Origin: a virus
Lineage: Duplodnaviria > Caudoviricetes
Length of the DNA: 64,000 nt
IMG/VR virus record: IMGVR_UViG_3300013121_000004
Span: 41,903-105,902 of that record
Strand: one strand, 5' to 3'
Shown in pieces: positions 1 through 64,000 of this stretch. The translations under genes were made by a program, and so were the position numbers. A model generated the notes under the pieces. That model was not told where the DNA came from. It saw only the letters and a program-made list of their open reading frames with translations, and searched no databases. Within the stretch, counting starts at the first letter, position 1. Each line of letters begins with the position of its first letter.

Positions 1-171
1 TAAATCTAATTGCAACGTATTCTGATTCATCGCGGGGATACCTTTCGACTTCTACGTAAAGCCCTTTATTGTGCGCGATAATCGCCCAACAATCGGATTG
101 ATAACTGTAGCTAGAGACATCCCATCCGTCAGTTTCAGCTTGTAGGCCGAAGTATTGCTTGGCTTTTTGTT

Positions 172-522
172 TTAAGTATTCGTCCGATACCACATTAACT
201 CCTGTGCAATCTCCTTAACATTATTACCGATGTCGGTAAGGTGCACTAGCTCACCATTAGAGATAGTGACAACTTTGTGGTCATTCCATTCTTCTCCAAT
301 GGAGCCTACATAGAAGTCAATAAACTTCAAGTGTGATTTTGCGACATTCAAAATAGCATTGATAAAAACCTCAGGAGGAGAGCTAAATCTATCTGCGCGA
401 GGCTCTCCATTTCGATAGAATGCCATACTCGACTCTGGCATCTTTTCATATAACACGTCTACTACATAAGCAGTTAGTTGTTGAGTTTTACCGAATACAT
501 AATAATAGTAATCAGCACTCAT
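172..522 (-). CDS. hypothetical protein
   Basis: 116-aa ORF tightly packed in the minus-strand operon; no recognised motif. Confidence 0.6.
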   Translation of the reverse strand: MSADYYYYVFGKTQQLTAYVVDVLYEKMPESSMAFYRNGEPRADRFSSPPEVFINAILNVAKSHLKFIDFYVGSIGEEWNDHKVVTISNGELVHLTDIGNNVKEIAQELMWYRTNT

Positions 523-525
523 GTA

Positions 526-1248
526 TCACTCCCAATATGCTTTTCTAACCTTGAGGAGAAACTCATTGATTCGATCTAAGTCTGGTTTTTTGTCTTTATA
601 GGGAGAATTATTGTACGCTTCGCGCAGCCTGTTTTCAGCAGGCTCAATTATTGGCACAATATCCCTCAACGATAGCGCCTTACTCGTGTGCTGCCATCTA
701 CGTAGCGTGTCAGCAGTATGATAAGTTTGAATGTTTAGCGGAAATTTGCCGTATGTATACAGTATTGTTCCCTGCTCTAGTGTGCGTAGCCAAGTTACAG
801 CTAGTTTATTTGTCCTAATATCTGTGGTATCTCTTTTGAATAACCTGTCTCGTTGGGAGGCAGCATACCCAAGATATGCTCGATACGCTTTTTTACCGTC
901 CCAGACACTGCTGAACATCCGCCTTAATTCTGTTTCAAATGCGGACGATTGCAGCGATTGGGGTTGGACTTGCTTTCTATATACATTAGAAGCCATGTAC
1001 ATCTCTAGGATGGTAGGATTGCTAGCTGTTGAAAGTTGCAAAAACCTACCTACTTCGATAGATGTATAGTCGTCTCCTTCCATGATTTCTTCAGATCGAT
1101 TACCCTTATCAGCTAAACCGATACTAAGTAACTCTGCCGTAGGCTTGACATGTACTGCACGAATGTCCCAATCGGAATCAGGACGCCACAGCCCGTAAGC
1201 CCTAGAGCCTGTTAGGACGGATAAGATTACCGGGTATTTATCAGCCAT
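526..1248 (-). CDS. RlaP-like (Pol-beta superfamily) nucleotidyltransferase
   Basis: GSRAYGL...SDWDIRAV (GS + DxD) motif and NPTILE segment typical of the RlaP/YcgL family; lies next to an RNA ligase. Confidence 0.85.
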   Translation of the reverse strand: MADKYPVILSVLTGSRAYGLWRPDSDWDIRAVHVKPTAELLSIGLADKGNRSEEIMEGDDYTSIEVGRFLQLSTASNPTILEMYMASNVYRKQVQPQSLQSSAFETELRRMFSSVWDGKKAYRAYLGYAASQRDRLFKRDTTDIRTNKLAVTWLRTLEQGTILYTYGKFPLNIQTYHTADTLRRWQHTSKALSLRDIVPIIEPAENRLREAYNNSPYKDKKPDLDRINEFLLKVRKAYWE

Positions 1249-1585
1249 TTATACGAGACACCTCCAATCCTACTAGGGTAGTCATTATCTTTTCTCCGTT
1301 GTGCTCGACTTCGATGTATGCTTTCCTGACAGGTATATACGTACCGCCACGTACGCCTTGTTCAGATATATGCATACCACTCTCTTTGACCGTGACAGTT
1401 TTATGCTCTAGTGAGCCGTCAGGCCAGCGCACTACGACGCATTCACCGTTTCTGAACTCTCCGTAGGCATCCTTATCTACATAGTTCCAGTTACTTGTTT
1501 CTACTACCTTGCTAAAAATCATTGCTCTCCAAACTGCCTTTCTACAAGCTTTTGCTTGTACCATTCGGCTACGCCACGTCCCCAA
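1241..1585 (-). CDS. hypothetical protein (true start probably near 1522, MIFSK)
   Basis: ORF filling the gap between ligase and NTase. Confidence 0.5.
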   Translation of the reverse strand: MGTWRSRMVQAKACRKAVWRAMIFSKVVETSNWNYVDKDAYGEFRNGECVVVRWPDGSLEHKTVTVKESGMHISEQGVRGGTYIPVRKAYIEVEHNGEKIMTTLVGLEVSRING

Positions 1586-2433
1586 GGTAGTTTAATTTCT
1601 CGTTTGAACATCCGCCATAGTTGTTCTTTGATTTCTTCCTTACCCTCTTTAAGGCAGTCTGCTTGTACTTCCTTGATGAGTGCGCTGATATCCCGTACCG
1701 AATGTTCGATTAATCCTTGCTCTTCTAGATGAATAAGAGCTTTGTTCCAACGAGGTTCTGTATTATAAGACTGCCCTAGGGCGGCAAGCTGTTCTTTAGT
1801 GTTTGGATTATCGTTCTTCCAGTGTACCTTTTGTACTTCTTTGTACTCTGGTCGTACATACTTAGCCATTAGTGTACGCTTACTGGCGTCAAACACGCCA
1901 TATGCTTTGATGACTACGCCTTCAATAATGCCACCAAGCATTGACGGGTAGGTAAGGAAATTGTCTAGGTCAGCCTGTGATACTACGTTTCCGTAGTACA
2001 TGACTGGTGTCACTTCTAGGCCAAGCTCCTTACCTAGCTTCATTTTATCGTACAGGTCTAAGTACAGTTCCTGCCCAACTTCTACGTCGAACAGGACAAA
2101 GTTCCCATTAGGTACTCGCTCGTAAGTAATCCCATTATGGCGTAAAGCCATAATAGATTCGCCACGATACACCCATCCGGGAGTAAGTACACCGCTATCA
2201 TAAAGACGGAGCGCCGTATTGCAAGCACCTGCGAACAGGTTGTCTGCTGCATGTACGTCAACGACTGCTTTCTTAGAACGAGCTTTTAGCTCGCCCGTCT
2301 CTGGATCTACTGAGAAAGAGAACTGACTACCGTCTAGCTTCTCTTCGATTAGTACGTGGTAGTTAAAGATATCTGCCACAGCAGGATGCCCTAGATTGTA
2401 GATAGACGGATAGCTCCGTACTCCATTAGACAC
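1519..2433 (-). CDS. ATP-dependent RNA ligase, Rnl2-like
   Basis: Motif I EEKLDGSQFSF, motif III YRGE, IIIa LFDV, IV EGVVIK, V AKY. Confidence 0.88.
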   Translation of the reverse strand: MSNGVRSYPSIYNLGHPAVADIFNYHVLIEEKLDGSQFSFSVDPETGELKARSKKAVVDVHAADNLFAGACNTALRLYDSGVLTPGWVYRGESIMALRHNGITYERVPNGNFVLFDVEVGQELYLDLYDKMKLGKELGLEVTPVMYYGNVVSQADLDNFLTYPSMLGGIIEGVVIKAYGVFDASKRTLMAKYVRPEYKEVQKVHWKNDNPNTKEQLAALGQSYNTEPRWNKALIHLEEQGLIEHSVRDISALIKEVQADCLKEGKEEIKEQLWRMFKREIKLPWGRGVAEWYKQKLVERQFGEQ

Positions 2434-2623
2434 ATTCGTACTCCTTCTCCGCTACTGAGTCGTATTTTAGCTTCGCTGTAGCGATTACTTCGTAGCAATC
2501 AGCGCCATCGTTATAGTATTGTTTGATGGCTTCCTTCTCTGCTGCTAGAGGGCTAGGAGCATACACATCGTATAAGTTCCATAGAAGACCATGTTTACGT
2601 AGCATGACTGTATAGAGTTTCAT
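2426..2623 (-). CDS. small hypothetical protein
   Basis: 65-aa ORF overlapping the ligase start. Confidence 0.5.
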   Translation of the reverse strand: MKLYTVMLRKHGLLWNLYDVYAPSPLAAEKEAIKQYYNDGADCYEVIATAKLKYDSVAEKEYECV

Positions 2624-2760
2624 TTACGATACCGTTCCTTACGTACTGTAGGAGATACTTGCGGGAATGCTGCTAAAATAGCTACTGTTACTGTAAACAG
2701 GAATGAAGTCAACATAATTAATGTGCTTGCTAGCAGGATGAGTTTACTTAGCATTTATAC

Positions 2761-3087
2761 TTATTGTCCATCAATGACGCCTGTCTGCTTTACTGGCTGA
2801 AATATCTTGATTTCATTGTCATACAAGACTACTCTTCGCTGTTTATCTTCGCGCTCCTCGACAGCTACTATAACATATCCTACACGCACACCATCAATCA
2901 TGACCTCTTGTGCGCGTATCTTAACTGGTCGCCACCCATCTTCGATAGTGTGATAAGTTATAGACCAACTCCACACACTAGATGACCAAGCTACCTTGCG
3001 CTCTCGTTTGCCATTATCGTTGAACTCCCTGTAGTAGAAAGCCTCTGAGTCTTTAATGGGCACCCATCGTGACACGTGAAGATGCAT
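2761..3087 (-). CDS. hypothetical protein
   Basis: ORF overlapping the end of the CCA gene. Confidence 0.5.
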   Translation of the reverse strand: MHLHVSRWVPIKDSEAFYYREFNDNGKRERKVAWSSSVWSWSITYHTIEDGWRPVKIRAQEVMIDGVRVGYVIVAVEEREDKQRRVVLYDNEIKIFQPVKQTGVIDGQ

Positions 3088-3772
3088 CCTTTCTCATATA
3101 TTCTTTTTCCATCGTTGGTTTAAGAGCCACTCTACTAAGCACGATATCGAGCATATCAAGCTCGTTCAAGTGGTTAATAGTATCGTTAGAGTTTGCCTTG
3201 AAGCACTTATCAAGTTCGTCTCGTACACGATTCTCATCTGCTGTATAAATTAGTTCCCGATTACGCTGCATCGCTTGGAAAGTGTCAATATCGATCCAGA
3301 AATTAAGCGTAACTGAGAATCGAATAGCTCGAAGGATACGGAGACTGTCTTCTCTGAATCTTTTCTCCGCATCTCCAACGGCCTTAATACACTTCATGCT
3401 AATATCGTCTACACCGTTATAAGGGTCAGTCACTTCTCCGCTTTCAGTGTCTACTGCAATAGCGTTCATAGTGAAGTCTCGTCTAGCTAGATCATCGTAG
3501 ATAGTACCAACCTCTACGTTAGCAGGGTGTCTTCCGTCTATATATTCCCCATCCTTTCGGCACAGAACGTAGTCAGCAGTAAGCTGCCCCGGAATCCGCG
3601 CACGAATAGTGTAGTATTCTGGGTGCTCCAAGAAAATTTCTCCGCCCCACAGTACGATATACTCTTTCATCACTTCGTATGATGGGGCTTCCACGGCGTA
3701 ATCGATATCCTTAGAAGGTCTATTGAGGTATGCATCTCTAACAGCACCTCCTACATAATAGAGCTTAATCAC
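3053..3772 (-). CDS. cca: tRNA nucleotidyltransferase (class II CCA-adding enzyme / poly(A) polymerase family), compact
   Basis: LYYVGGAVRD, DIDY, DLARRDFTMNA and RFREDSLRILRAIRF (EDxxR) motifs. Confidence 0.92.
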   Translation of the reverse strand: MIKLYYVGGAVRDAYLNRPSKDIDYAVEAPSYEVMKEYIVLWGGEIFLEHPEYYTIRARIPGQLTADYVLCRKDGEYIDGRHPANVEVGTIYDDLARRDFTMNAIAVDTESGEVTDPYNGVDDISMKCIKAVGDAEKRFREDSLRILRAIRFSVTLNFWIDIDTFQAMQRNRELIYTADENRVRDELDKCFKANSNDTINHLNELDMLDIVLSRVALKPTMEKEYMRKDASSRVTMGAH

Positions 3773-3784
3773 AATACCTTACCT

Positions 3785-4318
3785 TTAGCTATCATCGTCC
3801 TCGTCGTCTTCTTCGTCCCACTCTCGTGGTTCGTCGTGTTCGTTTTCTTCGTTTTCTGGCATCATCCATGTGTTGATGTTAATGTTTCCGAACCACATAT
3901 TACCGCCGTAGTTTCTGCATTCTGTTTCTTCGGTGAACTCTACTACGGTTCCGTACTTTTCGATAGACTGCCCTAGCTTATCCTTATCTACGTACTCAAG
4001 TGGTACGAGTCCAATCATACCTGAGTCTACCGAGTAGCTGTATCCGTCAGAACCGGGATATACCCAGTCTCCAAACGCAGTACCAAAGCTAAGCACGTAG
4101 TAATTAATGTGCCGAAGATGGCCGTCTTCATCGTCTTCTAATGCGGACACACCAGCAATCGGAGAAGTCATAAAGCAGCCAGACACATCTAGAGCGTAAT
4201 CGTAATGCTTTGAAGGCATTACATAGCACGGATCTCCCAAGTAATACTTACCCGGAGGCACAATCACTTCCCAAGACTGCTTCTTAATTTTCATTCGATA
4301 GTTATTCTTAGTCACCAT
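3785..4318 (-). CDS. hypothetical protein with acidic C-terminal tail
   Basis: GKYYLGDPCYV and VDSGMIG segments; D/E-rich tail. Confidence 0.65.
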   Translation of the reverse strand: MVTKNNYRMKIKKQSWEVIVPPGKYYLGDPCYVMPSKHYDYALDVSGCFMTSPIAGVSALEDDEDGHLRHINYYVLSFGTAFGDWVYPGSDGYSYSVDSGMIGLVPLEYVDKDKLGQSIEKYGTVVEFTEETECRNYGGNMWFGNININTWMMPENEENEHDEPREWDEEDDEDDDS

Positions 4319-4320
4319 TA

Positions 4321-4830
4321 TTAAACCTTACCATTACTCTTAGACTCTTCGTATAGCTTTTCAAGCTCTGAGTTGTCCATCCCGTTGTACTTATCCAGTT
4401 GTTCCTTCACCTTGTCGAGGTTTGTGCCTGTAATACATACATCGTATGCCCGCTTCCAATCGCTTCCGATCTGCATACGTTGAAAGGTACCGTACTGCAC
4501 CTTCACTTCAGGGCGACTATTCCATGCTTTAGCCATATCAGGAATATACATAGGATAGTGGAAAGTCTGAAGCACTTCACCGTCTTCTTTATCATAACTG
4601 TAAGAGAGAGGAGCGACTTTACCGTCATCTTCCGTACACAGACTGGCACTGTAGAGATATTTGATATCAGGCATTTCTCCTTCGTAAAAGAAGTAAACCT
4701 CTTGCACTTCTAGCGTTTTATCCATAGCATCTCGGATGCGTTCTGCGTGCTCCTTCGACTCAGTAACTGTATCTGGGCCGAACACGTTCCCATCAGTATC
4801 GGAGCTTACAATTCCCCACAATACTTTCAT
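4321..4830 (-). CDS. hypothetical protein
   Basis: 169-aa ORF with upstream GGGGA SD. Confidence 0.6.
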   Translation of the reverse strand: MKVLWGIVSSDTDGNVFGPDTVTESKEHAERIRDAMDKTLEVQEVYFFYEGEMPDIKYLYSASLCTEDDGKVAPLSYSYDKEDGEVLQTFHYPMYIPDMAKAWNSRPEVKVQYGTFQRMQIGSDWKRAYDVCITGTNLDKVKEQLDKYNGMDNSELEKLYEESKSNGKV

Positions 4831-4852
4831 CGATCCATCCCCTATTTGTTTT

Positions 4853-4928
4853 TGGCGCGCCCGACAGGACTCGAACCTGTGACACGTAGCTTAGAAGGCT
4901 ACTGCTCTATCCACTGAGCTACGGGCGC
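4853..4928 (-). tRNA. tRNA-Arg (anticodon UCU)
   Basis: GCGCCCGTAGCTCAGTGGATAGAGCAGTAGCCTTCTAAGCTACGTGTCACAGGTTCGAGTCCTGTCGGGCGCGCCA: 76-nt cloverleaf with TTCGA T-loop and encoded CCA. Confidence 0.95.
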
Positions 4929-5131
4929 GTGTATTACTTAGTCTTGTTTATTGGCGCAGTATGTTTCCCATTCTGCTTTGAACGCTTCTACAAGTTCTTC
5001 AGCAAACCCAAGTCGTTTAGCCCCTGCTACGGCTTTGAAGCATGAATCTTCCATTCGGGAATGATTCGTGCCATTGTTTGAGATACTCTTGTTCCCGTAG
5101 AGAGATTAACTCTCGCACCGTCATCAAGTCG

Positions 5132-5794
5132 TTACTCATTGACATAGCTGTTCAATTCTTTTTGCATATTGATTCGCGCTTGAGCTTCAAGTTTATCATG
5201 GAAGAAATTCGTAAGGTAGATCCTAGGGCGAGCTAGGGTGCTTTCCAAGAACTTTTTACGTTCTTCCACGAACGTCTTGTGAGAGAACCCGGCATCAGTA
5301 TACTCGTTATATACACCCCACCTGTATTCGGAATAGTTGTACATATCACCTAAGATAGCCATGTCTAAGTCCATCAAGATATCATGCGTTCTGTACGTGA
5401 TATTACTATTATGGCTTTTAGTGCCGTTGATCAGGCAAGATACGCGATCAATGGCTCCTAGTGCTAAGTCCGACGGTAGCGCATTTAGAAGGAATGCTGC
5501 TGCTACTTGGGCGCTACGTTCTTCGTTGTCAGTGCGTTTAACATCATAAACGACATCGTGGAACCAGATAGCGCACTCGAGTTCCCATCTTTCCGTGGCA
5601 GTTAGCTTAAGTTCTACCGTGTTCTGCATGTCTTCTAACATCTGTAGCATGTACATTACATGACTAAGATTGTGGTAGTACCTTCCACTATAATTCGAGG
5701 TAAGCGTCCAGATAAAAGGCCATCCATTAAAATAAGAGATGAATCGCTGCCACTCTTTAAGTACTGGATATAGGCGTGGTTCTGTACCAATCAC
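5132..5794 (-). CDS. HD-superfamily metal-dependent phosphohydrolase
   Basis: YHNLSH, WFHDVVYD, DNEERSA and DLDMAILG motifs. Confidence 0.85.
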   Translation of the reverse strand: MIGTEPRLYPVLKEWQRFISYFNGWPFIWTLTSNYSGRYYHNLSHVMYMLQMLEDMQNTVELKLTATERWELECAIWFHDVVYDVKRTDNEERSAQVAAAFLLNALPSDLALGAIDRVSCLINGTKSHNSNITYRTHDILMDLDMAILGDMYNYSEYRWGVYNEYTDAGFSHKTFVEERKKFLESTLARPRIYLTNFFHDKLEAQARINMQKELNSYVNE

Positions 5795-6318
5795 TACAGG
5801 AAACTCCTAAAGGTATATCGAATGCAGTCAGCGATCTCTTGGAATGTGTAATCCAAGGTGTCGTTTAGCTCTGATGCTACCACATACACGTCTCTACCTT
5901 CCAGAAGGTCGTCTTCAATCCCTTGAATTGCGTCTTCTAGCTCGATCGTCGCTTCGTCTATAATCGAGTAGTATTTTTTAAGAGTCTTACTGATCAACCA
6001 AGGAGGAATAGCGAGAGGAATATCGCTACGATTGTTAGGTTGTTCCGTAGCCGAGCCCAGTTTGGCTGCCAACCCTGTCGGGATGTAGCACATAGATTCG
6101 ATCGTAACAACGTCCTTGTCTTCTTCGACTAGGTAGTATAGTTTGCCTATGGATTCACTATACTGCGGGTTAATCGTCCATGTTCCGAAATTGCTGCGGT
6201 CACACAATACCCCGAGACAGCAGAACCTGCCATTTTGTCGTAGTTTTCGCCGTATTTGTGAGTACCCACCAGATTCGAGCGCATCAATCCACTCCTTAAC
6301 CAACTGCACATCTACCAT
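5794..6318 (-). CDS. phage hypothetical protein
   Basis: WIDALESG...FCCLGVLCD...ND...TFQEIAD pattern; abuts the HD gene. Confidence 0.65.
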   Translation of the reverse strand: MVDVQLVKEWIDALESGGYSQIRRKLRQNGRFCCLGVLCDRSNFGTWTINPQYSESIGKLYYLVEEDKDVVTIESMCYIPTGLAAKLGSATEQPNNRSDIPLAIPPWLISKTLKKYYSIIDEATIELEDAIQGIEDDLLEGRDVYVVASELNDTLDYTFQEIADCIRYTFRSFL

Positions 6319-6645
6319 CTCATTCTCCTACAGTAAATTCCTATTTGCCTTGTTTATACTTTCCGCTTTCGAGTTCATCGACCCAACTCTTGATGAGTTC
6401 GATATTAAGAGTCATAGAAAGAGACACATTCCTTTCGAGCTAACTCTGCGTTTTCTTCGTACGGGCCTTTGATGTATCCGTCAAAGATTACCGCTACTGT
6501 GCCGAGTTCACCGAGTTCATCGACGGCTGCGACCACCCGGTTTTCGTCAAAATCAGGCGGGTCACACACTACCCTGATAAGCAACATGCGTGTATGTTTT
6601 GGAATCTCAATGGGGACGTACATATTTTCTATTTTCTGTGTTTTA

Positions 6646-6721
6646 TGGTGGGCCTGCTGGGATTCGAACCCAGAACCTACAAGTTATGAGCTTGTTGCTC
6701 TAACCGTTGAGCTACAGGCCC
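6646..6721 (-). tRNA. tRNA with CAU anticodon, probably tRNA-Ile2 (lysidine-modified, reads AUA)
   Basis: GGGCCTGTAGCTCAACGGTTAGAGCAACAAGCTCATAACTTGTAGGTTCTGGGTTCGAATCCCAGCAGGCCCACCA. C4-G69/C5-G68 pairs favour Ile2; paired 1-72 and no GGG/CCC anticodon stem argue against initiator Met. Confidence 0.9.
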
Positions 6722-6732
6722 TAGCTTACGTT

Positions 6733-6761
6733 AGGGTAACATATAACGCGTTACTTTGCTA
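6733..6761 (-). promoter_or_regulatory. putative promoter for tRNA-Ile2 (TAGCAA-N17-TACCCT, extended TGn)
   Basis: Same TACCCT -10 as three other sites; ends 12 bp before the tRNA 5' end. Confidence 0.55.
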
Positions 6762-7257
6762 GCGCGTTCCCGCCGATGTGAATGCGCGAACCATAGTAGG
6801 ATTGCCGCTAAGGGACACAGGAAGCCCAAGGCGCTCGCTGACTTCGACATTCATCTGCTTAAACGAATCGCGCCGACACTTCATGCATCGATTGTTGAGA
6901 TACGTAACTGTAATGTCGAATGCGCGGCAACCATCACACTCGAACTTGGCGTTGCGGATAGTAAAGACCTCTGGAAGGATGTTCATTTTGTTTCTCCTGT
7001 TAGTTTAGAAATCGATGAAGTCGTCTTCAACACCACCGGCAGCATCGTAGTGTGCAGATGCTCATTTCTCCTTGAACTTGATGTTATCAAATGGTGTGCA
7101 AGTGTGCTGATCTCCTGATTTAGTCTTGAGTACCACGATTACTTCATCCTCGAAGCACTTAGGGTACTGACGAACCGTAATGATAGCAGTCAGTGAGATG
7201 GATGTGATTGTAACGGCGATAGCTACAATCAGTACTACAAGTACAATTGCTTCTCGT

Positions 7258-7725
7258 CTAGTCATCTGCTGCTTCTACTGCACTCATGGCTTTACGCATC
7301 GCTTCAAGCACAGGCAAATTAGCCTCCGTAGGTACGTAGATTACCTCAGAAGACCCATCATGCAACCCTTCAACCCATCGCCACAAAAGATATTCATTTG
7401 TAATACTGTTCCCGATGATACGGTTAGCTTCTGCGATACCACGCGCACGCTCTTCGTCAGTTTGCCGCTGAAGCTGAGCAGCTTCAAGCGCCGCCTGCGC
7501 TTCAAGTACCTGAATCTTACGGTCTTGTTCGGCTCGTTTGTAAGCCGCTTCGCCAGTTTTTTCTTGCGAATAGACGCGGTACTTAGGTACTCCCCAACAA
7601 GTACCTCCAATCAGAGCTACGACAAGCACAATAACTGCCATAACCATCAAGAAAAATACAGCCGATCCAGACTCATTGCTTCCGGTTTCGTTATACACTG
7701 GTTCCACCTTTCTTACTAATCGCAT
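7258..7725 (-). CDS. single-pass membrane protein with coiled coil (SPFH/band-7 C-terminal-like)
   Basis: N-terminal TM helix; ARGIAEANRIIG...VIYVPTEANLP. Confidence 0.6.
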   Translation of the reverse strand: MRLVRKVEPVYNETGSNESGSAVFFLMVMAVIVLVVALIGGTCWGVPKYRVYSQEKTGEAAYKRAEQDRKIQVLEAQAALEAAQLQRQTDEERARGIAEANRIIGNSITNEYLLWRWVEGLHDGSSEVIYVPTEANLPVLEAMRKAMSAVEAADD

Positions 7726-8053
7726 CTAGCGCCGCCTTAACTTTGTTTCGGATTTCCGTGTAGATTTCCTGTTGCCCCTTACCCGACAGCCATTGGCTCA
7801 TATTGTGCAAGAAGTGGTCAAACGTAAGCGGGGCAATCAGAGTGAGATCATCTGTGTCAGTTACCCATTCGAACGGGCTCGGACATGAACACCCTGAATC
7901 TAGCGCATAGTATAGCTTTCCTGTTGCCTTTTCTCTCCATACGACGAGCATATTGAACGAGTACATTTCGGCAATGTCAACATCCGCGATAATCTCGAAG
8001 CCTAGTTTTTCGGGATGGTAGTAGATGTTGTGTTGGAATTTTACTGGCCCCAT
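7691..8053 (-). CDS. phage hypothetical protein
   Basis: DSGCSCPSPFE motif; AGGAGG SD. Confidence 0.65.
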   Translation of the reverse strand: MGPVKFQHNIYYHPEKLGFEIIADVDIAEMYSFNMLVVWREKATGKLYYALDSGCSCPSPFEWVTDTDDLTLIAPLTFDHFLHNMSQWLSGKGQQEIYTEIRNKVKAALDAISKKGGTSV

Positions 8054-8415
8054 TAGTACAGCCCTCCTAACAGTTTATACGATAGAAGCACCGCCCACAT
8101 CACGCCTAGAGCGATGACTGTCATTCCAAGCGCAAATTCGATTGCGAATAGTGTTAACTTCAATGGCTCATTGCCTGCTTTCAATAGCTGCCTTAGCTTC
8201 GACATAATAGGCATCCGCCTAGTCCATTTCTATTTGCTGCTCGTAAGATTTCAAATGCTAAGTACGCAGCTAATTCCCCCGCAGCGTTCGCATCAGGTGT
8301 AGCGTCTCCGTTTTTGTCTACGAACCCGCCGTATTCGTCTCTAGCGTGCGGATTGTTACGTGCGTATTCTCGAATCTCAGCCACAAGGAGTGAACCTAGA
8401 TGCCTGATACTTTTT

Positions 8416-8709
8416 TCACTTTCTGCTAGTGCCAATACGCTGCTCCCTACAATTATTCTCGTAGATTTGACGAGTAATAGATGGACATTCTACATAGATA
8501 AGTTCCTCCCTATCTTTTACTCGAATAGTGCAGCTAACGTAGCCGTTATCATCAGAGTCAAACGTGCCGCATTTAGCTGCGATTACTTCGTATCCGAGGT
8601 CTTCGGCCCACTTGGTGGCGTTATCTGCATTGTTATCAGCAATATCTCCGCATCCAACTGACAGCATTCCTACTGCTGCCAGACTGACCACAAAGAACTT
8701 CTTGTACAT
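8416..8709 (-). CDS. putative lipoprotein
   Basis: Signal peptide MYKKFFVVSLAAVGMLSVGC with lipobox-like Cys; AGGAG SD. Confidence 0.6.
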   Translation of the reverse strand: MYKKFFVVSLAAVGMLSVGCGDIADNNADNATKWAEDLGYEVIAAKCGTFDSDDNGYVSCTIRVKDREELIYVECPSITRQIYENNCREQRIGTSRK

Positions 8710-9023
8710 CTACTTACTCCTCTTCAAGGTCGATATCTCCACTCCCGCATCGCGGGTATTCTTCTACAGGTCGTTTGATGCGCTTACCGCAGTCGTAACA
8801 CTTGAACATTTACTGGCTCCTTACGCTCAGTCTTCTTAGCCGAATAGTGTATCTAGGGTTGCTATCACAATAGATAAGATCAAGACAGTCCAACCGACTA
8901 CCGCTATCACGGCGATGATTGAAGGAGGATACGAGAACATAACTACCACCGGAGGCGCAAAGCATAGAGCAAATAAGAATAAGATAGTGACTATGGTTAT
9001 GAATACAACCGCAGTCTTACGGG

Positions 9024-9455
9024 TTATCTTGGATCGTTGTAGTAATGTTTATCGTACGGTTTCTCTCCTTCCCAGTGTGGTTCAATCCAAGTCAAAGGCG
9101 GAACCTTTAGCTTGTTGTCTTCATTGGCTAAGCAGTACTGGCACATACACGCTCGTACAATCGCTCTCTGCACTCCACAACTGACGCACTTCGCGATACG
9201 TGGTAATGCCCCGGCTGTGTCTGCGATAAACATCGCGATGTTGCCAATATCTGCTGTTAGTTCTCTGACTTTATCTACATCTCGTCTCTTTCGTATCTCC
9301 ACGTGTAGCTTGGAGACGTGATAGTAAAGCTCTTGTAGCAGCGTAGCCATGTCAAGGGTAATCCACTCGCCCTTCCAAGCGTTAGCTTGTAGCTCTCTAC
9401 GCATCTCCATAAGGTACGCATTAGCTGCATTGTTGTTTGCTAGGTTGTCACTCAT
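9024..9455 (-). CDS. MazG-like all-alpha NTP pyrophosphohydrolase with Cys-rich C-terminus (tentative)
   Basis: ELTADIGNIAMFI resembles the MazG ExxD motif; CxxC...CxxC. Confidence 0.45.
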   Translation of the reverse strand: MSDNLANNNAANAYLMEMRRELQANAWKGEWITLDMATLLQELYYHVSKLHVEIRKRRDVDKVRELTADIGNIAMFIADTAGALPRIAKCVSCGVQRAIVRACMCQYCLANEDNKLKVPPLTWIEPHWEGEKPYDKHYYNDPR

Positions 9456-10287
9456 ACATCTTCCTCTTTATGGCACGAACAATGACAGGATCTACCATCA
9501 CACCACTTGTGATTACCTACACCGCAGTAGTATGACTTGATTTTCATCAGTCAGCGCTTCTCTTTCTGTTTATCCATTTTTCGAAGCTGATTAGTGTATT
9601 GTCTTCTTGCTTGGTAGGCTCCTCCTGTCGCTGCGTAGGGGGGTTTGTGAGTGTGTGTACGATGATTGCTCTCGCTTGCGGGTGATTCATCGCCCTGACC
9701 CACATAAGGAGAAAGTCATCAATCTCCAACTCATCGCCCCACAGATTGCATTGCGTGCACTTGCTTTGCTTTTCGCCGCTAACACCTGTGTAAGCGCGAA
9801 AGCCGTGCCCGCATTGTATTTGCTTTTCGGATGAGCCAATGAACATTACTCTTCAAACTCACAAGCGCCGCACATATAGTCAGCGCCAGACCCTCCGGTG
9901 TAACGTCCGTGCTTGCACGTGTCTCCGGGATACCCAGTCCATCCTTGCGGATAGAGTGCTTCGTATCGGGCGAGGCAATCGTCACAGAATACCTTCTCGC
10001 CTCCCCTCCACTTGCCGCACGGATAGATGATAGGTGTACCATCCTTCCGTGTCCCGACATCGACTTCGTTGGTGCATTCTGTAGGCATTGTTCTTACTCC
10101 TCTTCTTCGTTGCGAACGCTGCGGTTACTGCGACGACGTTCAATGCGCTTCTTGACCACGCGAAGTTTACGATTCCAACCGTCATGCCCGAAGCAACAGA
10201 ACCAGAAGTTCTTACCACGATGGCGATGCGCCTCAGTCCCCAACATACGCTCTTTATTAGACATAGCATGTCCTCCTCAGTTATTGC

Positions 10288-10674
10288 TTACCCGTATACG
10301 ATCTCATTGAACAGACCAAGTTGCACGATAGCGTCAGCATCATCAGCGTCGAAGTCTGTGTTATCAGCATCGAATCTCCCCGCAATGACGAGCTTAAAGT
10401 CGTTAACCATCGCCCTCCGATAATCGTTATCTGTATTTTCGAACTTGGTAATAAAGCGTTCGACACCGCGCTTAATCATTTCACGGTTGATAATGCATGG
10501 TTCTTCGTCTTCTTCGTAGGCACGACCCCGCGCTTCGTATCCTTCGTAGTCTTCATCGATTCCCTTGTTGTCTTTCGACCAGCGATACGAAGTAGCTTCG
10601 AACCAGTAACCAATACCTCCTTCCATTGCGGTAGTGAAGATGTAGTGATAAAGCTTATCTTCTTCTGTAGCCAT
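10288..10674 (-). CDS. phage hypothetical protein
   Basis: AMEGGIGYW ... DADDADAIVQLGLFNEIVYG; GAGG SD. Confidence 0.65.
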   Translation of the reverse strand: MATEEDKLYHYIFTTAMEGGIGYWFEATSYRWSKDNKGIDEDYEGYEARGRAYEEDEEPCIINREMIKRGVERFITKFENTDNDYRRAMVNDFKLVIAGRFDADNTDFDADDADAIVQLGLFNEIVYG

Positions 10675-11098
10675 TATTACCTCGTTCCGGGTGGCGCATA
10701 CGGTGGGCGCGGTGCTGGCGGCGGCGTATACGCTTTAGATGCATACAAATTTGCCAAGCTGTTAAGTGTGTTTGCCTTCCTGTACTCCCAATCCATGTCG
10801 CCTTTATGTATTGCAGACGTTAGCTCATAGAACGCTAACCCTATTTGGTGTTTGATTTCACTTTCGGTTGGCAACAAACGTCTTCTCCTCTAGAATTTCG
10901 AGGATTCCCTTGAGGTAGTAGTACGTGGTCGCGCTAGGAAGAATCATCTTGGTAGCAAACAGGAGCGCGACAGTTTGCAGATACGTCGGCGTGAATGACA
11001 CATCGAGGCCGCGCGAAATCACCGGGGTCAGAGCCCAAAGGATAAGCGCATTGATGAACAAACCCACGTACGTGGTAAACAGGCTAGAGATATATGCT

Positions 11099-11986
11099 TT
11101 AGTTGACTTCTTCGTCGGTTTCCTCCGTATTGTTGAGAATCCAGTTAGCTACTTTTCGTGCTGCGCTTGACGTGAGAAGGATTTGATCATAGACGCTAAC
11201 ATCTGTCATTCTCTGAGTGATACCTACGCCTCCGTTTTTTGTTTTCTGGATCTTCGTATCACCAATTACGAGATGGTTTGACGCAGTATTCTTTACTAGC
11301 TGCATCAAGTCCATCATTAGACCGTGCACATGCAAGGTTTCCCAGTTGAACAGATGATCGAATCCGCTTGTCTCGGCTGCATGTACGAGGCTATCTACAG
11401 CCGTGAATATAAGCGATGGTGTCGAATAATACTCACCTTCCTTAGAGGAATGATACACCTGTTTAGCTTGAGGGCAAAACATGCGTACAAGCCACCACTC
11501 TAGATCTACGTCGCTATTATGCAGTAGTAGACTAGTACGGGCTTTCTCTAGTACATCGCCCCAATCGGTATCTTCTTTTGTTAGTTGATTGAGCGCGACT
11601 ATAAAATCCTCGTAGAAAGTAGTTGTCGGGCAATCCCTGATGAATTTAGGGATGATTGTTTTGATAAACCAATTACCCACAACCACGTCATGTACTGCTT
11701 TGTTCTCCACACGTCGTGACATACAGAGCGTAGGCAAAATATTTTGTTGCCATTGTGCTCCTAGGAGAGACTCTGGCAAAACAGCGACTTCCATGTTATC
11801 GATAAGCAATCCAATAGCAGGATTGATGAAGAACGGCGGCATATACTCGTCGTATTCGTCGTAGTCGAGCATTACCATTGCTGCTCGATGCGTAGGAGGG
11901 AGCCACTTTCTACGATCGATGTACCGTAGCATTGAGTTCATACTACGGAACTGTTTGAGTTCCTTTTCAGACATTCCTTCTGGCAT
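11099..11986 (-). CDS. hypothetical protein
   Basis: 295-aa ORF; no recognised motif. Confidence 0.65.
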   Translation of the reverse strand: MPEGMSEKELKQFRSMNSMLRYIDRRKWLPPTHRAAMVMLDYDEYDEYMPPFFINPAIGLLIDNMEVAVLPESLLGAQWQQNILPTLCMSRRVENKAVHDVVVGNWFIKTIIPKFIRDCPTTTFYEDFIVALNQLTKEDTDWGDVLEKARTSLLLHNSDVDLEWWLVRMFCPQAKQVYHSSKEGEYYSTPSLIFTAVDSLVHAAETSGFDHLFNWETLHVHGLMMDLMQLVKNTASNHLVIGDTKIQKTKNGGVGITQRMTDVSVYDQILLTSSAARKVANWILNNTEETDEEVN

Positions 11987-12207
11987 TAGTTGTTCTCGTC
12001 GTGTTATTCGTACTTAGCGAACAATGAGTCACGGAATGACAGGACACCCATAAACAAGGCGATCAGATTCCCATTGTAGTGTACTTCGAGCACTCCTCTG
12101 TCGGCTGTGTAAGTCATAGTCGAGCTACTAGGGACACGAAGAAACTTTCGATCATAGTCCGCGAAGAGGATGACGATTTGCTTTGTTGTCTCGTTACCCA
12201 TATTTAG

Positions 12208-12657
12208 CTATACCTTCCTGTAGTGTGGCGCTGGTTTGAGGTCGAAAAAAGTCCCGTTTAGCAGATTGTATGCTAGGAACCCAATTCGCCCGTTACCATC
12301 TATCCACGGATGAATGTACATGAGTTCCTTGTAAAACTCGTGCGGTGTAAGTGCTTTTTCTTTGACAGCCCCCATCAAATTTTCGAATGCACGAGGAACT
12401 AACTTATAGTGTAATGAAGAGCCTCCATTCTGGAATGTTACAGGAACTTTTCGTAATGTTCCATGTGGATAATCATTACTATTTCCCATAGCCAGCCGGT
12501 TTGCTTGGCATAGACTATACGCTGTAAGCGGCATAGAATTATTTTCGGAATACACTCGCATATACTTCCATGCTTCAAGCAGATTGATTACTGCTTTGTA
12601 TTCTGTTTCTCCTTGCCGAATTACTTCTTCTGCGATAGGATGCATTACAGAAGACAT
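12208..12657 (-). CDS. Fic/Doc domain protein
   Basis: IHPWIDGNGRIG matches HPFxDGNGR. Confidence 0.85.
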   Translation of the reverse strand: MSSVMHPIAEEVIRQGETEYKAVINLLEAWKYMRVYSENNSMPLTAYSLCQANRLAMGNSNDYPHGTLRKVPVTFQNGGSSLHYKLVPRAFENLMGAVKEKALTPHEFYKELMYIHPWIDGNGRIGFLAYNLLNGTFFDLKPAPHYRKV

Positions 12658-12714
12658 GAATTTATGTGGAGTGAGATTACTTATTTTGTTTCTCCTTTCG
12701 AGTCGCCAATACTT

Positions 12715-13083
12715 TCAGTCAAGATACACGCCTATATCTTGCCAATCCCATCGTGCAATCAATTCGTTTTTAAGAAAAACGCATTGTCTATCTCCTTTCT
12801 CCATAATGTCTGTAGAGTATACAGATATCTTGTATCCGTTGGAGTGCAGCACTTCTTCGTATCCATTGAACCATTTCTTCAATAGCTCTAAAGAATGAAA
12901 GCCGCACACAAATTGACTGTTTGCTTTGCGCCACAATGGGATTCCAATGTCTTCGTGTGGGTCTTTGTGGTAGGACGACTCGTTGTGAGCTTTCATCATT
13001 TCGTCCATCTTATAGCCCAATACGTTCGCTCTATATGGGCCTTCCCCGTCGATGTTCTCTACACGATATACAACGGTTTCCAT
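12715..13083 (-). CDS. phage hypothetical protein
   Basis: VYRVEN..GEGPY ... CGFHSLELLKKWF. Confidence 0.6.
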   Translation of the reverse strand: METVVYRVENIDGEGPYRANVLGYKMDEMMKAHNESSYHKDPHEDIGIPLWRKANSQFVCGFHSLELLKKWFNGYEEVLHSNGYKISVYSTDIMEKGDRQCVFLKNELIARWDWQDIGVYLD

Positions 13084-13206
13084 TGTAGTATTCCTTACTA
13101 GTCCTCTTGAGTCGTAGAAAGTATCAAACTAGCTCCTGTGTAATCAGATCGCTAGAGTTTACCACTCTCTGTTTGAATGGCGCAATGGCCCGTGTGCGCT
13201 GGATAC

Positions 13207-13662
13207 TCAGCCGTCGTTTCCATCGTCTGTAAACGCAAGCCGCACAATCACCGGGACGAGCTGGCGTCTGTACTCCGCCAAAAGCGGCGCTTCCTTGCGT
13301 TCGTACTCCTCCCAAAGCGGAGCGCGCTGCCGTTCGTACTTCGCCAAAAACGGAGCGCGCTGCCGTTCGTACTCCGCCAAAAGCGGAGCGCGCTGCCGTT
13401 TGTACTCCTCCCAAAGCGGAGCGCGCTGCCGTTCGTACTTCGCCAAAAGCGGAGCGCGCTGCCGTTCGTACTCCTCCCAAAGCGGGGCAGGGAACCGACG
13501 TTCCACCGCCCATTCCACAGCGAGACCAACGCGGAAGGCCCGCTCAATGTTCTCGACCGTGATGGGCATCCCCTCTGGGAATGTTGCCTCGAACAACTCC
13601 CGCTGCTCCGTACACGCACCCCGCAGATGTTTCGCCCGAATCGGGTTCGGTATCCCATTCAT
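13207..13662 (-). CDS. protein with ~7 tandem 11-aa repeats (xxEYERQRAPL)
   Basis: Repeats visible in protein and DNA; GGCGGTGG upstream of ATG. Confidence 0.75.
   Translation of the reverse strand: MNGIPNPIRAKHLRGACTEQRELFEATFPEGMPITVENIERAFRVGLAVEWAVERRFPAPLWEEYERQRAPLLAKYERQRAPLWEEYKRQRAPLLAEYERQRAPFLAKYERQRAPLWEEYERKEAPLLAEYRRQLVPVIVRLAFTDDGNDG
13262..13485. repeat. 33-bp coding tandem repeat, ~7 copies
   Basis: Recurrent aaagcggagcgcgctgccgttcgtac unit. Confidence 0.9.
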
Positions 13663-14196
13663 TGCACCACCGCCTTCACAATGCCCTGTTGCGATAGATA
13701 ATAACGCTCACGAACTATCCTCCTCTGTTGTGTTCCACACATTTGTCCTGTTCCCTTCATTGAAGAAGTACACTGTGCACAACGCGCCATTGTGCTTGTT
13801 CATGAAATACCTGATAGCCTCGCGCTTTGTAAGGGCACGAATGCTATCGGTACTTCCATTCACTGATGCGTAATAAACGCGTGTATACTCCATCCTACAC
13901 GAAGGAGTTACGCGCATTGCGTCGCATGGATGCGACATTCGCTGTGATCTGTTTGACGGATTGGATTGGGTTTTTGTTGCTGGAGATATACGGCTTCCAG
14001 ATAGTTTCCGACACCCACAGTGGCGAAACTCCATCGCGCAACGTACCGTCAGGATTCCATCGCGCGGCAGTCATCTGCGCATCCGGTTTCGGGATGTACT
14101 CCCTGAGCATAACGTTCGAGGTGATCGCGTCATCCAGATACACTCCCGGAAGAAAGCCAAAAACAGACATAGCTAAGGCACCCTTTCATGATGCAA

Positions 14197-14443
14197 TTAG
14201 CGCGTTAAGTTCACCATGTTTAACGCGCTAAACGATTTGCAAGCTGCTGTAAATGTCCAGCCCTTCTTGCGCAGGATTATGCAAAATCGCACACTCGTTG
14301 CACGATATACAACCAAGGTGACCGCCATTTATGCAACGCGTTAAAGGGCAGAATACGCCTAATAATTCGGCCCTTTAACGCGTTATACAAGGGTATCGGA
14401 CAAAGGGGTATTGCAATTCATCGCTTTTCATGCAATCCCCTTT
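14197..14443. repeat. cluster of three inverted repeats
   Basis: TTAGCGCGTTAA 14197-14208/14220-14231; AACGCGTTAAAGGGC 14335-14349/14370-14384; AAAGGGG(T)ATTGCA 14402-14415/14431-14443. Confidence 0.85.
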
Positions 14444-14910
14444 TTGCCGCGTTTATCGAGGCCCGAACATGGCCTCGAAAGCAGCCAACTTGGCGCGCCT
14501 TTCTTCTGCCTCTACAGGCAGAGGTTCGCCACGACCGGGACGTTCTCGCATCACCCGATCGATGCGAATTTCGTGCACGAATTCTTGCTTGCTGGTGGTG
14601 ACCAATTTGTCCTCTCTTGTGGTGGAATGCTGGGGCTTAGAGCGAAACGACGAGGAGGCCGATCGAAGATTCGTTGTCAAGGCATGCGCCACAAAGCGGC
14701 CTTCCCGTCAGGATATACACGCCCTTTGGGTACGCCCACTGGGCGCACCTTGAGCATTTGGTAACGATGTTCTTCTTGAGCATTTCTTTCTCCATCATGC
14801 GTGTTAGATGCGCATCCCCTACTGGTTGTACTACGTGTAAGGCCAGAGGCCAGACACAGATAACACGATGACGATGGCTGCTCCTAGTAAGCAGCTAAAT
14901 GCGCCGATGC

Positions 14911-15426
14911 TCACTTGATCACCCCTTCTGCGCGACTGAGCATGTATCGGAAGAAGTACTTTCCCGTGCCCTTGGGCTTCTTGCCAGCGAGCGCGAGTTC
15001 GGTCATGAAGTGGATAAAGGCAATGCCTTCAGGGGAGCTTTTGCTCCACATTTCCACACTGTCGTGCTGCTTCTTCAGCTTGCTGAAAGCGTGGTGGGCT
15101 TCAAACACGTGCATGTCGATCAGCGTGTCGCGCGAATTCGGCCTCCTCATGACGAATCTAGCCGCATTGTCAGAGTACAATGCGGCTAGCGTTTCAGCCT
15201 CAAATCCGCCATCCCGAAGCGCCTCCTTGGCTTTGTTGAAGTCATAGACCAAGACGAACACATCGAGGTCAGACGAATCAGGCACCTTCTGGCTGTCAAG
15301 GAATCGGTATGACCCGCCGATAAAAGCCCCTCCGAGATTCTCCCATCCAAAAAGCGCCTCCATTGCGGCTTGAATGTTTCCGGCGAGAAGCGCCTTGTAG
15401 TTGTTCTCCAGCGTGTATGCGTCCAT
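14911..15426 (-). CDS. putative minimal nucleotidyltransferase (Pol-beta fold)
   Basis: FIGGS...SDLDVFV (GS + DxD). Confidence 0.55.
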   Translation of the reverse strand: MDAYTLENNYKALLAGNIQAAMEALFGWENLGGAFIGGSYRFLDSQKVPDSSDLDVFVLVYDFNKAKEALRDGGFEAETLAALYSDNAARFVMRRPNSRDTLIDMHVFEAHHAFSKLKKQHDSVEMWSKSSPEGIAFIHFMTELALAGKKPKGTGKYFFRYMLSRAEGVIK

Positions 15427-15429
15427 TGT

Positions 15430-15756
15430 TCAGTGCCCCTTACGTTCAATTTCGTCGAAGATGGCGAGTTTTTCGATCGCGATGCGGTCGAGTTCCTCTT
15501 GATGCTTGCGGTATTCACTGGCCGTGAATGCCTTCGTCGGTGTCACTTCGTACCGCGCACTCAGAGAAGGCGCGGTAACTACGAAGTTCATGCCATCACA
15601 CTCGATAATGGCCTCCTCTCCTTCTTCGAGCCAATCGCCAACTAGGTATTTGGCGATTTCAATGGCGTCTGCACACGTGGTGAAGACCCCAACGATCTCA
15701 TTGCGCACATGATAGAAATCATATGCTTTCTCAAGCAGCCACAGCTGGTTAGACAT
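15430..15756 (-). CDS. hypothetical protein
   Basis: GAGGAA SD; packed in operon. Confidence 0.6.
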   Translation of the reverse strand: MSNQLWLLEKAYDFYHVRNEIVGVFTTCADAIEIAKYLVGDWLEEGEEAIIECDGMNFVVTAPSLSARYEVTPTKAFTASEYRKHQEELDRIAIEKLAIFDEIERKGH

Positions 15757-15759
15757 TGG

Positions 15760-16002
15760 TTATTCCTCCTCTGGGAACGGAAGGCGGATTCCACACCACG
15801 CGCAAAAGCGCACATTGTGGGTCGCCTCGAAATCGAGGCATACCATCCATGTGCGTTCGTTTGTAGCGTAGCCGAGATACACCCACGGCGGCATCGTGAT
15901 GCACACGTGCATACCGGACATGTTCACGTCTTCACCCCACCCTTTGAACGGCTCGCATTCGACGCCGATCATGGTGGTGGACTGTTCGTTATGCTGGAGC
16001 AT
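15760..16002 (-). CDS. small Cys-containing hypothetical protein
   Basis: Ends FCAWCGIRLP (zinc-ribbon half site). Confidence 0.55.
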   Translation of the reverse strand: MLQHNEQSTTMIGVECEPFKGWGEDVNMSGMHVCITMPPWVYLGYATNERTWMVCLDFEATHNVRFCAWCGIRLPFPEEE

Positions 16003-16083
16003 TTAACGCCCTTTCTGTGCGTTTCTGGTGCTATGTACTAGGGTAATACACACACCCTAGTACATAGCGTGGTGCGTTGTGGA

Positions 16084-16917
16084 TTAACCCAGAACGGCGG
16101 CGCGTTCCTGCTGAATCGCCCACTTCCAGCGGTTCATGAGCGCGGACATGTAGACTGGGCGATTCCATTCCCAGTCCTTGAGGATCTCGGGGCGCGCCTT
16201 CGTCTTGCGCCCACCCTGCGGGCCAGTGATGATATCCCGAGGACGAATCCACGAGAAGTCCATGCCGGGATTGTTATCCCGGAGTTCTTGCAGGTACGCC
16301 GCAGCGTCAACGAGCGTACCCTGTTGCCCGTATGTGCTCTCCCGCGCCTGCTGTTCCTGCTGCTCAAGCTGCGCCTTGAGCCTGTCAAGCTCGTCGAGCT
16401 TCTTCAGGATGCCAGCCGAAGGCTGCACTTGCGCCTTCACCTGCTCCATGACAGGCTTCGGAGCCTGCTTCGCAGGAGCCGCGTAGGCGTTTTGCTTCGG
16501 CGCATGCGACCCGTTTACAGGGGCGTGCTTCCCGAGATTCCGCCCTTCATCGCGCGTCATGTTGACGCCTCCGCGCGCTTCGGCCATCAAAGCCGCTTCA
16601 GCAGCCTTCTGTGCTTCGCGTTCGATGGTCGCGCGATTCCGGCTCCCCGGAGGACGCCCGCGCCGTGGCTTCGGCGTAGCCGTGACCCCGAAGTTGTCAT
16701 CGAGGTTCTGGCGAATGGACGTGATGTTCTGAGGAGCCTGCACAGGCGTCCCGAGGACATTCGCAAGGGCGCTTTCAATCGCGCCGTCGATGATGCTCCC
16801 GACGAGCGCATCGATTACCGTGCGCTCAATCATGGGGCCGAGCTTTTCGCTCAGCCGCGCCTGAATCAGTTCTTGAAGCTTGTTCACTATAGTCTCCATG
16901 CGTTTAGAATCCGCCAC
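16084..16917 (-). CDS. putative DNA-binding protein with AT-hook
   Basis: PRRGRPPGSRN AT-hook, coiled coil, basic C-terminal domain. Confidence 0.6.
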   Translation of the reverse strand: MADSKRMETIVNKLQELIQARLSEKLGPMIERTVIDALVGSIIDGAIESALANVLGTPVQAPQNITSIRQNLDDNFGVTATPKPRRGRPPGSRNRATIEREAQKAAEAALMAEARGGVNMTRDEGRNLGKHAPVNGSHAPKQNAYAAPAKQAPKPVMEQVKAQVQPSAGILKKLDELDRLKAQLEQQEQQARESTYGQQGTLVDAAAYLQELRDNNPGMDFSWIRPRDIITGPQGGRKTKARPEILKDWEWNRPVYMSALMNRWKWAIQQERAAVLG

Positions 16918-17009
16918 CCTCTCTTGAGGCCCACCGTATATGCGCCCACATACGATGGAGCACGACTCTTACGCCGTGGCTTAGACTTCCGAGTGCGTGT
17001 GTGTGTGTG

Positions 17010-17531
17010 TTAGGCGAGCTTGCCGTCTGCGAGCTTGGCTGCGAACTGCCCGTTGTTGCCATCCGCGAGCGTGCTACCGCCCACGAGCCGGGACTTCTTC
17101 AGCCCCTTCTCGCTAGCGAGCGCAGTGTACTCGCGCGTGGTAGCCCAGTTGCCGCTTTCCCAGCCGCGCTTATCGCGGTTAGGGAGTTCGCTGAACCCCT
17201 CGCCCGTGGTAGGCGTATGACGCCTCTCCGCCCCTGTCCTGTGGTCGCTGTTCGGATTGCCGAGGTTGTACACCGGGCGCCCCCGAAAGTGCCCGACTAG
17301 GCCGGGCGTTTCATTCACGCCCGACTTGTGCACGTATGGCACGAAGGCAGGGCCACTATCGGCCCCTCGCTGAAGCACGCGCTTGGGTTGCGCAGGCTTC
17401 TCTGCAAAGCCTGCACTCATGGCGTGTGCCGCTGTAGCGGCTCGCAAGGCACGGCGTTCTTCACGCGCCCTATAGGCTGCTTCACGGTCAGCAGTTGCCT
17501 GCTGCATATCGAGCGTGACGACGTAACCCAT
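17010..17531 (-). CDS. hypothetical protein
   Basis: GGAGGG SD; GC3-rich codons. Confidence 0.65.
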   Translation of the reverse strand: MGYVVTLDMQQATADREAAYRAREERRALRAATAAHAMSAGFAEKPAQPKRVLQRGADSGPAFVPYVHKSGVNETPGLVGHFRGRPVYNLGNPNSDHRTGAERRHTPTTGEGFSELPNRDKRGWESGNWATTREYTALASEKGLKKSRLVGGSTLADGNNGQFAAKLADGKLA

Positions 17532-17588
17532 GATGAACCCTCCGAGTGTGTTTGTCGGGGGAGCATAGCTCCCCCTAGGGCGTGTGGA

Positions 17589-17963
17589 CTAGGCGAGCTT
17601 GGCGGGCGTCTTGGCCTTGGCGGGCTGCTTTGCAGCCTGTGCGGGCTTGGCGTAGCGGGCCGCAGCCTCTGCCTTGCGGGCTTCCCGCTTCGCGGGCTCT
17701 TCGACCGACAGGTAGCAGGCCATCCGGCCCTCGCGGTTCACCCATGAGCGTCCGAAGTACACCCGGTATCCCTTCGGGATACCGTGAGCCTTCAGGAAGG
17801 TCGTTGAGAACAGATCCTCCGCAGCGGCTTTGCCGCTGTGTGTCCGCATGTCGTGGGCGATGAACGCCACGACTCGGAACCCTTCGTGGTGGGCTTCCGC
17901 ACGGACACCAGTCTTGCCCTTGGCAAGACCCGTGATTGCGGACTGGATTGCATTGCTGGACAT
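17589..17963 (-). CDS. basic hypothetical protein with Ala/Lys/Pro-rich tail
   Basis: GAGGTG SD; first ORF downstream of the structured RNA. Confidence 0.7.
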   Translation of the reverse strand: MSSNAIQSAITGLAKGKTGVRAEAHHEGFRVVAFIAHDMRTHSGKAAAEDLFSTTFLKAHGIPKGYRVYFGRSWVNREGRMACYLSVEEPAKREARKAEAAARYAKPAQAAKQPAKAKTPAKLA

Positions 17964-17969
17964 GGTACA

Positions 17970-18650
17970 CCTCTAGACAAAGCTCGCGCCTTTTAGGCGC
18001 GGCATAGCGAAAATGTACCTTATTTTGAGCACGCTTCCGCTAGGCCGCGTGTAAAACACGCTTTGCCTTCCCCCGTCCCCCATAAGCGCATATCTTCACT
18101 TGGCGGGCGCAGCTCTCCTACGGACTCATAACCCGGAGGCACGCGGGCCTCAGAGCTGCATAGGGGTTATTACGAACGTTGGCACCACCCAACGCGCTTA
18201 TTGTTAATGTACTCTAGGCACAGCTACCGCCGCGACATAACGTTTCGGCCACGGGTGGCTTGCGCTATGTGGTGAGCATAGCTCGCGCCAACCCTTGACG
18301 TCCCGGCTTCGCCTTACAGGGTCAGCCTTCCGTTCAACGGTAACCTACCTATCGAAGAGTGTTTTGGACATAGCTCACGCCTGCCTGCTAGCTGCCATGC
18401 TAAGGCTCGTTATTGCTATCCCGCGTCCCATAGCTCGCGCTTAAGGTGTCTTGGCTGACCCCTACCGCGTTTGCCCAAAGCTACCGCTCACGTCCGGGAC
18501 AAGTCAACCGAACGTCTAGCTAATGGAATCACTCTTTAAGGTGCGACCGAATCGGTTGAGATTGGATTCGGCAAAGGCCGCAATCGGCCTCGACCCCCAG
18601 AGAATGAACTGTTTCGGCGGTTTTGGCAGGATGTCCTCGGGGGTCTAACC
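17970..18650 (-). ncRNA. candidate large structured non-coding RNA or leader (unassigned family)
   Basis: No credible ORF; at least 10 nested long-range helices whose imperfect positions are G-U on the minus strand; one pseudoknot; six copies of a 13-nt motif. Confidence 0.7.
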
Positions 18651-18689
18651 CACCCGCCGTTTGCATTTCCGCTAGGTTTGCGCAATTAA

Positions 18690-18885
18690 TACATACACTC
18701 GTATATGCTATGTGTGTATGCGTATGTATCCTCAATAACGGTATCATCGTATATGGTATGGTAGGTATATAGTATATCTGTGGTGTATGTATGCTATGTG
18801 TATAGTCTACCTGTGATGTATGTATGGTAATGCGGTAAGGTATACGTGGTAGCATGATAGTGCTCTACTGTCATGCTCTATGAAA
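18690..18885. repeat. G/T-skewed low-complexity tract (GTAT/TATG-rich)
   Basis: Many GTATG/GTATA units, C-poor on the plus strand. Confidence 0.7.
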
Positions 18886-18981
18886 ATGTACTCCGGTACA
18901 GGCTTTGAATGGTAGTCAAACATTTGAGAGATTTTGTGAATTTGTTAGTAGAGGGGTATCTTACTACGTTTGGGCTCAGGT

Positions 18982-19011
18982 AATAAAAACCCCACTAGAG
19001 TATAGTGGGGT
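18982..19011 (-). terminator. intrinsic terminator
   Basis: ACCCCACTA-TACTC-TAGTGGGGT then TTTTATT on the minus strand, downstream of the PRTase gene. Confidence 0.8.
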
Positions 19012-19068
19012 AGATTTTTTGATAAATAGGCGATGCGGGCCGTTGTGGTGCGTTTCAGGCGGTATTAT

Positions 19069-19455
19069 TTATGTGTTGCTGGAGAATAAACTGGTGATCC
19101 AGTGTGGGCGGTGGTGTAGTGGGTCTATGTTGCGATCGAAGATTACCAGTCCACTGATAGATGGGAATTGGTTGGTATACTCTTCGTACGCTCGGCGCAT
19201 AGACCCTCCAGTGGTATACACGTCATCGCATATCAGGAGATTGAATCTAGCGTATGAAGTGTATTGCTCCATAGCTTTCGCTAAGCGAAGTCCTCCTCTG
19301 GGGATGCCTACTACGTCGGAGAAGGGTGGGAGTCTTTGGGAGGCGATATACGCCAGTGTTTCGATGTCTCCGTCTGTCAGCGCGTCACAGTCTATTTTCC
19401 ATTCGGACTTTAATCCGCTATTGAGTGTATAGTCACCTATTTGGAATAATGTCAT
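19069..19455 (-). CDS. pyrE: orotate phosphoribosyltransferase-like type I PRTase (short)
   Basis: LNSGLKSEWKID, VVGIPRGG, PRPP-binding LICDDVYTTGGS. Confidence 0.75.
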   Translation of the reverse strand: MTLFQIGDYTLNSGLKSEWKIDCDALTDGDIETLAYIASQRLPPFSDVVGIPRGGLRLAKAMEQYTSYARFNLLICDDVYTTGGSMRRAYEEYTNQFPSISGLVIFDRNIDPLHHRPHWITSLFSSNT

Positions 19456-19456
19456 A

Positions 19457-19858
19457 TTATTTGTCTGGCTCCATTCTGTCCTTCCGATTTGTTGTATCTA
19501 CGTCTCTTGCGTGCAGTACTTCCATAAGTGACACTGTACCGAAGGTACAGTAATCAGAATGCTTCCACTCGTACAAGAACTCCAATAAGTTGGAGAGGGA
19601 AGGGTCAGCGTCCAGTACGGAGTATAACCTTTGTAGTTCGCGTAGTGTGGCTCCGGTGCGTACGGCATCTTCGTACTCTTCTACGTTGTCGAATAACCAA
19701 AACTTGAAGTTTTGCGCGTATCCTACGTTAGTGGATAGGAATTCGATTAGCTCTTTGATACCGTTTACGGTGTCGTAGAATAGCACTACTGCTGAATCTT
19801 GTTCGAATACTAATGCGTACTCTGCTACGTCATTACCCACGATTAACCTCCGGCACAT
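19457..19858 (-). CDS. hypothetical protein
   Basis: 133-aa ORF adjacent to the PRTase. Confidence 0.55.
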   Translation of the reverse strand: MCRRLIVGNDVAEYALVFEQDSAVVLFYDTVNGIKELIEFLSTNVGYAQNFKFWLFDNVEEYEDAVRTGATLRELQRLYSVLDADPSLSNLLEFLYEWKHSDYCTFGTVSLMEVLHARDVDTTNRKDRMEPDK

Positions 19859-19965
19859 TTAGTAAGAATACCCGCCTGTAGGCTTTATTGATTTGCACTC
19901 TTTGGCCTCCAGATGAGAAACATATCAGCTTCTCCACTATAATACTCTCAACTATACAGCTCCTT

Positions 19966-20457
19966 TTATCTCTTCCAAAAAATTTCGTATTTGTTCTTCT
20001 CCTTCACTGTGTCTGCTGATAGCCCTGTTATGATTATTCTGTTTGGTAGGTATTGGTTTCGTGTTTGTACAAGGTTTGTCCAATCTTCGTTAGTTATCTT
20101 CTGATCATCGCAAGCGATGATTATCGGGTACATTATTGACTCGCACTCTCTTGAATGGCCTAGCCCTATGCAATGCCCGAACTCGTGTATGGCTATCACT
20201 ACTAGGAAGTCTATGTCTAGATTCTCTAGTCCTTTCTCTTGATACTCACGTTCGTAGTATTCTAGTCCATCTGTAAATCGCACATAGCACGTCTGGAGCG
20301 GCGCAGGAGCAGCATACGCCAGTACACTTGGGCTTTCGGTGTCTGTATACCCGATGTCGAAGTTTACACCACTGTAGCCCCATACAGCGGCTGCGATGTA
20401 CATAACGATGCTAAGTAATGCTGTCATACTTTTCCTCCTATTGTAGTAGGGTAACAC
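19966..20457 (-). CDS. secreted matrixin-like (M10) zinc metalloprotease
   Basis: HEFGHCIGLGH zinc motif, Met-turn SIMYP, N-terminal hydrophobic signal (likely start MTALL). Confidence 0.85.
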   Translation of the reverse strand: MLPYYNRRKSMTALLSIVMYIAAAVWGYSGVNFDIGYTDTESPSVLAYAAPAPLQTCYVRFTDGLEYYEREYQEKGLENLDIDFLVVIAIHEFGHCIGLGHSRECESIMYPIIIACDDQKITNEDWTNLVQTRNQYLPNRIIITGLSADTVKEKNKYEIFWKR

Positions 20458-20511
20458 ACGTTTGACGCGTTGTAAAGCGCATTTGACGCGGTGATTCGTC
20501 TATGCTACCCT
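20448..20511. promoter_or_regulatory. divergent promoter pair at the strand switch
   Basis: Plus: TTGACG(20483-88)-N17-TACCCT(20506-11). Minus: TTTACA(20476-71)-N17-TACCCT(20453-48). Both have an extended TGn. Confidence 0.75.
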
Positions 20512-20538
20512 TAGTATATAACGCGAGAGTAGGAGAGT

Positions 20539-20826
20539 TTGATGGTTAAAGTATTTCACCTGTCAGTAGTCGATGAACAGTGGAACGCAGATATTGAGTT
20601 AGGAATTTTCTCCTCACTCAAGCAAGCAAAAGCGATTGCACGAAACATCTTTCCACCGCAGCCAGAATGGTACTTTAAGGACGAAATTGCAACATATATT
20701 GCAGAAGTAAGCGGGAATACCGGGGTACCGTACACACTTTCTATCTCTGTCTGGGAGATGGACGACGAGTCAGCAGTGAAAGAATACAAAGAAAATTGGC
20801 TAGGGAAAGGAGGTACGGATGACTAA
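20539..20826 (+). CDS. hypothetical protein
   Basis: AGGAG SD just downstream of the promoter. Confidence 0.65.
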   Translation: MMVKVFHLSVVDEQWNADIELGIFSSLKQAKAIARNIFPPQPEWYFKDEIATYIAEVSGNTGVPYTLSISVWEMDDESAVKEYKENWLGKGGTDD

Positions 20827-21597
20827 ATTCAAGTGCTTCTTCTTCGGACATGAAGATATATTCAAGTTGTTCTGGAAAGGTAAGCTAAACCTGCATAGTG
20901 AATGCAAGCACTGTGGGGATTTCTTCAAAGAATACCAAATCCCTGCGTCTGCTCCTAAATATCTAATGGAACAGATGATTGAGAGGCAAAGAAATAACAA
21001 CTTCATGCCTCCCAACTACAGCCACAAATGGGGAGGGCCATTATGGGAACTACGCCCCTTAGCTACAAAACACATACGACGATAGAAGAAACTGGTAGCT
21101 CATTCAGACGGATTTGCTCTATCTGTAAAAGTTGGGTTATAGACCATACTTTTATCAGGAAAACAGATCACACAGACGAATGTGAATTTCAGAAAGTAGC
21201 GATAGACGACACGGAGGAAACAATGCAAATCAGTTATAGTAATGATCAAGACCGCATGGATCGATTCGACCAAAAACTAGATGTTATTATGAATCGACTT
21301 CTGGAAGTCGTGGAAGAGATAAATAGCGTCCACGATATTGCTTCAGCAGCGTATGACGCAGTAGAATCACTAGCTGCTGAGATGGAACAGTTTCGCGATG
21401 GACTAGGCGAGAACGTACTTGAAGTCGAAACTGATTAGATGGCTTTTTCAAAAACCAAAAGACGAAGAGCGCCCTCCTCAGTGTACATGTATAGTGTTCC
21501 ATAATAACTGGGAGGGCCAAGTAATCGTATTCTCTACCGATTGCCCGTGGCACGGTGAGTATGCAGAATATAATGTCGGGCACAGGCTAAAAGACCC

Positions 21598-21948
21598 GTG
21601 GAAAGAATAATTTCAAACAGCGTAGTACGAGAAAAAGGAGAGCATATGGAGAACAACGCTAAACCACCAACGCAGGTAGTCGGTGTAGAATCCGTGGAAA
21701 GCGGATTCGTGGCAGGAGGATGGAATGACAAGGAAGAAAAGCCGGTTGAACAGCCAACCAACAAAGGCAGTATTCCTCGTATTCGCTGCCCTTTCTGTCA
21801 TAAAGATTTCCGGTCTATTTTATCGGCTTCGCATCAGAAGGCTTGTAGAAGCAAATTTATGGTCAAGTGCGAACAATGTGGAGAACGTGTACTCTACGTT
21901 AGTATTGCCAACGGTACACATGGAAACAGGTGCCTTAAGAATGACTAG
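21598..21948 (+). CDS. zinc-finger protein
   Basis: CPFC...H...C and CEQC...H...C; likely start MENN after AAGGAG. Confidence 0.55.
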   Translation: MERIISNSVVREKGEHMENNAKPPTQVVGVESVESGFVAGGWNDKEEKPVEQPTNKGSIPRIRCPFCHKDFRSILSASHQKACRSKFMVKCEQCGERVLYVSIANGTHGNRCLKND

Positions 21949-22420
21949 GATTATAGCTGCAAAGGGAGCAGAGTTACGCTGGGACTCTGATTGGCCTGAT
22001 TACTCTGAGGTCGGTAATTGGTGGCCTGTTATCGAGAAGAGCGGAAAAGTAACAGGTTTAGCTATCATCTGCCCTCAATCGAAATATAGTTTTGGTGTGC
22101 CTCATCGCCATTGGATCGACTTCATCGACGATAACGTGAAGTTTAACAGGCGTAATAAGACCACCAATCAGTTCACTTTCAAACACCCCTGCGATAATGT
22201 TTCAGTGGAGTTCAAAGACACAGGGCATATCGAGTTCACAATTATCGAGGAAGTAGAAGCGGAAGGCGCTAATGCCTGAAGTAAACGAGGGCAAGACCTT
22301 ATGCAAGACTTGCAACATAGTGAAACCTATAGACGAGTTCAATATCATGAAACTCAACGACCGTACATTACCTGTAGTGTGCTATTCTTGCGAAGAAAGA
22401 GCCAGCAAGAGGAGTAGAGA

Positions 22421-22711
22421 ATGAATCGACTAAAGCTAAACAAGAAACCAGTTATCCATGCAAAACCAGTAGATTGTCTAGGAAGATACGTAGAAGTAGG
22501 CGATATCGTGTGCTACCCCGTAAGGGCTGGTTCTTCGATGTGGCTTCAGGTAGGGGAGGTATTAGAGATTTGCTGGGAGGATGGATCTCCTAGAGTTAAG
22601 ATCATGCGAGAGGATAATCGTAAAGTAGTGTTTACTTCTTTTCCACGCTTAGCAATACTATCAGTCGATGTAAGTGAGCGACTACCTAGAGAGAGGGTTA
22701 TTGCGCAATGA
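22421..22711 (+). CDS. small beta-barrel (KOW/SH3-like) hypothetical protein
   Basis: DCLGRYVEVGDIVCY pattern; AGGAG SD. Confidence 0.55.
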   Translation: MNRLKLNKKPVIHAKPVDCLGRYVEVGDIVCYPVRAGSSMWLQVGEVLEICWEDGSPRVKIMREDNRKVVFTSFPRLAILSVDVSERLPRERVIAQ

Positions 22712-22888
22712 AAGACTTGTTTAAGGTTGCGAAAGAGCGAAAAATGTCCGATGAGCGCGGCTCATTAGCCAAACTAATATCTGACGCTACAGTGCATTTA
22801 GATAGGTGCGGAGTATGCTCCTCAATAGCTTATGTCAACAACATAGACCACGTTTGCTGGGACTGCAAAGCATGGCTGGAGATGATAA

Positions 22889-23452
22889 ATGAGCGCACCG
22901 GGTAATATGCGTAGAAGGCTAGTGAACTCCAAGGATGATTGGAGAACCCCACCTAGCTTGGTAAAAGCTATAGAGGAGCATTTTGATGTCTGGTTTACTC
23001 TAGACGCAGCAGCAGACTATAACAATAAAGTATGCGAAGCTTACTTAAGCGGGCCGCACCGCGACAACTTAGGTTGTTGGTGCGGCCTTTGCGCATCTTG
23101 GCAATCTAAATTTTTTGTTTGGTGTAATCCTCCTTATAGTATGACCAAACAATTCATCAAAAAAGCTATTGCTGAAGGCTCAGACAGACACGTATCTTGT
23201 TTGTTAGTGCCTGCTGCTACCGATACTCAATGGTGGGCTGAAGCTTACGCTAACGCAGATATGACCGTTCTTCTTACTGGAAGAGTGCCTTTCTTGGACG
23301 GAGAAACAGGTGAAACTTGGTTTATAGACAAAGATGGCAATAAGAAACAATCCAGTAACACTACTGGGAGTACTTTATTCTTCTTCGGGAGAGACTATTT
23401 GAGTATGAGTAGCTTTGATGTGTGGGATTGGAAACAATGCATCAAACCATAG
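22889..23452 (+). CDS. dam: phage DNA N6-adenine methyltransferase (Dam family)
   Basis: DDWRTPP, LDAAA, WCNPPYS, LLVPAATDTQWW, GRVPF. Confidence 0.9.
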   Translation: MSAPGNMRRRLVNSKDDWRTPPSLVKAIEEHFDVWFTLDAAADYNNKVCEAYLSGPHRDNLGCWCGLCASWQSKFFVWCNPPYSMTKQFIKKAIAEGSDRHVSCLLVPAATDTQWWAEAYANADMTVLLTGRVPFLDGETGETWFIDKDGNKKQSSNTTGSTLFFFGRDYLSMSSFDVWDWKQCIKP

Positions 23453-23512
23453 TATAATAACATCAATCGTGTTTTAAGCTGCAAGACGGCTCTACATAGT
23501 AGGAGGAAGGCT

Positions 23513-24424
23513 ATGGGAGCCGTTATTGATATCTCGAATTGGCAATCTTGGATGCTAGGAAAATTCCCGGCTCTTAAAGACCTAGGAGTAGAGGAGATTA
23601 TTGTCAATTCAAATAACATTAGACTAGCTAACAGCTTCATCAAAGAAGCAAGAGCGGTTGGCATTCGTTGCCGTATGCTGTACTCCTATTTATATTTTGG
23701 ATTTAACGGTAGCAACGGCACTATAGATAGAATCGGTGACGAAATCTCTAAGGCGATTACAATCGCTAAAGAGAATGACATCCGTACAGTAGCAGTAGAT
23801 ATAGAGGCTGTCGGTGAATACGAGTTTCCCGGCACTACTTTTGATGGGCGCGTTAGGGACACATGGAGAGCTATCAGTTTGCTAGAAGAAGCTGGGCTTT
23901 CTGTTATGGTGTACACTTACCCGTACTACTGGACTAATCAAATGCGGAATACCGCACAATTTAGCAAGTATCCTCTATGGTTAGCGCAATGGGCCGATAA
24001 TGCTGGGGGATACAGCGAGGTGCGCACGGTTAATTTTGGGGGATGGATTAACGTAGACATCCACCAGTGGACTTCATCGACAAAAATCATGGGAAATGAC
24101 GTAGATCACAACACCATATTTACCAATATACTAGACACAATAGGGGAGAATGACATGCCTGATCCAAGAATAGACAAATTAGTCAAAGTAATGGGCGGAC
24201 AAGGGCTTATAGATGTGTGGGAAGCAGACGGAGATTCTTTGTTACTAGGCTACGAGAATCTCCAAAATACAGTAAGTCAACTTGCAGTAACAGTTAATGA
24301 GCTTACTAATACTGTTAACACCATGAAGGCTGAACAAGCCACGCTAGCGTCATCAGCAAAAGCCGACTCTGATAGAGTAGTAAATGCTATAGTGGAGCTA
24401 GTAAATGTACTTAAAAACAAGTGA
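23513..24424 (+). CDS. endolysin, GH25 muramidase with coiled-coil C-terminal domain
   Basis: IDISNWQ, AVDIE, YTYPYYW, PLWLAQW, HQWTS, DVDHN. Confidence 0.88.
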   Translation: MGAVIDISNWQSWMLGKFPALKDLGVEEIIVNSNNIRLANSFIKEARAVGIRCRMLYSYLYFGFNGSNGTIDRIGDEISKAITIAKENDIRTVAVDIEAVGEYEFPGTTFDGRVRDTWRAISLLEEAGLSVMVYTYPYYWTNQMRNTAQFSKYPLWLAQWADNAGGYSEVRTVNFGGWINVDIHQWTSSTKIMGNDVDHNTIFTNILDTIGENDMPDPRIDKLVKVMGGQGLIDVWEADGDSLLLGYENLQNTVSQLAVTVNELTNTVNTMKAEQATLASSAKADSDRVVNAIVELVNVLKNK

Positions 24425-24914
24425 ACCTAAGCCGAAAACTGTCTACGAGATAGACAAAACCATGTATCAGCTACGCGCTATCGGGTATGTAGCTGAAATC
24501 TTTTCCGTGTTACTGGTGCTTGCTTGGGCTTTTCCTTTGTTCTTCTTTGACGCATTTGAAAAGCAGACCGTGTACTATGCCAGCATGTTGGCAATTATGC
24601 CAGACTATATGTGGGCACTATGCGCTTTTGGTTGCTCCATTATAGACGTAGGAAGCCATATAGTAGGTATAGGTCATCGAAAATCAGGAATGTTGATGAG
24701 AGCTTTAGGTACTGCTGGTATAGCTGTATTTTTTGGAATAATAGCTTGGATAGGACTGTTGACCAACTGCCTCGTACCATACCCATATCTTCACCTAGTG
24801 ATGTCTGCGCTAGCATTGCTAGGATCTTCTTTAGCATTAGCAGATACTAGAGAAATAGTAAACAAGGAAGAGGCTTTTGCTATTATAGTTCCTAGAAAAG
24901 GGAGTGGCGAATGA
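24405..24914 (+). CDS. multi-TM membrane protein, holin candidate
   Basis: About four hydrophobic segments, directly after the endolysin. Confidence 0.6.
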   Translation: MYLKTSEPKPKTVYEIDKTMYQLRAIGYVAEIFSVLLVLAWAFPLFFFDAFEKQTVYYASMLAIMPDYMWALCAFGCSIIDVGSHIVGIGHRKSGMLMRALGTAGIAVFFGIIAWIGLLTNCLVPYPYLHLVMSALALLGSSLALADTREIVNKEEAFAIIVPRKGSGE

Positions 24915-25273
24915 AGGACATAGGCGCTTTAGAGCCTCTTATAGGCTTAATCGCTACTGCTATTACTGGCGGGCTATTTACGTTTATTATCAATATGTTC
25001 ATAGTTCGACAGAAGAATGGCACGGTAAAGGCTACTGCCGCCGAGGAACTATGGGAACTAATGGCCAACCAATTAGAGCGTAATAGATTAGAGATCATTG
25101 AAAGTAAAGCAGAAATGGCTGCGTTACGTATTGAGTTAGAAAAGACTAAAGCAGATGCAGCATCCCAATTACTATCAGCTAAGGTAAGAGAAGCGGAATT
25201 ACTTAAAGAAATAAATCTGCTTCGTGAGCAGATTACTGAACTAAAGGACAAAATAGTCGGTGCCGGTATATAA
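24911..25273 (+). CDS. 1-TM plus coiled-coil protein (holin/lysis accessory)
   Basis: N-terminal TM helix then heptads; in lysis cassette. Confidence 0.6.
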   Translation: MKDIGALEPLIGLIATAITGGLFTFIINMFIVRQKNGTVKATAAEELWELMANQLERNRLEIIESKAEMAALRIELEKTKADAASQLLSAKVREAELLKEINLLREQITELKDKIVGAGI

Positions 25274-25341
25274 GTATTGCAATAAATTGCAAATACAGAT
25301 ATATTAGATGTATCTTACATCTCGAAAAGGGAGATACATCT

Positions 25342-26568
25342 ATGCATATTCTATGGATGGGCGATGCCGGTAGTAACACTGGATTTGCAAGAGTTACTGA
25401 CACTATTTGTCGAGGCATGCTGGCCCAACGAGACGACCTACGTATTGACGTATTGGCTGTAAACTTTAGAGGAGAGCTACCAGCAGCGCTAGAGAACGTA
25501 AAGTTTCCGTATAAACTTCTAGTGCCTACAATTTATAATTCTTCGGACTTGTTTGGCGTTTCACGTATTAAAGAGTTAATGCTGAAGACCAAGTACGACG
25601 CTATTATTATTCTAAACGACATACCAGTAATTCGAGAATATATGACTTATATCAAGTCGCTTGTAGGGCAAGTTCCTTGGATTCCGCCTGTTATCGTATA
25701 CACTCCTATCGATTCGTATAACATGCCATCTTCGTGGAGCGAAGTAGCGAACTCTGTTGATAAGGTAATTACTTACACAGAAACAGGCAAGAAGGAACTT
25801 ATTAAGTGCGGGACTAGAGAAGACCTTATTAGGGTAGCACCGCACGGTAACAGTAATGAATTCTACAAAGCTTCTCCTGATAATCCTGCATTCGTGCCGG
25901 ACTGGGAAGGTAAGCCAATCGGCGCTTGGAGCAGAGATCATATAAAGGCTGCTGCCGGTATGGATGGGCGGTTCATGACTTTATGGGCTGATCGAAATAG
26001 TGAGCGCAAGAATCTACCCGGCTTCCTTCGTGCAATAGCTCCTCTTATGCATAAGTACAAAGACATGACTGTGTGGTTGCATTGCTATAAACAGGATGTA
26101 GGTGGCAATGTTCAAGACCATGTAGAGACTGCGGGGCTGCTTGATACTGGTCGCGTATACATTACTCCTAATCTATTCCCCGGACATGAGATACCAGATT
26201 GGCACCTCAATGCTATTTACAATCATGCGGACTTAAAAGTGTCTTCTTCCCTTGGGGAAGGCTGGGGCTTGACTAATGTAGAGGCATTACAAGCAGGCAC
26301 TCCTGTTATCACGCTTAATAGTCCGATTAACGAAGAGATCTTCGGGGCGTCTGTAGCGCAAATTGATAAAGGATGGACGCAGTATGCTGCCAGAGGCGGA
26401 GAAATGTACTACCCAAGTATCACACACATGACAGAACTTATTGAGCACATGTATGAGCATCCCGGATACCGGAACTATGTGGCCGAACAGGGGTTAGAAC
26501 GTATTAAGAGATGGGATTGGAATGACTCAATTAAAGTATTCTTAGAAACGCTAGACGAGGTAGCATAA
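25342..26568 (+). CDS. glycosyltransferase, GT-B fold (GT4-like)
   Basis: TGFARV, PHG, RNSERKN, SSLGEGWGLTNVEALQAGTPVI (E-x7-E). Confidence 0.9.
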   Translation: MHILWMGDAGSNTGFARVTDTICRGMLAQRDDLRIDVLAVNFRGELPAALENVKFPYKLLVPTIYNSSDLFGVSRIKELMLKTKYDAIIILNDIPVIREYMTYIKSLVGQVPWIPPVIVYTPIDSYNMPSSWSEVANSVDKVITYTETGKKELIKCGTREDLIRVAPHGNSNEFYKASPDNPAFVPDWEGKPIGAWSRDHIKAAAGMDGRFMTLWADRNSERKNLPGFLRAIAPLMHKYKDMTVWLHCYKQDVGGNVQDHVETAGLLDTGRVYITPNLFPGHEIPDWHLNAIYNHADLKVSSSLGEGWGLTNVEALQAGTPVITLNSPINEEIFGASVAQIDKGWTQYAARGGEMYYPSITHMTELIEHMYEHPGYRNYVAEQGLERIKRWDWNDSIKVFLETLDEVA

Positions 26569-26945
26569 TGAGTAGTGAATTAGAAGAGTATCAGGACTGG
26601 GTAAAGTCTAGGCCACGATACCTTAAACCTGACGAGGTTATGCCTACTATTGTAGGCTTTTTGACTGAATTTGGTGTGCGTGATGAATATATTTCACAAA
26701 TCGAGTATGATAGAAAGGAAAGGGTTGTATTCTTCCCTTTCTTAGATCCTTATTGGTTTCGCGCTGGTCGGGTGTGGGAGAAGTTTTCGAACCTATCTGA
26801 AACACGACTAATGCCTCTCCGAGTACAGCTTGCAGCTTGTATCAGAGAAGCGGAACGTAAAGATGAAACGCATATTCTTTTCAAACCTACAAAGGGCGCG
26901 CAGCATCGAGAGAGGTTAAAGCATCTCGGAGGAACGTGTAACTAA
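26568..26945 (+). CDS. hypothetical protein
   Basis: TAATG-coupled to both neighbours. Confidence 0.65.
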   Translation: MSSELEEYQDWVKSRPRYLKPDEVMPTIVGFLTEFGVRDEYISQIEYDRKERVVFFPFLDPYWFRAGRVWEKFSNLSETRLMPLRVQLAACIREAERKDETHILFKPTKGAQHRERLKHLGGTCN

Positions 26946-28696
26946 TGTGGTTTAGAAAAAAGAACACCCAAGCAAATACTCTTGAAAAGCTAGAAGAGCG
27001 CCTCTCTGGAGGCGGTATTGGTGTGCGCTTAAATTCTAACAGTGATTTAGCTTTGGGGGGCGATAGAGGGATGCGTAGTGCCACGGCCAGCATTTCTATT
27101 GCAGACCTTATTGAGTATGAAACAGCTAGACGCCGCTACATAGATAGTGGTGGCACAGCTATGGCTGCTTCCGACTATACTCTCCCAGAAGGCTTCGATC
27201 CCGGTGCAGAACCTGATATCTCAGAAAGAATCAGGCAGCGTGCTACTCAGACTACAGTCGGTGGCGGAAATGTGCAAATCCCTGAGACGGACTCCACAGA
27301 TATTCGTGGAACCAGAAGCACACAAAGCCTCCTGTACTATCTGAGCGATGGTGTAGCTCACGCAGCTATAGACACTCTATACCAATACGTTATCGGCCCC
27401 GGCTTCGATATTGATATAGTTTACGATCACGATAATCTTCCACCTTGGTTCGACTCAGGAGCAGATAATGTTTCAGTCGTGAAGCGTAATTACACTGGTA
27501 GAGCATCAAAAAACAAAGATCGAAACATCTTCTTTGGATACCTTAATTACAAAGCTAATGACCTGAAGGATAGGTTGGATTTGGAAGAGATAGCAGTCGC
27601 TATCGCTAAAGATTCTCTCATCACAGGCGATGCTTTCGCCTACAGAGTAGACACTATTGGCTTGGACACGTATCTAGAATCATGGCAGAACGACCAGCGA
27701 GAATTTCTAGAAAACGATGTGTTCAAGATAGACGTACTCAATCCTCTTGCGGTTACTGTTGAAACTAATGAGTTCAACGACCTCATTAAAGCACAAGTAG
27801 CACAGCTAGGCGGACAAGGCGGGTCAAACAATAAGACACCTATTCCAGATCTTACAAAACTTATCCGCATGAAGTGGGGTGGAGCACCATACACAGTGTA
27901 TGGAGTACCTCATCTTAACAGCGCACTTTCAGAACTAGCCCTAAAGGCGTCACTAATTAGGGCTGCGAAAGCTTCTGCTGACCGATTCTCTATTCCTATT
28001 AGGATGCTAAAATACGGCGTTATGGCCCCCGGACAAGACGGCGGCCCTATCGCTTCAGCAGCTATGCGGGCTGAAGTAGTATCGGCTCTACAGGTTTTCA
28101 ACCCTGCTAATGAAATTCTAGCTTCTCCGTTCCACTGGGACTTGAAGCTGATCGGCGCCGAAGGTCAAGTACTTGACTTAGCCTCGCAGATAGCTGAGTG
28201 CGATCGTAGAATCATGATGGCTCTAGGTATTCCGCCTAACTTTTTGGATTCTAACTACACATCTTTTGCTACTGCGAAAATCCAGTTCTCTAATATGATT
28301 CTCAAGCTACGTGGTCTACAACTACAAGTCGCTAAGACTATAGAAGACGATATTCTTGCACGTTGGGCTGAGATGCGTGGTTATCGCACGCCTACTGGTG
28401 ATCTCATTAAGTTCAAAGTACGATGGAAGAGAGCAGACCTAGAGAGCGATACTGAAATTATCAAGCTAATCGGAACTCTCGCTAAGATTCCTAACCAGTC
28501 AATCCTTAGCATAAAGACAATCAGAGAGACATTAGGTTTTAATGACGAAACCGAAGAGCAGAACTTTGCTGTGCAGTGGGAGCAGGAAGATACGCTAGGA
28601 AATAATAATCCTAATGCAGGCCCCAACGCTCCAGCATCTAAAGACAATAACCAAGACAGTAAACCAAAAGACAATTCGCCTCCAGAAGGTGGGTAG
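26945..28696 (+). CDS. portal protein
   Basis: Size and position; ITGDAF, YGVPHL, ALGIPP...SFATA motifs. Confidence 0.8.
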   Translation: MWFRKKNTQANTLEKLEERLSGGGIGVRLNSNSDLALGGDRGMRSATASISIADLIEYETARRRYIDSGGTAMAASDYTLPEGFDPGAEPDISERIRQRATQTTVGGGNVQIPETDSTDIRGTRSTQSLLYYLSDGVAHAAIDTLYQYVIGPGFDIDIVYDHDNLPPWFDSGADNVSVVKRNYTGRASKNKDRNIFFGYLNYKANDLKDRLDLEEIAVAIAKDSLITGDAFAYRVDTIGLDTYLESWQNDQREFLENDVFKIDVLNPLAVTVETNEFNDLIKAQVAQLGGQGGSNNKTPIPDLTKLIRMKWGGAPYTVYGVPHLNSALSELALKASLIRAAKASADRFSIPIRMLKYGVMAPGQDGGPIASAAMRAEVVSALQVFNPANEILASPFHWDLKLIGAEGQVLDLASQIAECDRRIMMALGIPPNFLDSNYTSFATAKIQFSNMILKLRGLQLQVAKTIEDDILARWAEMRGYRTPTGDLIKFKVRWKRADLESDTEIIKLIGTLAKIPNQSILSIKTIRETLGFNDETEEQNFAVQWEQEDTLGNNNPNAGPNAPASKDNNQDSKPKDNSPPEGG

Positions 28697-28706
28697 GAGA
28701 TAGACA

Positions 28707-28898
28707 ATGGCACGAAGATTTTGGCAATGCGAAGGTACTATTGAGAGGTACATTGACCCTTCAACTGGTAAGCCTAGGCGCTGTACACAGAAACTGATGT
28801 TTTATGACGATATCCTTGTTAGCTTAGTCGAGCTAAGCGCAATGGTTGAGATTAAATGCCCTAGATGTAGAGCCATTTCTGGCAAAGCGTCTGACTAG
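28707..28898 (+). CDS. Com-like zinc-ribbon protein
   Basis: C...CTQKL...VEIKCPRC; AGGAG SD. Confidence 0.6.
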   Translation: MARRFWQCEGTIERYIDPSTGKPRRCTQKLMFYDDILVSLVELSAMVEIKCPRCRAISGKASD

Positions 28899-28975
28899 CA
28901 CGAGTTGACAATCGTAAAAGTGTATATGTATATTTGTACATATACACTTTACAATACCAAGCTGTTGGAGTATTA

Positions 28976-29506
28976 ATGACACAGTTTTACGGCACAACGT
29001 ATGCAGCATCCGCAAATTCAAAAATGAATTTGATGGAGATCTCGTACCCTCTAGTACATGAAGGTAAAAACCTCAATGGGCACATCTTTACTAGAGAAGA
29101 GATGGCCGAAGCATACGAGACACTCGTAGGTACCCCTATCGACCTAGATCATAGTCAAACAATAAACGATGTAGTCGGTAAACATACTGACGCGGAATTC
29201 AAGATCGAAGACGGTACAGCAGTAATTTACTGCAAGGGATACATTTACGCCGATTTCTACCCAGAGCTAGCAGCAAAACTTAGGGATGGGGTAGTAACCG
29301 GTATCTCCATGGAAACCCACTACGAGTGGGCCGAACGAACTGCTGATGGAATGGTATTACACGGGCTTAATTTCTTAGGCGCTGGTATCGTCCGTACTCC
29401 AGCAGATCCGATGGCTAGAGTAGTGCTTTCCGAAAATAAAGCTGTTAAAGAAATAATGGCTAAAGTAATAGAGTCCCTACTTACTTCAAAGGGAGTGAAA
29501 GTATAA
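28976..29506 (+). CDS. capsid maturation protease
   Basis: NLNG, PIDLDH, GISME, GAGIVRTPADP; GGAG SD before ATG 28976; TTGACA at 28905. Confidence 0.75.
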   Translation: MTQFYGTTYAASANSKMNLMEISYPLVHEGKNLNGHIFTREEMAEAYETLVGTPIDLDHSQTINDVVGKHTDAEFKIEDGTAVIYCKGYIYADFYPELAAKLRDGVVTGISMETHYEWAERTADGMVLHGLNFLGAGIVRTPADPMARVVLSENKAVKEIMAKVIESLLTSKGVKV

Positions 29507-30540
29507 TGGCTAGAAAAGAAGAAGTAATGAAGCTTATACATGGCGCTACTTCTACCGAGTGGGAAGAGGCTATTAACACAGCTATAGCCAGCATTATAGG
29601 CGGTAGATCAGAGGCTGATGAAGCAGAAATACTAGACAAAACTGCTATTGCAGAGCATAATGAAGAAGAAGATGTTACACTAGTAACAGAAGCTATGTCT
29701 ATTTTACGGGAATTAATTGCCCGTGAAGCAGTAGACGGAAATCAAGAAGACATCTATAAGCTCTACCTGATTGTTGAGACGCTATCCATGCTAGCTCAGC
29801 TACATTGGGAAGAAGAGTGGGATGTAATGCGTAAAGAGTACGAAGATACTGTAGCTGAAGCATCTATGTCTCGTAGAAATAGAAAAGAAAAAGAACAAGA
29901 GTGCAGTTCGCTAGCTGAATCTGAAACTGCTAGCGTTGAAATAAATGAAATTGAAGGAGATGAAGACATGGCACTTTCCGCAGAAGATAGAGCAGCCCTG
30001 ATCGAAGCTACCCGAGAGGGTGTAGTCGCAGGTCTGGCCCCTATTCTAGAAGCCATTTCTTCACAGGTTGCCGCAACTACGGCTCTCGCAAACGCTATTA
30101 GCGAGACGCGTGCCTCTACAGAAGTAGAGGAAGCTGTTGTCGAGGCCGCTGATGAAGAAACTGAAGAAGTGGTCGAAGATGCCCCGACCGCAGAAGCAGT
30201 CGCTGAGGCTGAAGAAATCGTAGCTGAAGTGGAGACTGAAGCAGAAGCTGTGGCAGAAGTAGACGAGGAACTAGAAGCCGCTGTAGCAGAAGCAGAAGTC
30301 GAAGTAGCAAATAGCGTAGTCTCCGCAGGCGTACGCAGTTACAGAATGGACACCACAGAAGGTCGCAAAGAATATCTAGCTTATGTAGCTAATCCCAACA
30401 ACGTAAATCGCACACCTGAGGGTGGTCGAGTTCCAGTTGGTAAAGTAGCTACGGCTGGAGCCGAATCAAGGGGCAGCGCAGGAGCTTCCCTTACTAAAGA
30501 AGAAATTCTAGAGGCTACAAAGAGCCTCTTCAAGCGATAA
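29506..30540 (+). CDS. scaffolding protein (acidic)
   Basis: E/A-rich helical protein between protease and capsid genes. Confidence 0.7.
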   Translation: MARKEEVMKLIHGATSTEWEEAINTAIASIIGGRSEADEAEILDKTAIAEHNEEEDVTLVTEAMSILRELIAREAVDGNQEDIYKLYLIVETLSMLAQLHWEEEWDVMRKEYEDTVAEASMSRRNRKEKEQECSSLAESETASVEINEIEGDEDMALSAEDRAALIEATREGVVAGLAPILEAISSQVAATTALANAISETRASTEVEEAVVEAADEETEEVVEDAPTAEAVAEAEEIVAEVETEAEAVAEVDEELEAAVAEAEVEVANSVVSAGVRSYRMDTTEGRKEYLAYVANPNNVNRTPEGGRVPVGKVATAGAESRGSAGASLTKEEILEATKSLFKR

Positions 30541-30557
30541 TCTAGGAGGAATTAGAT

Positions 30558-31049
30558 ATGTCTGCAACACAGGTAGGTATTGCGCAGGGTGTAGCTGCTC
30601 TAGGGTTCGAAGTCCTAGACCATCGCGAAATCGCTGCTGACGGAATGAGTGTCGCTGCAACAGTAGCTACTAAGGGTGACCTTATGTTCTACTCGGCTGC
30701 GAACACTGTTTCACGGGCTTCCGGCGATATGGCTGCTACCGCCCAATACGCAGGTTTTATTGACAACACTGTAGTCTCTTCAATGACTGGGCTACGGATT
30801 GACTACCACGGCGAAAAGATTCTCGTTAGCGAGGATAAGGCAACCCTATGGCGAGTCGGTCGCTATCGAATTACCAACGTCAGTGGCACAGTTGGTGACA
30901 ACGTAAAGGTTTATCCTGCTGACAGCGGCGCTCTAAGTGCTTCTCAGACAGGCTCCGCTCCTGCTGTCGGTATTGCTCGCAAGGGTAATGGCGGCGTATC
31001 TGGAGATCCAATCGAAGTCGAAATTGACTTCATCGCACGCCTAGCATAA
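30558..31049 (+). CDS. head decoration/cement protein
   Basis: Position before MCP; GDNVKVY...G.L...AVGIA pattern. Confidence 0.65.
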   Translation: MSATQVGIAQGVAALGFEVLDHREIAADGMSVAATVATKGDLMFYSAANTVSRASGDMAATAQYAGFIDNTVVSSMTGLRIDYHGEKILVSEDKATLWRVGRYRITNVSGTVGDNVKVYPADSGALSASQTGSAPAVGIARKGNGGVSGDPIEVEIDFIARLA

Positions 31050-31073
31050 GCGAGAAAAGGAGAATTAGTTAAC

Positions 31074-32009
31074 ATGGCACTTTCAAAGAATGCAATTTTC
31101 GCAGCCGCGCAGGAAAACCTAACCGATGGGGAACTTTCTGCTGCGCTTGCAACTGCTGCTCTAGCTCCTATCGCTGAGCAGGTAATTGAGAACGCAAAGA
31201 TGCGTCAGCTACTTCTTACTGACCGGATTAGCTCTGGGTCTAGTATTGAGTATCAGCTAAAGAAGAGAGGGATTGCCTATGTGTTCCCCCGCTATGGCCT
31301 TCCTGCTACTCGCATCGTACGGTACACCAAGTTCGCAGTCGAGCCTTGGCTCATCGCAACTCGGCCCAAGATCTCCATCCTAGACATTCAGGACGCCAAC
31401 TTCAATGTTGTTACTGATATTCTAGAAGATGCAGGTAAAGAAATGGCTGTCATGGAGGACAAGGAAGGATTCCGCCTATTCAACGTAGGTGCTCCTCTTC
31501 CCGGTACTGCTTGGCCTACAGCCGGTTCTGACGAATGGCCGACTATCTCTGACGGCCCCGGTGGTATTGGGCGCAAGCTCAGCACCAACATTGTCCGTCT
31601 CGATGGTAGCACCGTGCCAGTCCTTCAGGACTTCGTTCGCGCTCAGTCGCTACTTCGCGTAATCGGCTATGAGCCAAACGGTCTTCTCATGAACCCTTAT
31701 ACTCTAGGAAAGCTAATGGCTACCAACGAGTTCCTCCTTTACACCAACAGCGGTTCACGCGAAGTTGTAGAGACTGGTAACATCCGTGGTGCCCTTGGTG
31801 TGGATATTGTCACAAGCAATCTTTGCGGCCTTGAGGATACATGGATTCTGGATGCCAAGGAAGCTGCTCGATTCGTCGAGCGGAATCCTCTAACCGTAGT
31901 CGCCAAGACAGACATGCTCATCAATGAGTGGCTGCTCTGGGAGCGAATCGCAGTAGTTGTGCTAAACGCCAACGCAATGATTCGCCTGTCTTATGACGAA
32001 GACGCCTAA
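31074..32009 (+). CDS. major capsid protein (HK97 fold)
   Basis: 311 aa, strong SD, LLMNP and GALGVDIVTS motifs, followed by a terminator. Confidence 0.85.
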   Translation: MALSKNAIFAAAQENLTDGELSAALATAALAPIAEQVIENAKMRQLLLTDRISSGSSIEYQLKKRGIAYVFPRYGLPATRIVRYTKFAVEPWLIATRPKISILDIQDANFNVVTDILEDAGKEMAVMEDKEGFRLFNVGAPLPGTAWPTAGSDEWPTISDGPGGIGRKLSTNIVRLDGSTVPVLQDFVRAQSLLRVIGYEPNGLLMNPYTLGKLMATNEFLLYTNSGSREVVETGNIRGALGVDIVTSNLCGLEDTWILDAKEAARFVERNPLTVVAKTDMLINEWLLWERIAVVVLNANAMIRLSYDEDA

Positions 32010-32030
32010 TATTTAGGTAGAACATTTCTT

Positions 32031-32063
32031 TGGGGAGGAGGGGTAATCCTCCTCCCCATTTTT
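32031..32063 (+). terminator. intrinsic terminator after MCP
   Basis: TGGGGAGGAGG/CCTCCTCCCCA stem then TTTTT. Confidence 0.85.
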
Positions 32064-32088
32064 CATTCAATCACATAGGGGAAACATT

Positions 32089-32265
32089 ATGTATCACGTA
32101 GTTCATGCCAGTGCAGGATACAGCATCGTAGACGAGGATGGGACAGTAGTAAGCTCTACTCTCGATGAAAAGAAAGCTTACGCACAAGCTAAGGCACGGA
32201 ATGAAGGACGATACGAAGAGGGCGGGAGTATTATGATTCCGGCTACTATCACTAGGGGACGGTAA
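32089..32265 (+). CDS. small 58-aa protein (not in ORF track)
   Basis: AGGGGA SD, ATG 32089, TAA abutting the next ATG. Confidence 0.55.
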   Translation: MYHVVHASAGYSIVDEDGTVVSSTLDEKKAYAQAKARNEGRYEEGGSIMIPATITRGR

Positions 32266-32886
32266 ATGGCGCGACCAGAAGACTTACTTGAATACTTGAA
32301 AGCTGATATGGGGTTTCTTCTTGAAACTTACGTACCAGAGAGATATCTTGTACCTAATACCAGCTTTACTTCTTACAATTCAAGAGAGTCTAGCTGGTAC
32401 AGCAGACCTCCAGCAATTATCAGGAAGAACGGGGCTATCCTTACTGCCGGGTACACGGTTGACTATACTAACGGGATAGTCACGTTCTCTCCTGCGTTAA
32501 CTGCAAGCGATGTAGTTACAGCAGAATTCTATTTCTCTCCTATATCTGACTCTGCGCTTATTATGGCATTGAATGCAGGAACTAGAGAGCTAGCCTCGCT
32601 TATAGGTGTAGCCATATCTCCTGCTGCTGATGTAAACGCTTTGTACGAAATCCCAATTGTCGATTTAGCTTATAGACGGCTGTATCGGCCACTTATGGCT
32701 GCTACTGCTGACTACCACAAATGGGACGCAGACGGAGTGTCGTACGATAAGAATCAGGTGTTTAAGAATTACGCTGTAACAATCGAAGAGAAATCAAAGG
32801 CTATCAATCAGGCTATAGCTAGGCTACGCCTAACAGGGCTAATAGGCGGCATTAACGTGGAAGTACTAGACACAGCGGGGCAGTAA
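32266..32886 (+). CDS. head-tail adaptor with inserted beta domain
   Basis: Position; YTVDYTNGIVTFSPAL insert. Confidence 0.6.
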   Translation: MARPEDLLEYLKADMGFLLETYVPERYLVPNTSFTSYNSRESSWYSRPPAIIRKNGAILTAGYTVDYTNGIVTFSPALTASDVVTAEFYFSPISDSALIMALNAGTRELASLIGVAISPAADVNALYEIPIVDLAYRRLYRPLMAATADYHKWDADGVSYDKNQVFKNYAVTIEEKSKAINQAIARLRLTGLIGGINVEVLDTAGQ

Positions 32887-32887
32887 A

Positions 32888-33241
32888 ATGAGCAACATTC
32901 CTAGAGAAGAATTACATCAAACACAGATTAACAGGTACTTAAGGAGTTCGGCGTATCTTCCCCAAGATGAGGAAGATTACGATTACGATGAGTACCTAGA
33001 CCATCTAGAGGATAACTTGAAAGGGCCGATGCGTCAGTTCAGATCTGCTATGCTGGATCTAGGAAATCTGATGACAGCAGACTACGCACAACGAAAAGTA
33101 TTTCGAGATGTAGTATTCGCTAAAGAAAAAGAAATGATGGCACTCATGGACGACTGGATACATTTCTATCTTCTTCACTCTGAGGCTGTAAAGGATTCAA
33201 TCAGTTATGAGTTTACATGCAGACCGTTATCATCTGACTAA
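32888..33241 (+). CDS. hypothetical protein
   Basis: ORF in neck region. Confidence 0.55.
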   Translation: MSNIPREELHQTQINRYLRSSAYLPQDEEDYDYDEYLDHLEDNLKGPMRQFRSAMLDLGNLMTADYAQRKVFRDVVFAKEKEMMALMDDWIHFYLLHSEAVKDSISYEFTCRPLSSD

Positions 33242-33575
33242 GATAGCTACACACCTAGTTAATATATACAGACTAGACGATACAACAACCCCGTATCGCC
33301 ATACTGTCATATATAACGACTGGCGTTGTACTTTTTCACCTACTAACGAAGACCAATATCCGGTAGTAGCTAGCTCAGGCATACGTGCCCAGTACTGGTC
33401 AGTGTGGGGTGTGGTTTATCCTCCGTTTGAGATAAAGAGAGGTGATCAGCTTCAGAACTTACGCAATGTTAGCACGCGTAGAGTGGTAAAAGATAAGCTG
33501 AACGTAGTAGAAGTTATCCCTGTGTCTGCTGATAATGTCGTTCATCTCATAGTTTCTGATAGCGGTACTAGATAA
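33207..33575 (+). CDS. head closure/stopper protein (tentative)
   Basis: Position and EIKRGDQL beta pattern. Confidence 0.5.
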   Translation: MSLHADRYHLTKIATHLVNIYRLDDTTTPYRHTVIYNDWRCTFSPTNEDQYPVVASSGIRAQYWSVWGVVYPPFEIKRGDQLQNLRNVSTRRVVKDKLNVVEVIPVSADNVVHLIVSDSGTR

Positions 33576-35362
33576 TGGGAAGTGAACCTAGCTCTGGGCA
33601 GCCATTTCGTGTATCCTTGGAAGCCAAAGGCATTAAGCGAACTGCGCCAAAGAAAGTGCCCACAGTCAAATTAGACGAAGCTTCTATTCGTGCGTGGAGG
33701 AACGCTTCCCCCGCTATGCGTGCAGTAGTAGCGAAGAATTTTACTAAAGCCGAAGTAGCGGCCATGAACAGAGCCGCAGGTGTACAAGGACAAATACAGG
33801 CCGCTAAAGCTAACGTAGCGCAAAAGCCAAAAACCCCTGCCGCGAAGAAATCTGCCCCTGCTAGACAGCCTAAGACTTTTGCTCCGAATCCAACTGTCCC
33901 GGAGCCTAAAGCTACTAGCGCGAGAATGGCTAAGGCAATGGCTGCGCCCAGCTTATCAGAAGCAGAATTAGAGAAGGCAACAAAAGCCTATAGAGCTAAC
34001 AAAGCGAGGATTAGTGCTGCTGAAAAAGCTGATGCTGAATCTCGTCGTAGAGCCAAAACGCAAAGAGAAGGAAGCAAGAAAGGCGGAAGGCCACGCACAG
34101 CTACGCCAAAACCGTCTAAGAGGGAAGAGAAGAAGCTAGCCGCCGCACTAGACCAGAAAGCGCACGAAGATACTCTTAGGCTTAGAGTAGGTGATAAACA
34201 GTTTGGTTTGCATACCCCTGCCGCGAAGGATTCTATGAGGAAGCCAAAAGACTTCTTTAGTGGTAATCCATATTACAGAGGAGACAGCAGGCCGGGCCGT
34301 ATTAAACAGCACGGCAGTATGTCTGAGTCTTTTAAGATTCTAGCCGGTAAGCTAGATCGCGCAGGAAATGATAAGTACCATTTCAACTTGTTCTTCCGTA
34401 ACATGGAAGCAATGGCACAACGTGTTTATCAAGATTTACTACGTGTGACACCACCAGAGATGAGAGACACGTGGGTGTACACTAAAACCAGAACTGGCGA
34501 CAGTCTAGAAGTAACTCTGTACAATAATCACGTAGCGTTTCCGTATAAGCTATACGGTACAGCTACTCATAGAGTCTGGCCTGAGAAGCGCGTAGACTAC
34601 CCTATTGTACCGGGGGCTGCTGGTGACTTTGATACGCCTGCACAGAGACGCGCTTACATCAAGGACGTTCAGCGTGGAAAGATAAGGAGATATGAAAAAT
34701 CTGTAGAGCCAGAACAGAAGAAAAAGAAAAGCAATTTTCTTTCTGACCCAGATACAGCAGCAACAGCAGCGCAGTACCTGCGGGAGTACCAAAGTACTAA
34801 GCATATGGGTAAAGCTGCTGCTGACTACTTCAAACAAAGAATGGACGCATTAAAGTCCAGTTATGAGAAGAGATTCGCCTACGAAGAGGATTATGAAGAA
34901 GACGGCACCGGCCCCGGCAGGCAGACCCAGTATTTTCTAAAACTTGGCGGTCAATGGATAGACGGAAAGGGAGGAAAAGCAGCTTTCGCTCCTTACCAAA
35001 CCTCTGAGTACATCAAATCCAGACAACATGACTCGCAACAAGTTAGTGCGGCTGGGGTGCAAGTCGAATTCAGAACATCTTCTGGTGGTAAAGTAAGCTT
35101 CGTTAGAAAGACTAGGAAGAAACAATCTAACAAGCGTGGGGAAGTGTTTATCCCGTATGTCGAGCATCACTATGGTGTACGGCCTGACATGAAGCTGTAT
35201 AATACATGGAGGGCATGGACTTCTGGTAAGAAATATCGACAGCTACGTCAAGAAAAGCATTCGGTACAGATCGACCAGATCATGAAGAACTTTACTGATA
35301 TGTCAGCTCAAATGAACAAGCAGTTCAATGCCAATCCTGTCGATATGCAAGTGAGGGTATAA
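33575..35362 (+). CDS. large basic neck-region protein, HK97 gp10-like core with extensions
   Basis: Position; TPPEMRDTW...YKLYGTATH core; K/A/P/R-rich N-terminus. Confidence 0.5.
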   Translation: MGSEPSSGQPFRVSLEAKGIKRTAPKKVPTVKLDEASIRAWRNASPAMRAVVAKNFTKAEVAAMNRAAGVQGQIQAAKANVAQKPKTPAAKKSAPARQPKTFAPNPTVPEPKATSARMAKAMAAPSLSEAELEKATKAYRANKARISAAEKADAESRRRAKTQREGSKKGGRPRTATPKPSKREEKKLAAALDQKAHEDTLRLRVGDKQFGLHTPAAKDSMRKPKDFFSGNPYYRGDSRPGRIKQHGSMSESFKILAGKLDRAGNDKYHFNLFFRNMEAMAQRVYQDLLRVTPPEMRDTWVYTKTRTGDSLEVTLYNNHVAFPYKLYGTATHRVWPEKRVDYPIVPGAAGDFDTPAQRRAYIKDVQRGKIRRYEKSVEPEQKKKKSNFLSDPDTAATAAQYLREYQSTKHMGKAAADYFKQRMDALKSSYEKRFAYEEDYEEDGTGPGRQTQYFLKLGGQWIDGKGGKAAFAPYQTSEYIKSRQHDSQQVSAAGVQVEFRTSSGGKVSFVRKTRKKQSNKRGEVFIPYVEHHYGVRPDMKLYNTWRAWTSGKKYRQLRQEKHSVQIDQIMKNFTDMSAQMNKQFNANPVDMQVRV

Positions 35363-35874
35363 TGTATACAGGGCCATATATTCAACTGATAGATAATATC
35401 AAAGCCATTCTACAGAATGAATCTAGTAAACGAACAGGTTCGCCACTTACTAGTGCATACGGTGATTTTACCTTTTTTACTAAGAGAGTAACTAACTGGG
35501 ATGAACTTCTAAACAGTCTTCCAGCTATTACAATAGATTTGGACGGAGGCGGATTCGACTACATATACGAAGATCAAGGAGCCTTTAGGTTAATACCAGT
35601 AGTAATCGTTCTGTACATGCCATTATATACGTATGGTAAAACAGCGGATGAATCTGCTACAATAGAAGTAGCGGTAGACGAAGAAATAAAACTACGCTTC
35701 GCTGACCTCGAAGAAATAATGAATGAAAATCGTGCAGCGCACGGTACTGCATATGAGTTATTAATGGTTGAAGGCGGTGGCATTTTCTATGAAGCCTTCG
35801 ATTTTGGCGAACCAATCAACATGCAACTAAGACTTGCACAACTCAATCTAGTCGCGAGACAGCGCATACAATAA
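35362..35874 (+). CDS. tail terminator protein (tentative)
   Basis: Acidic, LPAITI motif, directly before the tail tube gene. Confidence 0.55.
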   Translation: MYTGPYIQLIDNIKAILQNESSKRTGSPLTSAYGDFTFFTKRVTNWDELLNSLPAITIDLDGGGFDYIYEDQGAFRLIPVVIVLYMPLYTYGKTADESATIEVAVDEEIKLRFADLEEIMNENRAAHGTAYELLMVEGGGIFYEAFDFGEPINMQLRLAQLNLVARQRIQ

Positions 35875-35917
35875 GTGTTCCCACTTTCTAAGTGGCAAAT
35901 TTCAGGAGGAATAACTA

Positions 35918-36778
35918 ATGGCAAGAGACGTAATTTCCCAAGCACGCGCTGGTTCTCTACTAGAATCCCATGGTGGGCCAGCAGTTTTGTTCTACGCGCC
36001 TCTCGGCACTACTTTCCCAACGGCAATTAGTGACGTAATCGATTTCGATGCCGGTGCAAACCAGTTCAAGGCCCTAAGCCCTTGGACTTCTCTAGGTATT
36101 ACCCGCAGTGGTATTACTGTTACAAGAGGTTTCGAAGATATTAAGCGAGACGCAGATCAATCATACGGTGCTTTTGACCTTCGCCCAACCGGTTGGTCAA
36201 CAATGGTTTCGACCGAACTTCTAAAAACTGACCCTGTTACGCTACAGCTAGCGTGGGTTGGCGGTGCTATTACTACCGTAGCAAAGGTTTCTACCACACT
36301 ACAGGTAGCAGTAGCAGCAACCGATACAACCATGACTGTAAACAGCATTTCTGGTCTATCCAATGCTGATTACATCATCATGGGCACTGGGCCTTATCAG
36401 GAACTATGCAAGATTTCTGGATCACCATCTGGTAACACTGTTACCATCGCCGTAGGCGCACAGTATGCTCACGCATCAGGTACTCTTGTAGCTAAGCTAG
36501 AAGAGAATACCATGCCTTATGGTACTGCCCGAAACATCCCACCGTATCTACTCGCCGTAATTGCTCCGGTAAACTACGACGATCCAGCTGCTGGTGGTGT
36601 TGTTAACGGCCTTAGAATGTTCGCATTCCGTCGCGTAAAGCTTGAAGCTGGGCAGCGCCAGATTAACCACTCAAACGGTCAAGACTGGACTCTCCCTGTT
36701 AGCTTCTACGCATTCCCTGACCTTGATCAGGGTGACCCAGACACCGATACCTTCGTTGTCTACGACCTAGCATACTAA
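35918..36778 (+). CDS. major tail (tube) protein with inserted beta domain
   Basis: AGGAGG SD; WTSLGITRSGITV; LPVSFYAFPD; TTLQVAVAATDTTMTV insert. Confidence 0.8.
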   Translation: MARDVISQARAGSLLESHGGPAVLFYAPLGTTFPTAISDVIDFDAGANQFKALSPWTSLGITRSGITVTRGFEDIKRDADQSYGAFDLRPTGWSTMVSTELLKTDPVTLQLAWVGGAITTVAKVSTTLQVAVAATDTTMTVNSISGLSNADYIIMGTGPYQELCKISGSPSGNTVTIAVGAQYAHASGTLVAKLEENTMPYGTARNIPPYLLAVIAPVNYDDPAAGGVVNGLRMFAFRRVKLEAGQRQINHSNGQDWTLPVSFYAFPDLDQGDPDTDTFVVYDLAY

Positions 36779-36860
36779 GTCTTAGTAGCTAATACACGTA
36801 GTGACAGCCCGTACAGGGTGTTTCACTTTTACATCATCACACATAAGGAAACGATATAAG

Positions 36861-37325
36861 ATGAGTGACGCATTTATTCAGAGAAGTAAGTCCATTTGGG
36901 TAGGGGCTGAAGAAGTAGAGGTAAGGGAAATGCCTCTAGCCAGAGTAAAGAGATTTAAGACTGTAATCTCTGGTTTCGCAGAAGAGTACAACGAACTAAT
37001 GGATACTGTACGTGCTACCATGGAAGCGCGAGACGAGGCCATCGAACGAGGCGAAGATCCAGTAACCGCAAATCTAGAGCTAGATATGTGGAGCGACATC
37101 GCAGATATGATCTTTGCACGTCCGCACGAAGTGCTTAGTGTCCTAGTGCCTAATCTGCCGAAAGAACCGTTTGAAGACGAAGAAAATGGTGTAACGATCC
37201 CACAGTTAATCGACGCATTTGATACTGTGTTAGAAGTTAACAAGATAGAGTGGGTCAAGAAGAGCCTCCCTTTCATCCAGAGTTTGATCTTGAGTTCGGA
37301 TCTGAACTTCTTAACCAAGAAGTAG
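36861..37325 (+). CDS. tail assembly chaperone (G)
   Basis: Between tube and tape measure genes; contains slippery site. Confidence 0.75.
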   Translation: MSDAFIQRSKSIWVGAEEVEVREMPLARVKRFKTVISGFAEEYNELMDTVRATMEARDEAIERGEDPVTANLELDMWSDIADMIFARPHEVLSVLVPNLPKEPFEDEENGVTIPQLIDAFDTVLEVNKIEWVKKSLPFIQSLILSSDLNFLTKK

Positions 37326-37783
37326 ATGAAAAGTACACAGAAGACAGAGTGCTAGCACGACTGTTCTCTAGGACTTCTATCAAACCTGTAGACGCGTTAA
37401 ACGAGGATACAGGTTTAACTTTGTCGCAAATACAAGTTCTCTTAGAAGAAGTACAATATCAAGACAACACTACCCTAGCGCTGCTATTGCAAGCACAAGC
37501 AATGACTGTTCCTGCAATAGCTAGTATAATGGGAGGTATGATGGGCGGAGGAAGCCCTGATGGTGCTACCAAGTCGTTAGAGGCTATCTTAAATATGGCA
37601 CGCACTCTCCTCGAAGGAAAAGACTCAGAAGAGACTGTTGCGGAAAAGAAGATGACAGAAAAGCAGAAAAAGGAGGCGGACGAGTTACTTGAAAGACATC
37701 CGCTATTCAAGCAATTTTATGCTGAGCGAGGAGCCGAGAGCTTAGATGAAATCAATGTAATGAATCCAATTAGCATTGGCTGA
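37268..37783 (+). CDS. tail assembly chaperone -1 frameshift extension (GT)
   Basis: C-CCT-TTC heptamer at 37268-37274 leading into the overlapping -1 frame ORF. Confidence 0.75.
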   Translation, partial: PFHPEFDLEFGSELLNQEVDEKYTEDRVLARLFSRTSIKPVDALNEDTGLTLSQIQVLLEEVQYQDNTTLALLLQAQAMTVPAIASIMGGMMGGGSPDGATKSLEAILNMARTLLEGKDSEETVAEKKMTEKQKKEADELLERHPLFKQFYAERGAESLDEINVMNPISIG

Positions 37784-40700
37784 TAATAACGATACCCTTA
37801 ATCTATTGTTCCGGCTCTCAGCCGTTATTGACCCTCAATTCTCGCAGACACTAAAGAAAGCTGCGCAGGAGGTAGATAAAGCTGGGAAGAATATTGAGGG
37901 GTCATTAAAGAGAACTGGCGAAGCCAATTTAGCCAAGCTTACACAAAATCTAGGCGAAAACAGTACTCTAGTTAAGGGGCTACGCGATAAGATGCGAAGC
38001 ATTCAGAAGTACACTTCTGATGTCGGCGCTCAGCGTAGGCTAGTACAAGAAGAAGAAAGAAAGTTACTTGAAGGGCTTAATCAAAAGGATAGGGCTGGCC
38101 CCGGCGCGGCAGCTAAAAGATACAGTAAAGCTAAAGGGATCTTCCAAGCAATTGGCACTCCACAGGAGATTAAGCTTCAAGTAGCTGAAATAGAAAGCAA
38201 TCTACGCAAACTCAGAGCTATATACATAGAGTTAGCTAAGGATGACCCTAAGCTTTCTAAATCTATGTCTAACTGGTTTACTACTAATAAAAGCAAAGAG
38301 CAAGAGTGGGTAAAGCGACAAGGGGAGCTTAAAGGGCACCTACAGCAGTCTTCTGCCGCTATGAAGCGATATGAGCTGGCTATCGCTAACATGGCTAGAT
38401 TCAAAGGATATGACCCGCAAAGAATTACGGACATCAAACGTGACCTCCAGTCTTTGCTGACTGGTTTAGACCTGAGTGAGCAAGGTAAACAGTTTGCACA
38501 GGCTCAAGCACAACTTAAAAAAGCACTCGAAGATCGTAAGAGACTGATTGATGATTATCTAAAGAAGTCCGGCATCACCAGCCCTACAGCTATGCAGCAA
38601 ACACTAGGTAAAATTAGCGCCAAGATGGCTGCTGGTACTGATGCTGCTGGAGCTAAATCCAGTGAAACTGCTCTCATTAATCTCTACACTACTTGGCGAA
38701 CTAAGGCTAATGAAGTAGCTACGGCTCTATCTATTATCCCCAAAGAAATTCAAGATACTGTACCATATATCCAGCAGATTAAAGACGAGTGGGAAAAAGT
38801 AGGCAAAGAGATTGAAGATCAGATGGTTCTGTACAAGAACGCTAACAATTTCTTACAGCGCCAGAAGGTTTTGACTGATCAGATTACATATGACCGAGGA
38901 GACGGATACCACACTACAAGCGGTAATTTGAATGCTATGCGCCGCCGCTATCAAACAATAACAGGCGGTATTTCTGAGCGCCCACAAGGGTACGCTTCTG
39001 ACTCACAGCTACGCGGTATGACTCGTCTTATTCAAGATGCGCAAGAGCGAATCATGGCTCTCAAGGAAGCGATGCGCGTGGCTGGCGCAGAGAACGATGA
39101 TTACTCGGACGGACTTTCAGATCAAAAACACGAGATTCAAGGAATCATAAAAGAGTACGAGGATTGGGCGGAAGCTACTAAGGAACTCTACAAAGAGCAG
39201 AAGAAGTTAAACACGGAAGGTCGGGCGCAGAATGCCCGCTATCAGGCTCGTAATGCTATTGCTAACGCAGTAGGTGGTATGCGCTTTGGTATGATTAGCC
39301 GTGGCGTTCACGGCGCTACCAGTTTGTTTAAGACTAGTTATGATGATGGAGGTATAGCAGAAGTAGGTAAGAGTTTTGCCTATGTAGGTGGGACTATTGC
39401 TGCTATCGCTATTCCACTCAAGATCTTCGACCTAGCTATGAAGGCTATCGTAGGAACTTTCCGCACATTCACAAATGTAATACGCAATGGCATAGGTACA
39501 ATAAAGGGATTCATCTCTTCGTCTGTTGCAGCGCACCAACAACTAGTAGCATTTGCGCTCCAGACTGGTCTGTCTATTAACGAGGCTCAGAAGCTTAGCG
39601 CTTCGTTCCGCGTTCTTGGGTTGGATACTACTTGGGTAGCCGTTGGTATGGGTGCCTTGAACAAGTCTGTAATCGAGAACAACGCTATTTACGCTAAGTG
39701 GGGGATCGCTACAAGAGATGCTACGGGTAACGCACGTCGTATGTCTGATGTGCTTGATGACCTAAACGATAAATACCAGTCCCTGAACGAAGGAGACAGG
39801 ATTAACTTCCTAGCCGATCTCCAAACTGCACTCCCATTCATCAGCATGATTACGCCGATGATTACTACAAATCTTAACGACATTCTAAAACCACTTGAGA
39901 ATATGAATGTAATCCTAGACGAGACTGAACAGAAGGATATGACTCGTGTAGTCGCTTCTGTTACTGGCATGAAGCTAGCGTTTGAAGGATTAGCTAACAC
40001 TGTAACTATCGCTTTAGCTCCTGCTATCGAATCCTTCGCCAATACTGTTATTACAGTACTGGTAGCCGCTATGCCTAAGATACAGAAGATATTTAGAAGT
40101 GCAGCAGAGCAAATTCGCGACTTTTTCTTCGCGCTAGGTGGCGGAGATACTGGCCCAATTAGTGCGTTTGCTGATGCGTTCAGCAACACAGAGAAGACCT
40201 TGGAAAGCGGTAATGGTACGATGGGTCTTTATACAGATACTGTACAAGACCTAGATAAGGAAATTGCAGCCAACGTTCAGACTATGGACGATTGGCGCGA
40301 GCATATCGAGGATCTGCGTGGCCCTATGGAAGATATGCAGAAAGCTATGCAAGATGAGCTAGAAGCTATTAACGATGCCAAAGAAACAGTAAGTGATGCG
40401 CTTAAAATAGAAATAAGCCCCCTTGAAGACAGACTCGAATTAATCGAGAAGTCCAAGGAGTCTTGGATAGAGGAGAGGGATACTGCACTAGAAGCTATCG
40501 ATGACGAAATCAAAGCTCTTCAAAGAGCCAATCGTCAGCTATCTAGAGATGAGCGTGCTGAACTTAATCCATTAAATGATGCTTTAGAAGCTCTAAAGGA
40601 ACAGAAAAAGGCTTTAGCTAAGGCAGCAAAAGATGCTAAGAAAGATGTACCTGACTACTCTGAGGAGATTGATGCTCAAAACGCCATTAAAGATGGCCTA

Positions 40701-43700
40701 CAAGACCAGATAGAATCCATCAGAGACGCTACTGACGCTTGGACGGAACAAAAGGAAGCTATCATAGATGACTACCAGTCACAGATAGTTGTAATCGACG
40801 ATATAATTGATGGTATCCGTAAGCAAGAAGCTGCTGCATCAAAGGCGGCTAATGCTCAGAAAGAGCTTCTACAAGATCAAATAGATGCTATCCAAGAAGT
40901 AGGCGAAGAGCAGACACGGGTCGCGCAGGATAAAGAATATTGGGATCAGAGAGCGTACCTCACTGGTCAGTCTTTGCTCGCTCAGCTAGAGGCACAACAA
41001 AGAGCACTAGATAATCGAGCACAGCGGCAGCGGCAGCAGGGTGAATCCGATACAGATTACCAGCTACGTATGCAGCAGCTTGCTCTTGCTAACGACATCG
41101 AAGAGGAACAGAGAAGACTATCCCTGTCTGCTCTTGACGAGAACAGATTGCTGGAGGAAGCTAACCGCGTTAGAGAAAATACCATCAAGTTGCTTCAGGA
41201 TCAGATTCAAGCTATCGAAGATGCGTTTGAAGCACAAAAGGAAGCTAACGACACACTAATTGAAGGATACGACGCGCAGAAGGGGTCATATTCCAGCCTT
41301 ATCGACGGAATCAAGGATGAAATCGATGCTCGCAAGAAAGCAGACGACGCTACTATTAAAGGGATCGAGAACAACGTCAAGGCAATTGATAAGGAAATCG
41401 AAAGGTACCAGAACCTAGCTGACGAGGCACGCAAGGCGCAAGACGCTGTTGATGAGTACTACGATAAGCAAATTGAAGATCTAGATACACAAATCGATTC
41501 TATCTCTGACGCTATCGACAGCATCAAAAATAAGTACGACGAACTCAAAGAAGCAAATGATCTGAGAATCGAAGACCTCCAAGAGCTGGCCGAGAGTACT
41601 CGCGATACTTATGAAGGCATCATTGACCCAATTGACGAAGAAATTAAGAAGATCAAAGAATCTGTAGACGAAGCCAAGAAAGCAGCAGCAGAAAAGATCG
41701 AGCTATTGGACGATCAAGCCGAGGCTATCCGTGACTACTATACCCCTCTGCTTCGTGCACAGCAAGATGAGATCGATAAATGGGAAGAAGCCATCAAAGT
41801 GATGGATCGTTATAATAAGGAACGGAAGCGAGCACTAGATGAAGCAATAGGTCTACAGGAAGCCAATGCAGCTAAGCCTGTTTCAGGAGCATCTAGCTCT
41901 TACACTATCGGTGGAGTAGACGTAGGGAGTATCGGTACTAAGATCGGTAAAATCGTGTACGAAGCAGCTATTGCTCCGTTTACAAAGGAAATAACTAATC
42001 CCAAAAAGAGAGCAGGGTCAGCTGGTATAGATGACCCTGATACTGTAACTGTGTTTGCATTTGACTCAGAGGCTATTAAGGAAGCGCTACACAATCTAGT
42101 AGACGATATCGTACAGCCTACAGTGGAGTATTTCTGGAATGAGTGGTGGAGACTGTCTGGGGAATATGCTCCTAAAGGCGCAAAGGGTCTTATAGGTATA
42201 CTGGTAGCGGAACTCGTAGATCAGATGATTAATCATCTAAAAGATCCTAATACATGGAAAGACATGACCAGCGGTAAGTTCATGCCCGCAGGGGTCTTCT
42301 CCAATATGGGAGAGAAAATTGGAGGCTGGATCATTGAAGGACTTATCGATGAAATAGGGAAGAACATAGGTATAAGTAGCAATACGCGAAAGAAGTGGAT
42401 AGAGTTCTTTGAAGAAGCTATTTCCGCTATGAAAGAACTCTTCACTCCAATGAACTGGGCTATCTATTTCTATAGATACATAGTTAAGCCACTAATTGAC
42501 TTGATAACGGAATGGGACAAAATGATTCCTTACTGGGAGGGGTTTTGGGAAGAAGCTCTTATTGCTGCTGGCAATGTCTTCAAAGACATTGCAATGTTCC
42601 TGTATGACCATCTTATTAAGCCAATCATAGATTACATCAAAGATCCTTCGTTACTTAAGGACGATGCGGAAAAGCTATGGGGCAGTATCTTAAAGGCTGG
42701 TGAGTTTGTATTCAGCACGCTTACTAAGTGGTTAAGCGATACATTCGTTAAGCCTATAGTATCTTTCATAGACGGCACTATCAAGGTCGGTGGAGAGCTG
42801 TGGGATAAGTTTAGCGATATGTGGGGCGCATTCTACAGATCAGGTGAAAAAGCATTCAGCACAATCGGTACTTGGCTAAGCGATACTATCGGAAAGCCTA
42901 TTACAGAATTCTTTAGTGGGTTAGGCAGTAGCATTGGAACTGCCTTTGGTGGGGTTTGGTCTGTTATTCTAAAGCCATTCGAGACAGCGTATAAAGGTAT
43001 AGACTGGATGTTCGAAAAGCTAAGTGCAGCAATCTCTAAGATTGCTGGTGTTGCTAGGCTCGACGTTCCAGATTTCAGCCTTCCTGATTGGCAGAATCCA
43101 TCTGCGGGTATTGGAGACGCGTATGCAGGCCAGCCTCCTCCGGGGTCTAGCGCGTACCCTGAGTTTGCTGAAGGCGGTCGAATTGATCGACCGACTCGTG
43201 CGCTAATTGGTGAAGCCGGGTATCCTGAGTACGTTATTTCTACTGATCCGAGTAAGAAATCTCGCACTATGGGACTCCTCCAAAACTTCTTCAAAGAATT
43301 AAATGGTGGACGTCAAACGGATGGCGGATTCGGGTCTAGTAGAGGCGGGCCGTTTGACTTTATCGATAGTGCATTCGGCAAGGCCGGGGAGTTCTTCTCT
43401 GGCGCGTTCGCTGCTGGGAAGAAAGGGCTCGATGTAATTACAGAAGCACCATCTCAGTTAATGTCGCTTGCCAAGGATCAGGCAGCCAAGATTCTAAAAG
43501 CTGCTATTGAAGAAGCGATCAGTGCAACACCCGGACAGCTACCGCTATTTACCGGCTTAATGAATTGGGTTAAGGATGCCATCATTAAATGGTTCACCGG
43601 GTCTGGGTATGATGCTGGAACGTTCTTCGACGCAGAAGATATATTCGGTAACGGCGCAGTTATTCCTACACAATCATATGGAGATACTACGTATGCTCAA

Positions 43701-44426
43701 GGCGCATACGCCGATAAGTTCCACCACGGCGTAGACATCGCATCCGTTGGCGGACAGAAGATTCCTCTGTTCGGGTCTGGTCGTGCATCTCTCGTAAGCA
43801 AAGGCTACAACGAGGGACTAGGTAACTATGTAGCAATGCGCGGTATCGTTAAGGGTGGCGAGGCTATACAGTTCCTCCTAGGCCACCTAGACCGCGTTTT
43901 AATCAACTTTACGGATACTATATCAAAAGCCACACAAATCGGTAATATGGGCACTACAGGCTATTCAGACGGGGTTCATACACATGTCCAGACCCGTAAT
44001 GAAGCCGGGACTGAAATAAACCCAGAAAGATTCTTCCCATCCATGAGTTGGTTCTGGGGGTCTGATGCAGTAGGTTATCGCAATGGCGGACTGGTAAAGC
44101 CTAACTCTACGCTGCTCGACATGTACGGTCGCCCGTACGCACGCGCGGGAGAGGGCGGACTGTCCGAAGCCATCACTCCTATTGATATGCTAAAGAATGT
44201 GGTAAAATACAGTGTAGCATCAGGTATTAGTTCTGCGAGAATGCCTGCTATGAATAGCAGTCAGAACATCTCGCAAAGCGGCCCGACACTTCACATCGAG
44301 AATATCTATGCGAACACAAAGGAAGACGGACAAGAGATTGCAAGAGTTATCCGTAATGAGTTCGAAGATTTGCTAACAAATATGAAAACTCACAAGCGGA
44401 CAATAGCTGCCGGGAGAAGGATTTAA
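37776..44426 (+). CDS. tape measure protein with C-terminal M23 peptidase domain
   Basis: 2216 aa, helical/coiled-coil; FAEGG...IGEAG.PE motif; HHGVDIA...HL...GTTGYSDGVHTH (HxxxD, HxH). Confidence 0.92.
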   Translation: MADNNDTLNLLFRLSAVIDPQFSQTLKKAAQEVDKAGKNIEGSLKRTGEANLAKLTQNLGENSTLVKGLRDKMRSIQKYTSDVGAQRRLVQEEERKLLEGLNQKDRAGPGAAAKRYSKAKGIFQAIGTPQEIKLQVAEIESNLRKLRAIYIELAKDDPKLSKSMSNWFTTNKSKEQEWVKRQGELKGHLQQSSAAMKRYELAIANMARFKGYDPQRITDIKRDLQSLLTGLDLSEQGKQFAQAQAQLKKALEDRKRLIDDYLKKSGITSPTAMQQTLGKISAKMAAGTDAAGAKSSETALINLYTTWRTKANEVATALSIIPKEIQDTVPYIQQIKDEWEKVGKEIEDQMVLYKNANNFLQRQKVLTDQITYDRGDGYHTTSGNLNAMRRRYQTITGGISERPQGYASDSQLRGMTRLIQDAQERIMALKEAMRVAGAENDDYSDGLSDQKHEIQGIIKEYEDWAEATKELYKEQKKLNTEGRAQNARYQARNAIANAVGGMRFGMISRGVHGATSLFKTSYDDGGIAEVGKSFAYVGGTIAAIAIPLKIFDLAMKAIVGTFRTFTNVIRNGIGTIKGFISSSVAAHQQLVAFALQTGLSINEAQKLSASFRVLGLDTTWVAVGMGALNKSVIENNAIYAKWGIATRDATGNARRMSDVLDDLNDKYQSLNEGDRINFLADLQTALPFISMITPMITTNLNDILKPLENMNVILDETEQKDMTRVVASVTGMKLAFEGLANTVTIALAPAIESFANTVITVLVAAMPKIQKIFRSAAEQIRDFFFALGGGDTGPISAFADAFSNTEKTLESGNGTMGLYTDTVQDLDKEIAANVQTMDDWREHIEDLRGPMEDMQKAMQDELEAINDAKETVSDALKIEISPLEDRLELIEKSKESWIEERDTALEAIDDEIKALQRANRQLSRDERAELNPLNDALEALKEQKKALAKAAKDAKKDVPDYSEEIDAQNAIKDGLQDQIESIRDATDAWTEQKEAIIDDYQSQIVVIDDIIDGIRKQEAAASKAANAQKELLQDQIDAIQEVGEEQTRVAQDKEYWDQRAYLTGQSLLAQLEAQQRALDNRAQRQRQQGESDTDYQLRMQQLALANDIEEEQRRLSLSALDENRLLEEANRVRENTIKLLQDQIQAIEDAFEAQKEANDTLIEGYDAQKGSYSSLIDGIKDEIDARKKADDATIKGIENNVKAIDKEIERYQNLADEARKAQDAVDEYYDKQIEDLDTQIDSISDAIDSIKNKYDELKEANDLRIEDLQELAESTRDTYEGIIDPIDEEIKKIKESVDEAKKAAAEKIELLDDQAEAIRDYYTPLLRAQQDEIDKWEEAIKVMDRYNKERKRALDEAIGLQEANAAKPVSGASSSYTIGGVDVGSIGTKIGKIVYEAAIAPFTKEITNPKKRAGSAGIDDPDTVTVFAFDSEAIKEALHNLVDDIVQPTVEYFWNEWWRLSGEYAPKGAKGLIGILVAELVDQMINHLKDPNTWKDMTSGKFMPAGVFSNMGEKIGGWIIEGLIDEIGKNIGISSNTRKKWIEFFEEAISAMKELFTPMNWAIYFYRYIVKPLIDLITEWDKMIPYWEGFWEEALIAAGNVFKDIAMFLYDHLIKPIIDYIKDPSLLKDDAEKLWGSILKAGEFVFSTLTKWLSDTFVKPIVSFIDGTIKVGGELWDKFSDMWGAFYRSGEKAFSTIGTWLSDTIGKPITEFFSGLGSSIGTAFGGVWSVILKPFETAYKGIDWMFEKLSAAISKIAGVARLDVPDFSLPDWQNPSAGIGDAYAGQPPPGSSAYPEFAEGGRIDRPTRALIGEAGYPEYVISTDPSKKSRTMGLLQNFFKELNGGRQTDGGFGSSRGGPFDFIDSAFGKAGEFFSGAFAAGKKGLDVITEAPSQLMSLAKDQAAKILKAAIEEAISATPGQLPLFTGLMNWVKDAIIKWFTGSGYDAGTFFDAEDIFGNGAVIPTQSYGDTTYAQGAYADKFHHGVDIASVGGQKIPLFGSGRASLVSKGYNEGLGNYVAMRGIVKGGEAIQFLLGHLDRVLINFTDTISKATQIGNMGTTGYSDGVHTHVQTRNEAGTEINPERFFPSMSWFWGSDAVGYRNGGLVKPNSTLLDMYGRPYARAGEGGLSEAITPIDMLKNVVKYSVASGISSARMPAMNSSQNISQSGPTLHIENIYANTKEDGQEIARVIRNEFEDLLTNMKTHKRTIAAGRRI

Positions 44427-47400
44427 TGCCAGTACCAAACGGGCCTAGTGTTTTAGCACCTAACGCCAACGCGCACTATGCGGTAGGTAGTGCTATTCAA
44501 TGGCTTATCACGCCACAACATCCTGACGGAACTAACGTAACAGGGTATGAGTTTCAGCTATCTGAGTCTGGCGGTACAGTCGAGTGGTACATACATACAG
44601 TTACAGGGGTAAACCTGTCTTCTGGCAATAACATCTACTTTATCGGAACGCTGTCTGAACCTCTACCTACAGGTATTTCTCTAGAAGTTAGAGCAAGAAC
44701 TAGAAATGCCGAAGGGTGGGGCTTATGGGGTAGTGGTACAAGCATTGTAGTAACTAACACAGCGCCTACATTTGTTACTGGTACTGCTGCGCCTCAAGGT
44801 ACTGTAAACGTAGTCGGAGCAACTGTTACTCCTACGTTTTCTATTACCGTAAATGACACAGAAGGAGATCCGATTAAGTACTACGAAGCTATCGTAGAGA
44901 ACGATGGCGGTGCTGCGTATTATTGGATCTCTCCTCTAGTATCTATCGATATCGCGGCGGGTAGTGTGCTTACGTTCCAAGGCCCGAGTAACATGCCTAA
45001 CGATGCAAGCTATAAGTGGAAGATTAGAGCATGGGACGCGGCTATGCGTACTACTGTTTCTCCCAGCTACACTTCCTACATAAACTTCTCGTTGGTAAAC
45101 ATTCTAAGTAGCAATACTGCACCTACACTTACCTCTACTGGTGGCCCGTCTGGTACAGTAGCCGCGACTACTAATGACTATTACAACTTTACCTGCACTA
45201 GCGTATGGACTGATGCTGAAGGTCACTCTATTGCAGCTTATCAGCTACAGATTGAAAACACTAGCGATAGCACTACAGTATTAGACACAGGTAAAGTCCC
45301 TACATCAGTAGCCAGCGGTGCTACGCTATCTGTTACTGGCCCTGCTCTATCAGTAGGCAGTAACTACAGATGGCGCATTAAAGTGTGGGATGTGTATGAC
45401 GCAGAGAGTAGCTGGAGTTCTTACACTGACTTTACACCTGCTGTAACGTCTGCTACTAACCTTCCACCTACCGCCACAGCTATTACACCTAGCGGCGCTA
45501 CTACATCGCCTGTTTCGTTTGTCGGAGGGTTCTCTGACTTAGGCGGTACACTGAACACTTTCTCGCAGTACCAACTTCGTATATATGAGGACTCTACTCT
45601 AGTGTGGACTTCTCCGTTGTACAACACCACAGCTACAGAGAGAAGTGCTAAGCAGTTCAGCAGGCTTTATGCTGGCCCTGCTCTATCCTCTGGATCTACA
45701 TATTACTGGCAATGTAAAGTGTGGGATAATGGTGGGCTTGGCTCTGCTTGGTCTACTCTTGTTCCATTCTCTATTCAGGTAGCCCCTAACGCCCCTGTAA
45801 GCCTTGCACCGTCCGGCGTTACTACTACACTGTCGTTCTCATTCACAGGCGGTTTCAGCACCAGCGGTGCTGGCACACTTGCTTATACACAGATTGTAGT
45901 CAAGAATGTTAGCAACGTAGTAATCTGGGATTCTGGTGCTGTTGCGTCTTCTGGTTCTACATTCTCTATCCCTTACGCTGGCCCTGCTCTATCCGCTGGT
46001 CAGCAAATAACATGGATAGCTAGAAACAAAGACAGTAATGGGTTGTGGGGGCCATACTCAGGTGCTACTTCGGTAGTTTACCAGTCTACTCCAGATGTCC
46101 CTATCAACTTGTTCCCGGCCAGTAGTAATGTTGCTGCTTACCCGTCTACACGTCCTGTCTTTGGTGGAGATAACAGCCATCCAAGCAGCGTAGGAATGAA
46201 CGCTGCACAGATTGTGGTTTACACAGAAGACGAGGCTACTCAACTGTGGGATAGTGGTATCGTAGCTCAGACTGGTACTCGATTTAAGATTGGGTACGCT
46301 GGTACAGCTTTATCCGATGGACAAGTAATCAAATGGAAAGCTCGTACACGATCTTCTGACACAAACTATTGGGGGCCATATACCGAATTACAGACTCTAA
46401 GGATTAACAAAGCCCCAGAAGCTATTGTTAACCCTTCGCCTAATGGCGCAAATATCTCAACGCTAACTCCTACACTTACTTGGACTGCTAAAGTAGGAGA
46501 GGCTACGGTAGAAACTTCAGCAATAGCTAATGGTCGTCGCCCTACATTTACTATTTTGAACATCGTAGATCAGCAGACATTAGCTGATGTTGTCGGATAC
46601 CCTGACAATACCTCTGCTGTGTGGGATGACTTTTCTGCATTATCTGGGTGGACTACTGAAGCTGGCACATGGGCTGTGTCTGCTGGTAGGCTTTACTGCT
46701 CTGCCGGTGCTGACAATGCGCGGCTATATAAGGACTCATTAATTAGTGACGGACTAATTGGGTGCTTAATGAAATACGACTCTTCTGGATCTGCTGGTAG
46801 CGGGACAGTTGGCCCCGGCGCGGGGATCTACTTCAGAAGGAGTGATGCGTCCAATTATTGGGTTGTGTCTATTGCTGGCGGTACGCTCTACCTTAGCTCT
46901 AATGTAGCTGGTACTTTCACCACAGTAGCCAGCGCAGACGTAGACGTAGTGCATGGATACGATTGCCATATCTCCGTTACACTCAGTGGACAAGATATCA
47001 ATGTATACTTTAACGGAGTAGAGAAGATTGACTACACGGATGCTACAAACTTCAACACTACAGAAACAGAACACGGTATCTTTGCTTCTCAGTCCACATC
47101 ATCTACTTTTGACAACTTCTTTGTAGCATCCTCGACAGCAGGCGCTAGCGCCTATGTAGTCGGAGGCGGTGACCTTTCTTCAGAAAAGAGCTACACTTGG
47201 GTAGCAAGAATATTTGACGGGTATGTGTTAGGAGCATACAATGCTCCCTCTACATTCACGACTGTAAGCGCACCGTCTGTGGCTATCACATCTCATGCAG
47301 AAGGCGATACTATTGCTTCGCCTAACCCAACTATAACTTGGTCTTATACAGGGTACGGCGGTAGAACACAGACTACCTACAGAATACGCATACTGAATAA

Positions 47401-48259
47401 CGCTACTGTCGTATATGACAGCGGATCTGTAAGTTCTTCTGGCACATCGGCGTCTATCCCGACAGGATATTTGCTCAACGGTAACGTGTACACTGTAATC
47501 GTTACAGTGACAGACACATTTAACTTGGTGAGCAACTCCACTCCAGTTAACATCATCACTATCTGGACTCCGCCTTCCGCTATCGGGTCTATCACAGCAA
47601 CAGGTGATGCTACAACAGCATCTGTCCTGCTGGAGTGGGAGCGGTCTGCTCTTACTGCATCCGTATTCGTAAGATACGAGATATACAGACAAATAGGCAC
47701 AGACGACGAGGTTATTATAGCTCAAATTAATGACATCGAAACCTTATCTTGGACAGACTACTTCATCGCGTCTGGTAAAGAAATCACATACAGAATTATT
47801 CAGTACGAACTTGTTGGTATCGAGGCCGTACCTAGCACTAACGTGTACGACAACGTAACTGTTACATTCAGGGATATGTGGCTAACAGACACCAGCGATA
47901 CTAGTGTCCGTGTACGACTAAGAGACAATCCGTCAAAATCGTTCAACACCAAGAGGCAGGAAGAGAGTAAGTTATATTGGGGAGCAAGAGCGCCTGTCCG
48001 TCACATAGGTCAGCACTTTTATCAGGAGTTCAGTATATCCTTCATGGTATTTGGGCCTAACGGTATAGACGGTGATGAAGATGATACGTACATTATCGAT
48101 TATCTAACAACTATGCTGAGAAATAAGGCGGTTGTCCATTACATGGATGGGAGAGGAAGAACCATGTTTGCTAACTTTACAATGTCAGTAGAGGATCAAC
48201 TACCTGATAACTATCAAGTGTCTCTATCTCTTGAAGAGACTACGTACTCGGAAGTGTAA
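44426..48259 (+). CDS. distal-tail/minor tail protein with tandem Ig/FN3-like repeats
   Basis: Follows TMP; repeated GPALS..G..Y.W..K.WD..G..S.WS units; lectin-like insert. Confidence 0.7.
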   Translation: MPVPNGPSVLAPNANAHYAVGSAIQWLITPQHPDGTNVTGYEFQLSESGGTVEWYIHTVTGVNLSSGNNIYFIGTLSEPLPTGISLEVRARTRNAEGWGLWGSGTSIVVTNTAPTFVTGTAAPQGTVNVVGATVTPTFSITVNDTEGDPIKYYEAIVENDGGAAYYWISPLVSIDIAAGSVLTFQGPSNMPNDASYKWKIRAWDAAMRTTVSPSYTSYINFSLVNILSSNTAPTLTSTGGPSGTVAATTNDYYNFTCTSVWTDAEGHSIAAYQLQIENTSDSTTVLDTGKVPTSVASGATLSVTGPALSVGSNYRWRIKVWDVYDAESSWSSYTDFTPAVTSATNLPPTATAITPSGATTSPVSFVGGFSDLGGTLNTFSQYQLRIYEDSTLVWTSPLYNTTATERSAKQFSRLYAGPALSSGSTYYWQCKVWDNGGLGSAWSTLVPFSIQVAPNAPVSLAPSGVTTTLSFSFTGGFSTSGAGTLAYTQIVVKNVSNVVIWDSGAVASSGSTFSIPYAGPALSAGQQITWIARNKDSNGLWGPYSGATSVVYQSTPDVPINLFPASSNVAAYPSTRPVFGGDNSHPSSVGMNAAQIVVYTEDEATQLWDSGIVAQTGTRFKIGYAGTALSDGQVIKWKARTRSSDTNYWGPYTELQTLRINKAPEAIVNPSPNGANISTLTPTLTWTAKVGEATVETSAIANGRRPTFTILNIVDQQTLADVVGYPDNTSAVWDDFSALSGWTTEAGTWAVSAGRLYCSAGADNARLYKDSLISDGLIGCLMKYDSSGSAGSGTVGPGAGIYFRRSDASNYWVVSIAGGTLYLSSNVAGTFTTVASADVDVVHGYDCHISVTLSGQDINVYFNGVEKIDYTDATNFNTTETEHGIFASQSTSSTFDNFFVASSTAGASAYVVGGGDLSSEKSYTWVARIFDGYVLGAYNAPSTFTTVSAPSVAITSHAEGDTIASPNPTITWSYTGYGGRTQTTYRIRILNNATVVYDSGSVSSSGTSASIPTGYLLNGNVYTVIVTVTDTFNLVSNSTPVNIITIWTPPSAIGSITATGDATTASVLLEWERSALTASVFVRYEIYRQIGTDDEVIIAQINDIETLSWTDYFIASGKEITYRIIQYELVGIEAVPSTNVYDNVTVTFRDMWLTDTSDTSVRVRLRDNPSKSFNTKRQEESKLYWGARAPVRHIGQHFYQEFSISFMVFGPNGIDGDEDDTYIIDYLTTMLRNKAVVHYMDGRGRTMFANFTMSVEDQLPDNYQVSLSLEETTYSEV

Positions 48260-48261
48260 TC

Positions 48262-48801
48262 ATGCCGTACTTGAAGCTGTTTTCGTGGCACGGAGCGTCA
48301 GGCTCTGAATATGGTATAGACGTTACCGGGTTTCCGTTTATGTTTATTCAAGAAGACATCGATTATGACAATCTCCAGACAAACAATTACTTAGAGATAC
48401 CAGAAGAATATGATGAATTCACATATAGTTACGTAAAGAACTTCAGAATAAAACTAACAACCGCCATACCAGTAGGTAATCTCCTGTTGGACGGAGCCGG
48501 TGTATGGTTCCCTCCTAGAGACTCTAGTTGGATCGGCGTAGACGTATTCGCACAAATTACAGCGTCTTACGTAGATCCTGTAGCCAATGGCACAGCCCCT
48601 TTGAATGGTTTCGTAAATAACGTAGGGCTGTATAATAGTAATACATCCCTGTTGAGCATGAACGTTGGTACATTAGATAACACCGACACTATCGGATACT
48701 ACGGGGATTGGCTGCAAGTGCAGATCAGGGTAGGGAAACGAGCAAATCCACGATTAACTAACCCAATGTCAATCGTGCTAAATTTCGACGTATTGGAGTA
48801 A
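48262..48801 (+). CDS. minor tail protein
   Basis: Position; beta-rich. Confidence 0.55.
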   Translation: MPYLKLFSWHGASGSEYGIDVTGFPFMFIQEDIDYDNLQTNNYLEIPEEYDEFTYSYVKNFRIKLTTAIPVGNLLLDGAGVWFPPRDSSWIGVDVFAQITASYVDPVANGTAPLNGFVNNVGLYNSNTSLLSMNVGTLDNTDTIGYYGDWLQVQIRVGKRANPRLTNPMSIVLNFDVLE

Positions 48802-48804
48802 CGT

Positions 48805-51800
48805 ATGGCAGTACCTTCTGGCATTATCGTAATGTGGCCGGGAACGAACGCGTCCATCCCGTCTGGATGGACTCGGGTAACTGCGCTCGATAGTAAGTTC
48901 CCTAAAGGTGCTGCTGCGGCCACCGAGGCTGGTAGCACAGGCGGCGCGTTAACTCACTCACATACAGATGCCAGCCACACTCACCCTATCGGATCACATA
49001 CTCACGGCACATATAACTCTGGTAATGCCTCTGGGGCTAAGCAAGAGATTTATACTACAACTGTCAGTTCCACAGCCGCTACCAGTTCGCATTATCATGT
49101 ACTTACTCCTGCATCTGGCAGTGGAACGTCTGGTGCGTCGGCTAACCAATCTACGTCTAGTAACCTTCCATCCTATTCTACAGTAATCTACATTCAGTCT
49201 AATGGTACAACAGATATTCCAGTAGATGCAGTAGCTTTCACTGACGATACAGTAGCGCCGAGTGGGTATAGAAAAGCCGATGGCACGGGCGGAGCGCCAT
49301 CATATAATGGTATTTATTTTTATGGCGCTGCTACTGCCGCTAACGCAGGGAGCACAGGCGGTGCGTTAACCACGCACACACATACACATGATCATAGTGT
49401 TGGTACTCACACACATACGTTAACAACACCTACAGGCAGCCCGTCTGCTTCTTTAGACATATGGCCTAGTGGAACCCCATCTGCGTCTGCTACGCACGGA
49501 CATACTGTGTCAGGCGCATCAGCTAACGCATCTGCTACAAGCACAGGGACAGCCACATCCTCTACTGGCACTATAGAGCCAGCATATAGGACTCTTCTGC
49601 CTATCCAAGCTACCTCCAGTAGCACAACGCCACCGAATATTGTTGTTCTATGGATTGGGCTTATAGCAGACATTCCCACAGGGTGGGTTCTGTGTGACGG
49701 TACTAATGGCACACCGGATCTGCGTGGAAAGTATATCAAAGGCTACACTGCTGGGGCGCACACTACTGGCGGCAATAACACACACTCTCACACGTACACG
49801 AATCACACCCACACTGCTACCCACTCGCATGGCGCTGGCACGCTAGCTCTCGCCGCTATAAACGATAGAGGATTCTTGGCTGGCACTTCTGGTTCGTTTG
49901 TTCCTGCCAATAACCATAATCACACTATAGGGTCTTTACCTTCTGTTAGTGCTACTGCTACAGCTGCTTCTCCTACAGTATCGACAGACTCTAACGAGCC
50001 ACCGTACTATACAGTGCAGTACATTATGAGCGCGGCACAAGTAGTAAACATTGATGAGTATGATGCGTCTAGTGTGCCTAACGATGTAACAGTAACTACT
50101 GGCCCCGTAACTGTAAGTGTTAATGAATATGATGCGTCTAGTACTCCGCCAAATGTTGAAAACGTATTCTACGGAACGGTGAATACTCACACCGTATCTA
50201 TTTCAGGCACTACATACTTGTATCCAAACGATGCATTAATAGATAGACTCCTATCTGGCGATTTTGGCAACGTAGTATACGAGTTCAAACTGTACAAAAC
50301 TAACGAGCATCTTGTGAGACTAGAGGACATCTCAGATAAACTAGTGGCTAATTCTGGCTCAATATCAGCTGAGCGTGGATATATGGTTGGCCGTACGGGG
50401 CAGATAGAACTTAAAGATTTAGACGGTATTGACCTAGAGAATCATAGATTCGAAATTGTTATAGAATATGACTTCAACGGCATTCCTCTAGAGTTCAAAC
50501 AGGGATACTTCGTCGGTAACGTGCCAACATACGGATACTCCAATATTGACACAAATATAGCCTTAACACTAGCGGATATATCCAGCTTACTGACGAAGCC
50601 TATCTCGCATCCTGTTATCATACAGGCTAATACTAATTATACTGAGGCGCTGAGAACTGTAGCTAGTATTGCGCATTTTTATAAAGTAGCGTTCCCTGCC
50701 ACTGATCTAGTTACACCAAATGATTTTATTTGGAATCCGGGTACACTTTGGGCCACTGTTCTGGAAGACCTTGCTCTAGGGGCTAACATGCTTCCTCCTT
50801 GGGTGTGTAAATACGGATTTCTGCAAACTAGAAGCAGAACTTCTCTTGATGAGAGGGCGCCTGACGTTGTGTACACGTCTGACGTTGACGAGGTAGCGGG
50901 CTCTCAGATACTTATACCTCCATTTAACACCACAATTAATCAAGCAGACCTAGTTAATGAGATAGTTATTCAGGTAAACGACCCTCTAAGAGACCCATTC
51001 TGGTCTACGTACTATATTGAGAATCCAGAGTCTCCTGTAGCTATCAAACCCCGTAAAGGCATCGGTAACTTCACTAAGTACTCATATCTAACAGGCGAGC
51101 GCGAAGGAGAGTACACGCCAGCGCAATTCAAAGTCACACCCGCTAACGTACAGGCAATTCAGCCGCATTACTTTAGTGATACATATAACCTTACAAACAC
51201 CATGACTATTGCTGCTTGGGTTAGGTTGTTTCCTAATGATACTAGACCTAGGAGAGAGTTTATATGTGGTTGGTGGGACGAAGGCGAGGAGTACGTCGCG
51301 CTAGCTATAGGCAACGAAGGATACGATGGTGAAATAGAGCTTGTACTGTTGTGGAATAACCCTACGCTAGGGGTATATGAGGCTGCGTTCGTTGTCCCAA
51401 GTATACCAGCAGATGGCGATACATGTTTGCTGGCTATTACATTATCTGATGGCGGAGTTGTATCTGACAATCTATTACGAAACTCCAACTGGGATGGCGG
51501 CAGTTTATCATACTGGGTTAATAGCTCTCCAGCTAGTAACGTAGTAACAATTACCGATCTCGCTCCTTCCCCTAACGAACTAGAGGTGTTCTTTACTGAT
51601 CCGGGTACGTCATTTAGCCAAGAATTTTCCATAGAAGATAGCTCTTCTCATCCAGATAGTAGATACAGGTACTTCATTGATTTTGAATATAAGATAACAG
51701 TAGCTGGAGGTGGAGTTGGAAATATAGCTTATCAGCTTTATAACGAAACAACCGAATCTTGGGGGTCTGTTACAAACATCGTTTCGTCTGCTGTAACCGT

Positions 51801-53349
51801 AGGTACTTGGACTAGTAAACGGGCCGCTATACATAGCGTATTAATAGGCTCAAACATAACAAAAGCTAGATTAATTCTCTACGGAACAGAGCCGACATCT
51901 GGTAATAGTTCAGTGTTTCTTCGAAGCGTTACATTCAAGAAAGCATTAGTAGGTAACTATTACATGACTGTGTACAATAGGGAGGGGACACAACTAGGCG
52001 CTTCTGCGTTGCTACTAGCTGACACAAATGACTATACGTCTGATTACGCGCTAACAGGTATTACCTCTAACTCTGTATTTAAGGTAGGATACGCAAATGG
52101 GGATGTAGTGCCATCCGTTGGGCCTAAATTAGCTCCCCTTTCCATAGGTGTAAACGATATCTCTGTATTCTATTCCTATTTATACCCAGATGATCTAGAG
52201 CCTTTAGCAAAAGGCGTATGGCCTACTAACATACCATTTGCAGCTATGTTCTACGATATGGATGACCCTCAGGGGAGTCCTGTAAATGACCACTCAGCTA
52301 GAGGGTTCACACTGTACCCATCTGCCACGAATGGACAATATGATGTGGACTCGTACATTGTAGACATGCTGCCTTGGGTGTATCTGCCTTTTGACGATGC
52401 CGCTGCGGCTACTACTGCTTTAAGCGGTATAGGCGGAGTAAAGGGGACGTATGTCGGCTCTCCCACTTTAGAGAATGCGTCTATTATAAGTAATAATACG
52501 TCTACATGTGTTAGATTAGACGGGTCTACGCAATACGTTACTGTTGAAGACAATGCGCGCATACGCGCGAACGACACGTTCTCTACGGTGCTATTCTTCA
52601 AGCCTGATGTGCTAAGAGTGCAGGGATTAATTGACAAAGGCAATGGAGTTACTAATGCTTGGCGCATATTTATGCACGATACAGCAGGAAGCATAACGTT
52701 TGACGTAGACGGAGGAGGAACATACGCTATTCAAGGAAACGTAGAAACTACTACTGGCGGGCTTAATATGGTGGCCGTTACTTACGATTACCAGACGACT
52801 ACAGCTAGGTTGTATGTTAATGGTGTGCTAGAAGGAGAGATAACTGTACCGACGTGTCATGCAGCTTCAGCTGGTGCTTTAGAGTTGGCCCCATCTCACA
52901 CCAACCGATTCGACGGCTACATGCAGCATTTTGCTTACTGGAATGGTGTAGCTCTGACAGCAGAACAAATTGAAGAACTGTGGATGTACGCTACTAACGC
53001 TGAAGTAGTTACACATGACGGTTTACTGTATGAAGTAGACGTAAACGATGGTGCAGATAGGTTTACAGCTACACCGTTCGTAATCAACATTCCTAGAATG
53101 GAAAGTCAAGCACAAGCAGATCTTGCTGCTGCTTACTTTGCTGAAGAGTACGCTTCCCAGTACATGCGAGGCGAAATTAATATCGGTATTGACCCTAGGA
53201 GATGCATCAACGAGATGGCTTACTTGTACATTAAAGACGCGGATGGGAATATAGTGACTGACGGGAAATGGCTGATTGAAAGCTGGACTATGCCACTACA
53301 GGTTGGCGGTGAAATGAGTATGGTATTTAGTAGATTGGAGAAATTCTAA
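48805..53349 (+). CDS. tail-tip protein: collar/HxH fibre module + 23-aa repeats + hub-like body with LamG/CBM-like inserts
   Basis: PSGIIVMW...IPSGW, WVLCDGTNGTPDLRG, many HTH/HSH motifs; MTIAAWVR and TARLYVNG LamG signatures. Confidence 0.75.
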   Translation: MAVPSGIIVMWPGTNASIPSGWTRVTALDSKFPKGAAAATEAGSTGGALTHSHTDASHTHPIGSHTHGTYNSGNASGAKQEIYTTTVSSTAATSSHYHVLTPASGSGTSGASANQSTSSNLPSYSTVIYIQSNGTTDIPVDAVAFTDDTVAPSGYRKADGTGGAPSYNGIYFYGAATAANAGSTGGALTTHTHTHDHSVGTHTHTLTTPTGSPSASLDIWPSGTPSASATHGHTVSGASANASATSTGTATSSTGTIEPAYRTLLPIQATSSSTTPPNIVVLWIGLIADIPTGWVLCDGTNGTPDLRGKYIKGYTAGAHTTGGNNTHSHTYTNHTHTATHSHGAGTLALAAINDRGFLAGTSGSFVPANNHNHTIGSLPSVSATATAASPTVSTDSNEPPYYTVQYIMSAAQVVNIDEYDASSVPNDVTVTTGPVTVSVNEYDASSTPPNVENVFYGTVNTHTVSISGTTYLYPNDALIDRLLSGDFGNVVYEFKLYKTNEHLVRLEDISDKLVANSGSISAERGYMVGRTGQIELKDLDGIDLENHRFEIVIEYDFNGIPLEFKQGYFVGNVPTYGYSNIDTNIALTLADISSLLTKPISHPVIIQANTNYTEALRTVASIAHFYKVAFPATDLVTPNDFIWNPGTLWATVLEDLALGANMLPPWVCKYGFLQTRSRTSLDERAPDVVYTSDVDEVAGSQILIPPFNTTINQADLVNEIVIQVNDPLRDPFWSTYYIENPESPVAIKPRKGIGNFTKYSYLTGEREGEYTPAQFKVTPANVQAIQPHYFSDTYNLTNTMTIAAWVRLFPNDTRPRREFICGWWDEGEEYVALAIGNEGYDGEIELVLLWNNPTLGVYEAAFVVPSIPADGDTCLLAITLSDGGVVSDNLLRNSNWDGGSLSYWVNSSPASNVVTITDLAPSPNELEVFFTDPGTSFSQEFSIEDSSSHPDSRYRYFIDFEYKITVAGGGVGNIAYQLYNETTESWGSVTNIVSSAVTVGTWTSKRAAIHSVLIGSNITKARLILYGTEPTSGNSSVFLRSVTFKKALVGNYYMTVYNREGTQLGASALLLADTNDYTSDYALTGITSNSVFKVGYANGDVVPSVGPKLAPLSIGVNDISVFYSYLYPDDLEPLAKGVWPTNIPFAAMFYDMDDPQGSPVNDHSARGFTLYPSATNGQYDVDSYIVDMLPWVYLPFDDAAAATTALSGIGGVKGTYVGSPTLENASIISNNTSTCVRLDGSTQYVTVEDNARIRANDTFSTVLFFKPDVLRVQGLIDKGNGVTNAWRIFMHDTAGSITFDVDGGGTYAIQGNVETTTGGLNMVAVTYDYQTTTARLYVNGVLEGEITVPTCHAASAGALELAPSHTNRFDGYMQHFAYWNGVALTAEQIEELWMYATNAEVVTHDGLLYEVDVNDGADRFTATPFVINIPRMESQAQADLAAAYFAEEYASQYMRGEINIGIDPRRCINEMAYLYIKDADGNIVTDGKWLIESWTMPLQVGGEMSMVFSRLEKF

Positions 53350-54305
53350 TGAGCATTAATAAAGTTGCCAAAGACATGTTGTCTCATATAGAGAGTCAAT
53401 CTGAAGTATGGGCTAAAACTCAAGTACCAGCTACTTGGAATATACGAGGAATAATAACGGACATAGACTCTACAGGCTCTCTTGCGAAAGTACAAAGAGT
53501 CGGGCAAGACTATGCTGATCCGTCTTTCTACCCTACTCTGTACCCGTACTTCCCTAGGGTTGGGGATAATGTGCTTTGTGGCGTATTGTCAGAAGGCATT
53601 ATTGTATTAGGTAAAATAAACAACCATGCGTCTACTGAAGTGGGGTCTACCATGGACACGAATAAGAACAACGTTCTACTAAGAGAGCTAGAACTAAAAG
53701 ACCCTGCCGTAGAGGCACAAACATACTCTGCGGTATCTGCTAACTGGGTAACTAACAAGACAAGAGTACGTCCACATATTCTTTATTTGGATAATAGTAC
53801 AACAGTGCACACTGACCCTACAGCATGGACTAGTATTTATAATTACTCAGTCCCAGCTGGGACAGTAGTACAGAATGAAATACTACACGTTTACGCTGTT
53901 ATGTTCTTTTACACTACTGGTGCTGCGCGTGCTATAGGGTTTAGGGTAACCTTTGGCGGAGATGTTATGTACTCTACGTTAACATCCGAAACCTTTAACC
54001 ATACTAACAGACTTATATTAGTACTGGATGCGTACATATCAATATCATCCTCTACGATTGCTAGCTTATACGGCACTATGTATCTTGGGTCGGCTACTGC
54101 CGCTTCTGTAGAAGGCTACCCACAGATAGCTAGAACTAACTCTTCGTTTAGTGAGCCTGTGTACGGATCAGCGATAAGTATACCATCTATCTCTGTAAAC
54201 GATACTACTATTCTGATTGAGGCTTACTTAAGCGATATCACTGGAGCGGAACATATAGACAGTCAACTACTTATCATAGAAAAAATACCAAACCATCAAA
54301 CATAA
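53349..54305 (+). CDS. tail spike/tip-associated protein
   Basis: N-terminal OB-like YFPRVGDNVL...IIVLGKI; last gene of the tail operon. Confidence 0.55.
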   Translation: MSINKVAKDMLSHIESQSEVWAKTQVPATWNIRGIITDIDSTGSLAKVQRVGQDYADPSFYPTLYPYFPRVGDNVLCGVLSEGIIVLGKINNHASTEVGSTMDTNKNNVLLRELELKDPAVEAQTYSAVSANWVTNKTRVRPHILYLDNSTTVHTDPTAWTSIYNYSVPAGTVVQNEILHVYAVMFFYTTGAARAIGFRVTFGGDVMYSTLTSETFNHTNRLILVLDAYISISSSTIASLYGTMYLGSATAASVEGYPQIARTNSSFSEPVYGSAISIPSISVNDTTILIEAYLSDITGAEHIDSQLLIIEKIPNHQT

Positions 54306-54337
54306 AAAAAAAAATAGGGGAGCCTCGAAGGCTCCCC
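54304..54337 (-). terminator. intrinsic terminator at convergent junction
   Basis: GGGGAGCCT/AGGCTCCCC stem with long T run on the minus strand. Confidence 0.85.
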
Positions 54338-54342
54338 ATCTA

Positions 54343-55701
54343 TTATCTAACTAACAGTTTCTTGTGCCGTGGTTTTCGCTCAGTCAGATACAACCTATGT
54401 CGTGAGTCTACTCCGAATTTCTCACTAAAGAATATTAGCTCTTGACTTGGGGGCGACCAGATCCCCGATGTATCTGTCAACCAAGGAGAGCCTCCATCCA
54501 TAGCTGCATTTTGTATCACCTCAATACCTTGCATTTCCAATGATGCTGCGTGATGCTTATGCCCTAGCAGCATCACATCTAGCGGTACTCCACCAAAATG
54601 CCTGATAGCATCCCATCGTAGTGTAGTTAGCTCCATAGAGTTCAGAGAACTCTTGTATCCTAGCTGATGCCCATGAATACCACCTACATAGTACCCCATA
54701 GAGTTGAACACAAATCTATCGTCAATAGGCTCAATAAACTCAATGTCCAAGTTAGTGCATGTGCGCTTTAGAATCTCAAACACGAGCCTATCGTAGTTAT
54801 CTTTGTTAAGATTTGGATCATCCTTCTTTGCTGTTCTACCATGGTTACCGTATGCGCTGGTAACTGCTACTTTTTTGAAGTATCCTCTCACTTCAGCAAG
54901 GAACGCGGCCAGCATATCCGCCATGATGAGAACTTGGTCGATAGTAGAGTCGCCGCCTTTATACCTGTCAAGATACATTCTCTGTGAGGCGAAGATAATG
55001 CAACCTTCGATAAGGTCGCCAATAAGTGCAACAATTAGTTTCTCTACTTTCCCTTCATATCGTTGTACTGTTACGCACTCGATTAGCTTTTGCAGTATGG
55101 CCGGAAAGTATTGATCCATCAGCACCTTTATGCCAATGTCATTGACCCATTTTCCGCATTGAGTGTCACTGATACATAAAACAGCCTCTGTGGCTCTCCC
55201 AGAGCCCTCAGAAAAGCCTCTAGGTGTAAAAGTGAACCGAGGAGCCCTTTCTGGATTATTTATCCATTCTTCGAGCCTGTTGATTACTACTTCCGTACGA
55301 GATTCTGCTTTAAGGAGAGCCCGCTGGAGGACGCCCACCTGACGGTCGAGTTCGATTACTACTTCGTTCTTCCTAGCAGCTACATCAACTGGATCTACTT
55401 CTTTTAGATCCTCGATCATCTCTAGGTTCTTACGGTCTTTCTCTGCGCCAGCCCGACACGACTCAGAACAATACTTCTGAGATACGGACTTTGGTGTAAA
55501 CCTATTTGGGCATGAGTACCTTCCGCACTCGGAAGTCTTTAGAAGAGCGGCTACGCTAGCGTTAGATGTTTGTGCTTTAAGTCTCTTTAGTCTTTTGTTC
55601 TCGGCTTTGCGGCAGTTATCGCTACAGTATAGTTTAGATTGATTATCTTGTTTCTCAAATAGATTCTTACACGCTTCTCTTCCGCATTTAATGATTTCCA
55701 T
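54343..55701 (-). CDS. calcineurin-like metallophosphoesterase with N-terminal Cys-rich repeats
   Basis: SDTQ, GDLIEG, GNHG, HGH, GHKH; two C-x4-C...YCS..C units. Confidence 0.85.
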   Translation of the reverse strand: MEIIKCGREACKNLFEKQDNQSKLYCSDNCRKAENKRLKRLKAQTSNASVAALLKTSECGRYSCPNRFTPKSVSQKYCSESCRAGAEKDRKNLEMIEDLKEVDPVDVAARKNEVVIELDRQVGVLQRALLKAESRTEVVINRLEEWINNPERAPRFTFTPRGFSEGSGRATEAVLCISDTQCGKWVNDIGIKVLMDQYFPAILQKLIECVTVQRYEGKVEKLIVALIGDLIEGCIIFASQRMYLDRYKGGDSTIDQVLIMADMLAAFLAEVRGYFKKVAVTSAYGNHGRTAKKDDPNLNKDNYDRLVFEILKRTCTNLDIEFIEPIDDRFVFNSMGYYVGGIHGHQLGYKSSLNSMELTTLRWDAIRHFGGVPLDVMLLGHKHHAASLEMQGIEVIQNAAMDGGSPWLTDTSGIWSPPSQELIFFSEKFGVDSRHRLYLTERKPRHKKLLVR

Positions 55702-56276
55702 TAGCTGTCGTCGCCCTCGTCTTCTTCATAGAAATCGTCGTCGCCATCGTCATCTTCGTTATCATCTAGCCCGAAGTACTTAAGGAATACCTGCATCATT
55801 GCGTTTTCTCCCTTCCCGTTAGTACTGTCATTGTCGATATGGAATTCCTCAAGATACTCTATTGGAATCCCTGCTTCCTTCAAGAGAGCGATACCGTCTG
55901 AATGGCGATAATGATCAGCGAAGTAAACTTTGGTGATACCTGCATTGATAATCCGTTTAGCACATGTCTTACATGGTGCTGCTGTAACGAACATTACTTT
56001 CGTAGGTTCGCGATAGTCTAGCTTTGCGATAGCGTTGTCTTCAGCGTGCAAGCATCCGCAGCCACCGGGTACTGTTGGCGCATCGCATTGATTAGGGCCG
56101 CCTCTATGCGACCCGTTATACCCTAAGGATAATGATCTTGTGAAATCTGCATCTGTAATAACACAGCCTACTTGGAACCTCTGGCATGAAGACCGGCCCT
56201 CTGCTAGTAAATAAGCAAACTCCATCCAAAGAATTTTCATAGGGACTCGATTAACTCGTAGTGGATACTCATCCAT
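55701..56276 (-). CDS. dCMP deaminase family protein
   Basis: SCQRFQVGCVI, GYNG, HAEDNAI, PCKTC. Confidence 0.9.
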   Translation of the reverse strand: MDEYPLRVNRVPMKILWMEFAYLLAEGRSSCQRFQVGCVITDADFTRSLSLGYNGSHRGGPNQCDAPTVPGGCGCLHAEDNAIAKLDYREPTKVMFVTAAPCKTCAKRIINAGITKVYFADHYRHSDGIALLKEAGIPIEYLEEFHIDNDSTNGKGENAMMQVFLKYFGLDDNEDDDGDDDFYEEDEGDDS

Positions 56277-56290
56277 AAATACCTACCTTT

Positions 56291-57109
56291 CTACGGAACA
56301 AAACAGGTTGAGTGATGAACTTCTTTCTCAGGGTGTAGTAAGCTTTCTCCTACATGCTGTACGTAGGAATTTTTACTTTCGTAAATCTTGAGTCCGATAT
56401 CCTTCATAGCTCTGCTCCATTGGATATCGTATCCGGGTGCTATATTTGATCTAATTGTTGCTTCCTTGTCGAGCATAAGCATTAATGCTCTCTTAGGAAA
56501 AATGACGCATTGTGTACCGTAGAATTTAGTAGGGTCTACTAAATTCAAATTAGTTAGCTTTTTAGAAGCATGACCATCATTAGGGAGGTACAGCGAAACC
56601 ATACCTGCGTTCTCGGGTATTTCTGTTTCTTCTAGGAATTTAACAAACTGAGACGAGAACTGTAAATCGTCTTCAAGCCACATTACGTATTGAATACTTG
56701 CGTCTTCTGCCACAGCGCGTAAAGTTTTCCTAAGCGCCACCCATGCTGCGTCCTGTACGGAGTAGTACTTTTCTCCTATGTCGGGGCCGTTTGTATTATA
56801 CTTGTACGGGTGCACACACACATAGTCACAAACCCAATCAGAGGCAATTTCTAGCACCTCCGCCGAGATGTAATCGTCTTGATCTAAATCAATAACTAAA
56901 ATGGCAGGACGTATATCTGATTCAATCGCTACGTGCCGTATAAAGCTCTCTACGGTTGTAGAGAGCTTACGGCTCTTGGCGTATGTCAGAAATACAGGCT
57001 TAATCTGTGATATCTGCAACTGCGCCTTCCTTACTCTTTGATGCTGCTGTAATAACTGCGTGACGCTTGAATACATACAGAACCTGCTTAGAAAAATCAT
57101 TAACTTCAT
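56291..57109 (-). CDS. glycosyltransferase, GT-A fold
   Basis: WLEDD, GTQC, YDI, YVQHVG; true start probably downstream of the annotated one. Confidence 0.7.
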   Translation of the reverse strand: MKLMIFLSRFCMYSSVTQLLQQHQRVRKAQLQISQIKPVFLTYAKSRKLSTTVESFIRHVAIESDIRPAILVIDLDQDDYISAEVLEIASDWVCDYVCVHPYKYNTNGPDIGEKYYSVQDAAWVALRKTLRAVAEDASIQYVMWLEDDLQFSSQFVKFLEETEIPENAGMVSLYLPNDGHASKKLTNLNLVDPTKFYGTQCVIFPKRALMLMLDKEATIRSNIAPGYDIQWSRAMKDIGLKIYESKNSYVQHVGESLLHPEKEVHHSTCFVP

Positions 57110-57689
57110 CTATTACACGATCTAGTTTATATCCTGCTGCCTCTACTACGTCTACGTCTACGTAATTATATCGGAAGCCGCCAATTTCAGTATCGTCTGT
57201 GTCAGGTTCGTCCGGGAATGATGTAACCATAAAGTATTGTGGCTTCATCTCTAATACCTTATTGATTAGCGAATCACTTAGAACAATAGGAAGGTGCTGT
57301 AACACGTTGCGAAGTAAAACCGCATCCGCAACAGGCAGTTTGAAATCCTTGTCTGTAAAGTCTGCTACTGTATATTGCGTGGTAGTTGCGTTTACTTTAC
57401 GCCGAGACTTTACCCGCATAGCGTCTACGCCAATATACTTCCAACCAGATAGGTCTAGCGTAGAGATCCAGTTACAATCCCCGCAGCCTAGATCTAATAG
57501 AGTCGGAGTAGCAGAACGCCGACTTGATTTAAGTAGATAAGCACTCGCTGCTTCCTTAATAACTTCAGGTAGCTGTTCCCGTAGAGGCTGCGTATTAGCT
57601 ACTTCTGATCCCGGCCCACTTACTGTTTCCGCGCTATTCCACTCGCGGTTGTCTGCGATTCTCTGAAAAACCTCTAGTACTTCATTCAT
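57000..57689 (-). CDS. class I SAM-dependent methyltransferase
   Basis: SGPGS, LLDLGCGD, YIGVD, RNVLQHL. Confidence 0.85.
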   Translation of the reverse strand: MNEVLEVFQRIADNREWNSAETVSGPGSEVANTQPLREQLPEVIKEAASAYLLKSSRRSATPTLLDLGCGDCNWISTLDLSGWKYIGVDAMRVKSRRKVNATTTQYTVADFTDKDFKLPVADAVLLRNVLQHLPIVLSDSLINKVLEMKPQYFMVTSFPDEPDTDDTEIGGFRYNYVDVDVVEAAGYKLDRVIDEVNDFSKQVLYVFKRHAVITAASKSKEGAVADITD

Positions 57690-57699
57690 ATATTACTCC

Positions 57700-57885
57700 T
57701 TAAAGCGTTTTTGTTGAGTTATTGATAGTGATTGACAGCACACGCTCAGGGTTAACAACTATTAGACCTTCATCACACGTAACGCGATGCCAATTACCTT
57801 TTAGGTTTAGGTCTGTAACGTTGTGTAACGTCATAATATGTCCGTTGTCAAAAAGATACCTGCGTGTTGCTTCGATTACACTCAT
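57700..57885 (-). CDS. small hypothetical protein
   Basis: AAGGAG SD; 61 aa. Confidence 0.6.
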   Translation of the reverse strand: MSVIEATRRYLFDNGHIMTLHNVTDLNLKGNWHRVTCDEGLIVVNPERVLSITINNSTKTL

Positions 57886-57897
57886 TATGATTCTCCT

Positions 57898-58668
57898 TCA
57901 TGTTTGTACCGCACCGGCCCACGAGTGACCCCAGCGGTGGATGGCGTATGCTTCTGGATATTCTTCATTTGCCCGCTCTTTCTCTGTGAAGTAATAAGGG
58001 TAAAACATCTCTTTAGGAAACACAACTAAATCCTTGTGTTGCTGGAGAATTGGTGTCCTAAATCCCGGCCCCGTTACGCCATTAATTCCAACTCCTTTCC
58101 TAGTGCGCATTGATTCAGGAATTGCGTCAATAAGATCCTTAAACGCTTGATGCTTCGGGGTAGCCCCCATTATGCCGCCAGAGATAATACCGTACCCTTC
58201 AGTAGCAGCGAATGCACGTACATCTCCTTGGATAAGTGGATCAATTCTCTTCTTTGGCTCGAAGTCGCAATCTACGTACACACCACCGAAGTGGTACAGT
58301 AGTTCAACGCAAAGGATGTCGCACTTTTGTGCGCCCACACTGGTGCTTCTGTACTGCTCTTGATTGATCATCTTAGCACCGTACGTGAGGTCGTCTTTCA
58401 TGAAATTATCTACGTTACTATCTCGCCATAGCGTTACAGTCCAATCTGGATACATATTGACCCACATGTTGATATAAACCTGATACTCCACCGGGAGCGG
58501 ATTTGTGCCAACCCAAATAAAGTGAAACATCTTAGGGATTGCTTGTGTGTTTGTTACGTCTAGTGCCATTTTAGCTCTCTTCCTCTGCAATGCTAGCAGC
58601 TTCAGTATGTACGTTTCCGTATACGAAACTTGTTTTCTGTTTATCTGCTTCTGTAAGCGTTTCGTCAT
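57898..58668 (-). CDS. glycosyltransferase, DXD sugar-binding family (GT32/OCH1-like)
   Basis: IPKMFHFIWVG, LYHFGGVYVDCD, TGPG, FYPY, YAIHRW. Confidence 0.9.
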   Translation of the reverse strand: MTKRLQKQINRKQVSYTETYILKLLALQRKRAKMALDVTNTQAIPKMFHFIWVGTNPLPVEYQVYINMWVNMYPDWTVTLWRDSNVDNFMKDDLTYGAKMINQEQYRSTSVGAQKCDILCVELLYHFGGVYVDCDFEPKKRIDPLIQGDVRAFAATEGYGIISGGIMGATPKHQAFKDLIDAIPESMRTRKGVGINGVTGPGFRTPILQQHKDLVVFPKEMFYPYYFTEKERANEEYPEAYAIHRWGHSWAGAVQT

Positions 58669-59225
58669 TCTGTCCCTGTGAATGTATCATACTCCTCCCA
58701 AGATTTAATGAACGGATAATTGCTGCGCTCGATGTGCCTTATGTCCATATACTTGTTCCATTCCTTCTCTACAGTGCACACTCGCGTAAGAAAATCTGCC
58801 CACTTGTTTTGCTCTCTTGGAATGTAGTGTACTTTGAATTCATTGAACACCATTAACTTTTCTAGGACAGATTCTTTATGCTCTTTTAGTATATCGTTTC
58901 GAGTAGCATACTGGCCGTTAATCTGCTTGACCGCTAGTTGGCTATCACTGTAGACTACGATTTTATCCACAGTAGATACTGTGCCTGCCAGTACTGCGCC
59001 GACATCTATCGCAACATACTCTAATATGTTGATACTAACTCTGTACTCCTCTAGTCGATCGTAGTCAATTGGAATAGAGAAGTCTAGCAATCGCTCTGAT
59101 ACTGACTTGAGATTATTAGATCTAGTCTTCTTATGATGGATTACTGAAACTGACCCACCGATACAAGCCAGTCTTTTGGTAGTCATCAACGAAGCATCTG
59201 CGTGTAGCTCTAGTATAGGTTCCAT
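58665..59225 (-). CDS. RNase HI-like protein
   Basis: HADAS, NILEY, YSDSQLAVKQING, IPREQNKWAD. Confidence 0.85.
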   Translation of the reverse strand: MEPILELHADASLMTTKRLACIGGSVSVIHHKKTRSNNLKSVSERLLDFSIPIDYDRLEEYRVSINILEYVAIDVGAVLAGTVSTVDKIVVYSDSQLAVKQINGQYATRNDILKEHKESVLEKLMVFNEFKVHYIPREQNKWADFLTRVCTVEKEWNKYMDIRHIERSNYPFIKSWEEYDTFTGTE

Positions 59226-59226
59226 A

Positions 59227-59745
59227 TCAGTTACGATTACTTATGAGAAAGATATCTCTTGGTGTGTTTTCTGTAACATTCGCGCTAAAGTTCTTAGGAT
59301 CAACAACAGTAGATAACTGTATAATCGATTCACCATTAGGATCAGGGTTCTCTGTAGCTATCTCTAGTATTAAATTGCCACTACGAGAGTGCCCATATAG
59401 GAGGTTATTCATAAACGAAATTTCCGATTTAACGTCGATGGTATATGTTTTCATTTCGTTAACGGAATAATCTGGGTACGCCGCCCCAACGACGAATTTC
59501 TGCTCCTCGAAATCGAGATAAACAAACCATATAGCGCGATGCTCAATCATGTCCGTAATCGTGCTAATCGTAGTTACTAGATCGTTAAACACAGTAAGCG
59601 TAATACGAAACACGAGTACCTCAGCAAAGTCTACATTTCCATACGTAAATATACTGTGCCAGTGGCCCTGCGTTTCAATACGCTCACGGGTTAGACTTCT
59701 CTTGAATCTGAATGTGGTATTAGCCTTAGCCATTTCCGTTGCCAT
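59227..59745 (-). CDS. hypothetical protein
   Basis: 172-aa ORF in operon. Confidence 0.6.
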   Translation of the reverse strand: MATEMAKANTTFRFKRSLTRERIETQGHWHSIFTYGNVDFAEVLVFRITLTVFNDLVTTISTITDMIEHRAIWFVYLDFEEQKFVVGAAYPDYSVNEMKTYTIDVKSEISFMNNLLYGHSRSGNLILEIATENPDPNGESIIQLSTVVDPKNFSANVTENTPRDIFLISNRN

Positions 59746-60232
59746 CCATCAGGTTAAGCATCTTCAGGCCGTACAAATAGATACAGAATGCGTCTTTCTG
59801 GTCTTCATTCCAAGCTTTGAAGTCTATATCCGAGCCAGCTAAGTACGTGTGCACGAATTCTGATATGTAATCTTTTGTAGCAGACCCGTTTAGTACGATT
59901 TCTTTCTTCCACGTACCAACAGGGACTAGTAGAGTCGGAATGGTGTTATTCTCACATGTAAAATGGATAAGCCCGACAAGCTGATTTAAGAATAACGACT
60001 GCTTCGTATTTCTACCAATAAGCCCGTCTTCTAGAGCTACCTTCATGTTATGCACTTCTTCCCAATTATTCACTAGAAATTGGTTAAAGTTACGTGTGTT
60101 CTCTACTACTTTAGCCCACATAGTAGACCCTGTAGAAGATGGAATCCATACGTTTTGCAGAATTCCGTGCTTATCTTTGTAGCAAATAGCTAGACCCTTC
60201 AAGGCTGAGTCGATACCAATTACATTAGACAT
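59726..60232 (-). CDS. RuvC-like Holliday junction resolvase
   Basis: VIGIDS, VALED, WKK...G.ATK, DQKDAF; start at MSNVIG. Confidence 0.8.
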   Translation of the reverse strand: MSNVIGIDSALKGLAICYKDKHGILQNVWIPSSTGSTMWAKVVENTRNFNQFLVNNWEEVHNMKVALEDGLIGRNTKQSLFLNQLVGLIHFTCENNTIPTLLVPVGTWKKEIVLNGSATKDYISEFVHTYLAGSDIDFKAWNEDQKDAFCIYLYGLKMLNLMDGNGNG

Positions 60233-60917
60233 ACTCTCTCCTAGTTTGTAGCTTCTCGTACACAGTATCACCATTGTACTGGCTGGCTTCGTAAGCTACA
60301 TCTGCATAATCTATCAATGTAGGGTCATGCGTAATAATCAAGAACTGAATACCCGTCTCTTCGTTTAGTTTTTGTAGAAGAAGAGCTAAGTTAGGAACGT
60401 ATTCGGAGGACAGGTGTGCAAATGTTTCATCAAGTAACATCACCTTCTCCAGTTGATTAGATGACAGCAGCACCAGTACTCTTAACAAAAACCCGGCGAC
60501 TGAAATCACGCCACCGCCTTTAGCGTCTATGACGTCTGTTATCAGTGATTCACCATCAATGACTTGAGCAAGTTTGAAGTTGATTACAACTGAGTTGCCG
60601 TTCTCTGAGCGCTCGATGATAAAGTCTAGCTTTTCTCCGAACACAAATGACAGCCCTCTAGAGATAATAGATGCTACCCGGTTTTCGAAATTCTTGTACC
60701 ACTCTTTCTCTAGAGAAGAAAGCACTGCCTGTGTGGCGGTTAGCAGGTCTAGCTCTTCTTCTGTTGCTTTGATTTCTTCGGAGGTAGTGTTTACTACCTC
60801 CATATACGCTTCATATTTCCCTTCTAAGACTTGTAACTCTCTAGAGAACTTAGCCCAAGCAGTGTATAGCTGTTCGCTTCTACTCTTTAGCGTTTTCAAG
60901 GAATCTTGAGATTGCAT
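60225..60917 (-). CDS. SbcC/Rad50-like ATPase, C-terminal half only
   Basis: Coiled coil, KGGG signature, LLDETFAHLS (Walker B/D-loop), IITHD; no Walker A. Confidence 0.8.
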   Translation of the reverse strand: MQSQDSLKTLKSRSEQLYTAWAKFSRELQVLEGKYEAYMEVVNTTSEEIKATEEELDLLTATQAVLSSLEKEWYKNFENRVASIISRGLSFVFGEKLDFIIERSENGNSVVINFKLAQVIDGESLITDVIDAKGGGVISVAGFLLRVLVLLSSNQLEKVMLLDETFAHLSSEYVPNLALLLQKLNEETGIQFLIITHDPTLIDYADVAYEASQYNGDTVYEKLQTRREYV

Positions 60918-61452
60918 CTACTCTCTCCTCAATAGGCTTCCAAGTGATGTACGCATTTACATCGAAGCGATTCCATTCTTCTTCACTAGAATGTTTAGAC
61001 ATGCTTGCTACGTCTTCCCTCTCTTCTGGATTAGGCTCTAGCTTAATAAAGTAAAATCCTAGTTTGCGAAGCATGTTATATTCGTTAGTAAATCTGCAAT
61101 CATCTACCCAATGAGGCGCAGGTGTATTAGATAACTTGTCCACAAAACGATGTACCCAATAATCCTCCGAGCGACAGATCTCACGCCGGAACTCCGTTCC
61201 CCACCACTGTAGAATTGTTCTGTACTTTTTCTTCAGCACAGGATCAGTCATTTCGTGCAGCATGTTCGTCTTTACGATATCGCACGTATCAGGAGAATCT
61301 GCGCACTCATTCGCCAATACGCCCGCTACTTCCTCTCGTAAAGCGTCAGCAAAAGATAACTTTGTACCCCCGTACTTGCGCAGCATAGCCGCAGCCGTTG
61401 TTGATTTACCTGATCTGATTGGCCCAATAAATGCTACTCCTGCGTGATACAT
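60880..61452 (-). CDS. deoxynucleoside monophosphate kinase
   Basis: GPIRSGKST, SFADALR, LQWWGTEFRR, DDCRFTNE, HSSE. Confidence 0.9.
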   Translation of the reverse strand: MYHAGVAFIGPIRSGKSTTAAAMLRKYGGTKLSFADALREEVAGVLANECADSPDTCDIVKTNMLHEMTDPVLKKKYRTILQWWGTEFRREICRSEDYWVHRFVDKLSNTPAPHWVDDCRFTNEYNMLRKLGFYFIKLEPNPEEREDVASMSKHSSEEEWNRFDVNAYITWKPIEERVDAISRFLENAKE

Positions 61453-61739
61453 TATTCTTCTACCTCTTTAAGATGATTTTGCAAGCGTTCCGTTAGTTCT
61501 TTTACTCTGTTTTGTAGCTCTGTATGAATGTTATCGATATCATACCCAGCGTCTACTAAGCTGTCCCCTATTTCTTCTAACTTAGCTTTCAACATTTCTA
61601 CTCTTCCTGTAGCGGTCTTGCTCTTTTCCTCTAATGCGGCAATCTCATTTAGAATTGTCTGTAAGTCTCTGTTACCGCTATCGCGCGGCGTTCGATAAGT
61701 ACCTCTCTGCACGATCTCTAACCTCCTTGTTGTCCACAA
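61452..61739 (-). CDS. small coiled-coil protein
   Basis: Heptad-rich; start uncertain. Confidence 0.55.
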   Translation of the reverse strand: MWTTRRLEIVQRGTYRTPRDSGNRDLQTILNEIAALEEKSKTATGRVEMLKAKLEEIGDSLVDAGYDIDNIHTELQNRVKELTERLQNHLKEVEE

Positions 61740-62634
61740 TGGTACGAAGTAATTCAGAAAAATCTACATCATCAAAACTGAGTAGTTGACTGAAGTCAAC
61801 TGCGATATCAGGGGTATCGATGTTATCCGGCTCGTATGCTTCCACCACTTCATTAAACACTGTACTCCAGTGGGATGCATCTAGCTTGTCTCTTGATGCT
61901 TTTACCTTTACTTTGCCGTTCTCCTTCCAGATAGTGCCTTTGGCTACGTACACATCTCTCTTCTGATCTCGAGCCCTACGACAGAGAGAGCCACAATTAA
62001 TGAAGTACGTACCGTTTACCTTCTTAATACCGTGGTCATCGTGGATGTGCCCCCATAAGAACATATCTGTGTTTGATGTGTCTACTTCGTCATATGGTAT
62101 GTGCGGGAAGTTATACGCATACCGTCCACTGCTGAATGCCGCATGTGCCAGCGCTAAATTATAGTCGCTACCCGGAAGACGAGGCACATCAAAGAATGTG
62201 GCATCCCATTCCGCTCTGTCGTCAAAATTGTACGGGGTGATTTGTAGCTGTAAGTCATCGAACGCGTATACGGCTGGCTCTAGTAATAGGTTGATAGCCC
62301 CAGACTCTGCAATTACTCCTAGAGGTTGTTTACTTATCGTGGACATCCCGCCAGAACTCAAGTCGTGATTTCCGGCGATAGCGTACGTGTTAACTCCGTT
62401 ATCCTTTAGATCTAAAAACATCCCTATAAGTCTACGCACTAAAGCGTGAGATACCATACGTGGGCTTTTATGATCGAAGAAGTCGCCAGTTATTACTAAA
62501 TGGCGACTCTCGTCTACTGCCTTTTGACCTATGTCTTCCAGCAGCTTTAATAACTCTTGTTGCTGGCCTACTGTGTGATTGGCGAAATCTCTGTCGGCCA
62601 AGTGTAAGTCTGTGACATGGATAAATCGGAACAT
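61678..62634 (-). CDS. SbcD/Mre11-like nuclease
   Basis: TDLHL, GDFFD, GNHD, GHIH, NCGSL. Confidence 0.88.
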   Translation of the reverse strand: MFRFIHVTDLHLADRDFANHTVGQQQELLKLLEDIGQKAVDESRHLVITGDFFDHKSPRMVSHALVRRLIGMFLDLKDNGVNTYAIAGNHDLSSGGMSTISKQPLGVIAESGAINLLLEPAVYAFDDLQLQITPYNFDDRAEWDATFFDVPRLPGSDYNLALAHAAFSSGRYAYNFPHIPYDEVDTSNTDMFLWGHIHDDHGIKKVNGTYFINCGSLCRRARDQKRDVYVAKGTIWKENGKVKVKASRDKLDASHWSTVFNEVVEAYEPDNIDTPDIAVDFSQLLSFDDVDFSELLRTIVDNKEVRDRAERYLSNAAR

Positions 62635-62664
62635 ATTTTGCTCTCCTTTCTACCCTGTGATTAC

Positions 62665-62693
62665 AGGGTAACTGATTTATGCCGCCGCGTCAA
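62665..62693 (-). promoter_or_regulatory. promoter for the sbcD-led operon (TTGACG-N17-TACCCT)
   Basis: Same -35 and -10 hexamers as the 20483-20511 promoter; -10 is one arm of a TACCCTG/CAGGGTA inverted repeat. Confidence 0.7.
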
Positions 62694-63060
62694 TACCGCC
62701 CTTTCGTACTGTCACGACACCCTCTACTACATAATCAAGGTCACCGTTGGCTTGTAGAATCTTGATGAACAGGCTGTAGGTTGTGCCGGGAGTAAGTAAG
62801 TCTGTCTGTGTTCCTGATAGGACGAACGTAAGTTCTCCAGATGCTAAGCTACCTAATCCGAATGATGATGCGTCATCCTCCGTGTTAATCATAATCAGAG
62901 CAGCTGAATCGGCGTCGTCGTAATCTTCTTTAATGGCTACCCAAGTTTTAGACCCGGTTAGGTCAACTAGAGCGCCAGTATTAGGATTCGAAGCAATAAC
63001 CTTGCCTCTATATGTAGCGCCTGTTCTAACGCTTATGTTGAGTGTAACAGGATCTGACAT
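62677..63060 (-). CDS. BppU N-terminal-like virion/baseplate protein (tentative)
   Basis: GATY...VDLTG...IK...GELTFVLSGTQTDLL...Y...VEG.V.V pattern. Confidence 0.55.
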   Translation of the reverse strand: MSDPVTLNISVRTGATYRGKVIASNPNTGALVDLTGSKTWVAIKEDYDDADSAALIMINTEDDASSFGLGSLASGELTFVLSGTQTDLLTPGTTYSLFIKILQANGDLDYVVEGVVTVRKGGIDAAA

Positions 63061-63072
63061 GTGTAACCTTCC

Positions 63073-64000
63073 TTATATTGTTGTTCTCATCTCTTCGTAG
63101 CCTTGTAGACTTACAGAAGTCATTATACCAAATCCACCTAAATTGACTGCTGCTATAGCGTATCCATTTAGATGCACATTAGCCAGCATCTCAAACACAG
63201 CATGATAGGTAAGGATGTCACTAATAGATAAATCCGAGTCTTTAGAGTTCAAGTATATAGTGACAGGGCCGACCGATACGTTTACATCAGATGGTATGCT
63301 AGATGCATCGAACTGAGCAACAGACACTACTTGCTTAACATCTACATCATTAACAGTAAACTCGCTAGCTAGCTCGCTTATGTTTACAACCATTTGAACA
63401 TTCACGTCAGATGGTGTGCTAGATGCGTCGTACTCGTCTAAGCTTACCGGTATAGCGCCTCCAGACACTGCCACGTCACTAGGCGCACTAGATGCATCAT
63501 ACTCATTAACGCTTACAGTCACTGCACCAGTTGTTACAGTTACATCATTTGGTATGCTAGACGCATCGTACTCGTCTAAGCTTACAGTAACTGAACCAGT
63601 GGTGATAACTACATCGTTAGGCACACTAGACGCATCATATTCATTAACACTTACAGTAACTGCGCCAGTGGTGATTGTTATATCACTAGGTGTGCTAGAT
63701 GCGTCATACTCATTAACACTTACAGTAACTGCGCCAGTGGTGATTGTTATATCACTAGGCGCACTAGATGCGTCATACTCATTAACACTTACAGTCACTG
63801 CACCAGTTGTTACAGTTACATCATTTGGTATGCTAGACGCATCGTATTCCGTTACGTATACAGTAGGTGCTGTAATAGTGATTTCCACATCATTAGGTAT
63901 GCTAGATGCGTCATACTCATTAACACTTACAGTCACTGCACCAGTTGTTACAGTTACATCATTTGGTATGCTAGATGCATCGTATTCCGTTACGTATACA
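63073..64000 (-). CDS. virion-like protein with tandem 23-aa repeats (5' end beyond the window)
   Basis: Frame stays open to position 64000; repeat VTVSVNEYDASSxPxDVTVTTGA. Confidence 0.8.
   Translation of the reverse strand, partial: VYVTEYDASSIPNDVTVTTGAVTVSVNEYDASSIPNDVEITITAPTVYVTEYDASSIPNDVTVTTGAVTVSVNEYDASSAPSDITITTGAVTVSVNEYDASSTPSDITITTGAVTVSVNEYDASSVPNDVVITTGSVTVSLDEYDASSIPNDVTVTTGAVTVSVNEYDASSAPSDVAVSGGAIPVSLDEYDASSTPSDVNVQMVVNISELASEFTVNDVDVKQVVSVAQFDASSIPSDVNVSVGPVTIYLNSKDSDLSISDILTYHAVFEMLANVHLNGYAIAAVNLGGFGIMTSVSLQGYEEMRTTI
63270..64000. repeat. 69-bp coding tandem repeat, at least 9 good copies plus degenerate ones
   Basis: Period measured from tgcgccagtg at 63661 and 63730. 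Confidence 0.9.

Follow-up and report, generated by a model that had tools for sequence, protein, structure and literature searches.

In the nutL/boxB/N system of phage lambda, a leader RNA lies in front of the first gene of an operon and carries a short hairpin with a GNRA-type loop, the first product has a basic helical segment, and a terminator-like hairpin has to be passed. CsrB and RsmZ are non-coding RNAs of a few hundred nucleotides, in which many copies of one small-hairpin motif stand at irregular spacing between drifting spacers. ROOL and GOLLD are non-coding RNAs of 0.5–0.8 kb which are found in phage genomes and have many GNRA loops. On the DNA level, iteron origins contain co-oriented short repeats next to an AT-rich tract, and 8-mers of the d(GCGAAAGC) type, which form unusually stable DNA mini-hairpins, are present at some phage origins, where they may serve in single-strand initiation.

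In this study, we describe a non-coding stretch of about 0.7 kb, most likely an untranslated leader, which precedes a GC-rich cassette of four phage genes, coding for proteins of 124, 173, 277 and 80 aa, and which resembles each of these systems in part; no match was found to any described family. With the lambda leader it shares the position in front of the first gene, short GNRA-type hairpins, which are putative here, a first product with a basic helical segment and a terminator-like hairpin to be passed. However, the hairpins number 8–9 over 500 nt, whereas lambda has one boxB per nut site; they would have tetraloops instead of pentaloops, on stems of 2–6 bp and with a conserved 3′ (U)DUG, and the 124-aa protein shows no similarity to N. 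With CsrB and RsmZ it shares the many copies of one small-hairpin motif, their irregular spacing, the size and the drifting spacers, but the motif is GCGNRAGC(U)DUG and not GGA, it is located in the leader of an operon and not in a separate gene, it is phage-borne and its partner is only hypothetical.

The window, by which we mean the whole 64,000-nucleotide stretch of DNA that was analysed, forms the right-hand 64 kb of an IMG/VR phage contig of 105.9 kb, whose GC content is 44%. The plus strand of the contig encodes tail, capsid, portal and lysis proteins, the giant ORFs of the genome being tail proteins, and the replication and nucleotide-metabolism genes are located in a long leftward block. 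Between 13.1 and 18.7 kb, the minus strand holds a GC-rich island of orphan genes (53–64% GC), and the ORF-free 0.7 kb at the upstream edge of this island is the element studied here. Downstream it is bounded by the ribosome-binding site of the 124-aa gene (SD AGAGG and ATG at 17961..17975, minus strand), and upstream by an AT-rich tract of GTAT/ATAC repeats (18690..18900, minus strand; repeats D1, D7, D8 and D13), where the GC content drops, and by a bidirectional intrinsic terminator (18989..19011, assigned to neither strand) with a 9-bp stem and a T-run on both strands. It closes the PRT-like gene unit further upstream and is also the upstream limit of the element. The AT-rich tract shows indel variation between close lineages and, as judged by sequence comparison, is outside the conserved element. 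We infer that it holds the promoter, which is presumed to lie within it; a sigma-70 consensus was found neither on the minus strand upstream of the leader nor, as any promoter consensus, in the distant relative L061 introduced below. A search of the phage genome for a T7-like RNAP was likewise negative, and this is a weak negative since the control genomes were silent too.

An earlier note on this DNA, made from the sequence alone, had proposed that positions 17970–18650 are without a credible ORF and end at the SD of the ORF at 17589–17963, and our analysis bears out both statements; in addition, no Rfam family was matched. The longest ORFs inside the interval have 40–49 aa, and none is conserved between the window and L061. 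A low-complexity ORF of 108 aa at 18529–18855 was called in 0 of the 28 related contigs, and small ORFs beginning at DUG triplets, which span 4–20 codons in the window and lack conserved counterparts in L061, were discarded as candidates. Searching the whole window with cmscan at gathering thresholds returned two tRNAs only, and a permissive Rfam search of 17400–19100 at E<=10 gave five matches, all at chance level; the covariance models of ROOL and GOLLD and the Csr/Rsm families had no match in either search. ARAGORN predicted no tRNA and no tmRNA in the ORF-free stretch; together with the Rfam negatives and the spacing of the motif, this speaks against tRNA-like repeats. No DNA similarity was detected between the leader with its neighbouring 8 kb and 50,697 phage records. 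We also considered a clustering of restriction sites (AGCT), which was not exceptional.

The leader was followed through its first gene (17589..17963, minus strand), which always adjoins it and encodes a 124-aa protein of no known family with a basic helical C-terminal tail. This protein forms a single 90% cluster among 5.8 billion proteins, and its relatives are limited to P0001 (91% identity) and, as the one further homologue in an exhaustive HMMER search, P0006 (47% identity), so that, apart from the 90% cluster, the protein searches led to a single distant lineage. For the close relatives, 28 related contigs were collected from ENA, Logan and JGI, originating from wastewater, sludge and soil; their leaders are 95% identical to that of the window and 99.6–100% identical among themselves, that is, they make up two lineages with the window. 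P0006 is encoded on two identical Logan contigs, L061 and L062, so the sample amounts to three lineages from wastewater and soil metagenomes, two of which are 95% alike. Further lineages were not found in IMG/VR, JGI metagenomes, GTDB genomes or protein collections. Within IMG/VR, searches with the 124-aa protein, the 173-aa protein and alignments built for the 277-aa and the 124-aa protein recovered no relatives, and 17 loci with a PRT-like neighbour gene had no leader by nhmmer, no motif and no other cassette genes. When used as a pattern, the conserved 5′ block gave 0 matches in IMG/VR and 0 in GTDB genomes, and patterns of motif pairs and motif triples retrieved only unrelated repeats from IMG/VR and JGI metagenomes (pentapeptide-repeat genes, CRISPR-like arrays and satellites).

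In L061, all four cassette genes are present and their order is unchanged, with 42–49% protein identity. Since L061 shares this layout and these neighbours with the window, while the genes upstream of its leader are without a counterpart in this phage genome, the leader and the genes travel jointly as one cassette. The GC content of L061 jumps from 48% to 60% exactly at a gene-free stretch of 840 nt, in which a terminator (1821–1848) is followed by about 35 nt and then the conserved 5′ block; next come about 500 nt of unalignable sequence, and a 3′ module of two hairpins at the ribosome-binding site closes the stretch. Only the 5′ block and the 3′ module are alignable between the two leaders. 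The 5′ block (18630..18687, minus strand) is 76% identical to L061 1884–1941 over 58 nt by blastn, contains a degenerate motif copy, GCGGAAAUGCAA, and is the probable 5′ end of the RNA. The 3′ module of L061 aligns with window positions 18046–17964 and repeats its order of elements, with the long hairpin first and the GC-rich hairpin between it and the start codon; in L061 the SD is located inside a 7-bp hairpin at 2617–2633. The leader length is about 700–750 nt in both lineages despite the turnover of sequence. The element is best described as a long leader made up of a conserved 5′ module, an evolving centre that carries an array of putative hairpins, and a conserved 3′ module at the translation start.

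It had been suggested in the earlier note that the interval folds into a large multi-domain RNA, with nested long-range helices in two domains. The complementarities listed for this fold are all present in the sequence: the pairing of 18461–18453 with 18327–18319 extends over 9 of 9 positions and that of 18201–18192 with 18091–18082 over 10 of 10 with one G-U. Taken as a whole, they do not clearly exceed chance. The minimum free energy of the whole 681-nt interval is about 2.3 standard deviations better than that of 80 dinucleotide shuffles (z of −2.3 and −2.2 for the minus and plus strands, respectively; −2.0 and −2.6 in a second computation), and the near-equality of the first two values means that folding energy shows no strand preference. 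The 460-nt core (18060–18520), however, has a z of −0.2, which is no better than shuffles, and 150-nt windows across 18025–18700 range between −1.7 and +0.5. Along the interval, only the 3′ end (17950–18099) stands out, with a z of −3.3. L061 behaves in the same manner (core +0.2; 3′ module −2.8 to −3.9). The folding signal of the interval comes from its two ends, and the helix-rich look of the sequence by eye is compatible with a folding no better than that of shuffles.

The long-range helices did not gain from comparison either. Not one of their 50 pairs is changed on both sides, and three of them no longer form in four of five sequences, in a set of two close lineages and one unalignable distant lineage that gives the comparison low power. 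Furthermore, the helices of both proposed domains compete with covarying local hairpins, namely H-a at 18515–18490 and the long 3′ hairpin at 18046–18001. The argument that the imperfect positions are G-U on the minus strand and A-C on the plus strand, which had been put forward as a sign of RNA polarity, is circular, as the helices were picked while G-U was allowed on the minus strand. A large fold of the ROOL/GOLLD type is hence not upheld, given a core z of about zero in two lineages and long-range helices that lack covariation. Apart from the short repeated motif, the central 500 nt show no alignable similarity and no demonstrable shared fold between lineages. A MAFFT/RNAalifold alignment of the 5′ half with L061 was unreliable past its first 70 columns, and the ‘compensatory’ pairs it contained were not used.

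These results bear on the proposal that the element is a free RNA of about 0.7 kb, either large and structured or a scaffold, which would end at the terminator-like hairpin at its 3′ end and use its GNRA loops for tertiary or intermolecular contacts or as a sponge for a host factor. Such an RNA would be in keeping with the size class and the phage setting of an element that has no Rfam match, with the 8–9 GNRA-type loops, one of which (motif copy c) has receptor-like flanks, with the perfect long-range complements of 9–10 bp, and with a possible pseudoknot described below for which L061 has a plausible counterpart by eye. On the other side are the unremarkable core in both lineages, the centre without alignable similarity or shared fold, the absence of covariation from the long-range helices, three of whose pairs break, and a distribution limited to three lineages. 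Unlike ROOL and GOLLD, the element has no model match, no covarying multi-domain fold, a core equal to shuffles and a very narrow distribution. Contigs from RNA libraries show no sign of abundance relative to the neighbouring genes, which is weak evidence: the two wastewater metatranscriptome runs contained short contigs at a depth of 2–6 over parts of the leader and the flanking genes, DNA carry-over is possible in them, and as they cannot show strand, ends or abundance they allow no conclusion on transcription. We consider a free scaffold or sponge RNA quite unlikely; it keeps some weight because the 3′ hairpin could terminate transcription.

In place of a global fold, comparison with the close relatives points to a series of local hairpins. 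In six of them, comprising 52 pairs, four pairs are changed on both sides, a number reached by 2 of 500 shuffles (the covariation score was reached by 1 of 500, and slid controls gave 0–1 double changes), although the six were chosen after the alignment had been seen. RNAalifold also gives some ‘compensatory’ pairs in coding control windows, which are much more divergent. At the 5′ end (18543..18645, minus strand), three hairpins are formed by GACCCCC/GGGGGUC (18645–18592), GGCCG/CGGCC (18589–18576) and CCGAAUC/GAUUCGG (18571–18547). Their stems are invariant and so carry no covariation information; the third hairpin differs from the close lineage at five positions, every one of them in the loop. 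By eye and without statistics, a possible pseudoknot GGCGG/CCGCC crosses the first of these stems, and a plausible covarying counterpart is seen in L061.

Hairpin H-a (18490..18515, minus strand; 8 bp) is located directly 5′ of motif copy b and is mutually exclusive with the Domain 1 helix of the proposed fold; its 18513/18492 pair is polymorphic within the close cluster, G-C being replaced by A-U, and a U-G pair becomes U-A at 18494. Hairpin H-b (18383..18406, minus strand; 8 bp and a 2-nt bulge), 2 nt 5′ of motif copy d, differs between the lineages at 18402, 18399, 18392 and 18389, which amounts to two compensatory pairs (UAGC/GCUA to CAGU/ACUG), and a soil-metagenome contig shows the same four changes. 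The long 3′ hairpin P3′a (18001..18046, minus strand) has 18 bp with two mismatches, and its stem is maintained in all three lineages with an alternation of G-U, G-C and A-U pairs. Its tip is variable: the apical part has 10 nt in the window but is longer in the close lineage (54 nt) and in L061 (24 nt), and in the close relatives the upper part is perfectly paired and a 44-nt insertion with a UUCG-capped hairpin is found at the tip. It is followed by P3′b (17985..18001, minus strand), a terminator-like hairpin with a 7-bp GC-rich stem and then UUUGUCU, a weak U-tract, which ends about 10 nt before the SD. In comparison with the close lineage, P3′b shows one compensatory pair and one change from G-C to G-U, and it is conserved in L061.

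The strongest non-random feature of the stretch, which the earlier note does not list, is a repeated motif. The 12-mer GCGNNAGCTNTG occurs in six minus-strand copies within 17978–18487, and in seven copies in the window as a whole against 0.66 expected. Its core 8-mer, GCGNDAGC, has eight minus-strand copies at 17982–18487 and nine sense-strand copies in L061 at 2026–2616. With a background of about 0.27 per kb per strand, this corresponds to an enrichment of about 60-fold in the array, and no other cluster of the motif exists in the genome. All copies are co-oriented, and their consensus is GCGNRAGC(U)DUG (eight copies in the window and nine in L061): AUG, GUG or UUG follows the motif directly or one U later in 14 of the 17, and the third loop position, which is the fifth base of the core, is a purine in an equal number. 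The copies are separated by 47, 60, 92, 58, 190 and 51 nt in the window and by 43–150 nt in L061, with no helical phasing. The core has the form GC-GNRA-GC, that is, a two-pair stem closing a GNRA tetraloop. It is of interest that the consensus differs by lineage, being GCGCGAGCUAUG in the window and GCGGAAGCAUG in L061; such a concerted shift would fit co-evolution with a specific partner. The informative signal at this locus thus lies in the distant homologue and in the short repeated motif.

The individual copies, all on the minus strand, differ in their surroundings. Copy b (18476..18487) has the loop GGUA, which is GAUA in the close lineage. Copy c (18429..18440; loop GCGA) is flanked by CCUUAAG...UAUGG, which we take to be similar to the 11-nt tetraloop receptor. 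Copy d (18369..18380) has the loop GUGA; after it, a loose CACUCUUC segment was seen by eye as the only boxA-like candidate. Copy e (18258..18288; loop GCGA) provides the 5′ strand of a hairpin, and a further copy of the 8-mer, GCGCAAGC (18265–18258), lies on its 3′ side; this hairpin shows no variation among the sequences, hence no covariation information. Copy f (18219..18230; loop GGUA) forms a 6-bp hairpin with its flanks. Copy g (18040–18029) is part of the 5′ arm of P3′a, and copy h (17989–17978) is overlapped by P3′b; both are thus inside longer helices with covariation support and form no mini-hairpin.

An array of this kind could also act on the DNA level, with direct repeats that bind a protein or with mini-hairpins in single-stranded DNA, and could serve replication (as an origin or a site of single-strand initiation), packaging or partition, or the control of the cassette as an array of operators. 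Such an element would account for a dense array of co-oriented short repeats next to an AT-rich repeat tract, located at the minimum of the cumulative GC skew of the window, and for a core whose folding does not exceed that of shuffles. Co-evolving protein-binding sites change their consensus in concert, as is seen here, the 8-mer has the form GC-GNNA-GC of the mini-hairpins at origins, and the cassette proteins look DNA-binding, the 277-aa protein having an invariant AT-hook (RRGRPPG) and the 124-aa protein a Lys/Ala tail. However, a repeat of 8–12 nt at spacings of 43–190 nt without helical phasing is too short and too irregular when compared with iterons of 17–22 bp, the AT-rich tract is not conserved, with about 35 nt at its position in L061, and no initiator, ParB or terminase family was found adjoining the array. 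Binding sites of transposon ends were considered as well and were dropped, because the opposite end of the island lacks an inverted cluster.

The flanks of the motif also bear on the question of RNA or DNA. When G-U is allowed on the sense strand, the stem can be extended into the flanks by a mean of 1.53 pairs, compared with 0.65 pairs at 49 background copies in the genome (p=0.004), and this excess vanishes with Watson–Crick pairs only (p=0.13) or with the antisense rule, that is, with A-C (p=0.11). The pairing signal hence needs sense-strand G-U, which sits badly with a DNA element. The three G-U pairs in the window version of P3′a, which would be A-C on the other strand, and the insertion of a UUCG-capped hairpin at its tip, a feature of RNA type, are further points against a DNA element. 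Taken together, the flank test and the alternation of G-U and G-C in P3′a are the best evidence in this study and would favour a minus-strand RNA. This evidence is weakened in two ways: the motif copies are not independent, since the G(−1)/U(+1) flank belongs to the repeat consensus of the window, and copies g and h form no mini-hairpin; in addition, 5 of the 17 copies have no flank pairing and are left with a 2-bp stem. On balance, we regard a DNA-level element as unlikely.

It might also be argued that the leader has no dedicated function and is a spacer or 5′ UTR that came with a horizontally acquired cassette, its repeats spread by local duplication or gene conversion and its hairpins of the ordinary kind that stabilise an mRNA or terminate transcription. 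A thermodynamically unremarkable core would be expected in this case, and further leader lineages, from RNA and DNA contigs, diverge by 4–12%, similar to the neighbouring genes. The near-identity of 18029–18388 between close lineages may reflect a recombination tract, and we dropped it as an argument for purifying selection because the same degree of identity is found in other blocks, among them coding ones, and more distant contigs diverge by 4–12% in the leader. On the other hand, the length, the copy number (eight and nine), the orientation and the end modules are kept where the proteins have diverged to 42–49% identity, and next to the 60-fold enrichment, the purine and DUG constraints hold in both lineages. 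The absence of a function is hard to square with this conserved architecture, and we hold it to be the least probable of the readings discussed here.

Our preferred reading, although we put it forward with less than even confidence, is that the minus strand from about 18690 to 17964 acts in cis as a leader and may be released as an RNA as well, and that a trans-acting regulator of the cassette is bound by its hairpin array. What had been proposed for the interval holds in outline: it is non-coding, has no Rfam match and keeps its position in L061, its local hairpins show compensatory changes, and one strand-specific test favours a minus-strand RNA. The ROOL/GOLLD-like fold is not supported, and of the options proposed that of a giant cis leader fits best. 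The function of the centre would seem to lie in the array of small hairpins and not in a fixed global fold. A specific trans-acting partner is favoured since copy number and orientation are kept and the consensus appears to have shifted in concert, while the spacers were free to change.

That the stretch is non-coding, keeps its architecture and has the motif array, local hairpins and a sense-strand bias is seen in the sequences, whereas the binding factor and the regulatory outcome are, like the promoter, parts of this scheme that we infer. Transcription would start just downstream of the bidirectional terminator at 18989–19011, and the 5′ block with its few stable hairpins would open the leader RNA. 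Each motif copy could then form a short GNRA-capped hairpin, made of the GC/GC stem and 0–4 flanking pairs, many of them G-U, and the array could serve as a multivalent binding platform whose partner is most likely a basic RNA-binding protein. The first product of the cassette is, by its position only, a candidate for this binder. Its tail is rich in Lys and Ala, and a model of medium confidence (pLDDT 70), for which no PDB match was found, places a basic helix at residues 90–103; the model of the 277-aa protein was unusable (pLDDT 42). The cassette proteins matched no RNA-binding or antiterminator family in Pfam, PHROG or NCBIfam, and searches of the ESM Atlas, PADLOC and NCBIfam with them returned nothing. 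Occupancy of the array might decide whether the 3′ module admits polymerase and ribosome to the cassette, in a mode that can be likened to the read-through of lambda N/boxB or to translational auto-repression.

RNA that ends at the 3′ hairpin could also accumulate in free form, with a length of about 0.7 kb. In a more far-reaching version, the leader would be freed at this hairpin and its eight or nine GNRA hairpins would jointly act as a self-assembling scaffold, or as a multivalent decoy for a host protein, either an RNA-binding or a defence protein, which it would titrate; this would make it a member of an undescribed class of non-coding phage RNAs defined by its array and not by a fixed global fold; we think this very unlikely.

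Phage operons are not known to carry long untranslated leaders with many copies of one small hairpin. If our preferred reading is true, an array that gates a horizontally mobile cassette of orphan and probably nucleic-acid-binding proteins would be a new regulatory layout, related in principle to N/boxB and to the Csr-type RNAs.

Immediately upstream of the ORF-free leader (window positions ~18690 down to 17964, minus strand) lies a tract rich in GTAT/ATAC, spanning window 18690-18900 and built from repeat units of 11 and 33 nt. A 17-nt indel in this tract separates close lineages, and the tract is absent from L061, a contig of a distant lineage that carries a homologous leader followed by the same four genes; it therefore lies outside the conserved element. 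Variation of another kind is seen near the 3' end of the leader, where the tip of the long 3' hairpin is extended by 44 inserted nt in the close lineage, whose leader is 95% identical to that of the window (positions 5905-5948 of its contig L002, falling between window 18022 and 18021). Within this insertion are a CCCCC-UUCG-GGGGG hairpin and an additional GCUAUG.

Within the region, local folding is most pronounced at window 17725-18024, which includes the first 240 nt of the coding sequence for the 124-aa protein; minus-strand z-scores there are -4.4 to -5.2, and those of the plus strand -2.6 to -4.5. An inverted repeat (17906-17918/17922-17934) is located within this segment. A further hairpin is found between genes 1 and 2, at window 17557-17575 (8 bp, loop UAU); its position is kept in L061 (3044-3064; 7 bp, 7-nt loop), although the two stems have nothing in common in sequence.

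A hypervariable zone at window 17000-17700 takes in the 173-aa gene and the 3' part of the gene before it, and 85 of the 102 variable columns fall there, the contigs being 99.6-100% identical elsewhere. Mixed strains or diversifying selection may account for this pattern. Many assemblies end within window 16740-17563. The gene for the 277-aa protein (window 16084-16917) encodes an AT-hook-like RRGRPPG segment, which is invariant across all lineages, and the remainder of the protein is predicted to consist of long helices and disorder.

At the far end of the GC-rich island of orphan minus-strand genes, GC-rich tandem repeats of ~42 nt each occupy window 13124-13662. Several frames are open across them, one encoding repeated YERQRAPL units, and none of these reading frames matched a family. 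Just past the left edge of the island, a 149-aa protein of the Fic/DOC family is encoded (window 12208-12657; Pfam E 6e-9). Two phage tRNA genes, Arg(TCT) and a Met/Ile2-type (CAT), are located on the minus strand at window 4853-4928 and 6646-6721.

The leader and four orphan genes make up a GC-rich cassette, located at window 15760-18690 and at 1885-5595 in L061, with products of 124/130, 173, 277/272 and 80/82 aa (window/L061). Since the cassette proteins are conserved at 42-49% identity between the window and L061, and since the genes upstream of the cassette in L061 have no counterpart in the window phage, the cassette looks like a mobile, moron-like module.

Follow-up and report, generated by a model that had tools for sequence, protein, structure and literature searches.

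The untranslated leader of a GC-rich gene block in a tailed phage carries eight copies of a short core, GCGNNAGC, all on the sense strand, and the leader at the homologous place in a distant relative carries nine. The motif is strand-biased and clustered, it is conserved across three lineages, and its core is identical to that of the ops and opsX sites. We suggest, at a probability of roughly 0.4, that the array is a series of ops-like modules, each combining a hairpin in the non-template strand with a pause, which would load an elongation or anti-termination factor. Loading sites with a GCG..AGC hairpin core are known already in the form of ops and opsX; we know of no description of arrays of eight to nine ops-like sites, and an array of this multiplicity in a phage leader would be the new aspect.

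The phage, its GC-rich block and the repeated unit

The window, a stretch of 64,000 nucleotides, is the right-hand 64 kb of a 105.9-kb (105,902-bp) IMG/VR virus record that is 85% complete. The DNA comes from a tailed phage with a GC content of about 44%. Its genes encode, among others, a portal and a major head protein as well as an endolysin, and it has two tRNAs, namely a tRNA-Arg(TCT) and a tRNA with a CAT anticodon (Met, or Ile2 if modified), at 4853-4928 and 6646-6721. A 2216-aa protein, considered as a virion RNA polymerase, is the tape measure protein and contains an M23 peptidase domain, and that idea was rejected. No close isolate of the phage was found, isolated phages offered no match to its portal protein, and related DNA is present in wastewater, activated-sludge and soil runs.

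Between 13000 and 18700 the GC content is 52-64%, all genes run leftward, and none of them belongs to a known family; the distant relative L021 also has this block, which is likewise GC-rich. The leader sits in a 1.1-kb gap that extends from an intrinsic terminator (19011-18989, minus strand) to P0001 (17963-17589), the first gene of the block (Table 1). P0001 matched no Pfam or PHROG family; its structural model is mediocre (pLDDT 65), with no Foldseek match at E <= 0.001 and a best VIA-align Z of 4.2, and the ESM Atlas yielded nothing usable. P0001 and a 173-aa gene are each closed by a 23-nt repeat (17003-17025 and 17582-17604), and each of the two proteins has KLA at its C-terminus. Contigs from DNA runs join 17586 straight to 17010, which identifies the 173-aa gene (17010-17531) as a present-or-absent cassette, and the contig breaks found here in several relatives are thereby explained as an indel of this cassette, not as genome termini. 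Elsewhere in the block, a 277-aa protein has an AT-hook-like stretch, PRRGRPPGSRNR (16600-16660, residues ~83-95), and a Gln/Glu-rich coiled region, which together suggest nucleic-acid binding, and a 129-aa ORF (13124-13513) contains about eight tandem copies of a 33-nt unit (13252-13515) that give rise to an 11-residue protein repeat.

The first-pass annotation described six dispersed copies of a 13-nt motif, and the pattern CAHAGCTMVCGCY matches at exactly those places (17978, 18219, 18277, 18369, 18429 and 18476), all on one strand. By chance 0.09 matches would be expected from dinucleotide shuffles, none of 100 of which reached six, and in the 105,902 bp of the record the pattern has six forward matches, none in reverse and none for the reversed-pattern control. 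On the minus strand all six read R-GC-GNNA-GC-U-DUG, as had been stated. The actual unit is shorter than the 13-mer, consisting of GCGNNAGC and then (U)NUG, and it has more copies than these six: the core occurs eight times in sense (minus strand) and not once in antisense within the 727-nt leader (17964-18690), whereas 2000 dinucleotide shuffles of the leader contained 0.62 on average and never more than 5. The two additional copies are GCGGAAGC-GUG (18030-18041) and GCGCAAGC (18258-18265). Only two cores are found in the remaining 5 kb of the GC-rich block, and 7 of the 11 genome-wide matches to GCGNNAGC(T)NTG, counted on both strands, lie inside the leader, where the copies are irregularly spaced and not helically phased. 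One full 13-mer lies outside the leader, within a phosphoribosyltransferase ORF (19270-19282); 13-mers like AGCGAAAGCUAUG are expected about 0.15 times per genome strand, and this one is kept in the close relatives that carry the gene. As it sits in a coding motif, it may be either a loading site or a chance occurrence within that motif.

The mini-hairpin formerly read into the motif holds as a sequence pattern: GC-GNNA-GC is present in 25 of 25 copies from the three lineages, and the inner loop letters vary. Nineteen of these 25 loops are true GNRA, and the six exceptions all have U at loop position 3; if the loop is left free (GC-NNNN-GC-(U)NUG), seven of eight matches in each lineage have G...A. 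Of the tailed copies in the window and L021, all 15 have A, G or U before the final UG and none has C, so that each tail is a possible start codon (AUG, GUG or UUG); the mini-ORFs that begin at AUG tails were rejected as short and without conservation by eye.

Table 1. Positions of the leader, the copies of the repeated unit and the neighbouring features in the window.
Feature	Position	Strand	Remarks
Outlying full 13-mer AGCGAAAGCUAUG	19270..19282	minus	In phosphoribosyltransferase ORF, ~260 nt before the terminator at 18989..19011
Intrinsic terminator of upstream leftward genes	18989..19011	minus	Counterpart at the same place in the distant relative
Untranslated leader of the leftward GC-rich block	17964..18690	minus	Between intrinsic terminator and first start codon
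Conserved 5' domain	18607..18687	minus	Starts AAUUGCGCAA..UAGCGG.AAUGCAA; 70% identical to the distant relative
Copy A, AGCGGUAGCUUUG	18476..18488	minus	Loop GGUA; GAUA in the 93% relative
Copy B, AGCGCGAGCUAUG	18429..18441	minus	Loop GCGA
Copy C, GGCGUGAGCUAUG	18369..18381	minus	Loop GUGA
Copy D, GGCGCGAGCUAUG	18277..18289	minus	Loop GCGA
Core-only copy, GCGCAAGC	18258..18265	minus	Lacks the UG tail; absent from the first-pass annotation
Copy E, GGCGGUAGCUGUG	18219..18231	minus	First nine letters are those of E. coli ops (GGCGGTAGC); ops12 from PMC5995543
Block GUACAUUAACAAU	18200..18212	minus	Common to all three lineages; weak likeness to rrn boxA plus spacer
Copy F, AGCGGAAGCGUG	18030..18041	minus	Spacing of ops; in 5' arm of the conserved long hairpin; absent from the first-pass annotation
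Long hairpin, ~20 bp	17998..18049	minus	Compensatory changes across three lineages
Terminator-like GC hairpin, weak U tract	17985..18001	minus	Shares bases with the long hairpin and copy G
Copy G, GGCGCGAGCUUUG	17978..17990	minus	26 nt before the start codon; overlaps 3' arm of the terminator-like hairpin
Shine-Dalgarno sequence GAGGUG of P0001	17967..17972	minus	
P0001, first gene of the block	17589..17963	minus	124 aa; Lys/Ala-rich basic tail

Conservation and architecture of the leader

Among 1.8 billion representative proteins P0001 was found in two other lineages only, and no further relatives came up when viral, metagenome and genome collections were scanned with patterns and with proteins. 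Two- and three-copy motif scans of viral contigs returned unrelated tandem repeats, which are probably coding, given periods that are 11, 27 or 33 nt long or divisible by 3 and loops that read GGCA or GUCA. The first-pass annotation had made its proposal dependent on conservation at homologous loci, and the motif is kept in both other lineages. The nearer of these (L011-L020, ~93% nucleotide identity) retains all copies, with three substitutions inside them that fall without exception on the degenerate positions R1 or N5 (GGUA->GAUA, GCGA->GUGA). Its divergence from the window amounts to 12.5% in the P0001 gene, to 5% over the leader as a whole and to only 1 of 319 positions in the stretch 18060-18380, a near-identity that could reflect constraint or recent recombination.

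The more distant lineage (L021/L022), in which the neighbouring protein P0005 is 47% identical, is arranged in the same way, with a terminator, then the leader and then the homologous gene. Its leader aligns with that of the window only over the first 80 nt and the last 90 nt, at 70-72% identity; the central ~560 nt are unalignable, and it is there that most of the nine sense cores of L021 lie (none in antisense; 0.85 expected from shuffles). The loops are GGAA in four copies, and GGGA, GUAA, GAGA, GAUA and GCGA in the others. In 8 of the 9 copies TG stands 1 nt after AGC, as in copy F, and in the six 13-mers of the window 2 nt after it; seven of the L021 copies have AUG, GUG or UUG immediately behind the core. 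The last copy precedes the first AUG by 26-29 nt in either lineage. A module of 31 nt occurs in duplicate in L021, which indicates that copies arise by local duplication and that only the short unit is retained, and the maintenance of many copies despite an unalignable centre argues for selection on the multiplicity of the unit rather than on a fixed position in one fold. The stems are GC/GC in every copy of the three lineages, with no covarying variants, and this invariance provides no covariation evidence in either direction.

The leader has a fast-evolving array at its centre, flanked by conserved domains at its 5' and 3' ends. No ORF was called in this region in the relatives, and Rfam gave no covariance-model match at the gathering threshold and no credible one at E <= 10. 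The 5' domain probably represents the promoter or the place where the transcript begins; a sigma-70-like promoter was not detected at the leader. At the start of the leader (18660-18687) there is a perfect palindrome, TTGCGCAA, with TTGCAT nearby, and this region could be an operator or an unusual promoter. In two RNA runs from a single wastewater study, contigs map to parts of the leader (17806-18061, 18256-18425 and 18132-18522, at a depth of 2-5); being unstranded and possibly DNA-containing, they are too weak as a sign of transcription.

In the 3' domain the long hairpin folds with z = -4.2, -4.5 and -4.7 in the three lineages, and its apex is replaced or expanded from lineage to lineage. 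A 44-nt insertion in L011 (5900-5945 of that contig, at about window position 18021) places small hairpins at the apex and also creates a perfect 10-bp complement to copy F. In the terminator-like hairpin C-G has changed to U-A in the 93% relative. Copies F and G overlap the mutually exclusive helices of these two hairpins just before the Shine-Dalgarno sequence, an arrangement that looks like a switch. Perfect intergenic hairpins without U tracts are also found further downstream, one of 15 bp after the 277-aa gene (16030-16068) and one of 8 bp after the 124-aa gene (17557-17575), and may be processing or stability elements. Part of the motif had been reported to recur in them; GAGCUAUG is indeed present at 17564-17571 and GCUAUG in the 16030-16068 palindrome, but the recurrence is not significant (GAGCTATG has 5 matches as against 3.08 expected), which leaves the proposed link between motif and hairpins without statistical support.

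The region had also been described as a structured element, which holds in part: its 5' and 3' ends are conserved and folded, but its centre cannot be aligned with the distant relative, and the L021 leader, folded as a whole, does no better than shuffles. The window leader folds with z = -3.6 against shuffles (antisense -1.5), the whole L021 leader with z = -1.15. It is very unlikely, in our view, that the leader forms one large folded non-coding RNA of about the size of ROOL or GOLLD, in which the GNRA loops would be tertiary-contact tetraloops and the repeated flanks incidental. Such an RNA would agree with the folding of the window leader, with the conserved and structured domains at both ends and with the near-identity of 18060-18380 to the 93% relative next to a gene that differs by 12.5%, but this near-identity may be due to recent recombination, tetraloops of this kind cap covarying stems whereas the closing pairs and the 3' tail are invariant here, Rfam has no match, and the reading is weakened both by the centre that cannot be aligned with the distant relative and by an L021 leader that folds no better than shuffles.

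Between terminator and leader lies an AT-rich tract with GTAT/ATAC repeats (18690-18980), which is 17 nt shorter in the 93% relative and of which ~35 nt are left in L021; this near-loss indicates that it is not part of the conserved element. Short repeats in the same orientation that adjoin an AT-rich tract are origin-like, and GCGNNAGC mini-hairpins are known from priming sites in phages G4, St-1 and alpha3 and from the vicinity of RSF1010 ssiA (PMC13037366). That the array is a DNA-level signal for replication or packaging, made up of iterons for an initiator or terminase or of priming mini-hairpins, is nevertheless quite unlikely: the distant relative keeps the array with the tract almost gone, terminator and Shine-Dalgarno sequence with start codon frame the array in both lineages, no initiator, primase or terminase gene was recognised among the adjacent genes, whose proteins have no family, the irregular spacing shows no helical phasing, and the nearby contig ends are accounted for by the cassette indel.

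Reading of the array in the DNA strand or in the RNA

In the ops-like reading that we prefer, the leader would be transcribed leftward, and GCGNNAGC in the exposed non-template DNA strand would snap into a stable mini-hairpin of two base pairs, closed by a sheared G-A pair, with the UG 1-2 nt past it acting as the pause point. Each module would thus provide a brief window for an elongation or anti-termination factor to board the polymerase; this factor could be an RfaH/UpxY-type NusG paralog from the host, or a phage-encoded protein with an equivalent action. With eight to nine chances and varied loop letters, the polymerase would almost certainly have taken up the factor by the time it reached the first gene of the block, and the factor would then keep the 700-nt transcript, which is not translated, from terminating too early. 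We infer here that the polymerase pauses, that hairpins form in the transcription bubble, and that a factor is loaded and brings about antitermination. Counting against these steps, the known ops and opsX sites are single in their leaders, a promoter was not found, the 85%-complete phage record yielded no NusG-like gene (nothing matched PF02357 at E <= 1), the G5 and T6 of RfaH sites are mostly lacking, the UG stands one base further on in the window lineage, and upstream pause hairpins are not enriched (those ending 0-4 nt upstream accompany 6 of 8 copies in the window and 6 of 9 in L021, against backgrounds of 0.59 and 0.65).

As the non-template strand and the RNA have the same letters, sequence alone cannot separate a reading in DNA from one in RNA. 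It is possible, if on balance doubtful, that GNRA mini-hairpins in the nascent leader RNA bind a phage or host RNA-binding protein, whether as boxB-like antitermination marks, for autoregulation by the basic P0001 or as a protein sponge, in which case a protein bound at copy G would be in competition with the terminator-like hairpin that closely precedes the first gene. The prevalence of GNRA loops (19 of 25) is consistent with this, r(GCGCAAGC) and r(GCGAAAGC) being classical GNRA hairpins (PMC13037366), and so are the conserved boxA-like block and the switch-like overlap of copies F and G with alternative RNA helices in the conserved 3' domain. Moreover, each lineage has one spacing (GCU-NUG in the window 13-mers, GC-NUG in L021), which suggests a dedicated reader that co-evolves with the array, and the neighbouring P0001 family has diverged to an equal degree. 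However, the stems of 2-3 bp have no consistent extension, the RNA form is marginal (r(GCGAAAGC) melts at 39 C; PMC13037366), the predicted pair probabilities of the mini-hairpin in the leader RNA are ~0 for most copies, the stems do not covary although RNA would accept other pairs, and no recognisable RNA-binding fold emerged for P0001 from a predicted-structure comparison based on its mediocre model. The same short stems, which are always GC/GC and hence in the most stable DNA form, favour the ops-like reading in DNA, and neither the near-zero pairing in RNA nor the burial of copy F in an RNA helix would affect a signal that is read in the DNA.

With regard to the functions that had been offered for the motif, antitermination marks come closest to this evidence, albeit not as lambda boxB, whose hairpin is RNA and has a stem of 5 bp; multivalent protein binding is possible, with the GNRA array as a close rival reading, and neither DNA iterons nor processing sites gained support. 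We also considered a bolder version of loading through the DNA strand, in which the array would serve as a “master key”: its loop-diverse non-template mini-hairpins would capture whichever NusG paralog the cell expresses (e.g., a phase-variable UpxY-like one), or would load a non-NusG phage protein (e.g., of the P0001 family) that reads the shape of the hairpin. We hold this to be unlikely; if true, it would constitute a new form of viral takeover of transcription elongation by means of repeated DNA-strand signals.

If the ops-like mechanism proposed above is true, viruses use the same principle for the boarding of the polymerase, made tunable by the multiplicity of the sites and the diversity of their loops. 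The array may explain how a long untranslated leader in front of a compositionally foreign block escapes premature termination, and the ~560-nt element could serve as a compact natural test bed for the effects of loop, spacing and copy number on pausing and factor loading.

Comparison with known loading and antitermination signals

The phage array resembles lambda N nut sites and the antitermination leaders of rrn operons in its GNRA-type loops, in its location in a phage leader and in a presumed read-through of terminators. The likeness of the block UUAACAAU to boxA is partial, covering 5 of 9 core positions and 6 of 6 compared spacer positions, and with the boxA sequences taken from PMC2724277 it should be regarded as a lead only. 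Lambda boxB has a 5-bp stem and a GNRA-like pentaloop in the RNA and adjoins boxA, with one copy per nut site, whereas the phage copies differ in both stem length and loop size, with stems of 2-3 bp and loops of four bases; no N-like protein was identified. Sponge RNAs such as CsrB and RsmZ likewise carry many short hairpin motifs of the same strand on one non-coding transcript, but theirs have GGA loops and longer stems, while in the phage array GGA is found in some loops only and the stems have 2 bp.

Every copy falls under the 8-mer definition of the mini-hairpin DNA d(GCGNNAGC) of Hirao and colleagues, whose melting temperature of 70-76 C rises above 82 C if a 3' T follows (PMC13037366); this stabilising T is also present in the window lineage, and nearest-neighbour folding misses the stability of such DNA. 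The natural cases, at the G4/St-1 priming sites and in the N4 early promoter hairpins, are single and belong to single-stranded origins or promoters, not to leader arrays.

The opsX sites of Bacteroides capsule operons are leader pause sites that recruit a specialised NusG paralog, UpxY. They encode YGCGNAGCR, with GCG..AGC stems as in the phage and variable loops (PMC11685472), the loop setting the specificity. They differ from the phage array in having a three-base loop, an upstream RNA pause hairpin, multipartite contacts over ~40 bp and one pause site per leader, as opposed to four-base loops, upstream hairpins that are not enriched and many copies. The CPS leaders have one prominent pause each, and both ops and opsX are single sites (PMC11685472).

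The ops12 element of E. coli, GGCGGTAGCGTG, forms a hairpin in the non-template strand with a C3:G8 pair and a G4-A7 loop, RNA polymerase pauses at U11, and RfaH requires G5 and T6 (PMC5995543); all E. coli ops sites encode GCGGTAGC (PMC11685472). The GGTA loop is found in two of the eight window copies (A and E), both with the additional base before TG, and in none of L021, and copy F, AGCGGAAGCGTG, has two mismatches to the enterobacterial ops consensus GGCGGTAGnnTG; the copies thus do not amount to RfaH sites of the E. coli type. RfaH ops sites are single, and their loop letters 5 and 6 (G5, T6) are read by RfaH, whereas the window and L021 leaders hold eight and nine copies in which these letters are free to vary and the window 13-mers have one more base before TG. 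The pair and the loop ends that define the ops hairpin are present as GCG..AGC in all 25 copies of the three lineages. By its position, 1 nt (copy F and most L021 copies) or 2 nt (the 13-mers) after AGC, TG could act as the pause dinucleotide. All copies are in sense orientation, between a terminator and the start of a co-directional block of more than 5 kb. As with ops, the core GCG-NN-AGC, followed by TG and read for ops in the non-template strand, thus occurs in a long 5' leader near the first gene; copy E begins with GGCGGTAGC, and in copy F and the copies of L021 the register matches that of ops exactly, GCG-NN-AGC-N-TG.
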